IMG/VR virus record: IMGVR_UViG_3300030390_000715
Location: 32,001 to 96,000 of that record
Direction: 5' to 3' (one strand)
Origin: a virus
DNA length: 64,000 nt
Shown here in pieces: positions 1 through 64,000 of this stretch. The notes under the pieces are model-generated. The model worked only from the letters and a program-made list of their open reading frames with translations. It was not told the DNA's origin and did not search any database. The position numbers and the translations under genes are program-made. How positions within the stretch are numbered: position 1 is the first letter of the stretch; the number at the start of each line of letters is the position of its first letter.

Positions 1-13
1 AGAAGCGGCAAGA

Positions 14-226
14 ATGGGTGAAGTGACAGTAAGCTTCGAAAAGATTAATGATGGCGGGTTACGTGTTATGCCATGCACTCTAAACAGAGCTTTGAGCGGA
101 GATAGAGTGCCCGAAGTGTATGAAATCAATGAGGAAAGTGATAACATAGCTGTTTGGTGTATTGACAAAGAAGCTTGGAGATCATTTCGAATCGATACAG
201 TAGTTGATTGGGAGATAACAGTTTAA
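14..226 (+). CDS. Small SH3/WYL-like beta-barrel phage protein (may start upstream of the window)
   Basis: V-x-F-x-K...R-x-M-x-CTL and WRSFRID motifs typical of T4-like DUF2693-type proteins. Confidence 0.6.
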   Translation: MGEVTVSFEKINDGGLRVMPCTLNRALSGDRVPEVYEINEESDNIAVWCIDKEAWRSFRIDTVVDWEITV

Positions 227-318
227 AATTAATTTGAAATAAAGACGGGTAAGGGTTGACACTCTTACCTTTTTTCATTATAGTGGTCTAACAAATTAAT
301 CATAGAGCGAGAAATCTC

Positions 319-636
319 ATGGGCATTATGAACGGTCACCGATATACAACTAATATTACTGATACTATTACTACCTGCCCGCTAGGTGGTAAAGAAGAGC
401 TAACGGTCGAGCGAAGATACTTTGGATTCTTAAATGGTTTCGGTGCTTCGATAATGCGCTTCAATGATGACATGCTGTGGGAATTAGCGGTACTTGAGTG
501 TACTAGCGTCGAAAATGATGAATGGTCTATAACATACGACACTGCTATCACGGGCGATGTGATAGCACACAAAACTGACTGTGAGATCGCCAGTCTTTTA
601 AATAAAATATCTAATTTAAAAATGAAAAAAGCTTGA
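319..636 (+). CDS. Hypothetical early protein
   Basis: ORF downstream of a TTGACA promoter-like site. Confidence 0.6.
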   Translation: MGIMNGHRYTTNITDTITTCPLGGKEELTVERRYFGFLNGFGASIMRFNDDMLWELAVLECTSVENDEWSITYDTAITGDVIAHKTDCEIASLLNKISNLKMKKA

Positions 637-678
637 CACCTTTATGGACCCTGATACAATAGTACTTCATTAACGAGA
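625..678 (+). promoter_or_regulatory. Repeated early sigma70 promoter, copy 1
   Basis: AAAAAGC-TTGACA-16 bp-TACAAT-AGTACTTCATTAACGAGA, near-identical to copies at 1292 and 2022. Confidence 0.85.
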
Positions 679-691
679 GAGAGCATTTATC

Positions 692-916
692 ATGAACAAC
701 TTATTAGCTAAAGCAATCGAGTTCGCAGATAATAACTTAGTCGGCACTAGTTGCGACTACCCGAAGTTGACTGAGTATGTTGACGCGTTTCCTTGTACTA
801 AAAAAATGAAAAATAGCATCTTGTATCAGATCGGTAGCACAAGAACTTGTGCGGTCGCTTACGATACTGACTTCGTAACCAAGTATGGTACTTTAACTAT
901 TAAGAGTGAGAAATAG
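692..916 (+). CDS. Hypothetical early protein
   Basis: ORF directly after promoter copy 1. Confidence 0.6.
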   Translation: MNNLLAKAIEFADNNLVGTSCDYPKLTEYVDAFPCTKKMKNSILYQIGSTRTCAVAYDTDFVTKYGTLTIKSEK

Positions 917-918
917 AC

Positions 919-1302
919 ATGGCATTTATAAATCAAGAGATGAAGAAGAGAATCGCCCCAGGTGTTAAGGCGGTCTTAGCCAAGTACAACATGAAAGGTA
1001 CTATGAAAATACGAGATCATATGGTTCTTTCTGTCACCATTAAGTCTGGTGAAATCGATATGATGAAGAATTGCGACTATCAGCGTGATCATATGCAAGT
1101 CAATCCGTATTGGATCGCAGACAACTTTGAGACTGTTGCCGCTTCTTTCCTTATAGAACTGAAAGCCGCGATGGAGGGACCTGAGTGGTTCGATGAAAGC
1201 GACTTTCAGACTGATTATCACCACTGTAGTCACTACTTAGAAATTAACGCTGGCACTTATAAAAAGCCATATGTTTACACTCCCGCTGAAGAAAAAGCTT
1301 GA
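919..1302 (+). CDS. Conserved phage protein (LPD29-like), paralog of 2095-2514
   Basis: KAVLxKY, IKSG, D-x-QTDY motifs shared with the paralog. Confidence 0.6.
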   Translation: MAFINQEMKKRIAPGVKAVLAKYNMKGTMKIRDHMVLSVTIKSGEIDMMKNCDYQRDHMQVNPYWIADNFETVAASFLIELKAAMEGPEWFDESDFQTDYHHCSHYLEINAGTYKKPYVYTPAEEKA

Positions 1303-1344
1303 CACCTTTATGGACTCTGATACAATAGTACTTCATTAACGAGA
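1292..1344 (+). promoter_or_regulatory. Repeated early sigma70 promoter, copy 2
   Basis: ~53-bp near-identical repeat containing TTGACA/TACAAT. Confidence 0.85.
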
Positions 1345-1359
1345 TAGAGCGAGAAGATT

Positions 1360-1674
1360 ATGAAAGACAGAATTTTTAACTACGCCAAGACGCAAGACAC
1401 CAACGTGTTTTACTTCAACCGTGTAGCCGATGCCTTCACTTCTAAGTTAGATTGGTACGACAACGATGACGTTGATATGATCGTCGTTGATGCTACTAAC
1501 ACTTCGCAAGAGACTGACAACATCTTCTCTTTCCTTTACCAAACTGAACCTAACACTGATCAAGTATGGATGCGCTTCGCCAAAGAGTATGAAGTGGCTA
1601 ATGCTGATCTGATTCTTGATCCAACTAAACCCGCTTACATTATACAGACATTATACAATACAGGTGTGAAATAA
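1360..1674 (+). CDS. Hypothetical early protein
   Basis: ORF after promoter copy 2. Confidence 0.6.
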   Translation: MKDRIFNYAKTQDTNVFYFNRVADAFTSKLDWYDNDDVDMIVVDATNTSQETDNIFSFLYQTEPNTDQVWMRFAKEYEVANADLILDPTKPAYIIQTLYNTGVK

Positions 1675-1675
1675 T

Positions 1676-1855
1676 ATGAATATTGATGAAAGCTATGATT
1701 CAAAAGAATTTATGAATGATGTTTATGATAATTTGATGAAAAACCAGCAACACAATCCGTTGGATTTTTCAAAAACTGATTTTGATTCTTGTCTTGATCT
1801 TGATGATTTAACAATCACCATCGGAAATTTTAAACTTAAATTAATGCAGGTGTGA
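1676..1855 (+). CDS. Small hypothetical protein (59 aa, absent from ORF track)
   Basis: ATG with AGGTG RBS; flanked by the exact 23-bp repeat CAGGTGTGAAATAATATGAATAT (1661-1683, 1847-1869). Confidence 0.55.
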   Translation: MNIDESYDSKEFMNDVYDNLMKNQQHNPLDFSKTDFDSCLDLDDLTITIGNFKLKLMQV

Positions 1856-1861
1856 AATAAT

Positions 1862-2014
1862 ATGAATATGGAAATATGGTGTGCAGAGTATTACGACCAA
1901 TTCGGTAAGAGAATAATCGAATGGAATATTAACCCAGACCGAATCGAGGCTGAGCTAGTAGCTAAGGGTATAAAGGCTGAAACGATTGATGTATATGTAA
2001 AAGACGTTTCATAA
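1862..2014 (+). CDS. Small hypothetical protein (50 aa)
   Basis: ATG lies within the second 23-bp junction repeat. Confidence 0.5.
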   Translation: MNMEIWCAEYYDQFGKRIIEWNINPDRIEAELVAKGIKAETIDVYVKDVS

Positions 2015-2021
2015 AGGTGAA

Positions 2022-2076
2022 GAAAAAGCTTGACACCTTTATGGACTCTGATACAATAGTACTTCATTAACGAGAT
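2022..2076 (+). promoter_or_regulatory. Repeated early sigma70 promoter, copy 3
   Basis: Identical core to copy 2. Confidence 0.85.
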
Positions 2077-2094
2077 AACACAGGGAATATTGAC

Positions 2095-2514
2095 ATGGCA
2101 TATGTAAGCAAGCAAGACAAATTAGACCTTACTCCAGGCATCAAAGCTGTCCTGAAGAAATATGATGTTAAAGGTACCATATCTGTTCAGCACCACAGCA
2201 CTCTTGTTGTTAAACTTAAATCTGGTGCAGTCGATTTCAACGCTGATAATATAGTCACTGAGGACATCTTCGGCGAGCCTGACACTAGAGATTACCACGA
2301 CAATCATACTATAAACACTTATCACATAGACCGTCGCTGGAAAGGTGAAGCTAAAGCCTTCCTCTATGAACTTAAAGAAGCTATGGAAGGCGAAGCCTTC
2401 TTCAACCACGACGATAGCATGACCGACTACTTCTTTCGTTCACATTACATCGATGTTAAAGTTGGTTATAACGCTCCGTACGCATGTACTGCCGCAGACT
2501 CAATTGCGGCTTAA
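2095..2514 (+). CDS. Conserved phage protein (LPD29-like), paralog of 919-1302
   Basis: PGIKAVLKKY...ELKEAMEG...DDSMTDYF. Confidence 0.6.
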   Translation: MAYVSKQDKLDLTPGIKAVLKKYDVKGTISVQHHSTLVVKLKSGAVDFNADNIVTEDIFGEPDTRDYHDNHTINTYHIDRRWKGEAKAFLYELKEAMEGEAFFNHDDSMTDYFFRSHYIDVKVGYNAPYACTAADSIAA

Positions 2515-2542
2515 TAATTAATTATATAAATGAGGAAAGATC

Positions 2543-2947
2543 ATGGGTATGATAAACGGAAGATATACGACTAGTGCGGAAGAAATTCGAGTTCTTGAGA
2601 AAGAGCTTCATATGATGCGCCTTAAATTCGATAAAATACTTTCTTTTGTGGAAGAAGAATTTCCACTAGGGCGTCCTTTTGACTATATGGGGGTGGAAAT
2701 GTGTACGACTAGTATTGATGTTACACAGCCTCGAGGTGTCAAATCCTTTAGTAGGGAAGATGCCGTGAAAGTGCATTCTGAGGCAATGTCTGGTTTAGTT
2801 GAAATTCCTGAGGTTCGACCCGCATATAATGCTGAGGGTAAGATTGTATTAAATAGCGAATATTTTAATCCAGTGACTGGACTATTCACGCCTAAGTCTT
2901 TCGGCAGTGAGCATTTCACGCCACGATTCCTTGAAAGTGATGTGTAA
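2543..2947 (+). CDS. Hypothetical protein
   Basis: ORF with GAGGA RBS. Confidence 0.6.
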   Translation: MGMINGRYTTSAEEIRVLEKELHMMRLKFDKILSFVEEEFPLGRPFDYMGVEMCTTSIDVTQPRGVKSFSREDAVKVHSEAMSGLVEIPEVRPAYNAEGKIVLNSEYFNPVTGLFTPKSFGSEHFTPRFLESDV

Positions 2948-3099
2948 CTTATGACTAGACGAGCTAAAATAATATTAATGTTCCCGATCTTAATCACGTG
3001 GGACGCATTCTATTTTCTGATTAAACAATTAACTCGACTTTGCGATTATATAGATATTGAGGGTGCAAAGATTATCGATAAAATATTGGAGAATGGCGT

Positions 3100-3915
3100 T
3101 TGAGAAAGCAGAATATAGTAGTAGCGGGATGGGGTGCGGTGGGTCAATGCGTAGGCGAAGCCTTGCGACCGGTCGCGAACATTCTCATTGACGATCCATA
3201 TCATGACAATCCAGATTATAGATCGACTCAACCCTCTGACTTGAATGATCTTGATGCGGTAATCATATGTGTAGCCACGCCGGCGAACGTGCATAATAAT
3301 AGTTGTGATACCAGTTTTGTAGAAGAAGTTATCGAAAAGTATGGAACAAAGCCAAGGTATCTACTCAAGTCGACCATCACCCCCGATTTCTTTGCAAAAC
3401 CTTATATGCTAGATGGTGTTGAATGTAAGATTACATATAGTCCAGAATATATTCGCGGCACGACAGGTAATGATTACGTCACTGATTTTAAAAACGCGAC
3501 CTTTGCAATATACGGTGGTGGTGAGATGCGTTGGTGGGACGAGTTGTTTCGTTTAGTCCAACCCAACATTAAAGATGTTCGGTACATGACTGCGGTACAG
3601 GCTTCTTTTACTAAGTATTTTCTTAATTGCTATTTAGCCGCTAAGACCACATTCTTTAACCACATGAAAGACATAGTTGATCATATGCCCTCTATGGGCG
3701 ATCCTGACTATGACATTATTATCGATGGTCTATGTTTAGATCCTAGAGTCAGTAAGTCACATACTCAAGTACCAGGACCAGACGGTAAGAAAGGATTTGG
3801 GGGACATTGTTTCCCAAAAGATGTATCAGCGATGTCATGGATGTCGACTGATCTGGGTGTAGAGAATAACTTCCTCGACACCGTATTAAACTTTAATGAT
3901 ACTTATAGAAAATAA
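3100..3915 (+). CDS. UDP-glucose/GDP-mannose dehydrogenase family protein
   Basis: GWGAVG Rossmann motif, ICVATP, KST, SPE, GFGGHCFPKD catalytic Cys motif. Confidence 0.85.
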   Translation: MRKQNIVVAGWGAVGQCVGEALRPVANILIDDPYHDNPDYRSTQPSDLNDLDAVIICVATPANVHNNSCDTSFVEEVIEKYGTKPRYLLKSTITPDFFAKPYMLDGVECKITYSPEYIRGTTGNDYVTDFKNATFAIYGGGEMRWWDELFRLVQPNIKDVRYMTAVQASFTKYFLNCYLAAKTTFFNHMKDIVDHMPSMGDPDYDIIIDGLCLDPRVSKSHTQVPGPDGKKGFGGHCFPKDVSAMSWMSTDLGVENNFLDTVLNFNDTYRK

Positions 3916-3927
3916 AAAGGAAACGAT

Positions 3928-4203
3928 ATGAAAAGCGAAAGTGGTATGTACGTAACGGATTATAATGTTGTATTAAAAGAGACCGAGGTTCAAAACCAAT
4001 CATCAGGTGGTATCATTCTATCAGGTGATGTATCAACTGGCAACAAGCCCGGTATCGTGGTCGCAGTAGGTCCTGACGTATCTAATCTAGTTCCAGGTCT
4101 GAAAGTCTACCTTGATTGGAAAGAAGCGATGCCCTTTGAATATAAAGGCGTTAAGATGGCTGTAGTTGATCAAGGTGCTATCAAGGTTATTTGCGATGAA
4201 TGA
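3928..4203 (+). CDS. groES: GroES-like co-chaperonin
   Basis: SGGIIL mobile loop, GxVVAVGP. Confidence 0.8.
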   Translation: MKSESGMYVTDYNVVLKETEVQNQSSGGIILSGDVSTGNKPGIVVAVGPDVSNLVPGLKVYLDWKEAMPFEYKGVKMAVVDQGAIKVICDE

Positions 4204-4423
4204 TGCACCCTTTGCGGCTTCATTATATAATGACGAATCTGATAATGAATCAGCTACGCGATGGCATTTAAAAATGCTCATTGAGGATCTTGATGATATG
4301 GGCATTTACATTAATGCAAACGGAGAACAATACGACGAGGATACTCCTCAATTTAAAGAGATGGCGTATATACTTCGAAGGACTCTAGAATATGTTAGTA
4401 AAACAGGAGAGGTACATATCTAA
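4196..4423 (+). CDS. Hypothetical protein
   Basis: ORF overlapping both neighbours. Confidence 0.5.
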   Translation: MNDAPFAASLYNDESDNESATRWHLKMLIEDLDDMGIYINANGEQYDEDTPQFKEMAYILRRTLEYVSKTGEVHI

Positions 4424-4818
4424 TGATAGGAATTATTCGTAATGCGATGAAAACACCTGACGGAACGATTCTGGAGTCCAGACATCGACATGATTTTAAA
4501 TCACATAAAGACGCGAATGGCAAAGAATATATCATCGACGGTGGACAATCATATCTTCGAAGATCCGCGTGGGACGACCAAGTAGATTTGTCTGTATCGC
4601 TTATGGATGGTCATGATAGAGTTCGAAATGCATTAGAATGGGGAACATATGGTGTTACCGGAGACATGCCTCTGACGTATCTTACCCTTAAAGATATGGA
4701 TACTGATCACATTGAAACTATTCTAGAACTTCAAAATCCAGTGGCTTCGTTTAAAGAAGCGTTTAAAAACGAGCTATCATACAGAAAGGAAACGGGTCAA
4801 TGGCAAACAGCGATTTAG
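4423..4818 (+). CDS. Conserved hypothetical phage protein
   Basis: ESRHRHDF...DGGQSYLRR motif common in large phages. Confidence 0.6.
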   Translation: MIGIIRNAMKTPDGTILESRHRHDFKSHKDANGKEYIIDGGQSYLRRSAWDDQVDLSVSLMDGHDRVRNALEWGTYGVTGDMPLTYLTLKDMDTDHIETILELQNPVASFKEAFKNELSYRKETGQWQTAI

Positions 4819-5405
4819 TAAATAAAGCCCACATGAAAGTCGCCAATGTGTATGCGCAACTTAGTACAGCAAAGAAGTTGAAAGTTGGTTGTATTATCGT
4901 TAAAGACAATCGCGTCATATCAATTGGATATAATGGTATGCCAAGTGGGTGGAGCAACGAATGTGAGGAGCCATGGACAAGAGAAGGTAATCTAGTAACA
5001 AAGCCCGAAGTTCTTCATGCCGAAGCTAATGCAATAACTAAAGTAGCACGTAGTTCTGAGTCGTGCGAAGGCGCAACACTATATTGTACTCACGCACCAT
5101 GTATAGAATGTGCCAAGTTGATCGCGCAGTCGGGTATCAAGGAAGTGTATTATGAAACTCCTTATCTAGCCTCAAAAGGTTCGGGGCTAAATTTTCTCGT
5201 AGAATGTGACATTAATGTTGTCACTATTGAGCGACCGATTATGCCTCTGAACGAGAATGCGCTTGGAATGACTAATGACTTTGACAGGCTACAGCCAACA
5301 GGCTATAATGACTTTGACAGGCTACAGCCAACAGGCTATAATGACTTTGACAGGCTACAGCCAACAGGCTACAGCCATTATAAGAATGGCATCGCCCACA
5401 AATGA
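4800..5405 (+). CDS. cd: dCMP deaminase with C-terminal repeat extension
   Basis: GYNG, HAEANA, PCIEC Zn motifs. Confidence 0.92.
   Translation: MANSDLVNKAHMKVANVYAQLSTAKKLKVGCIIVKDNRVISIGYNGMPSGWSNECEEPWTREGNLVTKPEVLHAEANAITKVARSSESCEGATLYCTHAPCIECAKLIAQSGIKEVYYETPYLASKGSGLNFLVECDINVVTIERPIMPLNENALGMTNDFDRLQPTGYNDFDRLQPTGYNDFDRLQPTGYSHYKNGIAHK
5274..5372 (+). repeat. 33-bp tandem repeat x3 that forms consensus promoters
   Basis: Unit AATGACTTTGACAGGCTACAGCCAACAGGCTAT; TTGACA-17-TATAAT at 5281-5309 and 5314-5342. Confidence 0.95.
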
Positions 5406-5411
5406 AATTGG

Positions 5412-5440
5412 TTGACATGAGCCTAGAATATCATTATAAT
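5412..5440 (+). promoter_or_regulatory. sigma70 promoter
   Basis: TTGACA-17-TATAAT. Confidence 0.8.
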
Positions 5441-5523
5441 GTACTCTTACCGACCATGGAGTCGCCTATGATATTCGTAATTAACAGAGATGCAATTGCA
5501 ATGACTTTTGGTTATATCGGTGC

Positions 5524-5961
5524 ATGTTTTATGATGGTATTCTAGGTGTGATATATTTTATTGAAGGAGGTGATCCTACATACAATTCGATTATAATGGT
5601 ATCTTATGTCGATCACTTGATGAAGAAGCTCGGCATTGAATGCATTCCTGATGTAGAAGTTAATATTAATATTACTAACGAAGCACTCGACTCCACTACC
5701 GATATGGGGCACACTTGGGGCGATAGTGACGAGATGAATATCACAATCACTACCAAGAATTGTAGCATTGTAGATCGAATGTTGACACTCGCCCATGAAA
5801 TGGTTCATGTCAAGCAGTACCTTCTAGGCGAGTTATCCACTGACAATGGTTACTTAGAATGGCATGGTGAACCTGCGAAAAAGTACAAGAAAGAATCAAG
5901 ACCACCATGGGAAGTAGAAGCCTATGCGTTGGAATCAGAATTGCTTAATACCTGGCAATAA
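5524..5961 (+). CDS. Zincin-like metallopeptidase (start probably downstream of 5524)
   Basis: LAHEMVHVKQ HExxH and PWEVEAY. Confidence 0.75.
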   Translation: MFYDGILGVIYFIEGGDPTYNSIIMVSYVDHLMKKLGIECIPDVEVNINITNEALDSTTDMGHTWGDSDEMNITITTKNCSIVDRMLTLAHEMVHVKQYLLGELSTDNGYLEWHGEPAKKYKKESRPPWEVEAYALESELLNTWQ

Positions 5962-5985
5962 AAAGTCTTAACATGTTGTTAAGCA

Positions 5986-6261
5986 TTGAATGTAACATTA
6001 CCAAAGGAAAAGTTTATGATTAGTAGTCCCGCAGACAAGCAGAAGATCAAAGGTGCCATTAAGGAACTGTCTGATTCTATGCTCCGAACTGATGCAGAAA
6101 AAGATTTGCAAAAAGATATCATCGAAGTTACTTTCGAAGACACTGGTATCGACAAAAAGCACCTACGAAAGATCGCAACCATTTACCATAAGCAGTCTAT
6201 GAATGATGTTAAGAGCGATTACGAAGAAGTCGAAACACTATACGACCAGCTATTCTCCTAA
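5986..6261 (+). CDS. dsbA: T4 DsbA-like dsDNA-binding protein
   Basis: IKGAIKE-SDS...KDI...YHKQ...ETLYD pattern of T4 DsbA. Confidence 0.75.
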   Translation: MNVTLPKEKFMISSPADKQKIKGAIKELSDSMLRTDAEKDLQKDIIEVTFEDTGIDKKHLRKIATIYHKQSMNDVKSDYEEVETLYDQLFS

Positions 6262-6268
6262 CTATCAA

Positions 6269-6340
6269 CACCGCGCGTGACCATTTCTTTTAGTCCGGTC
6301 ACTCGCGGTGCTTGACACCAAAGCTCCACTAATGTATAAT
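6269..6340 (+). promoter_or_regulatory. Stem-loop abutting a sigma70 promoter (PeSL-like)
   Basis: CACCGCGCGTGACC/GGTCACTCGCGGTG hairpin, then TTGACA(6312)-17-TATAAT(6335). Confidence 0.75.
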
Positions 6341-6965
6341 CATATCTTATTAACTCGACAGGAAATAGTTATGACTGATTATACGCTAAAGAGTTGGAAT
6401 GATTTGACTTCATTAAAGAAGCGAATCACCGAAGACAAAACAAGCGAGAGTGTAGTTGAATTTACTGGATACTCTCTGATAACTAACCACTTCGTCTATA
6501 CACTATATGATGGAATATTAACAAGGGTGAAAAAATGAATCTATACGAAGCAATGACTTTAGGATTTTTTATGGCTGTTGGAGTCTGTTGCGCTGTCGGC
6601 ATGGCGATGGCGTTCATCGCCTCTGGAAGGGTGCATCAACGAGAGTGGAACTTAGCTGTTCCAATGTTTGGTTTATGTTCTTCTGTGGGCGTAGTTACGT
6701 TTATGTTATCCTATGGAGCATGATAATGTCAGAACGCTATAGACAGGAAACTACAGATTGGGGCACGTTAAAAATTCTCAATCACATATATATCACTGAG
6801 GGTGAGCAACTAGTCGGTTATATACCTCTCGGTGGTAAAGAGATCCGTTACAAGAAATCAAAGAAGCAATGGTCTTCTGCCAAGCGAAAGTTCCGTGATC
6901 TGACCAAGAATGAGATTGCTTACATAAAAGAAAATGGTAGCTTTATCGAAGGAGGTAAAGTATGA
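6308..6965 (+). other. Three small hypothetical genes (one a membrane protein)
   Basis: Tightly coupled ORFs ending at 6538, 6723 and 6965. Confidence 0.5.
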
Positions 6966-7357
6966 TTGCTAAGTTTCTCGTAGGAATGATAGTGACACTA
7001 TGTTTGGGTCAGTGGCTACACTACACCTTTCAGTATAAGCCTTTACAAGAGGATTACGCTGAAGCTAAAAATCTTATAAGCGCACAGGCTGTTCGAGAAG
7101 CTGAACAGGTTATAACTATCAGTAAGCTCGAAGACAACCTAGCGAAAACTAGTGAAGCGTTACAAGTGCAGACTCGACGCAATTCTGAAATAGAAGCCGA
7201 GAAAGATTTATACCTCGATATTTTTCGTCGACATAAACTATCTCAACTAGCCGCGGCTAAACCTGGTCGCATTGAACCCTTATTTAACAAAGGTACTAAA
7301 GATGTATTCGATTCAATTGAAGCGAGTAGTTCTATTATTGACGCTCTTAACGATTAG
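6962..7357 (+). CDS. Inner-membrane spanin (Rz-like)
   Basis: N-terminal TM helix, coiled coil, AKPGRIE motif; overlaps a lipoprotein gene. Confidence 0.7.
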   Translation: MIAKFLVGMIVTLCLGQWLHYTFQYKPLQEDYAEAKNLISAQAVREAEQVITISKLEDNLAKTSEALQVQTRRNSEIEAEKDLYLDIFRRHKLSQLAAAKPGRIEPLFNKGTKDVFDSIEASSSIIDALND

Positions 7358-7694
7358 TGGCTGTAGTCTATGGGGTAAGAAAGATGCTCCTATCGTAGAG
7401 GTACGAACAATAGAAGTGAAAGTTCCTATTGTGCATCCGGTATTACCACGAGCCATTAATCTTAAAGAACCTTATTTTCACGTGGTGAGCAGGGTGAACC
7501 TCGATGAATTCATCGAAGACTTCGAGAAGCGAAATGACGTTCTAGTGTTCACCGCAATGTCAATTGGCGATTATGAGTTGATGGCATATAATATGCAAGA
7601 AATAAAAAGATATATTGACCAATTGAAAGAAGTTATAGTATACTATAGAAAAATAAATGATGATGAAGGAGTGAAGAGTGATGAAGCTAAGTAG
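7272..7694 (+). CDS. Outer-membrane spanin lipoprotein (Rz1-like)
   Basis: Lipobox LLTISGC; overlaps the i-spanin 3' end. Confidence 0.7.
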   Translation: MNPYLTKVLKMYSIQLKRVVLLLTLLTISGCSLWGKKDAPIVEVRTIEVKVPIVHPVLPRAINLKEPYFHVVSRVNLDEFIEDFEKRNDVLVFTAMSIGDYELMAYNMQEIKRYIDQLKEVIVYYRKINDDEGVKSDEAK

Positions 7695-7920
7695 CGAAAC
7701 ACTGAACGCAATAGGTTATTTCTTTAGTTATAAAGGACTTGATAGGTGGAGTGGATGGGAAAGAGAGCAAAAGGTGATACTTCAAGAACTACCTACGCTA
7801 AAAATGTATCTGGATAAAGAGAAAGAGCTAGAGGATTTAAGGTTAGCTGTTAAGGACGAATTAAAAACTTATTACGAGAAACGTAGCCTGTCGCAATATA
7901 CGAGCGACCCCGAAGTCTAG
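7678..7920 (+). CDS. Hypothetical protein
   Basis: ORF with GGAG RBS. Confidence 0.5.
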   Translation: MMKLSSETLNAIGYFFSYKGLDRWSGWEREQKVILQELPTLKMYLDKEKELEDLRLAVKDELKTYYEKRSLSQYTSDPEV

Positions 7921-7937
7921 TAACCGGGACAATTTAA

Positions 7938-8144
7938 CTCGCATGACCCCTTGAGGTAGGATCTCACTGGTAAATGCTAAGGGTGGAGTAGAACGTGAAT
8001 AGTAGTCGTGCTTGGTCGCTTGACGAACTTGAAACAGAATCGCTCTAATAGTATGAAGCGTATTCCTAACCAGTTGATCGTTAGTACAAACTTAGTAAAC
8101 CTGTCCTACAAATCAAGGCGCCTGAGAACGGCGATGCGAGGCCA
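7938..8144 (+). ncRNA. Structured ~207-nt RNA with tRNA-like ends
   Basis: CTCGCAT/ATGCGAG 7-bp stem + G + CCA; CGCC-TGAGAAC-GGCG T-arm-like hairpin; nested helices CCTTGA/TCAAGG, GTAGGA/TCCTAC, ACTGGT/ACCAGT; no ORF. Confidence 0.65.
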
Positions 8145-8182
8145 ATTAAAATAGTAAAGCAACATTAAAAGGAAGCAAGCAA

Positions 8183-8317
8183 ATGAGTAGTTCAAGCATA
8201 CGACGAGGTGCAGTCAAAACGGTTGAATGGTGGAAACACTTGCGTAGTAGAAAACGAGCGCAAAATAAACTTGTGAGACAGGACGGTAAGGCGATAACAA
8301 AAGAGGAAAGCAAATGA
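8183..8317 (+). CDS. Small basic protein (44 aa), duplicate of the next gene
   Basis: MSSSSIRRGAV...EWWKHLRS...RAQNKLVRQDGKAITKE. Confidence 0.6.
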   Translation: MSSSSIRRGAVKTVEWWKHLRSRKRAQNKLVRQDGKAITKEESK

Positions 8318-8499
8318 TAAAAATGAGTAGTTCAAGCATGCGACGAGGTGCAGTCAACCCGCCCGATCAACGTGGAGACTTACTAGAATGGTGGAAACAC
8401 TTGCGTAGTGACAAATATTTTAATCAATTGAATCAACGAGCGCAAAATAAACTTGTGAGACAGGACGGTAAGGCGATAACAAAGGAGGCAAGCAAATGA
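8314..8499 (+). CDS. Small basic protein, tandem duplicate with two insertions
   Basis: Near-identical DNA blocks to 8183-8317. Confidence 0.6.
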   Translation: MIKMSSSSMRRGAVNPPDQRGDLLEWWKHLRSDKYFNQLNQRAQNKLVRQDGKAITKEASK

Positions 8500-9305
8500 G
8501 ATACATTGCCCGGTTTAGCGCGAGTAGAAGCGCATGGTGCGTTCATTGGCTTGAGGAGAGCAATGCCTCTAGTTATATTGTGGATTTGGATTCTGTTATA
8601 ATACAAAAGTATGGGACAAAAGAGTTGGCTGAAGCTAAGTGCTTGCAGTTGAACGAGGAGAAAGACAAATTCCTAGCAAGCCCATCTTTTGAACCCCAAC
8701 TTGAACTAGACCTAGAGGAAACAAGCGAATGAACGAATACATGAGAACAAGTGTGAAGTCAAAGTCATTTTGGGAAACAGTAATGCTGATAGTTCTACTC
8801 TGCCTCGTCATAAGCGTGGTTTATTCTGTTGCAAACAAAGAACCTCCGCAAAACAAGTGTATTGACGGAACTCTTTACCGACCAACCGATCAAGGTTACT
8901 GGCTGGCATACAATCAAAAGTGCAAGTCTTTACCGATAGAGGAGATAAGCGAATGAAAATGGCAGTGTTTTGTTTTTGGTGGCTTATGTTGATTTTTGTA
9001 GATCATATTCTGGCATTAAATGTTATTAATTACGAGTCTGTTAGTAAAGATGGATTGTTATTACGGGCATTTATTTTGACCTATTGCAGTGTCAGCTACA
9101 GCGGCTTCAAAGAGGGCATACGACTATGAATACAATGAATTTAAAAGGATTTACTATAGCATTTATGGTTTGCTATATCATGCTTAGTATCATGCTAAGA
9201 TATAGCGGTGTAGTTCTAGGCGCAGAGCAGGTAGTTTTGTCTACCGCGTTTACAATATATCTACTCTTTCAGATACCTCGAAAGAGAAAAAAGAGGAATA
9301 TGTAA
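8496..9305 (+). other. Four small hypothetical genes, three with TM segments
   Basis: ATGA-coupled ORFs ending at 8732, 8956, 9129 and 9305. Confidence 0.55.
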
Positions 9306-9322
9306 TTAAAACAAATAAAGTC

Positions 9323-9351
9323 TTGACAATAGTTGACTGACCCGTTATAAT
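9323..9351 (+). promoter_or_regulatory. sigma70 promoter
   Basis: TTGACA-17-TATAAT. Confidence 0.8.
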
Positions 9352-9383
9352 AACATCTTACTTAATTGAGAAGGTATTATATT

Positions 9384-10343
9384 ATGTCACATGAATTAGA
9401 AATTGTTAACGGTAAAGCTATGATGGCTTATGCAGGAGATACTCCATGGCATGGTCTAGGTACACGAGTAAACACTGATCTAGCACCTCGTGAAATGATG
9501 GTAGAAGCCGGACTAGATTGGGGAGTCGAGAAACACCCTTGCTTCATTGATGTCAATGGCGAATCAATCGCTACAGGTCAAGAAGCACTCATTCGAACAG
9601 ACACCAACGCAGTACTTACTAATGTAGGAAAGGGTTGGAATCCTGTTCAAAACCATGAAGCGTTTGATTTTTTTGCTGAGTATTGTGCCGCTGGTGATAT
9701 GGAAATGCACACGGCTGGCTCACTTAAAGATGGTCAGATTACTTGGGTTCTTGCTAAAGTGAACGAGTCGTTTGATGTACTTGGCGACGATAAGATCGAT
9801 TCTTACTTATTACTATCTAATCCACACCAATACGGTAAAGCGATCAATGTACGATTCACCCCTATTAGGGTTGTCTGTAACAACACCTTAAGCTTTTCGC
9901 TTAGTACTAGCTCTAAGAACACTGTTAATTTGAATCACCGCAACAAGTTTAACCCTGATATGGTTAAAGATCAGATGGGAATTGCGCACGAGAAGTTTTC
10001 GCTATACAAAGATATGGCTCAACACTTAGCCCATAAGACCGCAAGCTTTGATGATTTGATTACATATTTCAATGAAGTCTTTCCTGTCGCCAACTCGCAA
10101 AAACGTGATGCCAGAGCCTACGCTGATCTTTCAAGAACTGCTAAACTTGCGTTCGATCAACTAAACACACAGCCCGGAGCAGACTATGCACGTGGTTCTT
10201 GGTGGCAAGCACTTAACGCTGTTACTTACACCACTGATCACTTACTTGGTCGAACAGCGGATGCTCGAATGACTTCAGCATGGTTCGGAGCGAATCAGTC
10301 AAAGAAAACGAACGCTGTCAACCTAGCTGTAGAGATGGCATAA
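9384..10343 (+). CDS. DUF932 (phage/plasmid TIGR03299-like) protein
   Basis: PWHGLG, PVQN, TPIRVVCNNTL motifs. Confidence 0.85.
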   Translation: MSHELEIVNGKAMMAYAGDTPWHGLGTRVNTDLAPREMMVEAGLDWGVEKHPCFIDVNGESIATGQEALIRTDTNAVLTNVGKGWNPVQNHEAFDFFAEYCAAGDMEMHTAGSLKDGQITWVLAKVNESFDVLGDDKIDSYLLLSNPHQYGKAINVRFTPIRVVCNNTLSFSLSTSSKNTVNLNHRNKFNPDMVKDQMGIAHEKFSLYKDMAQHLAHKTASFDDLITYFNEVFPVANSQKRDARAYADLSRTAKLAFDQLNTQPGADYARGSWWQALNAVTYTTDHLLGRTADARMTSAWFGANQSKKTNAVNLAVEMA

Positions 10344-10351
10344 CCCACAAA

Positions 10352-10394
10352 GGTGCGATCAGTACTTGCTATTGGTCGCACCATGTTTTATAAT
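10352..10394 (+). promoter_or_regulatory. Hairpin overlapping a sigma70 promoter
   Basis: GGTGCGATCAGTA/TATTGGTCGCACC stem; TTGCTA-17-TATAAT. Confidence 0.6.
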
Positions 10395-10421
10395 GACACT
10401 TCATTGATAAAGGAACTATTT

Positions 10422-10967
10422 ATGTCTGTTTATGAAAGAGCGTCTTTGATTGCGGAAGCCTTGCATATCGATCACGTTAGAAAATATACTGGTGAAGCCT
10501 ATATCGCCCACCCGAGAAAGGTCGCTGAAAATGCTGAAGCTGTTATACGGCATATGTTCAAAGAATCTCGTTCTTGGTTATATAGTGATATGTCCGTGTA
10601 TTCTAAAATGCCGCTCGACGAATTTATCGATATCGTTAAAACTATTGCGGTGTTACATGATACGGTCGAAGATACTGCCGCGAACATCGAATACATTCAA
10701 GAAGAATTTGGTGATGAAGTCGCAAGAGGTGTTTGGTACTTATCAGACCCAGATAAGTTTGTGGGTAACAGAGTAACGAGAAAAGCCTTAACAAAAGATC
10801 GCTTGCGTAATGCTCCCGCTTATGTTAAACTAATCAAAATATGTGATATTAATCATAACAGAGGTTCGATAGCAGAGTATGATCCTAAGTTTCTTTTACA
10901 GTTTGACCTAGAAACGAACGCGCTGATCGAAGCTATGAATTTACGTACACTTAATGAAACAGTGTAA
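10422..10967 (+). CDS. HD-domain hydrolase, SpoT/Mesh1-like small alarmone hydrolase
   Basis: H...RKYTGEAYIAHP, LHDTVEDT, IKICD..HN. Confidence 0.8.
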   Translation: MSVYERASLIAEALHIDHVRKYTGEAYIAHPRKVAENAEAVIRHMFKESRSWLYSDMSVYSKMPLDEFIDIVKTIAVLHDTVEDTAANIEYIQEEFGDEVARGVWYLSDPDKFVGNRVTRKALTKDRLRNAPAYVKLIKICDINHNRGSIAEYDPKFLLQFDLETNALIEAMNLRTLNETV

Positions 10968-10972
10968 ACTTA

Positions 10973-11433
10973 ATGAAACAAAATAAAGGTAACAGCATGG
11001 AAAATTTAGACGCCGCAATAGATACTATACAGTCCATAGCTTCGGCGATTATAGACACCCAAGAAGCTATAGCCACTCTGCAAGAAGAAACCCTAATAAC
11101 GCTTCAATGTGCAGGCAGAGAGTGCTTAAGGCTTGAGACAGCTTTAAAGGAATTACAGCTAGAGTCCCAAGCTGATATTGATGATAGAAGATATTCACGT
11201 ATGGCGAACGTACCGTACTCCGAGGTAACAGCATGAGCTATATTATAATTCAAGATAATTCTTATGATGGTAAAGACGTTAGATACTGTGATGATCGAAA
11301 GGAACTTATACGCGTACTTAAAGCTAAAGGCTATCATGGTTATGAGTGGCCTGTCGCTGATTTAGAAGTATATGCTGTGGGTAATGCCTTAACTATAAAT
11401 GAACTAACAACACTAAGAGAGGTGACAGCATGA
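10973..11433 (+). other. Two small hypothetical genes, both ending in EVTA
   Basis: Shared junction GAGGT(A/G)ACAGCATGAG. Confidence 0.55.
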
Positions 11434-12578
11434 GAGATGATACGGCTCGAGGAGAAGCGACAGGAGAAGCGACTCCTATACTCTATAAAAAAGACTCGAA
11501 AGGCAAGACGCGAACTTGGCAAGCAGAATTTCAGTCGACCAATGGTCGCTATTTATGGCGAACCGTTAGCGGCATCGAAGGTGGCAAATTAGTGCGCTCT
11601 GGATGGAAGTCTGTAGAATGTAAGAACGTCGGTAAAATTAACGAGACTGATCAGAAAGGTCAAGCTATTAGCGAAATGTTCGCCAGCTATGAGTTGAAGG
11701 CTGAAGGGGAATATTTTAAAGATCGCAACGACATTGATAAGTACGACAAGATCAAGCCGATGTTAGCGTCAAAACACGAAGATCGCGAGTACGATTGGGC
11801 AACTGGTCAATACTTCTCTCAGCCTAAACTAGACGGTATTCGTTGTATCGCTCGTAAAGATGGATTGTGGTCACGCTCGGGTAAATTGATAGTTAGTATT
11901 CCACATATTAGCGAAGAGTTGAAACCTCTATTCGAGAAGTATCCTGATGCAATTCTTGACGGTGAACTTTACAACCATTGCCTGCGAGATAACTTTAACA
12001 AGATCACATCGCTTGTTCGTAAGACAAAGCCCACCTCCAATGATCTTGAAGAGACTGTGGAGTTAGTTCAATACCACGTTTACGATAAGGTCGATGCTGA
12101 CTTAACTTTTGTAGATAGAAACCTTTGGCTCAATAGTGAAGTACCGCAGTCAAAGGCAGTGAGATTAGTCACTACGGTTGAAGTCTCTGATAAAGATACG
12201 CTCGATATAATATACAGTGGATATCTTGAGGATGGCTATGAAGGTCAAATGATTAGAACTAATCTCGGTTACGAGAAGAGCAAGCGTTCGAAATCCCTTA
12301 TCAAGCGTAAAGAATTTTTCACTGATGAATACCCGGTGTGTCGAGTAGAAGAGGGCAACGGAAACTGGTCAGGTCACATCAAACGATTTGTACTGGTAAC
12401 AGAAAGTGGTGTAGAGTTCGGTGCTGGTGTAAGAGGCAATCAAGCCACGCTAAGTAGCATGTATCAGAACAAAGAAACGCCTGATTGGTGTACGTTACGA
12501 TACTTCACGCCAACGCCAGACGGCATACCGAGATTCCCAGTAGTTATTGATTGGGGTTATGGAAAAAGGGAAGACTAG
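11430..12578 (+). CDS. lig: ATP-dependent DNA ligase
   Basis: QPKLDGIR, LDGELY, EGQMIR, PRFP motifs. Confidence 0.92.
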   Translation: MRDDTARGEATGEATPILYKKDSKGKTRTWQAEFQSTNGRYLWRTVSGIEGGKLVRSGWKSVECKNVGKINETDQKGQAISEMFASYELKAEGEYFKDRNDIDKYDKIKPMLASKHEDREYDWATGQYFSQPKLDGIRCIARKDGLWSRSGKLIVSIPHISEELKPLFEKYPDAILDGELYNHCLRDNFNKITSLVRKTKPTSNDLEETVELVQYHVYDKVDADLTFVDRNLWLNSEVPQSKAVRLVTTVEVSDKDTLDIIYSGYLEDGYEGQMIRTNLGYEKSKRSKSLIKRKEFFTDEYPVCRVEEGNGNWSGHIKRFVLVTESGVEFGAGVRGNQATLSSMYQNKETPDWCTLRYFTPTPDGIPRFPVVIDWGYGKRED

Positions 12579-12763
12579 GAGAATAAAATGGAACAAACAT
12601 TACTTGATAGACTACGTGGAATAAAGCGGGTCGATGAAAGCCTCTATTATCAAAATAAAGATTGCATACCGATGATTTGCTTTGAAGCGGCTCTAAGGAT
12701 CGAGTTTCTAGAGAATGCGCTAGTAGAACAAGGCAATGAATTAAGGGGTTTGAGCCTAAAACC

Positions 12764-13771
12764 ATGATAGAGTTTGATCATTTAAAAACTATAGCCAAAG
12801 AAATTGGCAATGCAATTAAAAGTAGGAAGAAGCTTGGTCCTCAGAGAATCCTTGTTACCGGTGGTGCGGGATTCATTGGATCACAATTGCTGAGGCGTTT
12901 GACCGAACAAGGACATAACGCTGTTGGAATTGACAACTTTAATAGTCACTTATATGATGCTAGTGTAAAGCGTGAAAGAGTCCGAGTTATGAAGCTGAAC
13001 GTATTGGATTGTGATCTTCGCGACGAATACGCAATGAAAGTCATGATCACGACTATGCAACCCACGTTTATATTTCATCTGGGAGCTTTGGCGGGGGTGA
13101 GAGATTCGTACGGAAAGGAAAGAGATTATCATAGTAGTAATATCGATGGTACTCAAACTCTTATCGAGCAGACTAAGGCGATTGTTCCTGATTGTCGAGT
13201 GATCTATGCTTCTACGTCTAGCGTTTATAGTAGCACCAAAGAACTGCCGTGGAAAGAAGACAATGTTCAGGCTCACCAATTGAACCCGTACTCGTATACA
13301 AAGTACGCAAACGAATGTATGTTCAAGATGTCAGGGTTGAATAATACCGGTCTAAGATTCTTCACAGTCTACGGACCATGGGGTAGACCCGACATGGCTC
13401 TATTCGATTTTACTAAAAAGATACTTGCGGGTGAAGAGATTGAGGTGTATAATTACGGAGACATGAAACGAGATTTCACTTTTGTCGATGATATAATAGA
13501 CGGCATACTCTGCGTGATGGTTAATCCTACAGAGAGTGGTGAGATTTATAATATAGGAAGAGGTCGACAAGTTCCTATAATGGACTTCATTGAAGAGATC
13601 GAAAAGAATTGTCGTGTAAAGGCTATTGTCAAGTTGTCGCCACCTCATCCAGCTGATGCTCTTGAAACATGGTCCGATACATCAAAGCTCGAAGCATTAG
13701 GTTATTCTCCATCCACAGATATAGCCACAGGCATCAAAAGATTTTACGAGTGGTATGTCAAATATCATTAA
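12764..13771 (+). CDS. NAD-dependent epimerase (UDP-glucuronate 4-epimerase-like)
   Basis: TGGAGFIG, YxxxK, RFFTVYGPWGRPDMA. Confidence 0.9.
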   Translation: MIEFDHLKTIAKEIGNAIKSRKKLGPQRILVTGGAGFIGSQLLRRLTEQGHNAVGIDNFNSHLYDASVKRERVRVMKLNVLDCDLRDEYAMKVMITTMQPTFIFHLGALAGVRDSYGKERDYHSSNIDGTQTLIEQTKAIVPDCRVIYASTSSVYSSTKELPWKEDNVQAHQLNPYSYTKYANECMFKMSGLNNTGLRFFTVYGPWGRPDMALFDFTKKILAGEEIEVYNYGDMKRDFTFVDDIIDGILCVMVNPTESGEIYNIGRGRQVPIMDFIEEIEKNCRVKAIVKLSPPHPADALETWSDTSKLEALGYSPSTDIATGIKRFYEWYVKYH

Positions 13772-13908
13772 GGATAAGAAAGTTGCTTTGTTTCTTGAAA
13801 CGGTCGAAACTAAGATACAGCAGGAAATAGACATTCTATTGCCCGAAGCAATTGGGGAAGTCTACAGAAAAGTGTTCGAAATTACTTATAACGAGGAGAT
13901 CATAAAAC

Positions 13909-14505
13909 ATGATAGTAGTGGCTCAGCCTAGATCAGGCGCAACTAGAATATGCATGGACATGGCGAAGAGAATAGGCATAGAGTTTATCGGTGAATTAAA
14001 TTCTCGAAATACTCAGGTGACTACTCGCATGAACAAAGGCATTATTCACGAGACTAATTTCAATCCACCATTGTCTAGTTATACCTATTGTAAAGCGTTA
14101 AAGGGTGATGTCCAATCAATTTGTCTAGTCAATGGTCCCGGCTTTGAGTATATGGCGCCAAGAGCAGACTTAATTATTCTTAGAAAGGACTTGCGAAAAG
14201 CCGTACTTAGTTTCGCGTCTTATGTTCCTAAACTAAAATGTCAAGACGGTCTCAAGGTGCCAGAAGAGGCTAAGGCTAATTGGCTACACTATAATATCAT
14301 GACACTTCTTGATGGTGTATTGGGATTAACTAACTATCTCGTTCAAACCCCTGATGCGCCTATTTTATGGTATGAAGATCATTTTCCGCACGTAAACACG
14401 AGGTATGATGTCAGTCGTGAAATGTGTGTGGACATAGATAACTGCATCCGCTTTATATATCCCACAATTACGGATAACATGAAGGTATTATTAAGTAGAT
14501 ATTAA
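13909..14505 (+). CDS. Sulfotransferase-like P-loop protein
   Basis: N-terminal QPRSGAT (PAPS-binding-like), later ILRKD...S and WYED. Confidence 0.45.
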   Translation: MIVVAQPRSGATRICMDMAKRIGIEFIGELNSRNTQVTTRMNKGIIHETNFNPPLSSYTYCKALKGDVQSICLVNGPGFEYMAPRADLIILRKDLRKAVLSFASYVPKLKCQDGLKVPEEAKANWLHYNIMTLLDGVLGLTNYLVQTPDAPILWYEDHFPHVNTRYDVSREMCVDIDNCIRFIYPTITDNMKVLLSRY

Positions 14506-14531
14506 CTCTACTCTCAAACACCCTCCTCTAC

Positions 14532-14595
14532 AGTGACCCAGTCTTTTGATTGGGTCACTCGTTTCTGTTGACAATAACTTCCAATACGATATAAT
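14532..14595 (+). promoter_or_regulatory. Stem-loop plus sigma70 promoter (PeSL-like)
   Basis: AGTGACCCAGTC-TTTT-GATTGGGTCACT, then TTGACA(14568)-16-TATAAT. Confidence 0.75.
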
Positions 14596-14648
14596 AGTAG
14601 TCTAGTTGAGCAAAGATGCTCGTGTTATTTACCAGGGAGGGTTAAATT

Positions 14649-14966
14649 GTGTCAGAATTATTCGCTATGTTTATGTCAATTTGCATACATGCAGACGTTA
14701 TGAATTGTGAGCAAGTCGAAGTAGAGTACGATAAAGTTAAGCCTGCATTCGCTGAAGCCTACTTATACAATACAGGACGGAGAAAGATTGTACTTGACAA
14801 TCGTTTGTCTAAGCGTGATTACGATGTTAAGCTAGGCTATCTAGTGCATGAAGTTGCTCATGTAGCTAACTTTCCTGACGGTGGTCACGGTAAAGCTTTT
14901 CAGAAAGAATGCCGTCGTTTGAGCGAAGTGATGGGAACTTATGTTGGACATTGTAAGTCCCACTAA
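14649..14966 (+). CDS. SprT-like zinc metalloprotease domain
   Basis: HEVAH...GHGKAF. Confidence 0.7.
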   Translation: MSELFAMFMSICIHADVMNCEQVEVEYDKVKPAFAEAYLYNTGRRKIVLDNRLSKRDYDVKLGYLVHEVAHVANFPDGGHGKAFQKECRRLSEVMGTYVGHCKSH

Positions 14967-14983
14967 ATGATTTTAAAAAAGTG

Positions 14984-15024
14984 TTGACAACCACCGTCGA
15001 TATGATATAATAGCACTTCATTAA
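14984..15024 (+). promoter_or_regulatory. Early promoter with ACTTCATT element
   Basis: TTGACA-16-TATAAT-AGCACTTCATTAA. Confidence 0.8.
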
Positions 15025-15246
15025 CCAGAGCGAGATTGACATGCCCGAATTAGATACTGCTACATTCATCGAAGTTACCGCAGAGTGGATGGACGAGGTA
15101 AACTTTGTTGAATGTTTTCTTCACTACTTTGAGTCCGTAGCCGACGCTAGAGAGTATTGGAAATTACTCAACCCGAGCTAAAAAAAAGCTTGACAATTCC
15201 TATATGATAGAATGTTACTTCAATTAGCCAATTTGAGAAAATTATT

Positions 15247-15903
15247 ATGAAAAAATTATCAATTGAACATATCGAAGCTGTAATCACTTCGCAAATGAGC
15301 AACCTAGCAGATGCTTGGGACAGCGCCGCAAAGCGTAAAGATACGCAAAGGCAGATGTCTTTAACTGATTCTGGCATGGAGTTGAGCATGTTATTAGATA
15401 CTTTAAAGCAAAAAGCTAGGAACTCGGGAGAGTCATGATGATAAAAGATGATGTAGAACTTTGCAAATGGTTACGCGATAATTCTAGCGGTATTTATCGC
15501 CCAAGCGCACTAGCGGCTAACAGGATAGAAGAGTTGTTAGTCCTAGTGTCAAAACTAGACGATATTTTCATAGCTCTAGAGAAGCTAAAAAACGATGACG
15601 AAGAAGGTGTATATTGGGGTCGTGATCAGGATATCTATAACATTGCTATTGACGATGTTATTCATTTTATAAGGGGAGAGTACAGTAGAGGGTTTTTTAA
15701 CAACTCGGAGAAAAATGATGACTAGAACTACCAAAAAAAATCCAAAGGACTTTAATGGCGGTGGTTGTCGAGAGTATTGGTCAAATAGACCACACAACAA
15801 AGGTGGAAGTGCCAGCATAGGTAAATACCAAAAGAGCAGAACCGCAAGAACGGAAAGGCGATTAGCCAAAGCAAAAACAGGAGAAAGTGATGGAACTAAT
15901 TAG
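15247..15903 (+). other. Three small hypothetical cassette genes
   Basis: Coupled ORFs 15247-15438, 15435-15725 and 15715-15903. Confidence 0.55.
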
Positions 15904-16141
15904 AGACGAAGAGATACTAAAGTTTTCGAAACAGAATTTAATCTTTACAAGGGATAATTCTGGGGAACTTGAGCTGTCAAGAGTGCTATGTGATGTTGAT
16001 AATGTTGCCCTTAGTGTTGGTTATGTTGGCGGTAATGTTGGTTATGTTGGCGGTAATGTTGATAATGTTCACGGTGGTGTTCGTTATGTTGAAGGTAATG
16101 TTGGCGGAAAGACAAACAGGGAGAATTTGAAGCCAGAGTAA
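15890..16141 (+). CDS. Gly/Val/Asn heptad-repeat protein, paralog of 56224-56682
   Basis: EIL-F-K-NL-FT...VLCDV, then VGGNVGY repeats. Confidence 0.65.
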   Translation: MELIRDEEILKFSKQNLIFTRDNSGELELSRVLCDVDNVALSVGYVGGNVGYVGGNVDNVHGGVRYVEGNVGGKTNRENLKPE

Positions 16142-16222
16142 GAAAGTTGCCCATTCCTTTCACTTTTGCTAAGACATACGAAACAGTTCTGGAGAGCTTA
16201 AACTAACTAATCTGAGGAGAGA

Positions 16223-16477
16223 GTGATGAAGGAATATGTAATAGGAACAGCAGTTTTTATAGTCAAAAGAGGGTCAATGACTTGTCGTGCGCTTGATCCA
16301 GTTGCGTATTTTTCAAGACGTAGCAAAGCCGAGGCTTTTATCGCTAAAGATCGGAAATTCTATAATGGCGATTTGGGGGTTTCTGCCAAAGATTATGTGT
16401 ATCAAATAGAAATCATTCCACTAGACAATACATATTCGGAGATATCAGCGTCGCAGATACCTTATAGGAGAAAGTGA
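16223..16477 (+). CDS. Hypothetical cassette protein
   Basis: GGAGAGAGTGATG junction. Confidence 0.55.
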   Translation: MMKEYVIGTAVFIVKRGSMTCRALDPVAYFSRRSKAEAFIAKDRKFYNGDLGVSAKDYVYQIEIIPLDNTYSEISASQIPYRRK

Positions 16478-16667
16478 AGATGACAAATGAAAATAATGAA
16501 ACAAATGCAACTGAATTTGATAACTGCACATTTACTGGCGTAGAAATTGAATTAAGGTGTCTTAAAACAGCCCTTGAAAATATGTTAGTAGCGGTGAAGA
16601 AGATTTCGACCTTTAATAATAACGAAGATGATAGATGGCGATGACGCCCGAAAAACAGGAGAAAGTG

Positions 16668-17036
16668 ATGCGAGACATTAAATTTAGGCAGTGGGATAAA
16701 AGAAATAAACGGTTTCATTATTTTGGGTTTACTTTAGACGATTACTTCGAATTTACCTCGCCAGTAAGCCCCTGTAGGAAAAATTACCCAGTATCACAAT
16801 ACACTGGCTTAAAGGACTCAAAAGGCGTTGAGATTTATGAGGGTGATGTTGTCAACTCAAGACATCTTTCTCTGGCTGAGGTGGTTTTCTCAAAGAAAGC
16901 CGCGAAATTTTGCATACAAATCTATCGAATGAATCCTTACAAAGAAATGACTAAGCGAGTTTATAGTATTTTGTCGTGCGAAGTTGTAGGCAACATCTAC
17001 GAAAACCCTGAGCTATTAGGAGAAAGTAATGAATAA
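16668..17036 (+). CDS. YopX family protein
   Basis: IKFRQWD...QYTGLKD..G.EIYEGD...VVGNIYENPELL. Confidence 0.9.
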   Translation: MRDIKFRQWDKRNKRFHYFGFTLDDYFEFTSPVSPCRKNYPVSQYTGLKDSKGVEIYEGDVVNSRHLSLAEVVFSKKAAKFCIQIYRMNPYKEMTKRVYSILSCEVVGNIYENPELLGESNE

Positions 17037-17229
17037 GGCCATATTGGAGCCAAATGTGGAGCGTACTCCAAGCGATCTCGAACTGCTTAGGCAAGGAAAA
17101 ATTAGAGCAGTCGGAAAAGTCAGGGCCAGAAAATTAAAGCGCAAAGGAGTTTCATGTTGGTGGTCACCTGAATTAAATAGCCGAGTAAGGGCAGGATTAA
17201 TTAAAGGAGAAAGTGATGCGAGAAATTAA
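17029..17229 (+). CDS. Small basic hypothetical protein
   Basis: Junction motif at both ends. Confidence 0.5.
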   Translation: MNKAILEPNVERTPSDLELLRQGKIRAVGKVRARKLKRKGVSCWWSPELNSRVRAGLIKGESDARN

Positions 17230-17566
17230 ATTTAGAGCGTGGCATAGAGGTGCTGAGGAATTTTGTGAGGGCTTAACATCTAATATGTTTCAGTGGAGAG
17301 AAGATGGGCAACCCATAACACTTATGCAATACACCGGACTCAAAGATGCTAATGGTGTTGAGATGTACGAGGGTGATGTTCTTACTGCACAGAAAGGCTC
17401 TTACTCTGGGAAGTCCCTACCTATCAAGGGGGCATTAGAAGTCCACGGAATACATTGGTTTATTAACACAGGTGATATCCTAACGTATCTAGGGGGCGTC
17501 AGAAACATAAAAGTAATTGGCAACATATACGAAAACCCAGAACTAATCCGAGGAGATACAAAATGA
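17216..17566 (+). CDS. YopX family protein
   Basis: IKFRAW...MQYTGLKD..G.EMYEGD...VIGNIYENPEL. Confidence 0.9.
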   Translation: MREIKFRAWHRGAEEFCEGLTSNMFQWREDGQPITLMQYTGLKDANGVEMYEGDVLTAQKGSYSGKSLPIKGALEVHGIHWFINTGDILTYLGGVRNIKVIGNIYENPELIRGDTK

Positions 17567-17844
17567 TTGAACTAGAACAGATTGCAAAACAAGCCAAATC
17601 GTCAATAGTTGCCGCTGAAAAGCTTAGTGCATTGGACGATCTTCGTGTCGAGTACCTTGGTAAGAAAGGTAGGCTAACAGGCCTTCTTAAAGGTCTAGGC
17701 AGATTGTCGGCTGAAGAACGCCCGGCAGAGGGCGCTAAAATAAATGATGTCAAACAAAGCCTACAAGAGCTTATTGGGCAGCGAAAAGCTTATCTTGAGA
17801 GTATCGACCTGGATGCCACTTATACGCAAACCCAGAACTATTAG
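17563..17844 (+). CDS. Stand-alone N-terminal tRNA-binding arm of Phe-tRNA synthetase alpha subunit (captured fragment)
   Basis: LDDLRVEYLGKKG-LT-LLKGLG-LSAEERPA-GAKIN-VK matches the PheS N-terminal domain; no catalytic domain. Confidence 0.85.
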   Translation: MIELEQIAKQAKSSIVAAEKLSALDDLRVEYLGKKGRLTGLLKGLGRLSAEERPAEGAKINDVKQSLQELIGQRKAYLESIDLDATYTQTQNY

Positions 17845-17850
17845 GAGAAA

Positions 17851-18057
17851 GTGATGGAAAACCTACGTTTAACTTATATTAATTTTTACACTTACAAAGG
17901 GTGGACTTTTGAATGGAAAAAAGACTGGCCTGTTGGCCCTTGGCCTTGTAAAAAAGACTTGGAGTTAAGGGCAAAAGCAGGTAGAAAATTCTGGGATATG
18001 TTTCAAGAATTCTCCGAATTAAGCGACGAGGAACAAGAACAGTACAGGGTTTTTTAA
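17851..18057 (+). CDS. Hypothetical cassette protein
   Basis: Exact GGAGAAAGTGATG junction. Confidence 0.55.
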   Translation: MMENLRLTYINFYTYKGWTFEWKKDWPVGPWPCKKDLELRAKAGRKFWDMFQEFSELSDEEQEQYRVF

Positions 18058-18190
18058 CAACTAGGAGAATGTGCTTATTTCATGCCCCGTCAGGTCTAAA
18101 GTGTGGTTATAGTGTTGTAAATGTAATATTTGTTTGCTATAATGATCTTGTCATCGGGAGATGGCGCAACTATCTTAAAGGAATACAAAA

Positions 18191-18460
18191 ATGAATACTG
18201 CAAAAGACTTTGAAGTACTAATTACGTATAAGAGCGGACACAGTGAGATAGCTATAATTCCACTGACCCAGTACTGCTCGGAAATAGAAACACTACAGGG
18301 CAAACTGATGAAATACTGCATAAACACGAAAGACTATGAAGTACTAATTACGTATAAGAGTGGACACCGTGAGATAGCTATAATTCCACTGACCCAGTAC
18401 TCCTCAGAAATAGAAACACTACAGTCAGAAGGTCGGCTCGTAAGTATGGAGATTTTATAA
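18191..18460 (+). CDS. Hypothetical protein with internal 126-bp-period duplication
   Basis: D(F/Y)EVLITYKSGHxEIAIIPLTQYxSEIETLQ twice. Confidence 0.6.
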   Translation: MNTAKDFEVLITYKSGHSEIAIIPLTQYCSEIETLQGKLMKYCINTKDYEVLITYKSGHREIAIIPLTQYSSEIETLQSEGRLVSMEIL

Positions 18461-18461
18461 A

Positions 18462-20697
18462 ATGATTATTGATTTTGTAAAAAAAGCTGAAAAAGCTCTA
18501 GGCAAAAAGCGCATGAAGTTAGTCTCTTCAATTACACATGAGGCAGACATTATGGTGGTTAGCTTAAAACACCCATATATGCATACCCTTTATGACGAGA
18601 TTAGTTGGTTATATGGTGACGATTATGAGGATACTCAAGTTACAGTATTTAAGGATCTTTTAGACTGGTTTGACCTATATTATATCCGAAAAGTTACGGT
18701 TGAAAAATTGAAAAGCATAGGCGTATCTAAGTAAGAAAAATTTAGGTTTTAACCAACCGCACTTTCGGGGCATATCAAAGGAATAGTTGAATGAGAGAAA
18801 GTCGCCTAATAAAGGAATATTTTTCGTAAAACGCTTGACGGATGTATTGAAAACATTTATAATACTTGTATTGATTAACTGACTAGAGCGAGAAAATATT
18901 ATGACTTTAAAAGCATTGTTTGAATTTCATCCTTCTGAGTGTTTGATTATTGAAGACAGTATGTTCGTCTTGTTAGCGAATCGCGCTATCGCAATTCAAG
19001 TTTGTCAAGATAAAACTTTTGTTGTTAGTGTTTGGCACGAAGATAAGTTGATGATCGAAGAAGTCGCGACTACGCGTTCATTAGATAGAGCCATGCGAAT
19101 CGCGGCTACTTATAACGTAACTCCATTAATTGACGAAGATGGTTGCCTATCATAAGTTTAAAAAGGGGTTGACAACTACTGCCAACCCGATAGAATAACA
19201 CTTCATTAGACAAAAGGAACAATTGAAAATGAGAAAGCGAAGTGGTCGAAAAAACCAAAGCCGCGATTTTCCTACTCGTGCTAACCCTGTAGCTAAGAAC
19301 TTTGTGTTTGCCTGTGTAAACACCGACAATGTTGATGAAATTTGCTCTGATTGTTTTGTGGACACTCTTGAATATGCCCTTGAGATTCGAGAAGATCATC
19401 AAACTACATATTCGCTTATGTGGGACGGTGAAGATGTTAACACTGCCGTTATTATTGGAGAATTATCATGAGTAATATTTGTTATTCGGAGCAGAAGGAT
19501 CTGGTGTTATGCAAGACGAGAGGTATGCTTTACTTCATTCCAAAGAGCGAAGTGTCAAGAATATATATACCTAAGTCTACCACTCTTGACCAAATTGCTA
19601 TAAGGCTAGCATCTCTACAACTTTCAGAATTCGCGGTCGATGCCAGAGACCCTAAAAATCCTTATGTCCTTAAGAATCGTCACACCGGAGATGTGGGCAC
19701 TAAAATATTCATAGGCATTTCAAAGCCCACAAACACAGCAACCTTTTATGCGAAAATGTCCAACACATTTTTCCAAGTTCCGTTTACACCGAAAAAAGAG
19801 TTTGACGAACCACACCACATGGACTATAATAGGTCCATAGACTAACCAAAAGAGAAGATATTCATTATGTATTTAATTGTTGATAAAAATAGTGGCTTTC
19901 CTGTCACGCAAGACCTTCTGACTACGGAATCTGAGGCTGAGAAGTATAAAGCCAAGCATTGTGGAGATGTTGATTGTGTAGTTGTTTCTGAGAGTAATTA
20001 TAACGAAGGGTTCTTTCATAGACGATGGCCCATGACTGCCACAAGGAGTCTATAGTATGAAGTACCAATCTCATAGTGAAATACCAATCCAGTACCGCAA
20101 AATAATTCTTAGTGCAGTTTCCGAGAAACGCGTCAATAAAGTTGATATTATAAAATGTAATGATATCATCGAAGAGCATGATCGACACGAAGCGCAAATG
20201 GCACCACTTCGAAAGTTTCAGATTACCTATCAGAAAGGAAAGACTCGAAAGGTCTATGATTACAATAACGCTTCTGATGCTCTAACGACCCTTGACCAGT
20301 TAATTGGATTTGATGAACGCGATCCTGACGTTCTAGCTGTAGTGAAACAAGGTGATAGAATAGTACGTGGTTACTTTAAAGGCGAGTGGTATATTCCTGA
20401 GCCGCGTGATGCAATTAAATATGTTAATAGGGTGTAAATGAAATGACAATGTTAAAAAATATAGCTATCATCACCAAAACCTGTGATGCAACTTTCGACG
20501 AGGCTTCTTTAAGGTCTGTTTACGATTTAGTTAAACGTATGGGATTAGATAGATGTGTCGAACTAGAAGAGTCTAATGATGGACAAAAATACACTATGGA
20601 AATGATGGAAGCGTTTCGCGGACCAAGGGCTGAAATAAGAAACCGCTCTCATGGGTCCCTGATAGAAGTGATTCATGTGCAAAGTAATCTATCATGA
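18462..20697 (+). other. Run of small hypothetical early genes with internal promoters
   Basis: ORFs at 18462, 18901, 19223, 19468, 19867, 20057 and 20443; TTGAC promoters near 18836 and 19169. Confidence 0.55.
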
Positions 20698-21335
20698 ACA
20701 GTAACTTAGGGAATATTATATTAATTGACTGCGACGGTGTTCTGCTTAATTGGGAACACTCGTTCGTCCAATTCATGGAGACCTATTCAGATTTGAAACG
20801 ACTTCCTGATGCAGATAAGCATTATAATATCGCCAAACAATATGGCATCAGCAATAAATCTGGCAAATATTGGGCTGAGAGATTCAACACTAGTGCGGCA
20901 ATAGGTAGTCTACCACCGTTCCGTGATGCTATTAAGTATGTCCGCAAACTCCACGAAGAACATGGCTACGTGTTTCACTGCATTACTTCTATGAGCGATG
21001 ATAAGTACGCTGTTCAACTTAGAGTTGAAAACCTAGAGCGCGTATTTGGTAAGGGCATATTCGAGAGGATTGTTTGTCTTCCAGTAGGTGCTGATAAGAC
21101 CGATACACTATTCGAATATAAAGATAGCGACTATTACTGGATTGAAGATAAGGTTGCCAATGCTATGGTCGGATTAGATTTGGGGCTAGAACCTATTATC
21201 GTCGAGCATGTTAACACCGCTAATCAAGTAGAAGACGTGGAGAGTTTATTTCAATTATTTCAATCTCTCGGTAATTGTTTCTATGCTGTTAAATGGAAAG
21301 ACATCTACAACCACATTACTGGAGAAGAATCATGA
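20694..21335 (+). CDS. HAD-superfamily nucleotidase-like protein (T4 gp30.2-like)
   Basis: DCDGVL, CITS, WIEDK..N. Confidence 0.8.
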   Translation: MNSNLGNIILIDCDGVLLNWEHSFVQFMETYSDLKRLPDADKHYNIAKQYGISNKSGKYWAERFNTSAAIGSLPPFRDAIKYVRKLHEEHGYVFHCITSMSDDKYAVQLRVENLERVFGKGIFERIVCLPVGADKTDTLFEYKDSDYYWIEDKVANAMVGLDLGLEPIIVEHVNTANQVEDVESLFQLFQSLGNCFYAVKWKDIYNHITGEES

Positions 21336-21595
21336 GACTTATAAACAATTTACCTGAAAACTCGGATATAAAAGCGATTGATATTAGTTCCGAGCGAAAA
21401 CGCAAGTATTATTACCCGATGATCGACGGGAATGATGCTTACGATATCACCATAGATCGTCCTAAAATGGTGTATATCACACCCGAAGGCAATCATCGCG
21501 TTCTTGATGATTACGGTTGGGTCAGTCGTATTCCACCGGGTTGGTCTGTACTTAGTTGGTTACCTGGAACTGATCAACCTCACGTAGTAGCCTAA
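21332..21595 (+). CDS. Hypothetical protein
   Basis: ATGA overlap with the HAD gene. Confidence 0.5.
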   Translation: MRLINNLPENSDIKAIDISSERKRKYYYPMIDGNDAYDITIDRPKMVYITPEGNHRVLDDYGWVSRIPPGWSVLSWLPGTDQPHVVA

Positions 21596-21599
21596 AAGT

Positions 21600-21628
21600 T
21601 TGACAATACTAACGCGTTCGTATATAAT
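21600..21628 (+). promoter_or_regulatory. sigma70 promoter
   Basis: TTGACA-17-TATAAT. Confidence 0.75.
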
Positions 21629-21651
21629 GATTATCTATTAATGAGACGAGG

Positions 21652-22257
21652 TTGAGAAAAATGCAAAAATGGTCTAGTGTATTAGAATCGTTTGTTTGGG
21701 TTCTTTTGTCGTGTGTCGTGTTGACGGCGATAATAGGTTCTTATTATGACTTTAGAAAAGATAACGTAGTCGAACCGCCCGTGATTATATTCGAAGAAGG
21801 TGCGTTCGAACGAGAAGAGAACGTCGAGGTGCAGAAAGATGTACCAGACAACGACCAATTAGAATGTTTAGCCTTGAATACATATCACGAGAGTAGAGGG
21901 GAATCTATCGCAGGGCAATTAGCTGTCGCTCAAGTTGTTATGAATCGAGTCAAGAGCGAACGATTCCCTAATAGTGTTTGCGAGGTAGTCAAACAAGGTC
22001 CCACTTACGAAAACTGGAAAGGGAATGAGCTTCCGGTATTAAACAAGTGTCACTTTTCTTGGTACTGCGACGGTAAGAGTGACAACTACAATCCTAAGAC
22101 ATTAGATACTATACGAGATTTAGTGGTAGCCGTTATGGTCGATTCGCTAGATTACACCGATGGTGCGACTCACTATCACGCAGATTATGTTGACCCGTGG
22201 TGGGCAAAACATTACGAGGTCACTACACAAATTGATGACCACATATTTTACAAATAA
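21652..22257 (+). CDS. SleB-like cell wall hydrolase with N-terminal TM
   Basis: CLALNTYHESRGE, AVAQVVMNRV, FSWYCDG, GATHYHADYV. Confidence 0.9.
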   Translation: MRKMQKWSSVLESFVWVLLSCVVLTAIIGSYYDFRKDNVVEPPVIIFEEGAFEREENVEVQKDVPDNDQLECLALNTYHESRGESIAGQLAVAQVVMNRVKSERFPNSVCEVVKQGPTYENWKGNELPVLNKCHFSWYCDGKSDNYNPKTLDTIRDLVVAVMVDSLDYTDGATHYHADYVDPWWAKHYEVTTQIDDHIFYK

Positions 22258-22515
22258 GTGAGAGTAAACTATAACCAATACTAAAAAGGGATTAAACAGC
22301 ATGAAAGCACATGATTTATATAGCGCAAAATGTAAAGCCGTCGAGCATTTTAAAGTACCCAAGAGTAAAAAACACCTTGTCGCAATCGAACCGGCATACG
22401 AAAACGAAACGGATGAATTTTGTGCTGGGTGGATTGCATTCTACAACCAAAAGAAAGTTGAGATTCTAAAAGAGATAACAGCATGAAAATCAATAAATTG
22501 CTTAGACTATAACCA

Positions 22516-23619
22516 ATGGCATCATTATCATACGTCGACCTTCTGAAGCGCGACAACATTGAAGTTCTATTAGAAAGAATTGATAGCAGATCCACAATGA
22601 TTCTGGGTGCACGAGATGACGGTGAAGTAATCAATCTCTCGGGTGCTATCGAGTTGAATAATATCCGACACGAGAATTTATCGCCCGAAGAGTTGAGAGA
22701 GTTTCTTACTAAACGAACCTCGACTGATTCAATTCAGATAGAAACTAGTGACCAACGAATGATACGAGTAACGAAATTCTTTAAAGATAAATCGTTTGGT
22801 GGTGTGCCAGGTAAATCAAGTGGTGCAGGATCAGAACGTCAAGAGGAAGGTGTGATCGATGCTATTATAGGTTGCCTCGAGAGGTCTAATAACATCGCTA
22901 ATGATCACAGTCCTCTTCCTATAACAGTCACTACACTCAACTACCCGAGAATGGATCTAGAATATCCAAAGCCAATATTCATAGTCAACGCTTCAAAAAA
23001 TGAAGGTCTTAGTTCTATTGGCAAAGAGCCTTATATTGATGTCAACTTGGTATCAAATAAAGGTGAAGTCGTTGGCTGTTCTATGAAAGGTATGAGCGCA
23101 CCTTCACTCGCAGGTGGCGGTCTTGCCGGTATCAACACAGTAACACCACACTTAATGCCTCGATTATATACTTCGGTGACCAACCATTTAGTGTCCGAAG
23201 GCTACCATCATGGAGACATTGTAGACAATAAAGAATTGCCTGATCTATACTTACCTGTTCCTCTAACTGATACCCGAATTCTTATTGAAGGTACAAAAGA
23301 GATGGGTGGTCCAGTCCAGTTCATGTATGTCGGACCAATGGACGTAACATACACCTTTCAAAGAGACTTCGGGCAATATAACGTAGACCTCAACGGCAAC
23401 TTCTATTCTGTCGAAGAGTATATGCAGAAGATACCGGAGTTCTATTTTAGAGTGAGAAAGCGCGACCTAGACGTTGACAATAGAGTGCAAATAGATTATT
23501 ATAACTTAAACAAAGAGGGTTTTCCTAAACTATTTACTTCGCCAACGACTGGCAAGAATAATCTAAGAATAGTAGTAGTTGACAAGGTGCCCAAAACGGG
23601 TAAGAAATTGCCCTTATAA
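22516..23619 (+). CDS. Hypothetical protein, possibly PD-(D/E)xK-like nuclease fold
   Basis: Long ORF; RQE...D...SMK spacing is suggestive only. Confidence 0.4.
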   Translation: MASLSYVDLLKRDNIEVLLERIDSRSTMILGARDDGEVINLSGAIELNNIRHENLSPEELREFLTKRTSTDSIQIETSDQRMIRVTKFFKDKSFGGVPGKSSGAGSERQEEGVIDAIIGCLERSNNIANDHSPLPITVTTLNYPRMDLEYPKPIFIVNASKNEGLSSIGKEPYIDVNLVSNKGEVVGCSMKGMSAPSLAGGGLAGINTVTPHLMPRLYTSVTNHLVSEGYHHGDIVDNKELPDLYLPVPLTDTRILIEGTKEMGGPVQFMYVGPMDVTYTFQRDFGQYNVDLNGNFYSVEEYMQKIPEFYFRVRKRDLDVDNRVQIDYYNLNKEGFPKLFTSPTTGKNNLRIVVVDKVPKTGKKLPL

Positions 23620-23622
23620 ATA
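23615..23622 (+). promoter_or_regulatory. T4-type late promoter
   Basis: TATAAATA 21 bp upstream of the ATG. Confidence 0.7.
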
Positions 23623-23642
23623 ACCGTATAACGGAGATTATA

Positions 23643-24863
23643 ATGGACTCGTTCGCTAACTTTTCACTCACCGAACAGAAGAATACTCATATGACTCACC
23701 TTGAAGATAAGGTGATATATGGTGGTGCTGACGGTACTCGTCAAGCAATCAATGCACTTCGCGATCTACGTAACATGCTGGCTGGTAAAAAGAAAGGTAG
23801 TATATCAGTCAAGTGGGATGGTGCACCCGCAGTATTCGCAGGAATTGATCCAACTGACGGCAAGTTCTTTGTCGCCAAGAAAAGTATCTTCAACAAGAAT
23901 CCTAAAGTCTATAAATCACCCGAAGATATCGATAGCGATACCTCGGGCGACCTCAATGATAAACTTCAACTCGCACTACAATATCTGCCCGAGTTAGGAA
24001 TAAAAGGCGTTATTCAAGGCGACTTCCTATACAAAAGATCAGAGCTAAAAACGAAATCAATTGGCACTGAGACATATGTAACATTTCATCCCAACACACT
24101 GGTCTATGCAGTACCCGTTGATCAAGCTAAAGTAGTTCTCGCTTCGAAAATAGGCATTGTGTGGCACACTACATATAAGGGTAGCTCGTTCGAAAGTATG
24201 AGTGCCTCGTATGGGGTAGATGTGAGCAAGTTAAATAAATCTAAAAATGTTTGGTCACAAGACGCTGTATTGCGCGATGTATCAAATGCAACTATGACAA
24301 AGAAAGAAACGGAGACAGTAAATGAATACCTTACGCAAATTGGTAAACTCTTTAATCAAATTTCTGGGACAACTCTTAGGACGCTCGGAGCCAATCAAGC
24401 CCTTGCCCAAACAATCGAAACCTTCGGCAACACCAAAGTCAGAAAAGGTCAAGTCATCGGCAACACGAAAAAGCACGCCGAAGACCTCATCCGGTACATC
24501 GAGACTAGATACGAAAAGGAAATTGAAAAGCGCAAAACTGAAAAAGGAAGAAGTAGCCAAAAGGCAAAACTCGAAGAAGTCCTCAAATTCTTCAGCCAAG
24601 AAAACAAAGAAAGTCTAATAAAAATGTTCGAATTGCAAAAGTTACTCATTTTAGTGAAGTTAAAACTTATAAATAACCTTAACAGATTGAGTAAATTTGA
24701 TACTTTCGTGAAGACCAGTAAGGGTTTTAAGACAACTGGTCAAGAAGGTTACGTAGCAATAGATACATTAGGTGGTGACGCGGTGAAACTTGTTGACAGA
24801 ATGGAATTTTCCTACAACAACTTTTCACCCAATATATTGAAGGGCTGGGATAAAGCTAAATAA
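23643..24863 (+). CDS. Conserved T4-like phage protein (DUF6267-like)
   Basis: KNTHMTHLED, VKWDGAPA, EGYVA, KLVDRMEFS. Confidence 0.75.
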   Translation: MDSFANFSLTEQKNTHMTHLEDKVIYGGADGTRQAINALRDLRNMLAGKKKGSISVKWDGAPAVFAGIDPTDGKFFVAKKSIFNKNPKVYKSPEDIDSDTSGDLNDKLQLALQYLPELGIKGVIQGDFLYKRSELKTKSIGTETYVTFHPNTLVYAVPVDQAKVVLASKIGIVWHTTYKGSSFESMSASYGVDVSKLNKSKNVWSQDAVLRDVSNATMTKKETETVNEYLTQIGKLFNQISGTTLRTLGANQALAQTIETFGNTKVRKGQVIGNTKKHAEDLIRYIETRYEKEIEKRKTEKGRSSQKAKLEEVLKFFSQENKESLIKMFELQKLLILVKLKLINNLNRLSKFDTFVKTSKGFKTTGQEGYVAIDTLGGDAVKLVDRMEFSYNNFSPNILKGWDKAK

Positions 24864-24900
24864 TACTATATTGAATGGGTAAACCAAAAGGTACTAATCG

Positions 24901-25275
24901 ATGGCTGATCAACCATTATCGTTCAAGAGTTTCTTGGCGACGGATACACCTACCGAGGCGTTAGACTTCTCACAGAGACGCGCACGTGGTAGAGTGATGA
25001 AAAAGAATAAAGCAAAGATTGCTATGGGGCGCAGACGTGCCGCTAAGAAAACTGCTAGTGTAGAAGTCCTCAAAAAACGCGCTCGTAAAGGCGCAGTCAA
25101 TGACCTATTCAAAAAATTCTCTAAGGGTAAATCACGAGGCGAAATGCCTGCGGCTCGTCGCGCTGAGATAGAAAAGCGTATAAGTAAAATGAGTTCAAAG
25201 GTCGCAGTGATGACCCGTAAGAAACTACCACAGATTCGAAGTCTAGAAAAACAACGTAAGATGGGCAAAAAATGA
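24901..25275 (+). CDS. Highly basic protein, possible internal head protein
   Basis: SFKSFL...E leader, K/R-rich. Confidence 0.55.
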   Translation: MADQPLSFKSFLATDTPTEALDFSQRRARGRVMKKNKAKIAMGRRRAAKKTASVEVLKKRARKGAVNDLFKKFSKGKSRGEMPAARRAEIEKRISKMSSKVAVMTRKKLPQIRSLEKQRKMGKK

Positions 25276-26549
25276 TTCCTTCCTTTAAACAATATCTCGT
25301 AGAAGAAAACCGTGAAGTGTTCTTCTCATTCGGTCGTATGAATCCACCGACAATAGGGCACAGCAAGTTGGTGACTAGTCTAGCTACTAAAGCTGGCAAG
25401 AACCCATATTACATTTATCTTTCACAGACTAATAAGCCTAAAAAAGATCCTCTTGAATACACTCAAAAAGTGAAGCACGTTCGTAAGATGTTCCCTAAGC
25501 ATGGACGAAATGTTGTACTCGACAAGAAGGTGCGTGATGTATTCGACATTGCTGTCGGGCTATATGCTCAAGGATTTAATAAGATCACAATGGTCGTTGG
25601 TTCTGATCGCGTCACTGAATTCGAAACACTCCTGAATAAGTATAACGGTAAAGAAGGTCGACATGGAACGTATAACTTCGAGCGTATCACCGTAATATCA
25701 GGGGGTGAACGCGATCCTGATAGCGATGGTGTCGAAGGAATGTCTGCCTCTAAACAACGCGAAAATGCTCGAAACAATGATTTCTCTACATTCTCTCAAG
25801 GCTTACCTAAGAATGTAAACGCTAAAGATGCAAAGAAGTTGTTCAATGACGTTCGAGCGGGAATGGGGCTAGAAGAAACTACCTCGTTTAAAAATCATAT
25901 TGAGTTAGAGTCCGTTAGCGAAACCCGCGAGAAATTCGTAAAGGGTGAACTGTTCAATCTCACTGATAAAGTCGTTATCATAGAAGATCAGCGCACAGGC
26001 TATATTCAGACGATAGGCACTAATTATGTTATCGTAGCATTAGATGAAGGTGGTATTACTCGACAATGGATTGATTCAGTCGAGAGAATATCCGAGAGAT
26101 CACTTTCTAACTTAGCAATTGATTTTATCGACAAGAAGCTTAATGCTAAAAAGTACACTAGTGCTATACAGACTTTTATCAAAATCGCACGAAAGAATCC
26201 TGATAGCAATCAAAATGTGGTCAAAGCCGCGCAGGTTCATCGTCTTCCAGTACGCCAACTTCAAAGCATTATAAAAGACATGCTGAAGAGTAAAGACGCG
26301 CCCAAAGAATTGTTAAACTATAGAAAAATGTTCGAGTCTGCGCCTGAATGGGGCACAGATGAAGCTACTGAGAAGGCTAAAACTATGGTTCCAGGGCAGA
26401 ACGAAGAGAAAGAAGATGCCGTTGATACCGCACGTAAGGTCATAGCTAAAGATGACAAACTTGATAAAATTAAGCATGATCGTATTATGGATAGAGCAAG
26501 ACTAAATCGCGCTAGACGCAAAAATAAACAGACGAATCCAAAAGTATAA
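25272..26549 (+). CDS. Cytidylyltransferase-family (HIGH) nucleotidyltransferase, multi-domain
   Basis: FGRMNPPTIGH, VVGSDR, RDPD..G..GMSAS. Confidence 0.85.
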   Translation: MIPSFKQYLVEENREVFFSFGRMNPPTIGHSKLVTSLATKAGKNPYYIYLSQTNKPKKDPLEYTQKVKHVRKMFPKHGRNVVLDKKVRDVFDIAVGLYAQGFNKITMVVGSDRVTEFETLLNKYNGKEGRHGTYNFERITVISGGERDPDSDGVEGMSASKQRENARNNDFSTFSQGLPKNVNAKDAKKLFNDVRAGMGLEETTSFKNHIELESVSETREKFVKGELFNLTDKVVIIEDQRTGYIQTIGTNYVIVALDEGGITRQWIDSVERISERSLSNLAIDFIDKKLNAKKYTSAIQTFIKIARKNPDSNQNVVKAAQVHRLPVRQLQSIIKDMLKSKDAPKELLNYRKMFESAPEWGTDEATEKAKTMVPGQNEEKEDAVDTARKVIAKDDKLDKIKHDRIMDRARLNRARRKNKQTNPKV

Positions 26550-26552
26550 ATA
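26545..26552 (+). promoter_or_regulatory. T4-type late promoter
   Basis: TATAAATA. Confidence 0.65.
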
Positions 26553-26557
26553 GACTT

Positions 26558-27769
26558 ATGAAATCATTTAAAACTGTAATAGAATCTGTATCGCAAAGAG
26601 AACTAGACGACCTCGAGAAATTCGGGGACAGACTACTTAACAAATTTGACATCGATATAGAATTCACTCGACACTTCGCCGATCGTCTTAATGATAAGAG
26701 GAATAAGCCTGCTATTGACGTAGAAGAGCTAAAAACTCTATTCAAAAAGATGGCAGATAATAAAGGCAAGAAGATCAAAAAGCATGGTAACTCTGAAGTT
26801 ATTCTAAAAGATATGCAGGCTGATCTTAATCTACCTGTCGTGATTAACTGGAAGAACGGTGAGTTCGAAGTTGTTAACAAAACTATTATGAGAAAGAAGG
26901 GTTTTAAATCTCCTGACCCTATGCTAAAATACGAGTCTGTCGAAGAAGAGCGGAACTATCGCAAAGAATACGATAACTACCATAAAGACCCAATTCAAGT
27001 AAAAAGACGCGCAAAGAGAAATGAAGCGCGTCGAAGCTTACGCGGTAGAAAAGACTTGACGGATGATAAGGATGTGCATCATAAAGATAACGATCCAATG
27101 AACAACGATCCATCAAACTTAGCTATAGTAACACAACACTATAATCGCAGAGAACCGAGACTTCGCAAAGAGGAAACCGCTACAGTGAAAACTATACAGG
27201 ACATCATCAAAGAGTCAGGAGCGCGACGATTGACCAATCGCTTAAAGAAGGGCGGTGTTGATCTTGACAAACGAGCGAAAGAACGTGCCGCTAGTCATGC
27301 CGCATTAGTAAAGAAGTATGCGAGTGATAAGAAGGAAGAAGTCGATGAAATGAAAGACGATCCTTGTTGGAAAGATCACGAAATGGTCGGGCACAAGATG
27401 AAGAATGGTAAAAAAGTACCTAATTGTGTACCCAAAGAATCTGTTAAAGAAGCTCGAAGTATAAAGATTGCTAAGGGTGATAAAACTCGTACCGTTAATA
27501 AGCAAGAGCTATCTACATACAAGCAGATGGGCTGGAAAGTAGTCGCTGAATCTGCTCTTCTTGACGAAGAAACATTTTACATTGATTTTCTGAATAAGAA
27601 AAAGGGATTTAAACAAGATAGGATTAAGTTTAAATCTCACGATGCCGCAGTAAAATGGGCTAAGAAAAACATGGATAAGTTTAACAGCGATATGATAAAA
27701 ACAGAAAGTGTTAACCTTGAAGTCGAACGGGATTTCTTTGCTATTAGAGAAGCGACGAAGAAAAATTAA
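26558..27769 (+). CDS. Multi-domain putative virion polyprotein (RegB/RelE-like domain + HNH-like motif + small domains)
   Basis: FTRHFADR; DVHHKDNDPMNN..SNL....N; repeated (I/L/V)xE linkers. Confidence 0.5.
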   Translation: MKSFKTVIESVSQRELDDLEKFGDRLLNKFDIDIEFTRHFADRLNDKRNKPAIDVEELKTLFKKMADNKGKKIKKHGNSEVILKDMQADLNLPVVINWKNGEFEVVNKTIMRKKGFKSPDPMLKYESVEEERNYRKEYDNYHKDPIQVKRRAKRNEARRSLRGRKDLTDDKDVHHKDNDPMNNDPSNLAIVTQHYNRREPRLRKEETATVKTIQDIIKESGARRLTNRLKKGGVDLDKRAKERAASHAALVKKYASDKKEEVDEMKDDPCWKDHEMVGHKMKNGKKVPNCVPKESVKEARSIKIAKGDKTRTVNKQELSTYKQMGWKVVAESALLDEETFYIDFLNKKKGFKQDRIKFKSHDAAVKWAKKNMDKFNSDMIKTESVNLEVERDFFAIREATKKN

Positions 27770-27810
27770 TCAACTATATAACGGATCGACTTGATCGATA
27801 ACAATAAAAA

Positions 27811-28119
27811 ATGGCAGTCACTAACGCAGATAGATTAACAAGAATTGAAGACAAGCTCGACGCGATGGGCGAAGCATTGGTAGCTATCGCAAGAATTCAG
27901 GAGAAAGTTGCAGATTTGGAAAATCGACGAGAAGAGCAAAGCGATCGGCTCAACCATGAATCTAAAAAATTAGATGATATAGATACGAAAGTCACAGCAT
28001 TGATTACGAAAGTTGGAGCTATGCAAACCTATGGCATGGTAGCATTCTCGGCTCTAGCTTCAGTGATATTAGCAGTATTAACCGGTGCGATTGGAGTACC
28101 ACACATACCACACCCCTAG
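27811..28119 (+). CDS. Coiled-coil protein with C-terminal TM (XhlA/holin-like)
   Basis: RLTRIEDKLD coiled coil and hydrophobic C-terminus. Confidence 0.55.
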   Translation: MAVTNADRLTRIEDKLDAMGEALVAIARIQEKVADLENRREEQSDRLNHESKKLDDIDTKVTALITKVGAMQTYGMVAFSALASVILAVLTGAIGVPHIPHP

Positions 28120-28128
28120 GAGAACAAC

Positions 28129-29487
28129 ATGAACACCGAACACATTAATAGAATTGCTGACTTGTGGCGTAACATGCATACAGAAGCTAAAAAGCTCGAT
28201 CCAGTAGATGACAAGGCAAACGATAAAAAATTCAAAGATCGAAAAGACAAAGACATCGATAATGATGGTGATGTTGACGGTTCCGACAAGTTTCTGCATA
28301 AGAAGCGCAAAGCTATCGACAATGAGATTGATGGTGGTGAGAAGCCAGCGAAGAATGAGTCGACCGACCTTGATGAAGCAAAGGAACATACCTACACTGT
28401 AGTTCACGCTAAGAAAGGTAAGGTTGTAGTTAAAGCCCCCACCTCTTATGATGCCGCCATGAAAGCCGCCAAGGGATGGAAGTTGAAGTCTACGGCTGGT
28501 ATTGATTCTCACCTTATGGAAGAAACTCTTGACGAAGCGCAAGGCAAGTTAAATGCCAAAGGCGAGATCGAGATGACTGCGAAGAACTACGCCAAGGTTC
28601 ACAAAGACTTTAAGACCAAGATCAAAGGAACTTCTTATGCTATGCAGATAGATCCTAAGACTGGCGGTTCTGCACTGTTTCCTGTTACGTTCATCAAAGA
28701 ATCGGTCGAAGAAGCTTGTGGTGATGACAAGAAGATGATGAAAAAAGAAGACGATGCTGATGCAAAGATGACTGCTTGTTCTGATTGCGATGGATCTACT
28801 GACAATCACGACGAGGAATGCCCTACTAGTGGCTCAAAGAAGAAGCCAAAGAAGGGTGAGGACGATGATAAAGACCTCGAAGAAGCGGCTGAAGCATCTA
28901 ATTGGAATGTTCAGATACCCAAGCAAACTATCTCCGGCAAGACCGTAGGTGGTGGTAAGCAAGGTATCGTCGTTAAAGCAAAAACTGCTCGTCAAGCAAT
29001 CAGCATGGCAGCCAGACGTTTGGCTGTTGATTTCAAGATGCTTAGAGTCGGTAAGGTAATTAAAGAGGGGAAAGTTAATATGAAAGAGAATGCGGTTACA
29101 CATGCGAAACATGGTTACGGTGAAATTCTTCAGCGTACCGCTGAAGGCGTAGATGTCATGTTTGAACATGGTGTTGAGATGGGAATGGACGAGTCTGAGC
29201 TAATAGGTATTCTAGAGAAGAGTGCTACAGGTAGTCAGAAGCAAGCTAAAAATGTTCCTGGTGCTGGTGGCGAGAAGCATGGCGAAACGGCTTCTGCTGG
29301 TGAGAAAGCGTTTGCAAAAGGTTTAGGAAAAGATGGCGAGTCTGTCGGCACTGAAGAAGAAGATGGTGTCAATGACGTTAATAAAGCCTCTCGCGTAAAG
29401 GGTCAAGCACCTACGCGTGGTAGTGAGCCTCGAATTGGCGACAAAGCTATTGTTAAGCCAGTAACTGATCCTTCGAAGGGGAAATAA
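28129..29487 (+). CDS. Putative internal head/prohead core-like protein
   Basis: Highly charged; many LDE/VEE/IKE motifs; DxDxDGDxD loop. Confidence 0.55.
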   Translation: MNTEHINRIADLWRNMHTEAKKLDPVDDKANDKKFKDRKDKDIDNDGDVDGSDKFLHKKRKAIDNEIDGGEKPAKNESTDLDEAKEHTYTVVHAKKGKVVVKAPTSYDAAMKAAKGWKLKSTAGIDSHLMEETLDEAQGKLNAKGEIEMTAKNYAKVHKDFKTKIKGTSYAMQIDPKTGGSALFPVTFIKESVEEACGDDKKMMKKEDDADAKMTACSDCDGSTDNHDEECPTSGSKKKPKKGEDDDKDLEEAAEASNWNVQIPKQTISGKTVGGGKQGIVVKAKTARQAISMAARRLAVDFKMLRVGKVIKEGKVNMKENAVTHAKHGYGEILQRTAEGVDVMFEHGVEMGMDESELIGILEKSATGSQKQAKNVPGAGGEKHGETASAGEKAFAKGLGKDGESVGTEEEDGVNDVNKASRVKGQAPTRGSEPRIGDKAIVKPVTDPSKGK

Positions 29488-29488
29488 G

Positions 29489-29764
29489 ATGATTAAAGGA
29501 CCAAGCAGATCAACACCTACAACACGTGGTTGGATATGTGATCGTACAGGCGAACTACTCAAGTCACAGCGAATAACACCCGATCAAATTTCAGAGTGGC
29601 ATGGCATGCCAGCTGTTGGTCAAGTACAGACATTGCATGAAGCACCTTATCAGGAAATTGCAATTGCAAAAGATGACTTAACGCACTACGAACTTAAAGA
29701 GCAAGAAGAGGAAGCGCCTAAACTTGGTCTTCTTGATACGTTCTTTGGTAAGCTATCCAAGTGA
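29489..29764 (+). CDS. Conserved hypothetical protein
   Basis: PTxRGW...GELL motif. Confidence 0.55.
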   Translation: MIKGPSRSTPTTRGWICDRTGELLKSQRITPDQISEWHGMPAVGQVQTLHEAPYQEIAIAKDDLTHYELKEQEEEAPKLGLLDTFFGKLSK

Positions 29765-30024
29765 CCGAAAAAGAAACCAAGCCTTCATTCGCTGAAAGGC
29801 AGATTGTATGGGCTGATAAGATGCGCGAAACACAGCGCAGAATGGCTTGGTTTTCTTTGTATGGTATGTTGTTATATCCGGTCACTCTAATTATATTAGA
29901 TGTACTGGGTAGAAAAGTTGCGATAGAGGCTCTAGTCGATATCGCTCCTACGTATTTCGTATCCGTAGCCGCGATTATAGCCGCATATTATACTAAAGAA
30001 GCTATTATCGAGAGATCGAAATAA
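29761..30024 (+). CDS. Two-TM membrane protein (holin-like)
   Basis: QRRMAWFSL plus two hydrophobic helices. Confidence 0.5.
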   Translation: MTEKETKPSFAERQIVWADKMRETQRRMAWFSLYGMLLYPVTLIILDVLGRKVAIEALVDIAPTYFVSVAAIIAAYYTKEAIIERSK

Positions 30025-30063
30025 ACACTATATACTGTTATAATCCTAAAGTATATCGAGCAT

Positions 30064-30432
30064 ATGAAATTTTTTGAGACACTAGACGAAAGCACGTTCA
30101 CTATTTTCGCGGCACATCATTACCAAAATCCAACATGCATTGATGCAGATGAATTTTACGAAGATATTAAGCGTTTCAAGTATATAAAACGTCTAGTCAA
30201 TAGACACCTCGAAGGTGGTAAGCTATCAGTCCATCTTATATTGAATCACTTGATCGTAGTCTTTAATGTGTTTGGTAATGGTGCAGGATTAAAGATGTTA
30301 GAGTATAAGCTAGAGGAACGGCATTGGTCAACGATCAAACCATTCATAATCTATCTTAGAATCGTCACAAACGAAAAATATACTGGTGTCGAAATGGACG
30401 CTGAAGTTGTCGAAGGGTTGAGAAAAATATGA
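30064..30432 (+). CDS. Conserved T4-like phage hypothetical protein
   Basis: YxNPxC...FYEDIKRFKYIKRL...LILNHLI. Confidence 0.7.
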   Translation: MKFFETLDESTFTIFAAHHYQNPTCIDADEFYEDIKRFKYIKRLVNRHLEGGKLSVHLILNHLIVVFNVFGNGAGLKMLEYKLEERHWSTIKPFIIYLRIVTNEKYTGVEMDAEVVEGLRKI

Positions 30433-31016
30433 GTCTAGCAAGTAAAGCTGGTGATCTGCTATACACGTTTCGCTTTCTAAAGATGTTAACCACACCTTGG
30501 GAAGAATCGGACGCGTTTAAGCTTGGGCTTATTGACGAGAATGGCAAACGTGTAAAAAGTGTGAAGATGGATTCTAAAGAGAAAAAACTCGCGCTAGGTC
30601 CTTTTGTTCGATTAGTGTTTAATCTTAAACGCGCTCTCAATAAAGTGCCCGGAGGCAAGACAACACTGGGTAGCTATGCGGCGGCTCTATTTCTACTCAA
30701 AGAACACTATGATATCAGCGACAAGAATATTAAAAAGATATTAGATACCGCGGGAGTTGATCCTCTTGATCTCATTAGCGAAGATCATTCTTGGTACATA
30801 CTTAATAACGGATGCCTCTCACCAGGAATATATCGAGTCAAAGAAGAAAAAGTTCTTGCTACCGGACTCGAAGACGTTGTTAATGCCAAAGATCAAATTC
30901 GTGTCAATGAATCAGCGCACCCAATAGGCGAAGTATTAGGCTTGCATGTTTTCGAAGCATATCATCTAAACACTCATAAGAGGGTGTACGTCACCGTCGG
31001 AGAAATCTACAAATGA
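30429..31016 (+). CDS. Conserved T4-like phage hypothetical protein
   Basis: YTFRFLKML..PW...GLID..G, RLVFNLKR, YAAALFLLKE. Confidence 0.7.
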   Translation: MSLASKAGDLLYTFRFLKMLTTPWEESDAFKLGLIDENGKRVKSVKMDSKEKKLALGPFVRLVFNLKRALNKVPGGKTTLGSYAAALFLLKEHYDISDKNIKKILDTAGVDPLDLISEDHSWYILNNGCLSPGIYRVKEEKVLATGLEDVVNAKDQIRVNESAHPIGEVLGLHVFEAYHLNTHKRVYVTVGEIYK

Positions 31017-31195
31017 AAAAGTTCAATGATTACGTAATCCCATCCATAAAAGAAGAACCTACAATGACAACCGGACCTGGTATTGCAGGAACAAGTGATG
31101 GCGATACTGCTGATTGGATGCATGGTAAGAAGAAAAAACCTCTCACCCGAAGATTCATCGAGATCATGGGTAAAAGAAAAAAACTCGTAAAATAG
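31013..31195 (+). CDS. Small protein with capsid-targeting-like leader
   Basis: MKKFNDYV...IKEE. Confidence 0.5.
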   Translation: MKKFNDYVIPSIKEEPTMTTGPGIAGTSDGDTADWMHGKKKKPLTRRFIEIMGKRKKLVK

Positions 31196-31279
31196 TAAAA
31201 TAAATCTAGATATTCTCGTTTTTATGGTGTATACTTACGCTATATAATTCCACTAACCCTAAATAAAAGAGAAAGGTAA

Positions 31280-33286
31280 ATGCCCGTAAAAATTGATAAA
31301 AATCGCGATGAATTATTAAAAGATTATGCTGTAGGAATGTTGCGCGATTTCTATATGACAGACAAAGAAACCTCACCACAGCAAGCCTATCGAAGAGCCG
31401 CAAGAGCATGGTCTTGTTACGAGGGTCAAATGGACGAAGCCCTAGCACAACGCTTATATGACTATGTTTCGAAAAAGTGGTTTATGTTCGCTTCCCCAGT
31501 TTTATCGAATGCGCCTGAAATGAGTAACGGTCTGTCTCCAAAGGGTATGCCTATATCATGTTTCTTGACATATGTTCCAGATACATTAGAGGGCTTGATT
31601 AGTCACACTTCTGAACTACGTTGGTTATCTGTTTATGGGGGTGGAGTTGGCGGACACTGGAGTGCTGTTCGGACTGTATCAGACGTAGCACCTGGTCCTA
31701 TGCCTTTTCTACATACAGTTGATGCAGACATGATCGCTTATAGACAAGGTAAAACGAGAAAGGGTTCATACGCGGCTTATATGGACATCTCTCACCCAGA
31801 CATTATCGAATTCTTAAATATGCGCGTACCTACAGGTGACGTACAGCGTAAAGCACTAAACCTTCATAACGCTATTAATATCACTGATGAATTCATGGAG
31901 GCGGTGCGATTCAATTACGAGTTTGCATTGCGTGATCCTAAAGACAACGGTATAAAGGAGATGATCAACGCTCGAAAGACTTGGGAACGTATTCTGGAAA
32001 TTCGCTTCAGAACAGGCGAACCCTATCTAAACTTTATTGATACTGCTAATCGCGATCTACCTCAACCACTGAAAGACTTGGGGCTGAAGATTAATGGTTC
32101 AAACCTATGTAACGAAATTCACTTACCTACTGATGCAGAAAGAACCGCTGTTTGTTGTCTCTCTTCATTAAATCTGGAGTACTATGATGAATGGAAAGAT
32201 ACCTCTATTGTTCGTGATCTTATCCGTATGCTTGATAACGTCCTGCAATACTTTATCGACAACGCTCCAGATACAATTGAAAGAGCGAAGTTTAGTGCGG
32301 GTCGGGAACGAAGCATTGGTCTGGGAGCCATGGGGTTCCACTCCCTACTGCAAAAACAGTCTGTTGCTTGGGAATCACAAACCGCAAAGGAGATTAATCA
32401 AGTTGTGTTTCAGCACATTAATTCCGAAGCGCACAAAGAGACTGAACTTCTCGCTCAAGAAAGAGGAGAATATCCAGACGGAATCGGCAGTGGAAAGCGA
32501 AACTCACACTTGTTGGCAATCGCGCCCAACGCCAGTAGTGGTGTTATCTTGTCAACGTCACCTTCGATTGAACCCCTAAAAGCATGTGCATATACGCACA
32601 GAACCCGCGCAGGTTCTTTCTTAGTTAAAAACATCTATCTTGACAGTCTCTTGACTGAGATTGGGCATAATAATGACGCGATATGGACATCTATTATCAC
32701 AAACAAAGGATCTGTTCAACATCTACCTATTCTTAACGAAGGGCAGAAAGCCATATTCAAAACTGCGCAAGAGCTTGATCAGAACTGGGTCATAGAACAT
32801 GCCGCTAACAGGCAGAAGTATATTTGCCAAGGGCAATCTGTCAACGTATTCTTTCCAGCCGGTGCTGATAAGGACTATGTCAATTCTGTACACTTGAATG
32901 CTTGGATAAAAGGATTAAAAGGATTGTACTATCTACGCACAGAAGCTAAAAATCGTGCGGAGAATGTGTCCGAGAAAGTAGAACGCGTAGCTCTTTCTGG
33001 TGATATGCGAAGCATTGTATACAGCAAGCCTGGGTGCCCGTTCTGTACGTTAGCTGAAGAAGAATTAAAACTTCGAGGTATCTCTTTTGATAAGATATGT
33101 CTAAAAGAAATAGGAAAGACTGCGGCTGAAGTCACAGGCAGAAACGTCAAGACAGTTCCACAAATATATATTGCAGGCGAGTATGTTGGTGGTTATGATG
33201 ATCTTATGGTCCACTTGACAGCCGATCTTGAAGCTGATACAATATCCATAGACGAAGATAATGAGTGCCGAGCCTGCGAAGGGTAG
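31280..33286 (+). CDS. nrdA: Class I ribonucleotide reductase alpha subunit with inserted glutaredoxin domain
   Basis: ISCF, GSNLCNE, VCCL, APNASS, LYYLR; CPFC...TVPQI..GGY Grx domain; terminal CRACEG. Confidence 0.95.
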   Translation: MPVKIDKNRDELLKDYAVGMLRDFYMTDKETSPQQAYRRAARAWSCYEGQMDEALAQRLYDYVSKKWFMFASPVLSNAPEMSNGLSPKGMPISCFLTYVPDTLEGLISHTSELRWLSVYGGGVGGHWSAVRTVSDVAPGPMPFLHTVDADMIAYRQGKTRKGSYAAYMDISHPDIIEFLNMRVPTGDVQRKALNLHNAINITDEFMEAVRFNYEFALRDPKDNGIKEMINARKTWERILEIRFRTGEPYLNFIDTANRDLPQPLKDLGLKINGSNLCNEIHLPTDAERTAVCCLSSLNLEYYDEWKDTSIVRDLIRMLDNVLQYFIDNAPDTIERAKFSAGRERSIGLGAMGFHSLLQKQSVAWESQTAKEINQVVFQHINSEAHKETELLAQERGEYPDGIGSGKRNSHLLAIAPNASSGVILSTSPSIEPLKACAYTHRTRAGSFLVKNIYLDSLLTEIGHNNDAIWTSIITNKGSVQHLPILNEGQKAIFKTAQELDQNWVIEHAANRQKYICQGQSVNVFFPAGADKDYVNSVHLNAWIKGLKGLYYLRTEAKNRAENVSEKVERVALSGDMRSIVYSKPGCPFCTLAEEELKLRGISFDKICLKEIGKTAAEVTGRNVKTVPQIYIAGEYVGGYDDLMVHLTADLEADTISIDEDNECRACEG

Positions 33287-33320
33287 GTCATAAACAACAA
33301 ACAAATTAAAAGGAAACGCC

Positions 33321-34295
33321 GTGTCATTACTAGCATTCAGCAAAACGTACAAGCCATTTTTATATCCATGGGCAGTGGAGTTAACAACGAAGCATGAAGA
33401 GATTCATTGGGTTGAGTCCGAAGCGGAGTTATCCGAAGATATTCAAGATTGGAAAACTAAGCTTTCAGTCGAGGAGAAAGAGTTTATCACTCAAGTACTG
33501 AGACTATTCACGCAGTCTGATGTCCAGGTAGGCGAAAACTACCACGAACTATTGATACCCAAGTTCAAAAATAACGAAATTCGTAACATGTTATCATCGT
33601 TCGCTAACAGGGAAGGCGTTCACCAACGTGCCTATGCGCTCCTGAACGATACTTTGGGGCTACCTGACGAAGAACATTCTGCATTCTTAGAATACCAAGA
33701 AATGGCTGATAAAATCGATTTCATGAAACAGGGCGATATTAATTCACATACAGGACTTGCTCTAGTACTTGCACAGTCGGTGTTCAACGAAGGCATGTCA
33801 TTGTTCGCCTCGTTTGTAATGCTACTTAATTTTCAGCGTTTTGGTAAGATGAAAGGTATGGGCACAATCGTCGAGTGGTCTATTCGAGACGAGACAATAC
33901 ACGTTCAAGGTAACGCAAAACTATTCCGCGAATTCTGTCAAGAACATCCTCGAATCGTGAATGACGAACTGAAGTCGAAGATATACGAGATGGCAAAGAA
34001 CTCTGTTAAGCTAGAAGATCGATTCATTAAGCTTGCATATAAGGGAGCTGAGATCGAAGGTCTAAGTGAAGCTGATGTTAAACAATATATTCGACATATT
34101 GCTGATCGTCGTTTGCTACAGCTAGGAATGAAGCCCAACTTCAAAGCAAAAGATAATCCATTGCCATGGCTCGATTGGGTATTGAACGGTGCTTCTCATG
34201 ACAATTTCTTTGAGAAACGTGTTACAGAATATTCAGTCAACGGCATGGAAGGTGATTGGGGTTGGGAAACACCACTAATGGACGTAACCCAATGA
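33321..34295 (+). CDS. nrdB: Ribonucleotide reductase beta subunit
   Basis: FTQSD, REGVHQRAY, RDETIH, NFFEKRVTEY. Confidence 0.95.
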   Translation: MSLLAFSKTYKPFLYPWAVELTTKHEEIHWVESEAELSEDIQDWKTKLSVEEKEFITQVLRLFTQSDVQVGENYHELLIPKFKNNEIRNMLSSFANREGVHQRAYALLNDTLGLPDEEHSAFLEYQEMADKIDFMKQGDINSHTGLALVLAQSVFNEGMSLFASFVMLLNFQRFGKMKGMGTIVEWSIRDETIHVQGNAKLFREFCQEHPRIVNDELKSKIYEMAKNSVKLEDRFIKLAYKGAEIEGLSEADVKQYIRHIADRRLLQLGMKPNFKAKDNPLPWLDWVLNGASHDNFFEKRVTEYSVNGMEGDWGWETPLMDVTQ

Positions 34296-34483
34296 GTATA
34301 ATCTTAGAAGAACGACGAAGATTCTTTACCGACTGCGGGATTTGCGAAAGCCAAACACTCGTCGAGGTAATCAATGTTGACGAAGAAGTAGTTTTCTGTC
34401 CAATGTGTGGAACTGAAGCTCTAACAACCGAAGTAGATCAAGACGAAATGTCCGAAGTAGATAGAGCCGAAACAGAACTGTAA
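34256..34483 (+). CDS. Small Zn-ribbon protein
   Basis: CGIC...CPMC. Confidence 0.55.
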   Translation: MGLGNTTNGRNPMSIILEERRRFFTDCGICESQTLVEVINVDEEVVFCPMCGTEALTTEVDQDEMSEVDRAETEL

Positions 34484-34592
34484 AGCTTCTAAGTGCTACC
34501 TTAGGATAGACCTGAGCATGTCGACTGTCAATTACACCTAAACTGCTCACTTTATAACGACTAAATAGTTTCATCTTAATAGGTGATACTAC

Positions 34593-36185
34593 ATGAAACC
34601 ATCGATATGCCTCTATGAGGGTCATGACACTAACATAACGGTGTATGACCCCAACACCAATTCTTTCTATATCTATGAGTTTGAACGCGTCTCGGGTGTT
34701 AAACATCATAACGTCAAAGAAATAAAAGACCTACCTACGCAAAAACACACTGATTGTATCAATCAAATTCTAGATCATCTACTCGAAGTCCATGGCATTG
34801 AAAATGATTTCGAAACATTCATATTTAAACCTCTTTTTTGGGATCTATCGTATATCGACCGATCCGCTATAAAAGCTGATACTATCACATTCTCGGCTAT
34901 CGATCATCATGACGCGCATTCGTGGTGTGCCTATGCACAATCACCCTTTGATAAAGCCGCTAGTATTAGTTGGGATGGATGGGGCGATAACACCTCATTC
35001 AAGTATTCTTGTTTCGACGGAATGAATCGTTATGGCGTAGAATCGAAAGCAAGCTATAAATTTTCTAACATATACACCGCAGTGGGGCTATGCATATCAT
35101 ATCTACATGGTACGTATGCACTCGACGTTCCGGGTAAGTTAATGGGGCTAACAGCATACGGAGAAACTAACGACGATTACGTCCGTTTATTCAAGCGAAG
35201 TATGCTAAGTGAATCACACATCGCGCCTTTAGAGGACTTGATACCAAAATTGCCTATCATTAATTATAGAGAAGTATCTGTAAGTGAAAAGGCTGATAAA
35301 CTCCACGCATTCAATATCGCTAAGTCTGTACAGGTCGCGTTCGAAGATGGTATCGTCGAAACTATACGTGACGAATTTATGCCTATGATTTCAAAACATG
35401 GAAATAATCTTATCATGTCAGGCGGCAATGCGTTAAATGTATTAGCTAACGAGAGAATAAAGCGAGAGTTTCCTGAGGTGAATATCTACATACCGCCTAA
35501 CACTCATGACGGAGGGTTAAGCTTTGGTATTCTATACGAGCATTTACAAAGGAACGAATTCAGCCGCTCCTATAAATACGATGTGACTCGATCAGGACCA
35601 AGACTGTTCGACTATCTCGATATACCTCGAATCGTTCAAGAGAGACGAGCCAAGAAAGTTTCTGTAGATGATATCACAACATTATTAAAAGATCAAAAGA
35701 TCATAGGAATGTGTATCGGTAATATGGAAGTTGGTCCTAGAGCGTTGGGCAATCGTTCTATACTATGTGATGCTTCTAATCCCAAGATGAAAGATACCCT
35801 TAATTGTCGGGTCAAGTTTCGAGAGTGGTTTAGACCGTTCGCGCCAATATGCAGAAAAGAGGATGCACACAAATACTTCTACTCACCTAACTTCGAAAAC
35901 ATGGAATGTATGCAATTCGTCGCTGATGTGTTACCTGAACATAGAACGTCTTTGTTCTCGGTAACACACTATGATGACACTGCCAGGCTTCAGGTAGTGA
36001 CGCCTAAGAGCAACAAACCAATACATGACATACTTACTGCATTCGATGGGGTGCTTATAAACACTTCCTTCAATGTCCAGGGCAAACCTATACTTAATAG
36101 ACTATCGGATGCGCTCGATGTGCTGAGAGACACTGGGCTTGATCATGTGGTGGTTGAATACGAACAAGAATACTACTTATTCTAG
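34593..36185 (+). CDS. Carbamoyltransferase (NodU/CmcH/TobZ family)
   Basis: GHD, ER, HHDAH, DGWGD, GKLMGL..YG, GPRALGNRS, REWFRPFAP, NTSFN. Confidence 0.92.
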   Translation: MKPSICLYEGHDTNITVYDPNTNSFYIYEFERVSGVKHHNVKEIKDLPTQKHTDCINQILDHLLEVHGIENDFETFIFKPLFWDLSYIDRSAIKADTITFSAIDHHDAHSWCAYAQSPFDKAASISWDGWGDNTSFKYSCFDGMNRYGVESKASYKFSNIYTAVGLCISYLHGTYALDVPGKLMGLTAYGETNDDYVRLFKRSMLSESHIAPLEDLIPKLPIINYREVSVSEKADKLHAFNIAKSVQVAFEDGIVETIRDEFMPMISKHGNNLIMSGGNALNVLANERIKREFPEVNIYIPPNTHDGGLSFGILYEHLQRNEFSRSYKYDVTRSGPRLFDYLDIPRIVQERRAKKVSVDDITTLLKDQKIIGMCIGNMEVGPRALGNRSILCDASNPKMKDTLNCRVKFREWFRPFAPICRKEDAHKYFYSPNFENMECMQFVADVLPEHRTSLFSVTHYDDTARLQVVTPKSNKPIHDILTAFDGVLINTSFNVQGKPILNRLSDALDVLRDTGLDHVVVEYEQEYYLF

Positions 36186-36199
36186 GAGCTATATACTGC

Positions 36200-36613
36200 A
36201 TGTGGAATTATAACGAAGAAGAGTTTGATCCGAGCGAAGAGTTTCTAAAAGACTATGTGGGCTTTGTGTATCGTATCACCGAGAAAGATACTGGTAGAAT
36301 GTATATTGGTAAGAAACTGTTCTGGAGACCCAAGACTCTGCCCGTCAATAAAACGAGAAAGCGTAAAGTTAAATTGAAGGTAATATCAGATTGGCAGAAA
36401 TACTACGGTTCGAGTGAACATCTCAAAGAGTCTATTGCAAGAACTGGTGTCGATAATTACCATCGCGAGATACTAAAATTATGTAGAACAAAGGGCGAAT
36501 GCTCATACTATGAGGCTAAAATGCAGTTTGAGAATGATGTTCTGTTAGACGATATGTATTATAACGCATTCATAGGATGTAAAATTCACGCGAAGCATTT
36601 ACCTAAAGATTAA
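36200..36613 (+). CDS. GIY-YIG-like nuclease family protein
   Basis: GFVYRIT...MYIGKK, YYGSS, YYN. Confidence 0.7.
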   Translation: MWNYNEEEFDPSEEFLKDYVGFVYRITEKDTGRMYIGKKLFWRPKTLPVNKTRKRKVKLKVISDWQKYYGSSEHLKESIARTGVDNYHREILKLCRTKGECSYYEAKMQFENDVLLDDMYYNAFIGCKIHAKHLPKD

Positions 36614-36663
36614 ATAACACTAAATAAGAGTATAATTTTAAACTCACATTCACGGAAGCAAAC

Positions 36664-37347
36664 ATGTTAAAGTTCTCTCAATATCTAGACGAAGGCGTAA
36701 ATGATCCTGCTATATTTAAAGCGGTATTTCTAGCGGGTGGACCAGGTTCGGGTAAATCATTTATAGTAGGAAAGACTGGATTAACTTCTATGGGCTATAG
36801 AGTTAGTAATTCCGATGATGCATTCGAAGCGGGCTTAAAGAAAGCAGGATTAGAGATGAATCCCGAAAATATATTCTCTGTCAAAGGGCAAGAGCTTCGA
36901 GGTAAAGCGACCGCTATAACTGGTACTAGACAAACAATGTATATTAAGGGTCGTTTAGGTCTAGTTATCGATGGCACAGGCAAGAACATGGATAAAATGA
37001 AACAGCAAGCGAAGGATCTCAAAAAGCTTGGATATGACGTAGCTATGGTTTTTGTCAATACTGACCTAGAAACTGCTATGACCAGAAATCGTAATAGAGC
37101 GAGAAAGCTTCCTGATGATATGGTTAAATCTTATTGGCAAGAGATTCAAAACAATATAGGCGCATTTCAAGCTTTGTTTGGTAAAAAGAACTTTCTTGTT
37201 GTTGATAATTCAGACGGTAAAGACTACAATAAGGAAACTCTTCGTGCGTACAAAGATGTACGAAAGTTCACTGAACGAGCTCCTGAGAACCGTACAGCGA
37301 TCAAATGGATTAAATCTGAGAAAAAGAAAAGAAATATAAAGAAATAG
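36664..37347 (+). CDS. Zeta-toxin/AAA_33-like P-loop kinase
   Basis: LAGGPGSGKS, VIDGTG, RNxxR. Confidence 0.75.
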   Translation: MLKFSQYLDEGVNDPAIFKAVFLAGGPGSGKSFIVGKTGLTSMGYRVSNSDDAFEAGLKKAGLEMNPENIFSVKGQELRGKATAITGTRQTMYIKGRLGLVIDGTGKNMDKMKQQAKDLKKLGYDVAMVFVNTDLETAMTRNRNRARKLPDDMVKSYWQEIQNNIGAFQALFGKKNFLVVDNSDGKDYNKETLRAYKDVRKFTERAPENRTAIKWIKSEKKKRNIKK

Positions 37348-37348
37348 C

Positions 37349-37377
37349 TTGACAACAATCTAGTGTCCTGATATAAT
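37349..37377 (+). promoter_or_regulatory. sigma70 promoter
   Basis: TTGACA-17-TATAAT. Confidence 0.75.
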
Positions 37378-37437
37378 GCACTTAGAGAAAAAACAATGAT
37401 TGAACTGATTAACAACTAAAGGAAGTTAAGGTACCCT

Positions 37438-37872
37438 ATGAACAAAAGTAAACGCTTAGAAATCTTTGAGATACTAGAAGTATTCGCTAAAACAAAATCT
37501 AAAGCAGACAAGATTGCGCTCCTCCGTGAACATAATATTATGGCACTTAGAGATGTCCTCCAAGGAACTTTCGATCCCGCTATTCAATGGAATCTGCCCG
37601 AAGGCAAACCCCCATATATAGAGAATGAAAATCATAATGCTCCTTCGACATTACTTAGACAACATAGATATTTTAAATACTTTGTCAAAGGTGTTCATGA
37701 AAGCGAGAAGCTAACGAGAGTTAAACGAGAGAAAATGTTCATTGAATTACTCGAAGCTGTTCACCCCGAAGATTCTAAAATCCTACTAGCTATGGTGTCT
37801 AAGAAAAGCCCTGTTAAAGGTCTTACTCTAAAAATCGTAACAGAGGCATTACCCGATTTGATAAGTAAATAA
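37438..37872 (+). CDS. Conserved T4-like phage protein (DUF6433-like)
   Basis: W-LPEG-PPY, KRE-MFI-LLE-VHP. Confidence 0.7.
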   Translation: MNKSKRLEIFEILEVFAKTKSKADKIALLREHNIMALRDVLQGTFDPAIQWNLPEGKPPYIENENHNAPSTLLRQHRYFKYFVKGVHESEKLTRVKREKMFIELLEAVHPEDSKILLAMVSKKSPVKGLTLKIVTEALPDLISK

Positions 37873-38156
37873 ATTATATTATGTGAATTATAACTAAAAC
37901 CCCCGAAGGAGTACGTCTATGGTAGAAGCATACAGTACAACGAGAATAGGGAAGCGCGATATGCGCGGACTTGGTAATTACATTCACAAACTTAAATCTA
38001 AGGGTAAGACTGACAAAGCCTATAAGATTGCGAGACAACAATTGAAGGCTAATACTCAATTCGAGTATACAACACAGACAAGGGGGTGATCATCTAGGCT
38101 ACAGGCTCAAGGATGAGTCGTAGTCCCTCTTATACATAATATAAAGGTATAACACT

Positions 38157-38574
38157 ATGGATAATGATACTAACAGAATGATCTTCACCGATACTGGTGG
38201 CGCACAACGCACGTTCCCATTGATTGCTACTAAAAAGCATAAGTATAAAGAGATTAAAGCCTTGCTTGAGAGAGCGAGTGAGCTGTTGGATACGGCATAT
38301 GTCGCGCATTTAGAAAATAGACTTAAAAAGAGAAGAAAATAGAATGCCAATCTACACAGTGAAACATAAAGAAACCGGAGTTGAGAAAGATGTTCTTATG
38401 TCGATTTCAGGGATGCAAGACTTTCTAGCTAAAGGTGAATACGCGCAAGTCATAACAGCACCTGCGCTTATTACTCATACTGGTAACATCGTCAATAAAA
38501 CCTCGGGCGACTGGAAAGATCATCTAAAAGCGATCAAGAAAAACTCGACGGATAATAATACGATAAATGTTTAA
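38157..38574 (+). other. Two small conserved hypothetical genes
   Basis: 38157-38342; 38344-38574 MPIYT...TG...WKDHLKAIKK. Confidence 0.55.
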
Positions 38575-39041
38575 GCATCATGGTTATAAACATAGATGCT
38601 TTCAAGGCGTACCATTAAGCGTTCTGCTCTAGCACGAACCTGATCTTTCCACCACCAACTATCGCGACCTTCTATTGCCGCTTGTTTCCAATCACCTTCG
38701 CATAAAGCTTTCTTAAAGTTTACGAACTTTGAAAGATTTGGTCGACCCATGTTAAACATCATGTTCACGCAGACTTCTTGAACCTCGTCGGGCCAGAGAT
38801 TAAACTTAGGTCCATACAATCGAACACATTCCATAGATGCTATATGAACATCATTATCAAACGCTTGTCTCACACGATCTTCTGACACCTCAACACCTAC
38901 AGGTAAACCGTACTCTTCGTCATTCTTTGTGATCAAGTGTCCTATACCAAATGTAGGATATCCTAGATGGTCTTTATAGATATTATAAACCACGCCTTCG
39001 TCAATTTCTAGCTGTTCTCTCAATTTTGTATTATCTTTCAT
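38571..39041 (-). CDS. T4-type lysozyme (GH24), endolysin-like
   Basis: DEG...YKDHLGYPTFGIGHL (E-D-T triad), NMMFNMG, DSWW, RAERL; likely start MKDNT after a GGAGAG RBS; the only convincing minus-strand gene. Confidence 0.88.
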   Translation of the reverse strand: MKDNTKLREQLEIDEGVVYNIYKDHLGYPTFGIGHLITKNDEEYGLPVGVEVSEDRVRQAFDNDVHIASMECVRLYGPKFNLWPDEVQEVCVNMMFNMGRPNLSKFVNFKKALCEGDWKQAAIEGRDSWWWKDQVRARAERLMVRLESIYVYNHDA

Positions 39042-39558
39042 TAGTGGCTTCTCTCCGCTTTTCTTGGTGAATAACTTTATTAGACATTTTTTAAACATAC
39101 TTTATCTATAATGAAAATAAAAGCTTGACAGGCGCATTGAATCGTATATAATAGCAATTCATTAACGAAACAGAGTGAGGAAATTATGAACAACTCTAAC
39201 CTAATTGAATATCGTCTAGTTGAATACCGTTTATCTAACAGCTTCGAGACTAGAACAGTAACAGGCGAAGACTTTATGCGTCATGTATGCGAGTCGGTGA
39301 CTTGCGAGACTATAACACTCGCTAACGGTTTAGGGTGTTTGGTAATAACTAAACACATAAAATAAGGAGATACGTAATGAACAGCGATATGAACAGCGAT
39401 GAATTTCACGAAGGCTTTTCAATAGACACTTGGGCTAGATTTGCAAATGCGCGATGTATGACCGAGCGAGACGTTTTTAATCTTGATGGTCTAGAGAACG
39501 CTTCAAGGGAATTCATGGATCGACTTTTAGATAGCATTAACCTTTGGTAAATTAATGC

Positions 39559-39600
39559 TTGACATCCCTTGTGACCTTGATATAATAGTACTTCATTAAC
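39559..39600 (+). promoter_or_regulatory. Early promoter with AGTACTTCATTAAC element
   Basis: TTGACA-16-TATAAT; 27 bp identical to the promoter at 59215. Confidence 0.8.
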
Positions 39601-39620
39601 CAATGTAGAGAGATAAGATT

Positions 39621-41471
39621 ATGGCTAAATCACTAATACTCGTTGTTCAGACTCAACTCGCAGAAAACTATGGCGCACATTGTTGGAACGGTGAAGGTAA
39701 CTGTCCTCAGCGTTGGAAGTTTAAGGGTGGTGACACCTATGTTGTATCTGACGCGAAGGATACTGACAAGTTTCGTGACTTGGTTTCTAGTTCGATAGTC
39801 TCGGCAAATGATTACTATTCAGAAAGCATCCTCGACATTAAGGTGATGGCTGTATCAGATTATGTCGAGAGTGAACATGTAGAACACTGGGAAAGCCCAA
39901 TCTTTCTTCGTTACACTGGTAAACACGGCTCTAATGCGTTTTTCGCGAGAACCGAAAAAAGCAACGATTATATGAAGCATTTTACTGCCAGACGTTCGAG
40001 TTGGGTACAATCTGATGGTGAAAGACGAGACATTTCTTTTTCGTTTCTAGGAAGAAATGGCTCTTGGATGACTAACGAAGAACTTTCAGCAATAGGGGTA
40101 GCTATGATAAGTACATTGCCAGAAGTAACAGAGGGAGTAGGAAATGAGTGAATATAAAAGTAAAGAAAATAATTATTTTTTTGGTCACAAAACTGGAGAT
40201 GGTGATCGAGTTTATATAACAATGCCCCGATGGGAGTGTGGATGGTACTGGAGTTTTGGTAATCTTGTTAGTAACATAGGTAATTCGCCGCAACCAAATG
40301 AGACTTCTAATCTAGCTAACTACCGAGACGCTAGAAAGCTCTGCATGTATGAGACGTTAAAAGCAGATTATGCTTTATGTGAACCTTTGCGAAATGATGA
40401 TAACTTATGGAAGTTTTGCGAGTTGACTTATTCTTGCATAACTCTAAAGAATGCCGCCGAACTTTATTCGCGAGGTAGTAATCACGCGTATTCCCTTTCT
40501 GGTCGTATAAGGAATGAGGCAGAGTCTGTCAGACTCAATAATGTAGTCTTGCCAGCCCTATTCACTGAGATTGAATCGATCTTTATCAAAAAGGACCAGG
40601 CTTTTCTAGATTACGAAGCTGGCAGTAAACTCCTTTTTAATAATAAGCCCCGCAATTATATTTGACAACTACCATTAAACCTGTTACTATTTAAAAATCA
40701 ACTAAAACAAGGATATTATATTATGACAATTAAAAAAGATGCTAAAATTGAAGCGAAGATTCGCGACCGATTTTGTTCGGAAGTCAAAGACGAGTGGTTA
40801 TATAACCGCAATGCAGTAGTCGAAGGTCGTCTATGCAAGGAAGCTTGTGAAGAGATCGAAAGATTGCGCAAAATTGAGAGTAAGTTTAGTGAACTACAAC
40901 ATAGCATCTGGAAGGCAGATAAGGGTATGATAGACTCGGTGATCAGAGATTTAGGTCAAGTCGAAGTTAATTTTCCGAGTGTAGCACTCGATTTTGAATC
41001 GATTATGCCCTCAAAACCAATGAATAGTTTTCCTACTAAGATGGGACCCGAACTAACCGCCTTATCAGAGTTGTATAAAGTTGTTGCTGTAGAGACAGAA
41101 GAAAGAGCCCGGACTGCCGTGACGAACTACGAGGCGAAAACAGAAGAATCGCGTGAAGCTCTAATTAATACACTGAAACGATTCAAAGAGGCTTTAAAAG
41201 AAGCTGGTGTACGGTACCCGTTTTAAACTCACAGTAAGGATATTATATTATGAAAGAAACAGGAACGTGGGTTACTCGCTCATATCAAGATGTTAAAATG
41301 CATAAAAGCGAAGATGTGACATACCATTGCAATGAGAAAGAATTCGCCAATTTAGCCGCCGCGCGACTTTATATGAATAAGAAGAACATTATGTATGGTT
41401 ATGTGAAACACACTATCGAAGAACGGACTGTATCACATATAGAAATATGTTCAAGTCGGTACGTGAGTTAG
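39621..41471 (+). other. Four hypothetical early genes
   Basis: ORFs 39621-40151 (TQ..ENYGAH...WKFKGG), 40144-40665, 40723-41226 and 41250-41471. Confidence 0.6.
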
Positions 41472-41485
41472 ATTATATATAGTGT

Positions 41486-42358
41486 ATGCCTTTAAAAGAA
41501 TACATTGAACCATGGAAAAAGTTACCTTTCCTTTTTACTGACACTAATGTCGTAGATTGGAAAGGTACCATTGGCATGGGAGATATTCTTTTCGGGCTAA
41601 ATGCTGTTCATATGCTAACACACTTGGCTAGAAAAGAACGAGATATAGAATTCACTACGATGAATGTCCACTGGGTTCATGGACCAGACCACCTTCACCA
41701 CTTCGAAGACCCCGAAACTATTATAGAGCGAACTGAATACCTTCACTCGTTTTATCATGATCATACCGCAGTGCGTATTAATCACGTATTCGACTCTGAT
41801 GATAAAGAACTTTCAAGACTGAGACATAGAGGATTGCAACGTAAGTCTGGCGCAAGAGATGTGCTTGACGGAGTTCCTTCGTGGATATTTCGTAGAGATT
41901 CCTGGAGAGATTCTAGTGATAGTAACAAGATTACTTTTTGGAGACCCTACGCACTAAATGCTGAGATACCGAAGGGATGGAAAAGGACATTCAGTCCCGC
42001 AGATTGGGAAAGAATGTTGTCTATTCTTAGAGATCAAGGCTATGATCTTGTTGAATTGTCATATAGAACACCTGTACGTGAGGCGATGTATCATATCAAT
42101 ACTTCTAGGTTTTGCATATTCTATGATGGTATGTGGCAGTATATAGCACGAAATTTGTGCAAGCCTGTTATTGCATTAGGTGATAACGGCATTATTAACG
42201 TACATAATCCACAGGGGGTGAACTTTAAGTTTCCCACTACAGATAAACGAGGCGAATCTATATTCACCTATCTAACTGATTTACCGAGAACACAGAAGCA
42301 CATGGATGGTCGAGCAAAGAAGTATCGAGATTTTATCACGAACGAGTTGAATTTGTGA
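41486..42358 (+). CDS. Putative glycosyltransferase (GT9-like GT-B)
   Basis: GMGD near the N-terminus, WKR...W, YDGM...A....KP. Confidence 0.5.
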   Translation: MPLKEYIEPWKKLPFLFTDTNVVDWKGTIGMGDILFGLNAVHMLTHLARKERDIEFTTMNVHWVHGPDHLHHFEDPETIIERTEYLHSFYHDHTAVRINHVFDSDDKELSRLRHRGLQRKSGARDVLDGVPSWIFRRDSWRDSSDSNKITFWRPYALNAEIPKGWKRTFSPADWERMLSILRDQGYDLVELSYRTPVREAMYHINTSRFCIFYDGMWQYIARNLCKPVIALGDNGIINVHNPQGVNFKFPTTDKRGESIFTYLTDLPRTQKHMDGRAKKYRDFITNELNL

Positions 42359-42400
42359 TAGGCTTAGCGTATACTACAGAATCCTATATAAGAGAATAAT

Positions 42401-43372
42401 ATGAAAATCGATAGAGCAGTAATAGAGATTGTCGGAGCTTGTAACTTCTCTTGTACGATGTGCCCGCAGGATAAGCGCAACGAACAGGGTGGTCGGCACA
42501 AAAACTTTCTCCGTAAAATGAACTTGCTTGAGTTTGAAAATTACGTTAGTGATTGCGCTAAACATGGTCTACGCGTAGTGAATCTCGACGGTTCGGGAGA
42601 AGCCACTGTTAACAGACAACTTCCTGAATACATTAAGATCGTCAAGAGATATGGCGCTGAGTGCGTGATCTTCTCAAACGGCTTTAAGATGCACGGCAAG
42701 TTTATGCAGGACTGCGTGGACGCTGGATTAGACTTCTTTAGATTTTCGTTTATAGGCTCTGATTCAGCCGAGTATGATAAGTGGATGTATAATACTAGAG
42801 GATCTAACTTCGATTTCATTAAAAAGAACATACGCGAGATGCGAGAATATGTTAAAACGTCTGGATCAAGCTGTACAGTCGCGACCTATCATCTAATCAC
42901 TGATAACGATAACATCGAAGTTCAGCTTGACAAATATAAGAAAATTGTTGAGGAACTAGATGTCAGGACTGAAATCTGGAAGATGCACAACTGGTCAGGC
43001 GTTTATGACATAGAGGATAATGCTAGAGAAGGTAAAACGAAAACCTGTGGTCGACCATTCTCACCTGATGTTGTGATAAGATCGGGTGGCTTAGACGGTA
43101 AAGTGGGAGCGGTAGCTCCTTGCTGTCAAGTATTAGGTCGTGACGAAGAGGCTGTTCTGGGTCATTGTTCAGAGAATACGATTGAAGAGATATGGGATGG
43201 ACCTGCATACACTGAGTTACGCGAACAACACACTTCAGGTAATTATCCAGACTATTGTAAATCGTGCGATTTCTTACTTGATGATCCAGAAGTTCTAGTG
43301 TACAGTAATCACGAAAGAGACTTACATAAAATGTATGGTACTGAATTCAACTTGGATGATTTTAGAGTATGA
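42401..43372 (+). CDS. Radical SAM protein with SPASM/twitch domain
   Basis: CNFSCTMC; C-terminal CGRP...PCC...CKSC. Confidence 0.9.
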   Translation: MKIDRAVIEIVGACNFSCTMCPQDKRNEQGGRHKNFLRKMNLLEFENYVSDCAKHGLRVVNLDGSGEATVNRQLPEYIKIVKRYGAECVIFSNGFKMHGKFMQDCVDAGLDFFRFSFIGSDSAEYDKWMYNTRGSNFDFIKKNIREMREYVKTSGSSCTVATYHLITDNDNIEVQLDKYKKIVEELDVRTEIWKMHNWSGVYDIEDNAREGKTKTCGRPFSPDVVIRSGGLDGKVGAVAPCCQVLGRDEEAVLGHCSENTIEEIWDGPAYTELREQHTSGNYPDYCKSCDFLLDDPEVLVYSNHERDLHKMYGTEFNLDDFRV

Positions 43373-43956
43373 GCAAACCCGATGTACACATGATTGCCAT
43401 GTCAGAAAATGCAATTTCTATGCACTATCGCGACTACGTGCTTCCTTCATGGAAAGACGCGGGATATAACGTAGTGGAATTTGAAGCTATTGTTCCTGAT
43501 GATCTGAGTAGTCTCGGGCGTATAATTCCTTTGGGTGATAAGACGCGAAGAAATAAAGTCGTGGGATTTACTGATACCGAAAAAGCAGTTTGGTACAGTC
43601 ACTATAGCACATGGATGCTATGTCGAAAACTCAATAAACCTATCATAGTTATTGAACATGATATATTGTTAGAACATAACGAAATAGACTCTGAGGTATT
43701 TAACTATGACATTGCATGTCTATCTCATGTCACGCGCAAGAATGGTGATCACGCAAAGTTAGCCGGTGGTGCGTACTACATTACTCCGAAAGGCGCAAAG
43801 AGGCTTTGCGCAATTAAAGATCATAGGGATTTGATCACTTATAACTCGGACGCTTGGATTCATAGTCAATGCGACAAATACGGTAAATGGTTTATGATGA
43901 CAACGATACAATATCAAGACCCTAAAATAGGTGTTACAGTGGAGCATTTAAAATGA
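43369..43956 (+). CDS. GT25-like glycosyltransferase
   Basis: FEAI, WYSH..W, IEHD, GAYYITP.GA. Confidence 0.65.
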   Translation: MSKPDVHMIAMSENAISMHYRDYVLPSWKDAGYNVVEFEAIVPDDLSSLGRIIPLGDKTRRNKVVGFTDTEKAVWYSHYSTWMLCRKLNKPIIVIEHDILLEHNEIDSEVFNYDIACLSHVTRKNGDHAKLAGGAYYITPKGAKRLCAIKDHRDLITYNSDAWIHSQCDKYGKWFMMTTIQYQDPKIGVTVEHLK

Positions 43957-44777
43957 AGAAAATGATATACCAAGTATCTGTTGGTCCAAGATCGACACTC
44001 TATGATGCGTGTATTAAAAGCGTAGCCGCATATTGTGATCGCCATGGATTCGAACATGTTGTACAAACATCGCCTAAGCTAAGAATCGCACCTGACATAT
44101 TTGATACAATGAGAAGCCCTGAGTCATATGGCAAATACGGTGGATATTTACCCATCTATGAAAAGGAGAATGCATTTAACTATATCAATGACTTTGATCA
44201 GATAGCAATTATCGATGCGGACATATTCATTCGCGAAGATGCTCCGAGTGTGTTCGACGATTTGACACCAGGGTGTGCTTTTGGTGCAGTGATCGAGCGC
44301 GAGATGCCTCTGGTGCCCGCTTATCAAAATAAGATTATCAGTTATAGTCAGATGCAATATGCCACATTACATAACGAAACAGATTTTAAGCCTAATAAAT
44401 TGGGATATGAATTTGCAAACATGGGTATGATTGTGTTAGACTGTAAGCTGTTCAATGGCAATTATCTGAAGAATCGAAGTGCAAGAGAGTTCCTAGAAGC
44501 ACCTGAGTTCAAGCGATTCATCGATGGCATAGGTTGTTGGAAGTGGTCTACGGATCAAACATTACTAAATTTTTATATCAAGAAGAATAAAGTACCGTTC
44601 GCTAACATGTCTCATGTATGGAACGGGCTTTACACTGCTAACGCTAAGATCAGTGAATGTAATTTCATACACTTTTTCTTAAAAGATAAACTGCCTGATA
44701 GAGGTGAATCGCTATTTAATTCAGACTCTTCTCTTTCAGAAAACTATGTTGTTGTTGAGAGACTAATTAATGTCTAA
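43953..44777 (+). CDS. GT-A glycosyltransferase (GT8/GT34-like)
   Basis: IIDADI DxD, NMG, DQTLLN, WN, HFF. Confidence 0.7.
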   Translation: MKKMIYQVSVGPRSTLYDACIKSVAAYCDRHGFEHVVQTSPKLRIAPDIFDTMRSPESYGKYGGYLPIYEKENAFNYINDFDQIAIIDADIFIREDAPSVFDDLTPGCAFGAVIEREMPLVPAYQNKIISYSQMQYATLHNETDFKPNKLGYEFANMGMIVLDCKLFNGNYLKNRSAREFLEAPEFKRFIDGIGCWKWSTDQTLLNFYIKKNKVPFANMSHVWNGLYTANAKISECNFIHFFLKDKLPDRGESLFNSDSSLSENYVVVERLINV

Positions 44778-45891
44778 GTCGCAGGCTAAGTCATACGAAG
44801 AAAAGACGCAGAAGTATAGCACCTGGGGAGATAAACTCCTCCAGCATGCCGATCTCTTAGCTTCTATACAAGTCGAAGATAAGTTTAAGCCTGTCACGAT
44901 TCAGCTATCGTTGTGTGAAATGTGTGACAGTGATTGCCCATTCTGTTCGGTCGCGGCTAGACCTCTGAAGAGTTTCATACCTTGGGAGAAAGTTAAGAAG
45001 CTTCTACTTGATTTTAAATCATTAGGTGCTAAGAGTGTAGAGATAACAGGCGGTGGTAATCCATTACTGTATCGAGATAAAGCTGAGAAAAAGAATATCA
45101 ACGATGTGATCAGATTTGCTAGTGAAGAGTGTGGATTCGATATTGGTATTATTACGAACACTGCGAAGTTAGAACGACATTTATCTCCTGAAGTATATCC
45201 GTTTATCAATTGGCTTCGCATTAGCTTGATCAAGATAGACGAGGGTAAGAGTTGGGAACAATATGATTTCGGATCATTCCCTAGACATAAATTAGGATTC
45301 AGTTACATTATCTACGATAGCACAAACGGTATACCCGATGAATTGTCAAGAACTAATAAGGCTTATCTAGGAACTACAGTAGAAAGTATCGAAAGAATAG
45401 CCAGTTTGATAGAAGCTAATCCTGAAGTTAAGTTCTGTCGTATCGCAGGAAATTGCTTAATATCTTCGCACAACACTGAGATACGAGGTAAGTTCGGTAG
45501 TGTTATTGAAGCACTAGATAAACATAACAAGTTTTTTATCAAAGAGATATGGGACCAAGACAAAGCTTTCGGTGACGGTTGTTATGTCGGTCTTGTTCGC
45601 CCGTACGTAGCACCTCATCCACAAGGAGGTGAGTATCAAATTTATATTTGTACTAGTCACGTATTAGAGAATCGCATATATGATATGGATTATTCTCTTG
45701 GATCTATTGACAACGTGGTTGATATATGGTATAATGCTAATCAGCGATATGCAAAGACAGGAAATCCTTATGAGATACGCGGTAACTGTGGTGATGATTG
45801 GGATAAGTCTTGCGTTAAATGTTTTTATTACAACAACAACAAGCTACTGCACACCGTAGCACAACCTATGGAAGACCCGAACTTTCCTTAA
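44770..45891 (+). CDS. Radical SAM protein
   Basis: CDSDCPFC, ITGGGNP, C-terminal Cys cluster. Confidence 0.85.
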   Translation: MSKSQAKSYEEKTQKYSTWGDKLLQHADLLASIQVEDKFKPVTIQLSLCEMCDSDCPFCSVAARPLKSFIPWEKVKKLLLDFKSLGAKSVEITGGGNPLLYRDKAEKKNINDVIRFASEECGFDIGIITNTAKLERHLSPEVYPFINWLRISLIKIDEGKSWEQYDFGSFPRHKLGFSYIIYDSTNGIPDELSRTNKAYLGTTVESIERIASLIEANPEVKFCRIAGNCLISSHNTEIRGKFGSVIEALDKHNKFFIKEIWDQDKAFGDGCYVGLVRPYVAPHPQGGEYQIYICTSHVLENRIYDMDYSLGSIDNVVDIWYNANQRYAKTGNPYEIRGNCGDDWDKSCVKCFYYNNNKLLHTVAQPMEDPNFP

Positions 45892-46018
45892 ATATGAACA
45901 ATATAGTACACGTAGTTTTTATGTTATGGCTGTCGTTATCGATAGAAGCAGATGACGATTTATATGGAGCATTGCGATCACTGAAATTAGTGGAGCAATC
46001 AAAAAAGGTGATATTATT

Positions 46019-46600
46019 ATGAGTGAATTTAGTGAAGATTATTACGCGTCAAATAACTATAGCGATTATATGCAACGAGGTGATCGCTATCTAAGAACAG
46101 CGGATGAAATTGTCCAACAACTAGAAACTCTTGGTCTTAATAAAGAAGGTCTGATCTGCGATTTCGGTTGTGCCGTAGGATTTCTTTCTGCTGGATTAAA
46201 ATCTGTTCAGAAAAACCCTGTTTACGGTGTTGATGTTTCAGAGTATGCGAGAGGAGTGTGCGAGAGAAAGGGCATTACCGCACTCAAAGAGATAACTGAC
46301 AGCCAACACTCGGTAGTATTTTCTCTTGATGTGTTCGAGCATCTATCTAGTTCCGAGCTTCATGATATGTTTTCTAAACTAAAAACAGAGTGTATTGTAT
46401 TTCGTATGCCTGTCGTGGTCAATTCAGGCGAAGATTATCCTCTCGCCGTCTCTCGCGCTGATCCTACCCACAAGATTAGATGGACAAAAGATGAATGGCG
46501 TAGTTTCTTTAAAGAATATGGCTTCATGTCTCTCGACTTAAACCTTCACACAATATATAACTCCGATGGAGTCTTCACAGGAATAGCGATTAAATTATGA
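46019..46600 (+). CDS. Class I SAM-dependent methyltransferase
   Basis: DFGCAVG, GVDVS, DVFEHL. Confidence 0.85.
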   Translation: MSEFSEDYYASNNYSDYMQRGDRYLRTADEIVQQLETLGLNKEGLICDFGCAVGFLSAGLKSVQKNPVYGVDVSEYARGVCERKGITALKEITDSQHSVVFSLDVFEHLSSSELHDMFSKLKTECIVFRMPVVVNSGEDYPLAVSRADPTHKIRWTKDEWRSFFKEYGFMSLDLNLHTIYNSDGVFTGIAIKL

Positions 46601-47133
46601 AAAAAATAAAGGATGTAATGGACGATATGTTTTATGACAATAGAATTATTAGAACATTTATGAATAAGTTGCCTGTACCACCAAGATATGAGCATAAACA
46701 TAGACAACTCCAGATTCAGTTGGCTAGATTGGCACAAGATGAAGTTGACTCGTCAAAGGTACATAAAGCACTATTCGCTGAACATCGCCAGTTGACGTTT
46801 AAGTATGAAGCTGTTAAGAATTCTTATGAACAGAACGAATTCGATCTTATTAGTTTATATAAGATGATGTGGAAAAATCGAACCGGGGAGACTCCCAAAA
46901 CTATATCGTATGATCTATACAATAGACTAAAAGAACTTTATGTTATGAGCCCTAGATTGATTAAATACGAAATGCCAGTAATTGGAGTCGACCGTACAAC
47001 GATTCTAATTTCTTCTAAATTGACCCCTATTAAGTGGGATGAAATGCGAATGTTAATTTTTGGTGTGTCTCATGGTAAACTAGTTCTTCCGGACTTTAGT
47101 ATGGAATTGGTTGATGCGTATGACAACTCATAA
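46597..47133 (+). CDS. Hypothetical protein
   Basis: Coupled ORF. Confidence 0.5.
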   Translation: MKKIKDVMDDMFYDNRIIRTFMNKLPVPPRYEHKHRQLQIQLARLAQDEVDSSKVHKALFAEHRQLTFKYEAVKNSYEQNEFDLISLYKMMWKNRTGETPKTISYDLYNRLKELYVMSPRLIKYEMPVIGVDRTTILISSKLTPIKWDEMRMLIFGVSHGKLVLPDFSMELVDAYDNS

Positions 47134-47671
47134 TTCATTTAGAGTAGAGCGAATCATTACCCCGCACGAAGTTAATATATTAAAAGATAATTTCAATAAA
47201 TTAACACCTCGACTCGCGCACCAAGATTACAACTTGTTTGATGTCGATAAGCGATTGATCGATGACTATAGCCATCCGATTCTTCGAAAGATAGATAGAC
47301 ATGTTGATCTTAAACCTATGTCACATTATTTCGTCAAGTATGGCGAAGAAGGATTCACTAGTCTACACACCGACGATGATGGTGTGGTTAAACTAACAGT
47401 AGTTACTTTGATCGAGGATACTGATCTAGTCGGGGGCGAAACTTTAGTCATTGATCGTTACATGAAATCAGCTAGACCGAAAAATAAGTATGCGAAACGT
47501 GGAAAGATGGTTAATGCACCGATTGGTCAAAGTAAGATACCTGTTATAGCTAAGATGAAAGTTGGCGAATCAGTCATATACGATAACAAAGTCACTCACG
47601 GTGTATGCCAAGTTGAAAGAGGATCACGCTTAGTTCTTGTAAGTTGGTATATGGCACACGATGAAATGTAA
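47111..47671 (+). CDS. 2OG-Fe(II) oxygenase
   Basis: HTD, GGE, HGV, R-x-x-LV-x-W. Confidence 0.75.
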   Translation: MMRMTTHNSFRVERIITPHEVNILKDNFNKLTPRLAHQDYNLFDVDKRLIDDYSHPILRKIDRHVDLKPMSHYFVKYGEEGFTSLHTDDDGVVKLTVVTLIEDTDLVGGETLVIDRYMKSARPKNKYAKRGKMVNAPIGQSKIPVIAKMKVGESVIYDNKVTHGVCQVERGSRLVLVSWYMAHDEM

Positions 47672-48347
47672 TATAATATATGTCGCAGGTCATCCTCTAT
47701 CTGAAAAATGTCGAAAATTAACTGAGAATAGTCTTAAACACCACAGATATGATTATGAATCTATAAAGGGTGTCACCCCCGATACGATTATCGCGAGTGA
47801 TTTTCCCTTTCCTAATCTTATACTAGGAAGATTGTACGACTTCTATATTACTGGTCAAGATAGGAAATATGTTGTCAAAAAGAGTTGTTTGTTTAACAAT
47901 CTCAAATTCGCGCAAAGAGTCATTGAAGCTGATGAACCTATGATATTTCTTGAGCATGATACGATAGCTGTATCGCGTCTGCCCGACTTTGACTTTGACG
48001 AGTTCTGTATGCTATCATATGACTATGCATTCAAAGCACCTACCGCATTAGCGAAGGCACCATATGATAGCTATAACTTATACAGTAAAAGAGGGGTTCA
48101 TGATTTTCCGAGCAATTATCCTTTACGATACTATAAGCCCACAAAGTATAAAGGTGAGATCATGACTCCGGGCACCGCAGCCTATGCGCTATCGCCTAAA
48201 GGTGCGAAGAAGTTATTACAAGCCGCTAAAAAAGGCATAGAGCAATCCGACTTTATTATTAATTCTGGTACACTGAGACTTCAGCATTTAAGTCCTAGCC
48301 CGTTTCGTTACCAAAGCGTGAATCCAAATTTATCACATATATTATAA
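47661..48347 (+). CDS. GT25-like glycosyltransferase
   Basis: SC..NN, FLEHD, GTAAYALSPKGAKKL, D. Confidence 0.65.
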   Translation: MKCNIIYVAGHPLSEKCRKLTENSLKHHRYDYESIKGVTPDTIIASDFPFPNLILGRLYDFYITGQDRKYVVKKSCLFNNLKFAQRVIEADEPMIFLEHDTIAVSRLPDFDFDEFCMLSYDYAFKAPTALAKAPYDSYNLYSKRGVHDFPSNYPLRYYKPTKYKGEIMTPGTAAYALSPKGAKKLLQAAKKGIEQSDFIINSGTLRLQHLSPSPFRYQSVNPNLSHIL

Positions 48348-48356
48348 GGCAATACA

Positions 48357-49076
48357 ATGACTGGAATTGAAGGATATGTAATTACGATAGATGGACATGA
48401 GCCGTCGGAGAGTGCTTACTCAAGATTAGTTTCGAGTTCTTCCCAGACTTTCGGAAACACGTTCACTCTCCGCAAGTTTTCAGCTATCACACCAAAAGAT
48501 GATGTGTACGCTATAATGGCTAAACATACTATTGGATGGAATTATCCGGATATGGGTCAGGGTAGTCATCTATGCTACGATACAGGATTACTTAAATCTC
48601 CGTATCAATCAGAGGTATTAGAGAAAAGAATAGCTTGTTTTCTATCTCACTACGAACTATGGTGCAAATGTTTTGATACACAGCAGGCTATGCTAATCTT
48701 CGAACATGATGCTATATTCACGAGAAAGCTCCAACTTGACGTTTTGCAACTTTCGCGTTATGATGTCATTGGACTAAATGATCCTCGAGGCGCGACACGA
48801 AGATCCGATATGTATCACAATGCATCCAAAAAGTATAACGGTGTCGGACCTGCACCAAGAATAGACGATATAAATGTGCCTCAAGGAATTGCGGGTAACT
48901 CTGCGTACTATATAAATCCAAAGGGTGCAAGAAGATTGATCTTAAATGTATCGGAATATGGTGCTTGGCCCAACGATGCGATAATGTGTAGACAGCTAAT
49001 GGGTGGTAAACTAGGTCAATTGCATCCTTATGTAACAAAAATTCAACAAGGAATAGTTTCGACTACGGTGTTATGA
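48357..49076 (+). CDS. GT25-like glycosyltransferase
   Basis: YVI, FSAI, CFLSHYELW, IFEHD, AYYINP.GA. Confidence 0.75.
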   Translation: MTGIEGYVITIDGHEPSESAYSRLVSSSSQTFGNTFTLRKFSAITPKDDVYAIMAKHTIGWNYPDMGQGSHLCYDTGLLKSPYQSEVLEKRIACFLSHYELWCKCFDTQQAMLIFEHDAIFTRKLQLDVLQLSRYDVIGLNDPRGATRRSDMYHNASKKYNGVGPAPRIDDINVPQGIAGNSAYYINPKGARRLILNVSEYGAWPNDAIMCRQLMGGKLGQLHPYVTKIQQGIVSTTVL

Positions 49077-49717
49077 AATCATATGTAATCACGATAAAGG
49101 AATTACCTGAATCAGTTAAAGCCGCAGAGCGCATGATAGCCTCTGCTCCTGAGTATGACATTCAAATGTTCGATGCGATTGTACCATCAAACAATCCAAA
49201 GCAAATTCTTGCTAACAATAATATTCCTGTTGGCTGGTTTAAAGAAAAAGGTTCTTACATTGATAACTGCATAGCCGCTTTTCTTTCTCACTGGACACTC
49301 TGGCAAATGTGTGTACGAGATGGTGAAGAGTATCAGATTTTCGAACATGATGCTGTAGCAGTAGTGCCTATTCCTCGACATATAAATTATCAAGGATGTA
49401 TTAATCTAGGCGCACCAAGTTACGGTTCACAAAACCAATGTAGAATTCTTGGTGTTAATCCTCTAACAACTAAGCGGTATTTTCCTGGCGCACATGCATA
49501 TAGATTAAAGCCTCGTGCGGCTGAGTCGTTAGTAGAGATGGCATATGAATATGCACAACCAACTGACCTTTTTCTAAACTTATCCTTCTTCCCATGGCTC
49601 GAGGAGTTCTATCCTCATCCTGTAGAGGCTAAAGATACGTTCACGACTATACAGAAAGTTGATGGTTGTACTGCAAAGCATAATTATGGAGAATCATATG
49701 AAATCATCGAATTTTGA
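49073..49717 (+). CDS. GT25-like glycosyltransferase
   Basis: YVI, FDAI, FLSHW.LW, IFEHD, GAHAY. Confidence 0.75.
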   Translation: MKSYVITIKELPESVKAAERMIASAPEYDIQMFDAIVPSNNPKQILANNNIPVGWFKEKGSYIDNCIAAFLSHWTLWQMCVRDGEEYQIFEHDAVAVVPIPRHINYQGCINLGAPSYGSQNQCRILGVNPLTTKRYFPGAHAYRLKPRAAESLVEMAYEYAQPTDLFLNLSFFPWLEEFYPHPVEAKDTFTTIQKVDGCTAKHNYGESYEIIEF

Positions 49718-50378
49718 TAGATGTTTTATAACAGGATGCGATGCTAATACGGAGTGGATGCTTCCTTGGTTCTTAAAGCACTATCTAAAGCATAACGACA
49801 CCCCCATAGTTTTCGCTGATTTCGGTGTTAGTGATGCTACTCGTGCATGGATAATGCAGGTGAGTGAATTTTCTGATTACATTCCAATGGAGAAACAGCG
49901 AACAAACGGTTGGTTCTTAAAGCCTGCGGCTATGCTTAACTATCGAGTGACAGAATTGTGTTGGCTTGATACTGACATTCATGTTCTTGGTGATCTATCA
50001 GGCGTGTGGAATCATGTTGGTCATAACAAGTTGGGTATGGTTCAAGATCATCCGTGGTCATTACGAAGAAAAGAAACTTGGCATAACTCTGGTGTTGTTG
50101 CGATAAAGGGTAAGCCTGAGATACTTCGAAAATGGGCTATTGAATGTCAGAAAAACGAAAGAGAAGCGGCTCTTGGTATGGGTGATCAAGAAATACTTCA
50201 TGACATGATAGGAAATGACCCACTATCACGCCTCTCATTTATCGATGATATTCCAAACATATATAATTGGTTACGTATACAACTGATAGACGGGCAAGAC
50301 AATGCTAACAAACTAGCGATGCATTGGACTGGTGCTAAAGGTAATGATCAAATTAGGAAGATAATGTATAATGAGTAA
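49698..50378 (+). CDS. GT8-like nucleotide-diphospho-sugar transferase
   Basis: WFLKP, WLDTD, NSGV, GDQE, YNW, HWTG. Confidence 0.7.
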   Translation: MKSSNFDRCFITGCDANTEWMLPWFLKHYLKHNDTPIVFADFGVSDATRAWIMQVSEFSDYIPMEKQRTNGWFLKPAAMLNYRVTELCWLDTDIHVLGDLSGVWNHVGHNKLGMVQDHPWSLRRKETWHNSGVVAIKGKPEILRKWAIECQKNEREAALGMGDQEILHDMIGNDPLSRLSFIDDIPNIYNWLRIQLIDGQDNANKLAMHWTGAKGNDQIRKIMYNE

Positions 50379-51090
50379 GAAAGTATTCCATGTTTTAGGC
50401 AATGGTGATAAAGCGAGTTACTATCTTGAGGAAAATCGAGTAGGAACAAAACTTCTCTGTAATATGCCTCCATTCGAAATGCCGCCAGATGACGTTTACG
50501 GCACATGTATGGTCGATTTTAAAATGATGATGGCACTCACAGAAGGTTCTGTTAGACTTGATCAATATATGTGGATTCTAGGCACTCGTCCTCGCGAATG
50601 GATGTATCAACGATCTGACTTTCACATGAAGTATGCAACAAACATTAAAGAGTTCTATACTCACGTGCCTAAATATGCAGGCAACGCAACCAACTTTAAT
50701 TGCGGTCACATGGCAGTTCACTATGCCGCGAGTAAAGGTGCTGAAGAGATTAACATGTATGGATTCGATACCATATTCGATTTCAATATGAGAAGCGTAA
50801 CCGATCTAGTTTTATCGAGCGATAGAACACAGCAAAACAACTATAGATTGCTAAACAACTGGAGACCTGTTTGGCGTGATATCATGCGAGAGTTTCCTAA
50901 CACTAAGTTTATTCTACACCACAACCATGACGGCTTGAAGATCCCTTTGCTTGACAATGTAGAGGTAAAGGTGTATAATGATGCACTTAGCAACCCACAA
51001 CAAAGAGAGGACAAAAGTGATATATCTGATGGTCGCGGTATGGATCAACAAGCTATCGAACCCGGTGTTTCGATCAAAAGCACGAAATAA
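50371..51090 (+). CDS. Putative sugar transferase (GNG...CN...GFD family)
   Basis: VLGNG, LCN, NCG..A, MYGFD. Confidence 0.5.
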   Translation: MSKKVFHVLGNGDKASYYLEENRVGTKLLCNMPPFEMPPDDVYGTCMVDFKMMMALTEGSVRLDQYMWILGTRPREWMYQRSDFHMKYATNIKEFYTHVPKYAGNATNFNCGHMAVHYAASKGAEEINMYGFDTIFDFNMRSVTDLVLSSDRTQQNNYRLLNNWRPVWRDIMREFPNTKFILHHNHDGLKIPLLDNVEVKVYNDALSNPQQREDKSDISDGRGMDQQAIEPGVSIKSTK

Positions 51091-51155
51091 ACTATTGCGT
51101 TTTTCTCGCGTTTGTGTTATAATGGCTATATGCTAATAAACTATGGAAATATATT

Positions 51156-51905
51156 ATGATTGAAGACAAGCTCGACACGATGGGCGAAGCTTTGGTAGCT
51201 ATCGCAAAAATTCAGGATAAATTTGAACATGTTACAGATTTTAAATTGGACTATGGCGACCTCGAATGCGAAACTCTTCCTACAGGTCGTACATACAAAA
51301 CACCAGACGGTGAGAAATACCCTTCAATAACAACTGTACTGAGTGTTAATTCTGGCGACTCTATCGCTAAATGGCGCGCTCGTGTTGGTAACGAAGAAGC
51401 TGATAAGATTTCATTTAGAGCCTCAACGCGTGGTACACTCGTCCACGAAATCATCGAAGACTATATTAACAACAAAGAAGACTACGCTAAAAAGTATATG
51501 CCTAATATCGTTGCTAATTTTCTTGATGTTAAGGATATCCTAGATAGTCGTATAGGTAAAGTTTACGCGCAAGAAGTACCTTTGTATTCTGATCATTTAG
51601 GCATAGCGGGTCGTGTTGACTGCGTGGCTGAGTTTGACGGCAAGTTGTCGATCATCGATTTCAAAACATCTACGCGCACAAAGCTCCGTAAGTATGTTTT
51701 GAATTATTTTCAGCAAGAAGCCTTCTATGCAATTGCTTGGGAAGAACGTACTAAGTTACCTATCACGCAACTGGTTACTATTATCGCTGTAGACAACGAA
51801 GCACCTCAAGTCTTTATTGAACACCGTGATGTACATGCGCCAGAGTTAATTAAAACAATAGCCAAATATAGAGAGAAGAAAGATGCCGAACAAAGAAGTT
51901 TCTGA
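51156..51905 (+). CDS. PD-(D/E)xK (Cas4/RecB-like) exonuclease
   Basis: YPSITTVL, RGT..H, AGRVDC, IIDFKT, Q..FY. Confidence 0.88.
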   Translation: MIEDKLDTMGEALVAIAKIQDKFEHVTDFKLDYGDLECETLPTGRTYKTPDGEKYPSITTVLSVNSGDSIAKWRARVGNEEADKISFRASTRGTLVHEIIEDYINNKEDYAKKYMPNIVANFLDVKDILDSRIGKVYAQEVPLYSDHLGIAGRVDCVAEFDGKLSIIDFKTSTRTKLRKYVLNYFQQEAFYAIAWEERTKLPITQLVTIIAVDNEAPQVFIEHRDVHAPELIKTIAKYREKKDAEQRSF

Positions 51906-52215
51906 ATCAGCCGAGTACGAGAATTTCGTGGGTCAGACAGAAGTACCCGTAGATAATGAGCCTGCCAGTCTCGCAGAATTTGCTGGCATGGAAGATCCTA
52001 AGAAAGAATGGAAGAAAGAATGGGTCGGTATGCCCGAATTTGTACAGGAAGATAATCCTACATATAAGACTATATCAATGCACTTTCGCAACCAAGAAGA
52101 CTACGAGGAGTTCGCTAAGTTGATAGGGCAACCTCTGACTAAGAAGACAAAGAGTACATGGTATCCTAGATTAGATCGAAGCGCAAATTCGCTACTGCGA
52201 TGGGTTGAAGATTAA
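51883..52215 (+). CDS. Conserved small protein preceding DNA-modification GTs
   Basis: WVGMPEF.Q, HFR...Y..F...IGQ.LT.KTKS.WYP. Confidence 0.6.
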   Translation: MPNKEVSESAEYENFVGQTEVPVDNEPASLAEFAGMEDPKKEWKKEWVGMPEFVQEDNPTYKTISMHFRNQEDYEEFAKLIGQPLTKKTKSTWYPRLDRSANSLLRWVED

Positions 52216-53073
52216 ATGATCGAAAGAATATACATACCGACTGTTCGAAGATGCGACAATCAAATTACGTTCGAGAATCTTCCTAGAGATTTGCAGAAAC
52301 GAGTTGTGATGGTTGTTGAGTCTGGTGAGCGACACCTGTATGAATATGATTGTGAGTACCTAGAAATACCCGAAAGCATAGTAGGTACTTGGACACAGTT
52401 AGCACAGACTAGATTGTTCATTCATAAACATGCAGGAGCAATTAAGTATTGTGTAGCCGACGATGATATAAAAATTCGAAGAAGAAACGCTAAGTATTGG
52501 ACTGGTCAGTCTAACATGGAAAAGTCTAAACAAGATGCGACCTCAGAAGAAATACTTGATATGTATGAAACTGTGGATAAATGGCTCGACGAAGAGCCTA
52601 TAGGAGTTGTTGGTCTTTCTGATAGTTTGAGTCCACCTGCGACCAATGTTTATCAGGATACGAAAGGCGTGTTCTCTTATGTATTTTATGATGGTAGAAT
52701 GCTTTCAGAGATTATCGATGATCTGGACATATGCTCATTGAGAGTAGCAGAGGATCTCCTGTTTCTCTTTGAGGTACTATCTAGAGGAATAAATACTAGG
52801 CAGTCTACCGAGTGGCTGTATGATAACAAAAGCATGACTGATAAAAAACTTGCGGAATCTAGAATAGTCTGGTCAGAAATGTATAAAGATGGTGACGAAA
52901 AGCCGGTCAACTACTTTCAAGGTGAAGAGCATTATGACGCTATGAGATTCATTCAAAGCAAGTATCCCCACTGCATGAAAATTTTCGAAAAGGATGGAAA
53001 GATGAAAAACGTCAAATATTGGAAAAGAGTATACCAACCTCGGGATACATCTAACTTAATGGAGTTCTTTTAA
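52216..53073 (+). CDS. TET-associated/GREB1-like GT-A glycosyltransferase
   Basis: IYIPT.RR, R..I, DDD, ED. Confidence 0.65.
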   Translation: MIERIYIPTVRRCDNQITFENLPRDLQKRVVMVVESGERHLYEYDCEYLEIPESIVGTWTQLAQTRLFIHKHAGAIKYCVADDDIKIRRRNAKYWTGQSNMEKSKQDATSEEILDMYETVDKWLDEEPIGVVGLSDSLSPPATNVYQDTKGVFSYVFYDGRMLSEIIDDLDICSLRVAEDLLFLFEVLSRGINTRQSTEWLYDNKSMTDKKLAESRIVWSEMYKDGDEKPVNYFQGEEHYDAMRFIQSKYPHCMKIFEKDGKMKNVKYWKRVYQPRDTSNLMEFF

Positions 53074-54005
53074 TGACTGATGCACGTTACCCGATATACA
53101 TTATTTCGAAGGGTAGATCAGATTCGATGGTATCTTCAAACTCATTAGCGAGAATGAAGATACCTCACTACATATCAATAGAACCTCAAGATTGGGATGA
53201 TTATGAGAAAGCACTTGATAAATTTGGTACTCGCGATTTTGTTACTCTTCTATTACTTCCCTTTAGCAACCACGGAGATGGTCCGGGTCGCGCTAGGAAT
53301 TGGTGTTGGGATCATTCTATTACTTTGGGTGCTAAACGCCATTGGGTTCTGGACGATAATATCGCTGACTTTTATCGTCTACATAATAACCAAAGAATAC
53401 GAATAGAGAGTTCTGCATTCTTTAGACCTATGGAAGATTTTGTTGATCGCTACACTAACGTAAAGATTGCAGGTCCACAATATAGATTCTTCTGCGCCTC
53501 TAATCAATCGTATCCTGCTTATGTAAAGAACACCCGAATCTATTCATGTCTGCTTATTGAGAATGATTGTAAACACAGATGGCGTGGTCGTTACAACGAA
53601 GATACTGATCTTAGTCTTCGAGTGATGAAAGATGGTGACTGTACGATCCAGTTCAATGCGTTCCTTCAAGGTAAAATGCCTACGCAAGCTTTGAAGGGTG
53701 GTAATACTGCTGAGTTTTATCATAAAGAAACTGGGCTAGATGAAAATGGTGTTGCTATTCAATCTGGTGAGCTTGTTAAATTCGAAGGTAAATACAATGC
53801 CGCAGGTACTGTAGCAAAGTCGCAGATGTTGGTTGACATGCACCCAGATGTAGCTACAATGGTATGGAGATATGATCGTTGGCATCACCATGTCAACTAT
53901 GATTCTTTCAAGAAGAATACGCTAAGGAAAGTTGATGGTCTTGTAGTACCGAAGGGTATCAATAATTACGGAATGAAATTAATTAATAATTATGGAGGAA
54001 AGTAG
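53073..54005 (+). CDS. TET-associated/GREB1-like glycosyltransferase (DNA base glycosylation type)
   Basis: YIISKGR, RN..WD, DDNI, RIYSC, WRGRYNEDTDL, GGN. Confidence 0.75.
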   Translation: MTDARYPIYIISKGRSDSMVSSNSLARMKIPHYISIEPQDWDDYEKALDKFGTRDFVTLLLLPFSNHGDGPGRARNWCWDHSITLGAKRHWVLDDNIADFYRLHNNQRIRIESSAFFRPMEDFVDRYTNVKIAGPQYRFFCASNQSYPAYVKNTRIYSCLLIENDCKHRWRGRYNEDTDLSLRVMKDGDCTIQFNAFLQGKMPTQALKGGNTAEFYHKETGLDENGVAIQSGELVKFEGKYNAAGTVAKSQMLVDMHPDVATMVWRYDRWHHHVNYDSFKKNTLRKVDGLVVPKGINNYGMKLINNYGGK

Positions 54006-54011
54006 AGTTAT

Positions 54012-54566
54012 ATGAATATACGAGACGCGACAAAGGCGATGCATGATAAGGTAGAGGAAACACCCTTTGCTATAAAACTGATGACCGGTAAATTGTCGAG
54101 GCAGGAATACTTCAATTATCTTAAAGTACAGCGACACATTTTCTCTGATATGGAATATCGTTGGAGCTATGACATTTTGAATGGACTGGCTCGAACGACC
54201 AAGATAGATGCCGATATTGATGAAATGTTACGAGGTGACCAACCTCTCGAAAACAATAATTTTGATGCTACACTCATGCTTGAGATATGCGAATATAGCC
54301 GCTTCATGGGCAGATGCCGTGATCCAGTAACAAAACTTTATACAAAAGACTATGAGATCGCGAACATATATCTAAACTATATGGGTTTAATGTTCGGTGG
54401 TGGTATTGCGGCGAAGCTAGGATACACCACTGAAGGTAACATTTATAACTTCGAGAGCCGAAATGAATTGATAAGATACATTCGTAGCTTAGACGTAAAC
54501 GCTGATATTGTTAATGAAGCTTTTCAATACCATATAAACATTTTTGAGGCTTTGGATAACCAATGA
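54012..54566 (+). CDS. Heme oxygenase
   Basis: TKAMH..VE proximal His, L.R...I..D, Y..YMG..FGG distal helix, EA/F. Confidence 0.8.
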   Translation: MNIRDATKAMHDKVEETPFAIKLMTGKLSRQEYFNYLKVQRHIFSDMEYRWSYDILNGLARTTKIDADIDEMLRGDQPLENNNFDATLMLEICEYSRFMGRCRDPVTKLYTKDYEIANIYLNYMGLMFGGGIAAKLGYTTEGNIYNFESRNELIRYIRSLDVNADIVNEAFQYHINIFEALDNQ

Positions 54567-55249
54567 GTGTACTCTGGAACAAACTGCACGAATTTTCACA
54601 TTCACTTGAGACCATCATTCATGACGGCTTAGGTGATTGTGACGAGTTTACAGCGACTTACGATAACACCGTTGTTGAGAATGGCATTCATAAAAATGTT
54701 ATGTTTCAGAGCGAGAAGTTGGATTTAGGTCATATCTCTATTATTGATATGCGAGAGAAGCGCGGTATGTGGATGATGCACTTCGCATGTTTCGCTGACG
54801 GTGATTATCCTATGCCTATATTCGGCTTTGATATTATTTGTGGAAAGAACAAGGTCACTGGTTGTTTTCATGATGTATCACCTGTTGGAGTTAAGAGTCA
54901 AGCAGAACAGGATTTTCGCGAGAACGTGAAAGAGTATGTTCCGGAAAGGACTAGAGAGTTGCCTCCTTGGGCAAAAGAAATCTTCTCTGACAGTATGCTC
55001 GTTCAAGGTGTCACTAAGAATGAAGATGACATAGACAATCTAACAAGAATAGGATTAGCCAATCTAACGTCTTGGATAAGTGAGTTGTCAAGTAGAGATG
55101 AAATGCAAAATTGCATGACCTATCGAAATGCCTTATCGAAGTATTGTTATAATCAGCTTCAGAATACTAACTCAAAGAATGTAATGATATCATTAGGATT
55201 AGAAGAAAGTTATGTCGATAAATTTAAACGTGTCCAGTTCCCCTATTAA
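54563..55249 (+). CDS. Ferredoxin-dependent bilin reductase (PcyX/PcyA-like)
   Basis: WMMH, PIFGFD, G.FHD.SP, RELPPWA..IFS, YC..Q..N. Confidence 0.8.
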   Translation: MSVLWNKLHEFSHSLETIIHDGLGDCDEFTATYDNTVVENGIHKNVMFQSEKLDLGHISIIDMREKRGMWMMHFACFADGDYPMPIFGFDIICGKNKVTGCFHDVSPVGVKSQAEQDFRENVKEYVPERTRELPPWAKEIFSDSMLVQGVTKNEDDIDNLTRIGLANLTSWISELSSRDEMQNCMTYRNALSKYCYNQLQNTNSKNVMISLGLEESYVDKFKRVQFPY

Positions 55250-55637
55250 AAAAGCTCTATGGTATATCACAGGAATGGCTAGTCTAGTACTAGCCTATAT
55301 CGGCTTTATCACTCCTGGTATTCCATTCTCTTGCTTCCTAGTATTCTCTGCATATTGCTTCAGTAAGTCTTCGAAGAAAATGCACGACTGGCTATACAAT
55401 CACAGGTGGTTCGGTCCCTTTCTCACAAACTGGACGGAATATAAAATATTTCCCACACCCATGAAATACTCGATGGTCATTGTCATGTCTTCGAGTGTAA
55501 TCATTCTCTGGCTCACTACTGAGAGTTTAAAAGCTGTACTCTGGAGTGGTGGTTTTATGTTTCTTGTCGCTTGTTGGGCATGGACATATCCAGGATCAAA
55601 AAAGGAATGGGACAAAAGAAATTCAAAAAAAGCTTGA
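55212..55637 (+). CDS. YbaN (DUF454) membrane protein
   Basis: G..TPG.P...F...AYCFSKSS...H.WL..H..FGP. Confidence 0.85.
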   Translation: MSINLNVSSSPIKKALWYITGMASLVLAYIGFITPGIPFSCFLVFSAYCFSKSSKKMHDWLYNHRWFGPFLTNWTEYKIFPTPMKYSMVIVMSSSVIILWLTTESLKAVLWSGGFMFLVACWAWTYPGSKKEWDKRNSKKA

Positions 55638-55680
55638 CAATATCTCCCAGTGTGTTGTATAATAGTACTTCATTGATTAG
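55634..55680 (+). promoter_or_regulatory. Early promoter
   Basis: AAAAAGC-TTGACA-18-TATAAT-AGTACTTTCATT. Confidence 0.75.
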
Positions 55681-55692
55681 AGAGATAAGATT

Positions 55693-56208
55693 ATGAAACG
55701 ACAACTAACTAACGCAGAAGCCGTTACTAAATTCCGTAGTGCTAAGGTGATGGGTGACTTTAATACAGAACTGGCACTAGCGAATGATAACTCACGTATT
55801 ACGAAAAGAGAGTTAGACGAAATCATATGTCAGTTTCAGGATTCAGGCGTAGCTGATTGGTCCGATAGTATGCTTGCGTCAAAGCTCGAAACATTCCAGA
55901 AGCGGACGCTCGATTATGCCACTGACATGCGCACACTTAAAGTTTTGGAAAAGAAACGTGACGAGATTTTATGGGGTCTTTAAAAGCTTGACAGGGAGAG
56001 TGATATGACGATAAAAAGAGAAGATTTTGAAATATTTGACCAATCTTACATGATGTACGCAGAAGGTTGTCAATATGATAAACCTACTGAGGTTGATGTA
56101 TCACTGGCCGTGTCCCATGCTTACTATTATGCATACAATATAGAGATATTTTTTGATAGTCTTCAGAAATTCTGGCGATGGACTTGTGACATTAAGAGAT
56201 CCAATTGA
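55693..56208 (+). other. Two hypothetical early genes
   Basis: 55693-55983 and 56005-56208. Confidence 0.55.
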
Positions 56209-56223
56209 AAAGAGAGATACAAA

Positions 56224-56682
56224 ATGACAAACTTAGAACAGCTAAAAAACGAGAAACAATTTACGGATATAGAAATATTAGATTTTGCTAAGAAAAATCT
56301 CAGGTTTACTACCGATGGTTCTGGAAAGACTCAACTGCATGTGCTATGTGATGTTAATACTGTTGACGGTAATGCTGTTCTTGTCGGCGGTAATGTTGGT
56401 AGTGTTGACGGTAATGTTGGTAGTGTTGACGGTAATGTTGATGTTGTTCGCGGTGATGTTGATATTGTCGGCGGTAATGTTGATCTTGTATTCGGCTGGG
56501 GGGGTGATGTTCGCGGTAATGTTCGCAAGGTTGGCGGTGATGTTGAAGATGTTGTCGGTAGTGTTGATACTGTTAGCGGCAATGTTCGCAAGGTTTACGG
56601 TGTTGTTGAAGATGTTGTCAGTAATTCTTATGCTGTTAGCGGTGGTGTTGTTCTTGTCGGCGGTGTTCCTTATGATAGTTAA
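56224..56682 (+). CDS. Gly/Val/Asn/Asp heptad-repeat (beta-solenoid-like) protein
   Basis: About 15 degenerate 21-bp units (VxGNVxx); paralog of 15890-16141. Confidence 0.7.
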   Translation: MTNLEQLKNEKQFTDIEILDFAKKNLRFTTDGSGKTQLHVLCDVNTVDGNAVLVGGNVGSVDGNVGSVDGNVDVVRGDVDIVGGNVDLVFGWGGDVRGNVRKVGGDVEDVVGSVDTVSGNVRKVYGVVEDVVSNSYAVSGGVVLVGGVPYDS

Positions 56683-56968
56683 ATATCGAAAAAAACCAGT
56701 AACAATCGAGGCGATGCTATATATCTATCCCGCCTGTGATATATTAAAAGTATGGCTAGGCAATTCTTGTGGCACAGAATCGTTGCCGCGAGTTGGAGCG
56801 AAAGGTGAGCTTGAGATAGTTACTTTAGAAGACGGCTTTGACGCTAGAGTCTGTCACGTTGCTACTGAGGGCGATTACATCATTAAGGGTGTTCAAGGGG
56901 AATTTTATTCCTGCAAACCCGATATTTTTGATATGACTTATGAACTGGAATATTTGGTATCAAATTGA
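56672..56968 (+). CDS. Conserved phage protein (YRKKPV...TLE...GDYIIKGVQGEFY family)
   Basis: True start MIVKYRKKP; the upstream extension is a repeat artefact. Confidence 0.8.
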   Translation: MIVKYRKKPVTIEAMLYIYPACDILKVWLGNSCGTESLPRVGAKGELEIVTLEDGFDARVCHVATEGDYIIKGVQGEFYSCKPDIFDMTYELEYLVSN

Positions 56969-56987
56969 CTAGGCAGGGAGAGCATGA

Positions 56988-58915
56988 ATGAACCACAAAG
57001 AGCGTAGCTATCTAATCAAACAGGTTATTGACGCGGCAAAGTCTCATGCAAAGTGTGGAAACCTACACCACAAAAAATCCCATCAGCATTTAGATGGATG
57101 GATCTGTCCGGCTGAGACCGAGCTAGAAGCGGCTATTTATAAAGTGGAACTAATGTTACAGAAGGGAGAGCATAAAAGTAATGAGCATTTATAAGGTAAA
57201 ACTTACATATAGGTATTTTGATGTTGTTGATTTTTATGTTTTTGATGTTGTTGAGGTTGAAGCCGATAATGAGAAAGATGCGCTAAAAAAAGCGACTGAG
57301 CTTTTAGATGACGCGGATTACGAGAGTCTTGAAGATAGCAAAATACTTGAAGTCAACAACTAGGAGAAAGTCATGAGTAATACTAATACACCACAAGAAT
57401 TCATGGCCGCTTACGATATAAACAATAGTGACGGGTCTGCTACCCTTAATTTAATGAAGGCAGCTTTACTTCCAAGCTGGCGCGAAACCTTTAAAAAATT
57501 AGAAGCATCTAGCCAGTTAGAAAACAAAAAACGCCGAGTCAGAGCGGCAACAACAGGAGAAAGTTATGATACTAATTCTAAGTCCGAAAGATAGTCTGTC
57601 TAAGTTGACGCTAGAGAACGTCGAGTCTTTTGCTCAAGAGGGTAATACGCTTTTAGTAGTGTTTGAAGACGGTCGGGCACGAAACTATCCTCTCGTACAT
57701 TTGTGGTATTACCAAAGCACCACCAAGCTACTAGGAGAAAGTGGTGAAAATAACAGATGACGAAACTTTGCAGGAATTTATCAGCAATCATTTAGACGTA
57801 CAAGATTTTGGTTTTTTAGTTATAGCCAATGATGACTCGTTAAACCATCAGGCTTTAAGCCTTATACGTAGCAAGCTAAAAGCGTTCCTTGAAGGAGAAA
57901 ATGATGAAAGATAAAAAACTTATAAAAGCGGCAAAGAAGTTAGAGGATGCGGCACAAGAGTATAGGTACTTGCATCAGAAAGGGAGTGAAAGGGACGCTC
58001 TTATCTGGATACAAAACAACACAACTGGCGAGGGTGTTTTTATAGCTGACAATTTAAACATGGAACTTATAAAGGCAAGGTATTGTTAATCAACAACTAG
58101 GAGAAAGTGATGGAAATTGATTTGATTGAACTGATTTTCTGGACGATATGCGTATCTGTAGTGGTAATGTGTATTGTGGAAATGATTAATAGCCCTAACA
58201 ACCCTAATGGGTATAAACATGATGATGCGCTACGCAAGTTATGCGGGGCTAACGTCCGTATAAGCTATGGTTTCAGATTTGTTACTTACGAAAGTTTGTG
58301 CGGTAAAAATAGAGTCGATTTTCCACTAGATAAAGACCTATTACGCCATATGAATAAAGACCTATTAGACTGTATGGAAACGATGCCCTGCTGTCCTTCA
58401 AAAGAATTTTCTCCACTTTATATAGAGTGGCAAGGAGAGAGATTTGTGTATGTGGGTTATTACGATGTGAATAATTTAGGTAGGGGTTCTGGAGATAAGG
58501 TAGTTGGAGAAAGGTATGGCAAACATTTTGGAGAGTATGGATATATGTCAGGAGAAAGTGATGAATAAGGAAAACAGCATAAAAAATGAATGGGACAGAC
58601 TCAAAAAAGAACACCCCGCGATTGTATCTGACGATGAAATGCAAGAAGCGCACGACTGCATTGAGCAACAAGCGCACGACTGCATTGAGCAACAAGTCAT
58701 TGATTACTGTAACCAGACTAATGTTAGCGATGGCAGTACGGCAAGCTACTATGAATAAATTAATAATAGCTAAAATATTTTTGGGGTTAGCTTTAGGGCT
58801 TGTGGTAGCTGGTGTTACATTTCCTGATTTTGGGTTGGTAGAGCTTATTGTTTTTAGTGCATTTACTCTGGGGCAATTTGCTGTATACCTAAAACTGAAA
58901 AGGTGGAAACGATGA
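56988..58915 (+). other. Array of about eight small cassette genes
   Basis: ORFs at 56988, 57181, 57373, 57566, 57901, 58107, 58561 and 58751, most joined by GGAGAAAGT-type junctions. Confidence 0.6.
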
Positions 58916-58960
58916 TAATGGATGATGATTTTGGCTGGCGATAACAGCAGGAGAAAAGTG

Positions 58961-59203
58961 ATGGATAAATGCAAAAAATGCCCTGATGGAGAGATGGTGC
59001 TCAAAATAGAAGATTACGAATTTCAGCATGAGGGAAAGCCGTTAGTGGTGCCGAGTCCTTACCATGAGTGTAATTCGTGTGGCTTCGACATGGTTTCTTA
59101 TGAGCTATCGGTACTGAACGATGCACTAGTCCATCACGCCAAAAACAAATCGTCTAACAGAACACCATTCTCAAACTGCATTGGAGATAAAAAATGGATA
59201 TAA
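58961..59203 (+). CDS. Stand-alone MqsA/YgiT-type Zn-binding antitoxin domain (no HTH)
   Basis: CxxC..GEMV...D.....G....V......CxxC pattern of the MqsA N-domain. Confidence 0.7.
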   Translation: MDKCKKCPDGEMVLKIEDYEFQHEGKPLVVPSPYHECNSCGFDMVSYELSVLNDALVHHAKNKSSNRTPFSNCIGDKKWI

Positions 59204-59215
59204 TAGCGAAAAATC

Positions 59216-59243
59216 TTGACATCCCTTGTGACCTTGATATACT
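59216..59243 (+). promoter_or_regulatory. sigma70 promoter facing a terminator
   Basis: TTGACA-16-TATACT. Confidence 0.7.
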
Positions 59244-59276
59244 AGAGACTGCACCATAAAACGATCACTCACAACC

Positions 59277-59301
59277 AGCCTTCTTTCGAGAAGGCTTTTT
59301 T
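59277..59301 (+). terminator. Rho-independent terminator
   Basis: AGCCTTCT-TTCG-AGAAGGCT-TTTTT. Confidence 0.85.
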
Positions 59302-59309
59302 AATTCCAC

Positions 59310-59338
59310 TTGACAAATGGTAGAAGACCTGCTATAAT
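59310..59338 (+). promoter_or_regulatory. sigma70 promoter for thyX
   Basis: TTGACA-17-TATAAT. Confidence 0.8.
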
Positions 59339-59412
59339 ACAACCTGATCGACAATCTCGTAAATTGGTGAATTCCTAGGTGGTGCGTCGATCTTATTTTA
59401 ACTTAACTGGAG

Positions 59413-60075
59413 ATGTGTGTGGTAAATTTAATTGCGCTAAGTAAACCGAGCGCGTATAGTGAATGCAGAACAGCCGAAGAATTAGTAGCGTATACTGCGC
59501 GAGTAAGTAATCCGGCTAATCAAAATAACACTGGGACAGCAAGCAAGCTCCTCTCGTATCTCATTAGAGAAAATCATTGGTCGCCTCTAGAGATGGTTCA
59601 TATGACAATGGAAATTAAAACGACTAGAGATATTAGTCGCCAGATTTTACGTCATCGATCCTTCTCGTTTCAAGAGTTTAGTCAACGATATGCGGTGAGT
59701 GAGAATATAGACGTAGTTAGAGAAACACGATTACAAGATAAATCGAATCGTCAAAACTCTATAGAGACGGATGATAAACATGTACATCATGAATGGCTTG
59801 ACGCGCAGACTAAAGTTAGAACACTAGCAAAAGAGCAGTATCATAGGGCTCTTGATCTAGGTGTCGCGAAAGAGCAAGCGAGGTCATTGTTACCCGAAGG
59901 TCTTACCGAGACTACGCTATATATGTCGGGTAGTCTAAGATCGTGGGTACACTATTGCGATCTTAGAATGTCAAACGGTACACAGAAAGAACATATGGAA
60001 ATCGCTAAGTCCTGTTGGGAAATTATAGGACAGCACTTTCCTAGTGTAATTAATTCAATTGAAGATAAGGAATAA
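59413..60075 (+). CDS. thyX: Flavin-dependent thymidylate synthase
   Basis: HWSPLE, RHRSFSFQEFSQRY, EQAR..LP, TQKEH. Confidence 0.95.
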   Translation: MCVVNLIALSKPSAYSECRTAEELVAYTARVSNPANQNNTGTASKLLSYLIRENHWSPLEMVHMTMEIKTTRDISRQILRHRSFSFQEFSQRYAVSENIDVVRETRLQDKSNRQNSIETDDKHVHHEWLDAQTKVRTLAKEQYHRALDLGVAKEQARSLLPEGLTETTLYMSGSLRSWVHYCDLRMSNGTQKEHMEIAKSCWEIIGQHFPSVINSIEDKE

Positions 60076-60079
60076 AGAA

Positions 60080-60382
60080 ATGGGTATAGGAATATTGACG
60101 GGCCTAAGTAATTTAATAGGAGAAGTGGTATCGGTCGTAACAGTTTCTGGTGAGTATGTTGGCGTTTTTGAAGGTGAAGGCAAAGATGGCGAGATCGTCG
60201 TTAAAAATCCTCGAATGTTAATCGCAACTGAAGAAGGTGTAGGATTTGCGAGAGGTCTATGTATGACTGGTATGGCTGATGCGAAGATGGTACGGTTTAA
60301 AGACTATGTTTTTCTTACAGCCACTAATGATGATTTCGCAAATTCCTACAGAGAAGCGACCTCATTGATACAACGAGTGTGA
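60080..60382 (+). CDS. Conserved hypothetical (Sm-like) protein
   Basis: VSVVTVSGEYVG...NPR. Confidence 0.5.
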   Translation: MGIGILTGLSNLIGEVVSVVTVSGEYVGVFEGEGKDGEIVVKNPRMLIATEEGVGFARGLCMTGMADAKMVRFKDYVFLTATNDDFANSYREATSLIQRV

Positions 60383-60526
60383 ATAGCAAAAAAGCCAAGC
60401 TCTTCCGTAAAGTAGGAAAGGTTGACAAAAGGTCTAAGAAACTGTACAATACTTTAGATCACAAAGAGCGTGAAGTTCTTGGCGAAATATATGCTATTCT
60501 AAAAACTAAACAAAAGGTGAAATAAG

Positions 60527-61075
60527 ATGAACGTGTTCTACTTAGATAAAGACCCAGTAGTATGTGCTGAAATGCATAACGACAAGCACGTGGTAAAGAT
60601 GCTTGTAGAATACGCGCAACTTATGTCGACGGCTCATAGAATTATTGATGGTGAACACTGGGAGGGAAGAACTACAAACGGTCGCAGAATCGCAAGGTTC
60701 TTCCACCCAGACGCCGCTATGCAACATACTCTATATAAGGCTACTCACATGAATCATCCATCTGCGGTGTGGCTCCGAGAATCAGCACAGAATTATACGT
60801 GGTTGTACGATATGTGGACAGCATTACATCATGAGTTTGAACACAGATATGGCAAGTCTCACCTTTCATTCACTAAGCTAGAGTATTACTTGATATCCCC
60901 TCCCGAGGGTTTAACTGGTGTATCCGGCTTTACAGATCCACCTCCTGCTATGGGTCAATTCCCTGATTGTATCGTTCCGGGCGATTCAATAAAATCTTAT
61001 CGCAACTACTATCAAGTAGCTAAGAAGAGTTTTGCAGTGTGGACAAAACGCGACACACCCTATTGGTGGAAATAA
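60527..61075 (+). CDS. DenV-like pyrimidine dimer glycosylase family protein
   Basis: MNVFYLD, DKHVVKM..E..QL.STA, HMNHPS..W, YRNYY. Confidence 0.75.
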   Translation: MNVFYLDKDPVVCAEMHNDKHVVKMLVEYAQLMSTAHRIIDGEHWEGRTTNGRRIARFFHPDAAMQHTLYKATHMNHPSAVWLRESAQNYTWLYDMWTALHHEFEHRYGKSHLSFTKLEYYLISPPEGLTGVSGFTDPPPAMGQFPDCIVPGDSIKSYRNYYQVAKKSFAVWTKRDTPYWWK

Positions 61076-61238
61076 TGGCAACAAAAAATGACGTAACTGG
61101 AGATAGTATCCAGAGTAAGAAAAGCAGTAAGAACTATCGTGATAATTATGGAAACATATGGAAGAAACCCGATGAATCGCCAGTACCACATCGCGAGGAT
61201 ACGGATACAGATAATGAAACATATCGAAGAGGATACGA

Positions 61239-62012
61239 TTGATGGCTAAAAAAGTGACTGCTAAAAGAGTTAAACGTGCCAAGTTTGTGCCTAAACCCAA
61301 GAAGACGTTGATACCTCAACCTAATTGGAGTAAACTTGAAAAGGCTACGACCGAAGATCAGCGTATGCAAGCTTGGTTAGATTGTGATATGTTCGTGCAT
61401 TGTGAAGTGACTGATAAAGAATATCTTCACTCTATGAAGAAGTGGCTTAGAAAAGAAAGCGGTTGGGGTGTAAATGACGAGGTGCTTTTAATACCAGATA
61501 CGTTCTTAGTAGCTTGCGCAAAGCATGGTTGGAAAGCGATACGTCTGGGCTACATGCCGGTTGCAGTTCGAACGTCTTTATATAAGATACTAATGCCGTT
61601 ACTGAAAAATGCGCAGGCACTTAAAGATAAGGTCACGGGCGATCCATTGATTCACCCCACCGTATCTGATAAAGATGAAGATCATGCGCTATATCTGCCC
61701 AAAGTGAAAGAGTGGATTGTTTCGATTAAGCAATACCTCAAAGCGAGTAAGCATTACGAAGAATCGTCTGATGCGAAGTTAAGAATGCAATACCAAACAG
61801 CAACGACCTATCTGTATAATCTATCTGCTTATATGCGAACAGGCGTGTGGCTAGATTCGCATTACGGTGAGAAGCGAGAGTATAAGCAAGTATCTGTTTG
61901 CATAGCTCCCTCATATCGCCCAGACGGTACTATGAATAGAACGATAGGTGTCCACTATCCTGATGTTGGGGCTGTATGGACACGAGAAATGGAGTATCCG
62001 AATGAAGCTTGA
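61239..62012 (+). CDS. Hypothetical protein
   Basis: Long ORF with GAGG RBS. Confidence 0.6.
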   Translation: MMAKKVTAKRVKRAKFVPKPKKTLIPQPNWSKLEKATTEDQRMQAWLDCDMFVHCEVTDKEYLHSMKKWLRKESGWGVNDEVLLIPDTFLVACAKHGWKAIRLGYMPVAVRTSLYKILMPLLKNAQALKDKVTGDPLIHPTVSDKDEDHALYLPKVKEWIVSIKQYLKASKHYEESSDAKLRMQYQTATTYLYNLSAYMRTGVWLDSHYGEKREYKQVSVCIAPSYRPDGTMNRTIGVHYPDVGAVWTREMEYPNEA

Positions 62013-62232
62013 TGGAATGATGATGACGAAGAGTAGGTTCACTAAGATGGTCGAAGACTGGGTGCGTGAAAAGCGAATGCCCTACATGGATGCAGTCTGC
62101 GCTATATGTGAACAACACAAGATGGAGATCGAAGATGTTAAGAAGTACATATCTCCTGTTATAAAGAATAAGATAGAAGCTGAAGCAATGAGCCTAAACT
62201 ATCTTCCTCGCCAAAACACTTTACCAATTTAG
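62002..62232 (+). CDS. 33: Late transcription coactivator gp33
   Basis: YMDA....CE...E.E.....ISP.IK.KIE.EA..LNYL; adjacent to gp32. Confidence 0.8.
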   Translation: MKLDGMMMTKSRFTKMVEDWVREKRMPYMDAVCAICEQHKMEIEDVKKYISPVIKNKIEAEAMSLNYLPRQNTLPI

Positions 62233-62338
62233 CTATATACTAATGCGTAATAAAATGATTGACTTTGGTTGATCATTATGTTACAATACTCGAAGTACCA
62301 TAAACTGAAATACACTGTTAATAATAGGAACAAGAAAT

Positions 62339-63247
62339 ATGTCTTTTGCAAATTTAAAACGTAACCGCAATTCAATCGCAGACCTCGTATCTGCGGGCGC
62401 CACAAACACTGAAAAGAAAAACTATGACGATGATCGTCAATGGAAAGCGACGGTCGATAAAGCTGGTAATGGCTATGCCGTTCTCCGTTTCTTGCCTGCA
62501 CCAGAAGGTAATGAGACTCCATGGGCTAGATATTGGGACCATGGCTTTAAAGGACCTACCGGTCAATGGATGATCGAACGATCATTGACTAGTATCGGGC
62601 AACCATGTCCAATATCAGAAGCAAATAGTGCGCTCTGGAATTCGGGCAACGAAGATGATAAAGCTATCGTGCGTGATCGTAAGCGTAGGCTTCATTATGT
62701 ATCGAATGTATTGGTCGTAAGTGATCCGAGCAACCCTTCTAATGAAGGTAAAGTAATGCTCTATACTTTCGGTAAGAAGATTCATGATAAGATCATGGAT
62801 GTTATGCAACCTCAGTTTCAAGATGAAGCTCCACTTAACCCATATGATATGTGGGAAGGCGCAGACTTCAAATTGAAAATCAGAAATTGGGAGGGTTATC
62901 GCAACTATGATAAGTCAGAGTTCGCCAGTCAATCAGCCTTATTAGGTGGTGATGACGAGAAGCTTGAAGCATTGTATGCCAAGACATATGATTTACATGA
63001 GTACACAGATCCTGCTAATTACAAAACTTACGCAGAATTATCTGCTCGTCTAGCTCTTGTATTGGGTCAATCTAGTCCTCAAACTCTGGCTCATTCTGCA
63101 TCACTTGATGCTCAATCTCCTGCTCCTGCTCCTGCAAGCGCACCTCAACCCAGCATCCCAGCCGCTGATGCCGCAGTTCCATCATCCGCAGCCTCTGATG
63201 ATGATGATACTATGGCATACTTCAGTTCTCTAGCGGCTGAAGACTAA
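62339..63247 (+). CDS. 32: Single-stranded DNA-binding protein gp32
   Basis: DKAGNGYAVLRFLP, HGF, CP, GKKI, NYDKS, acidic tail. Confidence 0.95.
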   Translation: MSFANLKRNRNSIADLVSAGATNTEKKNYDDDRQWKATVDKAGNGYAVLRFLPAPEGNETPWARYWDHGFKGPTGQWMIERSLTSIGQPCPISEANSALWNSGNEDDKAIVRDRKRRLHYVSNVLVVSDPSNPSNEGKVMLYTFGKKIHDKIMDVMQPQFQDEAPLNPYDMWEGADFKLKIRNWEGYRNYDKSEFASQSALLGGDDEKLEALYAKTYDLHEYTDPANYKTYAELSARLALVLGQSSPQTLAHSASLDAQSPAPAPASAPQPSIPAADAAVPSSAASDDDDTMAYFSSLAAED

Positions 63248-63254
63248 ACTAATC

Positions 63255-63282
63255 GGGGTTGGCATTCGTCAACCCCTTTTTT
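63255..63282 (+). terminator. Rho-independent terminator
   Basis: GGGGTTGGC-ATTC-GTCAACCCC-TTTTTT. Confidence 0.85.
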
Positions 63283-63301
63283 AATTTGAAGGACTTATAT
63301 T

Positions 63302-64000
63302 ATGGATTACTCAACAATTCTCCAACTTTATTCACCATCGATTTTAGAATATATCTTTCTAGGAATTATATTATTAAGTTTCATTCTATATCTTTATAAT
63401 CCTAAGGAACATTGGTCGATAGAGATGCAGAAGCGATTCGAATACCAGAACATGCCCGTATTAATACCAGTCCCTATCATAACTAAAGATATGGGATTCT
63501 GGAGTGCAATGAGAACTTGGCTATTCACTCGAAGGACCTTTGAGCTAGGTGAAGATTTTAATTTTTCATTAAGAAGATATGGCACAGATTTTATTATACC
63601 AAAAGGATTTCGTACAGACTGCGCCTCTATACCTAGATTTCTTGGCGCATTCTTATCTCCGACTGGTCTTCTTTTGATTCCAGGAATCGTTCACGATTAT
63701 TGCTATCGAACAGGATACTATCCACCCGCGCCGGGTAGTGAGTTTTTCTATGTAGACGCTATTTCGCGAAAGGAATCAGATATTTGGTTTCGTGAAATCG
63801 CTACTTCGGTCAACGGTTTTGTTGTATTGAACCATATCGCGTATGTAGCACTAAGACTAACCGGATGGTGGGGATGGAAAGGGAGTGCTAGTGAACAAAC
63901 AAAATGGTGGCTTAAACCAGGCTTTATCTTTTGGATTCTTGCCGCAGTCGTGTTGACCCTTTACTCTTGTAACGTACCTAGGTATGATATAATATATACA
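63302..64000 (+). CDS. DUF1353-family protein (runs off the window end)
   Basis: IPKGFRTDCASIPR...VHDYCY...RKESD..F. Confidence 0.75.
   Translation, partial: MDYSTILQLYSPSILEYIFLGIILLSFILYLYNPKEHWSIEMQKRFEYQNMPVLIPVPIITKDMGFWSAMRTWLFTRRTFELGEDFNFSLRRYGTDFIIPKGFRTDCASIPRFLGAFLSPTGLLLIPGIVHDYCYRTGYYPPAPGSEFFYVDAISRKESDIWFREIATSVNGFVVLNHIAYVALRLTGWWGWKGSASEQTKWWLKPGFIFWILAAVVLTLYSCNVPRYDIIYT

Follow-up and report, generated by a model that had tools for sequence, protein, structure and literature searches.

Positions 7938-8144 (+ strand) of the window, by which we mean the whole 64,000-nt stretch of phage DNA analysed here, are almost certainly a real RNA gene, as judged from comparison of its sequence with full-length homologs. 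The gene runs for 207 nt from the start of a terminal stem to an encoded CCA, and it is a member of an RNA family that large phages carry, usually within arrays of tRNA genes; in other large phages the RNA lies inside their tRNA gene clusters. A first, sequence-only reading of this DNA had proposed a non-coding RNA on the + strand, and both the covariation and the G·U pairs described below bear this out.

Sequence elements and fold

At the 5' end of the gene CTCGCAT (7938-7944) pairs with ATGCGAG (8134-8140), which is followed by G8141 and CCA (8142-8144), and a hairpin, CGCC-TGAGAAC-GGCG (8119-8133), adjoins this 7-bp stem. The gene boundaries (7938-8144, +) are those of the full-length CM matches, seven of which have equivalent ends, namely the window, the near relatives L082 and L084 and the homologs L177, L183, L181 and L182. 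All of the stems, the hairpin and the G plus CCA that the sequence-only reading had described are present in the DNA. Its statement that the region has no ORF stands in so far as there is no credible gene in the gap, but a 48-aa GTG frame is listed at 8008-8154. That frame is disrupted by a +1 insertion in L084 and is therefore not a gene, and no conserved reading frame crosses the gap in the relatives compared.

The acceptor-type terminal stem (5' strand 7938-7944, + strand) can be followed by eye through the homologs, and six of its seven pairs covary. Where the window has CTCGCAT/ATGCGAG with the tail G-CCA, L177 has CTCGCAT/GTGCGGG and A-CCA, L183 has CTCGCAT/GTGCGAG and G-CC running into a series of T, L181 has GCTGTAC/GTACAGC and A-CCA, and L182 has GTCGTGT/ACACGGC and G-CCA. 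The 3' strand of the stem, the unpaired G8141 and the encoded CCA (together 8134-8144, +) are likewise a direct reading of the sequence.

Covariation among homologs, which had been put forward as a check on the RNA, is found: 22 of 56 pairs are changed on both sides in the model-fitted alignment (8 distinct rows, 94.1% of cells paired), compared with 7.9±2.0 in 500 shuffles, none of which reaches 22, and with 1-9 pairs in slid controls, this larger count being one that depends on an alignment biased towards structure. A plain MAFFT/RNAalifold alignment of five sequences, made with no model fit, gives 5 of 56 consensus pairs changed on both sides. Because the model-fitted alignment leans to structure, we place more weight on the stems that are readable directly from the sequences. 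One-sided changes that produce G·U pairs are also frequent (pairs 2, 7, 16 and 208 of the alignment); on the opposite strand these would be A·C mismatches, which places the RNA on the + strand.

The interior of the RNA is a rod, made of helices 2, 3 and 5, that leads to a multiloop with two invariant blocks. Helix 2 (7949-7954 with 8113-8118, CCTTGA/TCAAGG, +) shows both-side changes at three of six pairs, such as A-U in place of C-G in L177 and L183. In helix 3 (7956-7962 with 8103-8109, +; core GTAGGA 7956-7961/TCCTAC 8104-8109) both-side changes affect three of seven pairs, and the pair 7959-8106 is G-C in the window, U-A in L177 and L183 and U-U in L084. Helix 5 (7975-7981 with 8091-8097, +) again shows three of seven, A-U being replaced by G-C in L177 and C-G by U-A in L183.

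The first invariant block, CTGGTAAATG (7967-7976, +), is identical in all seven full-length sequences, and the GGT within it (7969-7971) has 8099-8101 as its partner in the consensus fold. A hairpin at 8005-8024 (+), with a GC/GC closure and a variable stem in which four of six pairs show both-side changes, presents the loop TTGGTC (8012-8017), of which TGGT (8013-8016) is invariant in 7/7 full-length sequences. Another, GAATCGC.../...GCGTATTC (8037-8065, +), has nine pairs, two of them changed on both sides and three deviating solely by unpaired cells, and its 3' strand extends into an invariant block. The invariant 18-mer TATTCCTAACCAGTTGAT (8061-8078, +) is identical in the same seven sequences, its first 17 bases are present in L184 and L185 too, and it is probably the working site of the RNA. 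A CTAAC/GTTAG hairpin that folding predicts lacks support, with no covarying pairs and four of its five pairs deviating solely by unpaired cells.

In this fold several elements of the sequence-only reading have to be given up. The interior is more than the long nested helix it described, being made up of an interrupted rod and a multiloop. The helix it drew between ACTGGT (7966-7971) and ACCAGT (8069-8074) has a predicted probability of 0.00 and a first pair that is broken in every relative, and its other five pairs lie within the invariant blocks, where there is no variation to show covariation; in the fold of L182 the partner of CTGG is the 3' strand of the rod. Nor is the hairpin adjoining the terminal stem (8119-8133, +; 4 bp, 7-nt loop), which it had likened to a T-arm, a feature of the family. 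The hairpin lacks a T-Psi-C-type loop, and only the two lineages nearest to the window, L177 and L183, retain it, with a C-G pair changed to U-G; it is altered in L181 and absent from the L182 fold. In the top half of a tRNA the T-stem has 5 bp, with G53-C61 as its closing pair, and the T-loop has the sequence T-T-C-R-A; here the hairpin has 4 bp, a C-G closure and the loop TGAGAAC in the window and TTGAAAG in L177. The tRNA likeness that holds family-wide is thus the terminal stem, the N-CCA and the position among tRNA genes, with no tRNA top half.

Evidence from the window genome by itself

Folding the RNA alone, or with some 90 nt of flanking sequence, gives the terminal stem, the next two helices and the hairpin pair probabilities of 0.88-1.00, but folding it within the whole ORF80-ORF61 transcript leaves the long-range helices at a probability of 0.00, which counts against the proposed RNA. 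The MFE of the window RNA is -56.9 kcal/mol (z = -1.17 on the + strand and -0.59 on the - strand), and among the homologs z is -0.56 for L177, -1.27 for L181 and -5.35 for L182, the sole outlier. With a G+C of 0.469 the stretch is among the top 4% of genome windows for G+C and likewise for MFE, but once G+C is corrected for, its MFE ranks no better than the 19th percentile. For long-range arm duplexes of the same energy the count is 266 loci in the genome against 253-273 in shuffles. The combination of a 7-bp stem, an abutting hairpin of 4 bp and 7 nt and NCCA has two copies in the genome, where a shuffled genome has 0.5 on average (n=100), and at least one copy is present in 39 of 100 shuffled genomes; the second genomic copy is antisense to ORFs and hence spurious. 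Judged on the window genome alone, therefore, the stems could have arisen by chance, and it is because homologs elsewhere show covariation that the RNA rises above that level.

Near relatives and homologs

A metagenome scan yielded two near relatives, L082 (identical to L083, the two copies lying on one 309-kb contig) and L084. In the RNA region L082 differs from the window by one substitution and L084 by five substitutions with +2 and +1 indels, a divergence no lower than that of the flanks (3-7%). The compensatory change looked for in these near strains did not materialise, as 0 of the 29 pairs proposed by the sequence-only reading are compensated and three are broken; in L084 there are two mismatches within helix 3, which counts against the proposed RNA.

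More distant sequences carry the argument. A search with a gapped pattern of short motifs found L177 (1662-1864, -), on a 98.6-kb IMG/VR contig, where a sequence 79.4% identical to the window RNA over its full length begins 7 nt downstream of tRNA-Asn. The longest run identical between L177 and the window gave a 17-mer, and a scan of IMG/VR with this invariant 17-mer returned six stretches, all six inside phage tRNA arrays of 2-22 tRNA genes. Models R1 and R2 each match four of these homologs over their whole length, namely, with the scores of R2, L177 with 215.4 bits, L183 (4319-4521, -; 74.8% identical to the window RNA) with 194.8 bits, L181 (3368-3575) with 49.7 bits (E 3.7e-11) and L182 (6085-6273) with 34.4 bits (E 3.4e-7), the last two being 43-50% identical to the window RNA. 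In L177, L183 and L181, three of the four full-length homologs, the spacers between the RNA and its neighbouring tRNAs are 5-7 nt long. L184 and L185 share the core only, with the 17-mer and GCTTGGTCGC in a different order within a 335-nt gap.

From these sequences the family is defined by a length of 189-210 nt, a covarying terminal stem with N-CCA, CTGGTAAATG about 30 nt from the 5' end and TATTCCTAACCAGTTGAT in the apical region, all of which the window RNA has. It scores 256.2 bits with the family model, a model built partly from the window itself, and the four independent full-length lineages were found through a conserved word, which brings an ascertainment bias. Each homolog record has a single copy of the RNA, and the carrier genomes are roughly 190-350 kb, as extrapolated from CheckV completeness. 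No relative of the 325-aa protein of the window was found in the four homolog records searched, which are 14-83% complete.

Genomic setting

The window is part of a 152,753-nt IMG/VR virus record. Rz-like spanin genes lie at 6962-7694, an ATP-dependent DNA ligase gene is also present, and the phage is distantly related to marine myoviruses such as the Melnitz phages. Elsewhere in the window, a PheS-arm fragment has its best match, at 85%, in a SAR92-clade (HTCC2207) genome. The RNA occupies a 262-nt stretch without a credible gene, between ORF80 (7678-7920) and small basic ORFs at 8183-8317 and 8314-8499, and this gap is the only G+C-rich ORF-free stretch (0.47 vs 0.30-0.37 in the other gaps). 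The remaining ORF-free gaps of the genome are A+T-rich promoter/terminator spacers. On either side of the RNA the A/T-rich spacers (aatttaa before, attaaaa after) resemble those of the homologs.

By consensus scan only, the nearest upstream sigma-70-like promoter is TTGACC-18-TATACT at 7615-7644 (+), no terminator-like site occurs in 7000-9500, and the RNA gap has neither a promoter nor a terminator of its own. ARAGORN finds no tRNA gene in the whole 152,753-nt record, so that here the RNA has been retained in a genome without a tRNA gene and is therefore kept for its own sake.

The immediate neighbourhood is little shared. Among 80 IMG/VR loci with the 325-aa neighbour, neither the small ORFs nor the RNA recurs. 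Three proteins are related to ORF80, and in IMG/VR no relatives of ORF80 or ORF61 were found. Among metatranscriptome contigs, which are without end information, X5 covers 7433-7946 and 8017-8700 and X12 the flanks only, and X19 and X20 contain relatives that diverge at 7666. No enrichment of the RNA element was seen in four metatranscriptome contig sets, whose contigs cannot show RNA ends.

Searches for known families, host copies and targets

The RNA matches no family that we searched. At the gathering score there are 0 matches to Rfam 15 in the 64-kb window, in keeping with the novelty first claimed, and none of the homologs matched at E<=0.01, a search that gave 50 tRNA rows around them. 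Lax thresholds brought up only bxd_4 and bxd_5 for the window RNA, which we judged to be chance. RF00005 matches neither the window RNA nor the homologs, and ARAGORN reports 0 genes, whether in the window or genome-wide, and still none when introns are allowed, which agrees with the earlier view that this is neither a tRNA nor a tmRNA; a low-threshold 'tRNA-Asp' was poor, antisense and judged to be chance. A limited literature search found no description of the RNA. The published account of an IMG/VR screen mentions 8,495 unnamed candidate RNAs (PMC10690425), and the present family could be among them.

Blastn searches of cultured phages, with the window RNA, the L184 gap or the L181 RNA as query, returned nothing relevant; cyanophage S-RIM44 has a match of 19 nt, but it lies inside a 12-kb tail-fibre gene and is attributed to chance. 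No significant match to a host-derived copy came from blastn of 201 genomes, and none to model R1 from 101 genomes of the family of G006 (SAR92-clade, HTCC2207) and five others. None of the 401 genomes searched in the class of G006 contains the 18-mer on either strand, with at most one mismatch allowed. A 16-nt wobble complement of the RNA is present in three host-type genomes, at control level only, and a 12-nt complement that would pair with a tRNA D-loop is in only one of 55 array tRNAs.

Processing and possible roles

The explanation that we favour on balance is that of a stable phage RNA that would be cut out by tRNA-maturation enzymes and act in trans. The RNA would be co-transcribed with its neighbours, here from the early-type promoter at 7615-7644 as part of the ORF80 transcript and elsewhere within tRNA operons. 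Host RNase P would then cut at the foot of the terminal stem, and the 3' end would be trimmed back to the CCA. The freed RNA could act in trans via its two invariant blocks, CTGGTAAATG and TATTCCTAACCAGTTGAT, on a partner that would be the same across very different hosts and most likely part of the translation or tRNA machinery. That tRNA-processing enzymes make the RNA ends is probable; the choice of any particular target is tentative at best.

The sequence-only reading had likewise seen an RNase P-processed tRNA mimic, of which the tRNA-like processing is plausible, with three of four homologs 5-7 nt from tRNAs, but the cleavage itself is something we infer. The roles it had offered for the RNA, as a decoy for anticodon nucleases, a translation factor or a defence sensor, are guesses. 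RNase P is reported to have substrates other than tRNA in which a stem is joined to a 3' RCCA, among them pre-4.5S RNA, tmRNA, phage M3 RNA and C4 RNA (PMC11143913). A stem of at least 7 bp with a 3' N-CCA is found in the window, L177, L181 and L182, and in L183 the tail reads GCC and then a T run. The adjoining hairpin has no conserved T-loop letters and L182 lacks it altogether, which would leave RNase P only the stem and NCCA to recognise, a point against this explanation. The fold of L182 is a simple rod, as in the non-tRNA substrates (pre-4.5S RNA, M3 RNA, P1/P7 C4 antisense RNA), and no family member matched the model of the small bacterial SRP (4.5S) RNA.

A bolder version of this explanation, which we regard as doubtful, makes the family a class of phage riboregulators not described before, which host tRNA maturation would release with a tRNA-like CCA tail and whose absolutely conserved 18-nt site would bind and reprogram a universally conserved component of translation or of the tRNA machinery. 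If this were true, the RNA would be a small functional counterpart, for phages, of tmRNA or 6S RNA, and one important enough to stay as the sole 'tRNA-cluster' gene without tRNAs.

The same processing could serve the message and not the RNA. RNase P might cut the early message between ORF80 and the small basic-protein genes, with the element acting in cis as a cutting or insulating mark and the released RNA being jobless. Such a mark would suit an element that lies between two ORFs, downstream of a promoter (7615-7644) and with no terminator, and plant mitochondrial t-elements, tRNA-like folds between coding regions at which tRNA-processing enzymes are described as generating RNA ends (PMC1920247), offer a precedent. 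The t-elements, however, are short cis signals, whereas the phage RNA, at about 200 nt, far exceeds what a cutting signal needs, has invariant internal blocks and is found mostly between tRNA genes, where in the other phages there is no mRNA to cut. A cis mark also fails to explain why 10-nt and 18-nt interior blocks should be invariant across members that are 43-50% identical, and we consider it improbable.

Equally improbable is that the RNA would protect host or phage translation by serving as a decoy or sponge for a host defence system or a toxin directed at the ends of tRNAs (acceptor stem or CCA). The terminal stem and N-CCA are indeed the only tRNA features kept family-wide, and, as would suit a decoy, the RNA remains in a phage whose tRNA genes have been lost or never existed. 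Yet at none of the loci is a defence or counter-defence gene linked to the RNA, and it is in the interior that the sequence is invariant, whereas the terminal stem is free to vary, a contrast that suggests an internal working site.

Acting in trans as a stable RNA, which remains our preferred explanation, has also to be set against entry into the ribosome as a miniature tmRNA-like or otherwise aminoacylated RNA, a reading to which we attach very little probability. The phage RNA has in common with the tRNA-like domain of tmRNA a topology of terminal 7-bp stem, N-CCA and long helix, and in three lineages a hairpin is stacked by the 3' strand as in tmRNA; short frames with double stops also follow the GCT at 7976 in the window and L084. 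Against this, the phage RNA, of about 200 nt, lacks the G3·U70, the conserved tag frame and the T-loop consensus of tmRNA. The absence of G3·U70, already remarked on in the sequence-only reading, extends to every member, pair 3-70 being C-G in the window, U-A in L181 and C-G in L182. Neither ARAGORN nor the Rfam tmRNA models give a match, even at lax thresholds, the putative tag frames are wholly different between members and without a hydrophobic end, and L182 has no T-arm.

That the gap holds no functional RNA, being a decayed gene cassette with stems formed by chance, is allowed by the single-genome statistics, by a neighbourhood that is a fast-turnover block of small cassettes and by strains that differ by +2/+1 indels and helix-breaking changes, but it has next to no probability given the full-length homologs of unrelated large phages, which have invariant blocks and show compensation in five helices, and given that there is no conserved frame and no protein- or DNA-level paralog of the region by tblastx and blastn, searches in which the genome and all loci gave self and strain matches only.

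Relation to other RNAs of phage tRNA clusters

Extra stable RNAs have been known in phage tRNA clusters since T4, and to our knowledge their role has never been explained. Species 1 (rnaC, 139 nt) and species 2 (rnaD, 119 nt) of T4 are, like the RNA described here, small stable RNAs in a phage tRNA cluster, annotated beside tRNA genes (AF158101), and rnaC has a tRNA-type hairpin near its 3' end. Their lengths differ from those of our family, however, model R2 does not match them, they are annotated as RNAs without an encoded terminal CCA, and neither invariant block was spotted when the sequence of the T4 locus was looked over by eye. The T4 RNAs are therefore the closest in kind and not the same family. 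Our family, which is apparently uncatalogued, is one more of the stable RNAs of phage tRNA clusters whose ends resemble those of a tRNA.

Its clear ends, a fold backed by covariation and two invariant blocks that can be mutated make this RNA a small, well-defined molecule on which the role of such extra RNAs can be put to the test. The T4-like marine phage of the window adds a natural experiment, as the RNA is retained there with no tRNA gene, and its being kept without tRNA genes argues for a function of its own and not for hitchhiking with tRNAs.

That the niche of the tRNA cluster harbours unusual RNA biology is illustrated by the GOLLD and ROOL RNAs, which are reported from phage and prophage tRNA islands (PMC12286853), and the present finding defines a further family of this sort. 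GOLLD and ROOL are far larger, their models do not match the phage RNA and nothing here points to the formation of cages. In L181 (4235-4691) and L184 (11012-11371) GOLLD shares its tRNA array with the phage RNA.

Gene content around the RNA

Relatives of the window locus differ in gene content downstream of the spanin (Rz-like) genes (window 6962-7694), in the region that holds the 207-nt structured non-coding RNA gene (7938..8144, + strand). In contigs from two metatranscriptome runs (X19 and X20) the spanin gene match ends at window position 7666, beyond which a different downstream gene is found, and because these relatives switch to another gene past this point, the stretch from ORF80 (7678-7920) onward is a swappable cassette region. 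A closely related metagenome locus, L084, carries an insertion of ~180 nt (L084:3233-3420) immediately 5' of the RNA, corresponding to window position ~7909. It is bounded by a direct duplication of ~40 nt of the ORF80 3' end, contains a 9-codon ORF with a good ribosome-binding site upstream as well as ~120 nt lacking a reading frame, and looks like a fresh cassette inserted by duplication.

On the other side of the RNA, the window has two tandem paralogous genes (8183-8499) whose products are small, basic and 44 and 61 residues long, whereas L084 and a second close relative, L082, have a single copy. The copy number of this gene thus varies in nature, since a contig from one RNA run joins window position 8434 back to 8253. 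Neither paralog has a PHROG match, and no relatives of the 61-residue protein were found in IMG/VR. L082 is identical in sequence to L083, the two being spaced 154,366 nt apart on a single metagenome contig of 308,986 nt, which therefore contains two head-to-tail phage genome copies of ~154 kb each. Either a concatemer or an assembly of circularly permuted type could account for this two-copy contig.

Occurrence in tRNA arrays and chance motifs

In the tRNA-array locus L184, which shares only the core of the RNA, tRNA-Pro and tRNA-Asp are separated by a 335-nt gap (L184:4988-5322, the same as locus L185) that contains both GCTTGGTCGC and the invariant 17-mer, i.e. the first 17 bases of the invariant 18-mer at window 8061..8078. 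Their order differs from that in other members of the RNA family, and the gap may represent a rearranged or larger relative. The GOLLD RNA (Rfam RF02032) shares tRNA arrays with the new RNA both here (L184:11012-11371, 127.9 bits, cut by the locus end) and in L181, in which the full-length homolog (3368-3575) is accompanied by GOLLD at 4235-4691 (159.2 bits, exceeding the gathering score), with a tRNA-Lys call at 4299-4370 falling inside it.

The genome has a second combination of 7-bp stem, 4-bp/7-nt hairpin and NCCA outside the window, at genome positions 29702-30008 on the - strand, where it runs opposite to two ORFs of the + strand. This second copy is a control and shows that the motif alone arises by chance.

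Further along the window, a phage PheS-arm fragment (17563-17841) has its best match in a SAR92-clade (HTCC2207) MAG (85%), followed by Porticoccaceae MAGs (66-75%).

Follow-up and report, generated by a model that had tools for sequence, protein, structure and literature searches.

The closest described counterpart of the 93-amino acid ORF analyzed here is the N-terminal coiled-coil of the alpha subunit of phenylalanyl-tRNA synthetase (PheRS), namely the alpha-1 domain (PF02912; 3pco chain A, 3-86). Of the first 85 residues of the ORF, 81 are identical to those of one PheS from Porticoccaceae, and the helical hairpin fold of the domain is predicted to be common to it and to the ORF product. 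The product differs from PheRS alpha in that it is stand-alone and phage-encoded, has neither the linker nor the PF01409 class II catalytic domain, and ends in an 8-amino acid tail from a frame-shifted phage gene. In addition, the allele present in the window (the whole 64-kb stretch of DNA that was analyzed) has Glu in the conserved ERPAAG tip motif.

Precedents also exist for the manner in which such DNA is acquired. Millard et al. (2009) reportedly found host genes in the hyperplastic region of a cyanomyovirus, and the carrier here is likewise T4-related, with the locus residing in a mosaic cluster of small ORFs. The replacement or addition of foreign DNA in T4-related genomes via illegitimate recombination has been described (Petrov et al., PMC2993671), and the acquisition mode at this locus matches the routes of "genetic replacement or addition" as given in that source. 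Capture of host DNA by mosaic regions of T4-like genomes is already a known type of event. The case described here stands apart from those captures in that the acquired DNA is not a whole metabolic gene but just 257 bp from an essential housekeeping gene, that identity to the donor remains at 98%, and that both junctions are resolved to the base. Huge phages encode aminoacyl-tRNA synthetases (Al-Shayeb et al. 2020, PMC7162821), which, like the pheS fragment, are translation-related host-type genes in phage genomes. In contrast, the fragment described here is non-catalytic and is carried by a 153-kb phage that lacks tRNA genes. The synthetases of the Al-Shayeb et al. 2020 study are reportedly complete enzymes from genomes of >200 kb.

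We consider it fairly probable that the locus records a recent capture of 257 bp of pheS by illegitimate recombination with replacement of the intervening DNA, and that the resulting chimeric ORF is a translated, young, neutral or near-neutral passenger.

The chimeric ORF and its predicted product

A Pfam scan of the chimeric ORF (Table 1) returned PF02912 (Phe_tRNA-synt_N) as the sole family (E = 4.3e-23; 81.5 bits versus a cut-off of 22.3), with the match spanning residues 20-85 and profile positions 2-67 of 69. The class II catalytic core is absent, and the ORF ends at residue 93. PheRS alpha chains account for all 6 of the distinct PDB sequences matched, the top match being 3pco_A (residues 3-86, E = 1.8e-16). 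Residues 1-85 correspond to the N-terminal helical hairpin of PheS alpha, and residues 86-93 (TYTQTQNY) are an out-of-frame translation of a yopX remnant. An AlphaFold2 model of the product (mean pLDDT 86) places helices at residues 2-47 and 53-80 and assigns a pLDDT of <50 to residues 86-93. As modeled, the product would be a PheRS alpha-1 helical hairpin with a disordered 8-amino acid tail.

The locus does not encode a functional PheRS alpha: host homology stops at 17818, the phage genome contains no further pheS-like sequence, and pheT is not alongside, the next gene being ORF68. The RBS GAGGAGA of the ORF is located 7-8 nt 5' of an ATG that overlaps the yopX-2 stop codon (ATGA).

Table 1. 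Positions of the chimeric ORF and neighboring features in the window.
Feature	Position	Strand	Description
Sigma-70-like promoter (putative)	14984-15011	+	Consensus 12/12; consensus match only
yopX-1	16635-17036	+	133 aa; PF09643, E = 5.7e-19
Small ORF between yopX genes	17029-17229	+	66 aa; no Pfam or PHROG match
yopX-2	17213-17566	+	117 aa, intact; PF09643, E = 1.1e-19; stop overlaps chimeric ATG
Repeat copy 1	17526-17545	+	True 3' coding end of yopX-2 (..IYENPEL..)
Phage-native spacer with RBS GAGGAGA	17546-17562	+	17542-17566 identical to L096
Host-derived segment	17562-17818	+	257 bp; pheS codons 1-85 plus one upstream base
Chimeric ORF	17563-17844	+	93 aa; ATG start, TAG stop; from ORF list and sequence
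yopX-type 3' end remnant	17819-17856	+	Includes repeat copy 2; 79% identical to yopX-1 end over 52 nt
Repeat copy 2	17821-17840	+	Inside yopX-type remnant
Gene-boundary motif AGGAGAAAGTGATG	17843-17856	+	End of yopX-type remnant
ORF68	17851-18057	+	Small phage gene; no family match

Donor, carrier, and junctions

To identify the donor, BLAST was run against 202 genomes of one family, 70 of which gave matches. The best match over window positions 17562-17818 was the pheS gene of genome G081 (98% identical, 251/257 nt), and the corresponding gene of G029 is 96% identical (247/257 nt). Homology to host DNA breaks off sharply at both 17562 and 17818, and within window positions 1-60000 this segment is the only DNA resembling G081 or G029. 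At the protein level, PheS of G081 has the same sequence (337/337) as protein P0129, which was found on 179 contigs and is labelled Porticoccaceae bacterium UBA1117 by one source. These comparisons establish the identity and the limits of the host DNA and place the donor lineage in Porticoccaceae (SAR92-related), and this donor is probably the host of the phage. An earlier note on this DNA had proposed that the ORF is only the N-terminal domain of PheS, taken from a host gene, and that it marks a gammaproteobacterial host. The HMM check suggested there agrees with the first point, as does the nucleotide identity to G081, and the same identity narrows the host to Porticoccaceae. The fragment is therefore a strong host marker, which provides a sequence-based host assignment (Porticoccaceae, SAR92-related) for an uncultured T4-related marine phage of ~153 kb. 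Among the literature matches listed, the sole SAR92 virus is a podovirus from a single-cell genome (PMC4611503).

The carrier genome (152,753 bp, 91% complete) encodes a Gp23-type major capsid protein (PF07068, E = 1.6e-146) and a gp32-type ssDNA-binding protein (PF08804, E = 1.8e-40), as well as RNR, ligase, and glucosyltransferases. No tRNA genes were found in it, nor any PF00589 match indicative of a tyrosine integrase. The arrangement at the locus exists in independent metagenomes. An X2 contig of 793 nt (17064-17856, 0 differences) and an X4 contig of 777 nt (17074-17850, 2 differences), which come from different studies, each span both junctions, and the phage-type arrangement is present in runs listed under 2014 and 2018.

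On the left side, window positions 17542-17566 are identical at 25/25 positions to positions 1-25 of the viral contig L096, in which an unrelated phage ORF of 112 amino acids then follows, and the sequence upstream of host pheS is unlike the spacer. As L096 carries this 25-mer in front of an unrelated gene, the spacer between repeat copy 1 and the ATG is shown to be native phage DNA, and the RBS of the chimeric ORF is therefore a hijacked phage RBS. The left junction itself has a microhomology of 5-7 nt (AATGA or AATGACT). On the right side, the yopX-type remnant, which in the yopX frame reads ..YANPELLGESD, supplies both the out-of-frame tail of the chimeric ORF and its stop codon. The genome contains 6 copies of the boundary motif that ends this remnant, with 4 located within window positions 15879-17856.

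The two flanking yopX genes (71.1 and 68.8 bits versus a cut-off of 22.4) are the only YopX matches in the genome. Repeat copies 1 and 2 are 20-mers with one mismatch, at 17827, and a third, more diverged copy (3 mismatches) forms the yopX-1 end at 16996-17015. When ≤3 mismatches are allowed, these are the 3 copies in 64 kb, against an expectation of ~0.02, and none of 100 shuffled sequences contained 3. The earlier note had described the ORF as bounded by the two 20-mers and as having its own RBS and stop. Both repeats and both signals are present, and copy 2 is extended by TTAGGAGAAAGT, as at the yopX-1 end, just as had been proposed. However, the left edge of the foreign DNA is not at the repeat, since host homology begins at 17562, and the RBS is inherited from the phage, as indicated by the L096 identity.

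Homologs of ORF68 (66-88% identity) are present in L002 and L179-L184. Upstream DNA of ≥90 nt is available at 4 of these loci, and in all 4 it is unlike that of the window and carries no yopX-end motif. In these gene orders, ORF68 behaves as a mobile cassette that is placed after different genes in relatives.

Proposed route of capture

We propose that a T4-related phage took up 257 bp of the pheS 5' end from a Porticoccaceae (SAR92-related) bacterium via illegitimate recombination. On the left, the start codon at which the host DNA was joined would have belonged to a phage gene formerly downstream of yopX-2, and on the right the host DNA would have been fused to the last ~35 nt of a yopX-type gene located directly upstream of ORF68. 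The DNA between these two join points was most likely replaced by the host segment. Repeat copy 2 may have arisen by duplication of the yopX-2 end, or it may be what is left of a third yopX paralog. The insert does not have the structure of a transposon, given the 17 nt of native phage DNA between repeat copy 1 and the host DNA, and in the ORF list it is a bare gene fragment without a transposase-like ORF. It also differs from a moron, as it has no promoter or terminator of its own and its RBS and ATG are those of the displaced phage gene. The locus offers an unusually clean, base-resolved example of the gain of host sequence by a phage, the result of which is an instantly expressible chimeric ORF.

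Searches for the ancestral arrangement yielded no candidate. The yopX-2 relatives in IMG/VR are ≤51% identical (best 80 of 450), an exact 26-mer over the yopX-remnant/ORF68 junction was found 0 times in JGI metagenomes, and the ORF68 relatives all have other upstream genes. No contig joining 17545 to 17841 was present in 4 runs, but contigs drop rare variants, and the non-appearance of deletion alleles is therefore no evidence of their absence.

Three other explanations for the arrangement were weighed. In the earlier note, the host piece was proposed to have simply been inserted into a duplicated yopX 3' end. The corresponding model, wherein insertion into the yopX-2 3' end created a 20-bp target duplication and a third yopX never existed, is in our view unlikely. 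It accommodates the presence of only two YopX matches in the genome and the fact that repeat copy 2 shares 19/20 positions with the yopX-2 end versus 16/20 with the yopX-1 end, and, as read from the sequence, excision of the inter-repeat DNA would restore an intact yopX-2 followed directly by ORF68. However, the 17 nt from repeat copy 1 to the ATG are native phage DNA and no part of the insert, and therefore the repeat does not bound the host DNA on the left. Past the 20-mer, copy 2 resembles a yopX-1-type end and not that of yopX-2. Moreover, yopX 3' end DNA is conserved in an unrelated yopX contig from the same metagenomes (2 differences in 24 nt), and thus the 19/20 identity is no proof of recent duplication. 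We infer that replacement between a phage start codon and a yopX-type 3' end fits better than insertion with a 20-bp duplication. It is very improbable that the fragment instead acts as DNA, providing a homology arm or an attachment sequence through which the phage would recombine with host pheS. At 257 bp and 98% identity to a host gene, the segment has sufficient length for homologous recombination, but no PF00589 tyrosine integrase match exists in the 91%-complete genome, and the carrier (gp23, gp32) belongs to the T4-related phages, which are lytic. Moreover, since its out-of-frame tail runs into a stop codon, the fragment would not restore the essential pheS gene after integration at the 5' end. 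The attachment-site reading was rejected on these grounds. An assembly chimera of phage reads with co-occurring host reads is scarcely credible. Although all four runs compared contain a host-type pheS contig, this contig differs from the phage copy at 34/249 positions, and the explanation was rejected because both junctions are spanned by the separate X2 and X4 contigs, which come from two other studies.

Divergence, expression, and possible function

Over the host segment, the phage and G081 sequences differ by 4 non-synonymous and 2 synonymous changes (2.3% nucleotide divergence; dN 0.021, dS 0.034, omega 0.61), and distant host pairs give omega values of 0.06-0.14. The probability of at least 4 of 6 changes being non-synonymous is 0.019 at omega 0.08 and 0.85 at omega 1. 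This substitution test has little power. Across these 85 codons, the two closest hosts show 4 differences from each other, 2 of them non-synonymous and 2 synonymous, which is indistinguishable from the phage branch (Fisher p = 1.0). For 3 of the 4 amino acid changes, the new residue is also tolerated in PheS proteins of other Porticoccaceae. A56E falls within the ERPAAG motif, an otherwise invariant sequence at the tip of the hairpin. It adds a negative charge and is polymorphic among phage contigs, with the X4 contig keeping the Ala codon of the host. Two of the 6 differences (17567 and 17694) match more distant hosts and may derive from an unsampled donor. A signal of purifying selection relative to L005 (omega 0.084, dS ~1) was rejected, because a much closer donor exists and the value reflects host-host divergence only.

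In IMG/VR, exact peptide patterns recovered 0 relatives, and a profile search gave as its sole match a full-length pheS-pheT operon. INPHARED yielded 3 matches that are 44-48% identical, two of which are Listeria records. The third, whose annotation was inspected, is close to the start of its record and follows an annotated IF-3 gene at a distance of ~750 nt. An integrase is listed in the same record, and for these reasons the match looks like flanking host DNA. The ORF therefore does not represent a conserved phage gene family, with 0 stand-alone homologs in IMG/VR or INPHARED and an omega of 0.61 at low power.

The chimeric ORF is probably translated because it inherits a phage RBS and ATG in a tightly packed cluster of small ORFs. 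The promoter-like site upstream of this cluster is a candidate start for the transcription unit that contains it. The next + strand promoter-like site that reaches 10/12 or more lies at 18115-18143, and between 15011 and 18115 the + strand has no other such site and no terminator-like site. In the RNA run X15, contigs identical to the phage cover 16470-16690 and 18257-18424 but not the chimeric ORF, and the X15 contig at 17562-17810 represents the host-type gene, with 34 differences.

The earlier note also suggested that the product could bind or shield tRNA or act as a dominant negative on PheRS. These proposals gained no support, as the ORF is a singleton among phage records and the capture is recent with mostly non-synonymous changes. 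The outcome it had set as pointing to a neutral passenger is nearly reached, given the lack of stand-alone phage homologs and of an RNA contig over the ORF, albeit at low statistical power. We accordingly hold it improbable that the ORF encodes an expressed phage factor whose free alpha-1 hairpin binds the tRNA-Phe elbow and shields it from a tRNA-targeting defence or perturbs host PheRS. In PheRS structures, the alpha-1 hairpin is outside the subunit interface, and a dominant-negative effect is therefore unlikely. More favorable to tRNA binding, the domain is complete by profile coverage, the hairpin is confidently predicted to fold alone, the ORF has a strong phage RBS with an in-frame start and persists across studies and years, and in solved complexes the alpha-1 domain is described as touching D-loop G19/U20 and T-loop C56/G57 of the tRNA (PMC8136816). 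Against this, no stand-alone copy is present in other phage records of IMG/VR or INPHARED, the changes since capture include the still polymorphic A56E, and the phage has no tRNA genes of its own. Furthermore, because each tRNA is described as contacting all four PheRS chains and the alpha-1 contacts as variable (PMC8136816), the isolated hairpin would be expected to bind tRNA weakly. We assign an even lower likelihood to the more specific proposal that a T4-like phage of SAR92-type bacteria domesticated the PheRS tRNA-elbow hairpin as an early protein that binds tRNA-Phe or PheRS-bound tRNA. If this were true, tRNA-Phe would be protected from a tRNA-directed defence or host translation would be retuned, and the charge-changing E12K and A56E substitutions would be adaptive rather than signs of decay. 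Free-standing synthetase-appendage tRNA-binding domains are known, such as Trbp111 and those of the Arc1p type. Should the product be functional, the likeness to these would be in idea alone, that of a small protein binding the outside corner of tRNA, and no homology is claimed.

The chimeric product is most likely a young neutral or near-neutral passenger, and there is no sign of selection for a function. It was not instantly purged, because it is intact, well placed for translation, and present in 2014- and 2018-listed runs from different studies. The pheS fragment is not evidence for a new phage function. In practice, it is useful for marking the host and for giving a clear view of how a phage gains host sequence.

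Short PF02912-only proteins on long contigs (P0010, P0012, P0014, P0055, P0057, and others) were also considered as phage homologs and were rejected by inference. Among the 20 of 120 such proteins inspected, 0 share the tail encoded in the window, and most continue into or break off inside a normal pheS gene, or have a short unrelated end as would result from a frame shift. The ENA protein P0002 (85 amino acids, 85% identical), whose C-terminal end differs from that in the window, may represent a frame-shifted host gene or a second capture.

The PheS-domain ORF and its junctions

Between 16.6 and 18.1 kb of the window, genes are densely packed and lie on the + strand throughout. Among them is a 93-aa ORF, here called the chimeric ORF, whose sole Pfam match is PF02912, the N-terminal domain of the phenylalanyl-tRNA synthetase (PheRS) alpha subunit, PheS, with residues 20–85 aligned to profile positions 2–67 of 69. 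All six distinct sequences matched in a search of solved structures are PheRS alpha chains, the closest being 3pco_A (residues 3–86, E = 1.8e-16). An earlier note had observed the ORF, its domain, and the adjacent repeats, and these are borne out by the PF02912 match (E = 4.3e-23) and by repeat searches; its identification of a PheS N-domain was also right. An AlphaFold2 model built from an alignment of eight rows (mean pLDDT 86.2) is a hairpin of two long helices (residues 2–47 and 53–80), with pLDDT below 50 for residues 86–93.

Features of the gene cluster and the six differences between the chimeric ORF and the Porticoccaceae genome G081
Feature	Position	Strand	Remarks
yopX-1	16635–17036	+	PF09643, E = 5.7e-19
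66-aa ORF	17029–17229	+	between yopX-1 and yopX-2
yopX-2	17213–17566	+	PF09643, E = 1.1e-19
Chimeric ORF, 93 aa	17563–17844	+	PF02912, E = 4.3e-23
ORF68, 68 aa	17851–18057	+	directly after chimeric ORF
Substitution, residue 2	17567		Ile in phage, Thr in G081
Substitution, residue 12	17596		Lys in phage, Glu in G081
Synonymous substitution	17694
Substitution, residue 56	17729		Glu in phage, Ala in G081
Substitution, residue 78	17794		Leu in phage, Phe in G081
Synonymous substitution	17811

Upstream of the ATG, the host sequence (..GTGATCAATA) and the phage sequence (..GAGGAGATACAAA) are unlike. The phage 25-mer at 17542–17566, comprising the last yopX-2 codons, the RBS, and ATGA, matches the opening 25 nt of L096, a locus from a 21-kb IMG/VR contig, with 100% identity, and there the same ATG opens an unrelated 112-aa ORF beginning ATGACTAAA. 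Comparison of the gene starts (host ATGACTGAA, window ATGATTGAA) places the left joint within a common AATGA, which would lengthen to AATGACT should the C-to-T change at 17567 be a later event. The host coding sequence was joined precisely to a phage gene's own start codon and RBS. At the right junction, GATGCCA is followed by AGCTCGCC in the host and by CTTATACGCAAACCC in the window. From 17819 on, the window carries a yopX 3′ end, reading ..YANPELLGESD in the yopX frame, that leads into AGGAGAAAGTGATG, the RBS and start of ORF68. The pheS frame passes through this remnant as TYTQTQNY and then TAG, and the predicted product is a chimera of 85 host residues and 8 accidental ones.

Public sequencing runs holding at least part of window 17000–18400 gave 20 rows from 13 studies, six of which contain at least half of the sampled words, and contigs from 4 of 24 listed runs were compared with the stretch. 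Run X2 has a 793-nt contig over 17064–17856 with no differences, and X4, from another study, has a 777-nt contig over 17074–17850 with two; each bridges both junctions. A second pheS contig, over 17562–17810 and with 34 differences from the phage copy, is present in all four runs examined, and its loose ends at either side extend into ordinary host sequence. It belongs to a Porticoccaceae-type bacterium that co-occurs with the phage but is not the donor species. An assembly chimera of the phage and that bacterium is excluded by the bridging contigs and by these 34 differences.

Donor of the host DNA and substitutions since capture

In initial searches, the nearest apparent donor was just 85–87% identical in protein sequence. 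Against the more distant relative found first (L005), the chimeric ORF has a dN/dS of 0.084 with dS of about 1; this value could be mistaken for long-term purifying selection in the phage but only reflects divergence between hosts, because a far closer donor exists. A search among longer proteins recovered PheS proteins identical at 81 of 85 residues, and a DNA search of 202 genomes of the family to which the L005 genome belongs gave matches in 70, headed by the Porticoccaceae genomes G081 (98%) and G029 (96%), the next best being 82% and 81% identical. Both top matches span 17562–17818, with ungapped identities of 251/257 and 247/257, respectively, and similarity drops at once outside these limits. 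The G081 PheS is identical (337/337) to a protein, P0129, that is present on 179 contigs and is labeled Porticoccaceae bacterium UBA1117 by one source; other records in the set are titled SAR92 clade, HTCC2207, and Porticoccaceae MAGs. When window 1–60000 was compared, in three pieces, with G081 and G029, the 257-bp stretch was the sole match. Transfer was from host to phage, because the cellular gene is complete and nests among its Porticoccaceae orthologs, and the phage carries just the first 85 codons of pheS. The host inference of the earlier note was therefore right and can be narrowed to Porticoccaceae, which is useful for tying an uncultured T4-like phage to a host.

The comparison of phage with G081, over 195 non-synonymous and 60 synonymous sites, yields dN = 0.021, dS = 0.034, and omega = 0.61, and distant host pairs with computable dS give omega values of 0.06–0.14. 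The probability of at least four non-synonymous changes among six is 0.019 at an omega of 0.08, 0.08 at 0.14, and 0.85 at 1. These values call for caution, since over the same codons the two closest hosts differ by two non-synonymous and two synonymous changes, a pattern indistinguishable from that of the phage branch (Fisher p = 1.0). More distant hosts have the phage's bases at 17567 and 17694, which may thus stem from an unsampled donor; Ile2 and Leu78 are both found among PheS proteins of other Porticoccaceae, in which position 12 is variable. A56E is the only change at a position invariant across all host sequences aligned, and in the AlphaFold2 model residue 56 lies at the start of helix 2, beside the hairpin tip. 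In the M. tuberculosis PheRS complex, residues of the hairpin-tip region touch the tRNA D- and T-loops (PMC8136816), and by analogy these probably correspond to the region of phage residue 56. A56E is polymorphic, given that the X4 phage contig has the host's C at 17729. The capture is too young for a firm selection test, and the slight signal points to relaxed constraint rather than conservation.

Mode and consequences of the capture

The earlier note had taken the host DNA to be an insert bounded by a 20-bp duplication. The 20-mer at 17526–17545 indeed recurs at 17821–17840 (one mismatch) and at the yopX-1 end, 16996–17015 (three mismatches), with about 0.02 expected by chance and three copies in 0 of 100 shuffles, and a repeat search lengthens the unit shared by the three copies to 52 nt. 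However, 17 nt of native phage sequence separate the first copy from the host DNA, so the insertion model fails on the left and needs correcting. In addition, an unrelated yopX contig from the same metagenomes has kept the yopX 3′ end in its DNA (2 differences in 24 nt), and 19/20 repeat identity alone is therefore no proof of recent duplication. We prefer a replacement, in which the DNA displaced by the host fragment would have begun at the start codon of the gene following yopX-2 and reached almost to the end of a further yopX-type gene preceding ORF68, extending the pattern of yopX, small ORF, and yopX visible upstream. Petrov et al. (PMC2993671) describe foreign DNA entering T4-related genomes by illegitimate recombination, both as replacement and as addition. 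The ancestral arrangement was not found through yopX-2 relatives (none above 51% identity among the best 80 of 450 in IMG/VR), an exact 26-mer across the right junction (no match in JGI metagenomes), or ORF68 homologs. The latter occur in loci L179–L183 and L002 (apparently the same 4,464-nt contig as L184); in the four loci with at least 90 nt upstream, the preceding gene differs each time and is neither yopX nor pheS. These loci show the region to be highly mosaic, with common boundary motifs. In the L002 homolog (1856–2061), an A-run is one A shorter (GGAAAAAGACT versus GGAAAAAAGACT) and the frame is split; the probable cause is either a sequencing error in the homopolymer or a genuine frameshift.

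The chimeric ORF does not represent a phage gene family in the records searched. Exact peptide patterns found no relatives among 50 candidate IMG/VR stretches, and a profile of nine sequences found one among 284; it lies on an 8-kb contig, where a complete pheS (331 aa) precedes pheT, and is hence cellular DNA. A tblastn search of 50,697 phage records gave three weak matches (44–48% identity), of which two are unannotated Listeria records; the other match lies close to the beginning of a record that lists an integrase, ~750 nt downstream of an annotated IF-3 gene. The sole PHROG match is to a 339-position profile, the length of full PheS, and a full-text literature search on PF02912, judged by titles and abstract openings, found no phage work.

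Translation of the chimeric ORF is likely because it has a hijacked RBS and a start codon coupled to the yopX-2 stop, and it would yield a stable hairpin of helices trailed by a flexible tail. No role of the PheRS alpha hairpin in subunit assembly is known, which makes a dominant-negative effect improbable. In PheRS, the hairpin extends over to the other half of the tetramer and contacts the elbow of the tRNA bound there (PMC8136816); this contact is one of many, and each tRNA touches all four chains. The isolated hairpin should bind tRNA weakly at best. The functional speculation of the earlier note finds no support, with no phage family and only the slight signal of relaxed constraint; a genuine tRNA- or PheRS-directed function is quite unlikely, and we consider a recent capture without selected function the probable explanation. 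Such fragment capture is a fresh instance of an already known kind of event, here as a base-resolved example in a phage.

Upstream of the chimeric ORF, 12/12 consensus sigma-70-like promoters, identified as consensus matches only, are present at 14568–14595 and 14984–15011. Separated by ~400 nt and lying just ahead of the cluster of small ORFs, they resemble strong early promoters. Downstream of the chimeric ORF, the next + strand site with a score of 10/12 or more is at 18115–18143, and promoter-like sites are not enriched in the region (20 versus 15.4 ± 3.8 in shuffles).

Boundary motifs and the carrier phage

The 14-mer AGGAGAAAGTGATG, an RBS with overlapping stop and start, occurs six times in the whole record (G000), four of them within window 15879–17856 and further copies in 58099–58564, and near variants lie at gene boundaries of the related contigs L002, L180, and L181. 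The motif may be a hotspot of recombination through which small genes are shuffled. A 55-nt gene boundary (15841–15895) is 98% identical to L002 1810–1864 with unlike neighboring genes, a footprint of mosaic exchange. In L096 (22–686), two tandem paralogous ORFs of 112 and 109 aa both begin MTKRIID.MTAEQI, and each is preceded by GGAGATACAAAATGA, a second recurrent boundary motif in this phage group. A 1,407-nt contig in X2, X4, and the RNA run X15 carries a different yopX gene that matches the window only at the conserved yopX blocks 16797–16852 and 17519–17542, which indicates that another yopX-bearing phage co-occurs.

By gene content, the carrier is evidently a T4-related phage. The window covers bases 32001–96000 of its 152,753-bp IMG/VR record, which is 91% complete per CheckV and encodes a Gp23 major capsid protein (PF07068, E = 1.6e-146), gp32 (PF08804, E = 1.8e-40), both ribonucleotide reductase subunits, DNA ligase, glucosyltransferase-like proteins, and sugar-nucleotide enzymes. 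Searches of the record found no match to the tyrosine-integrase family PF00589, the only integrase family covered, no second pheS-like sequence, and no tRNA or tmRNA genes; several tRNA genes are present in many T4-type phages of this size.

An 89-aa ORF (18191–18460), for which no family match was found, contains a ~33-aa unit twice in tandem (K-D-F/Y-E-V-L-I-T-Y-K-S-G-H-...-E-I-E-T-L-Q), near-repeated also in DNA (18206–18300 versus 18335–18430). An 84-aa ORF (15887–16141) with a short repetitive stretch (VGYVGGN repeated) and an overlapping open frame looks like a low-complexity small gene. A 403-aa ORF (26558–27769) with HNH-endonuclease-like PHROG matches (E ~1e-6) adjoins two cytidyltransferase-like genes and may be a homing endonuclease within a sugar-modification cluster.
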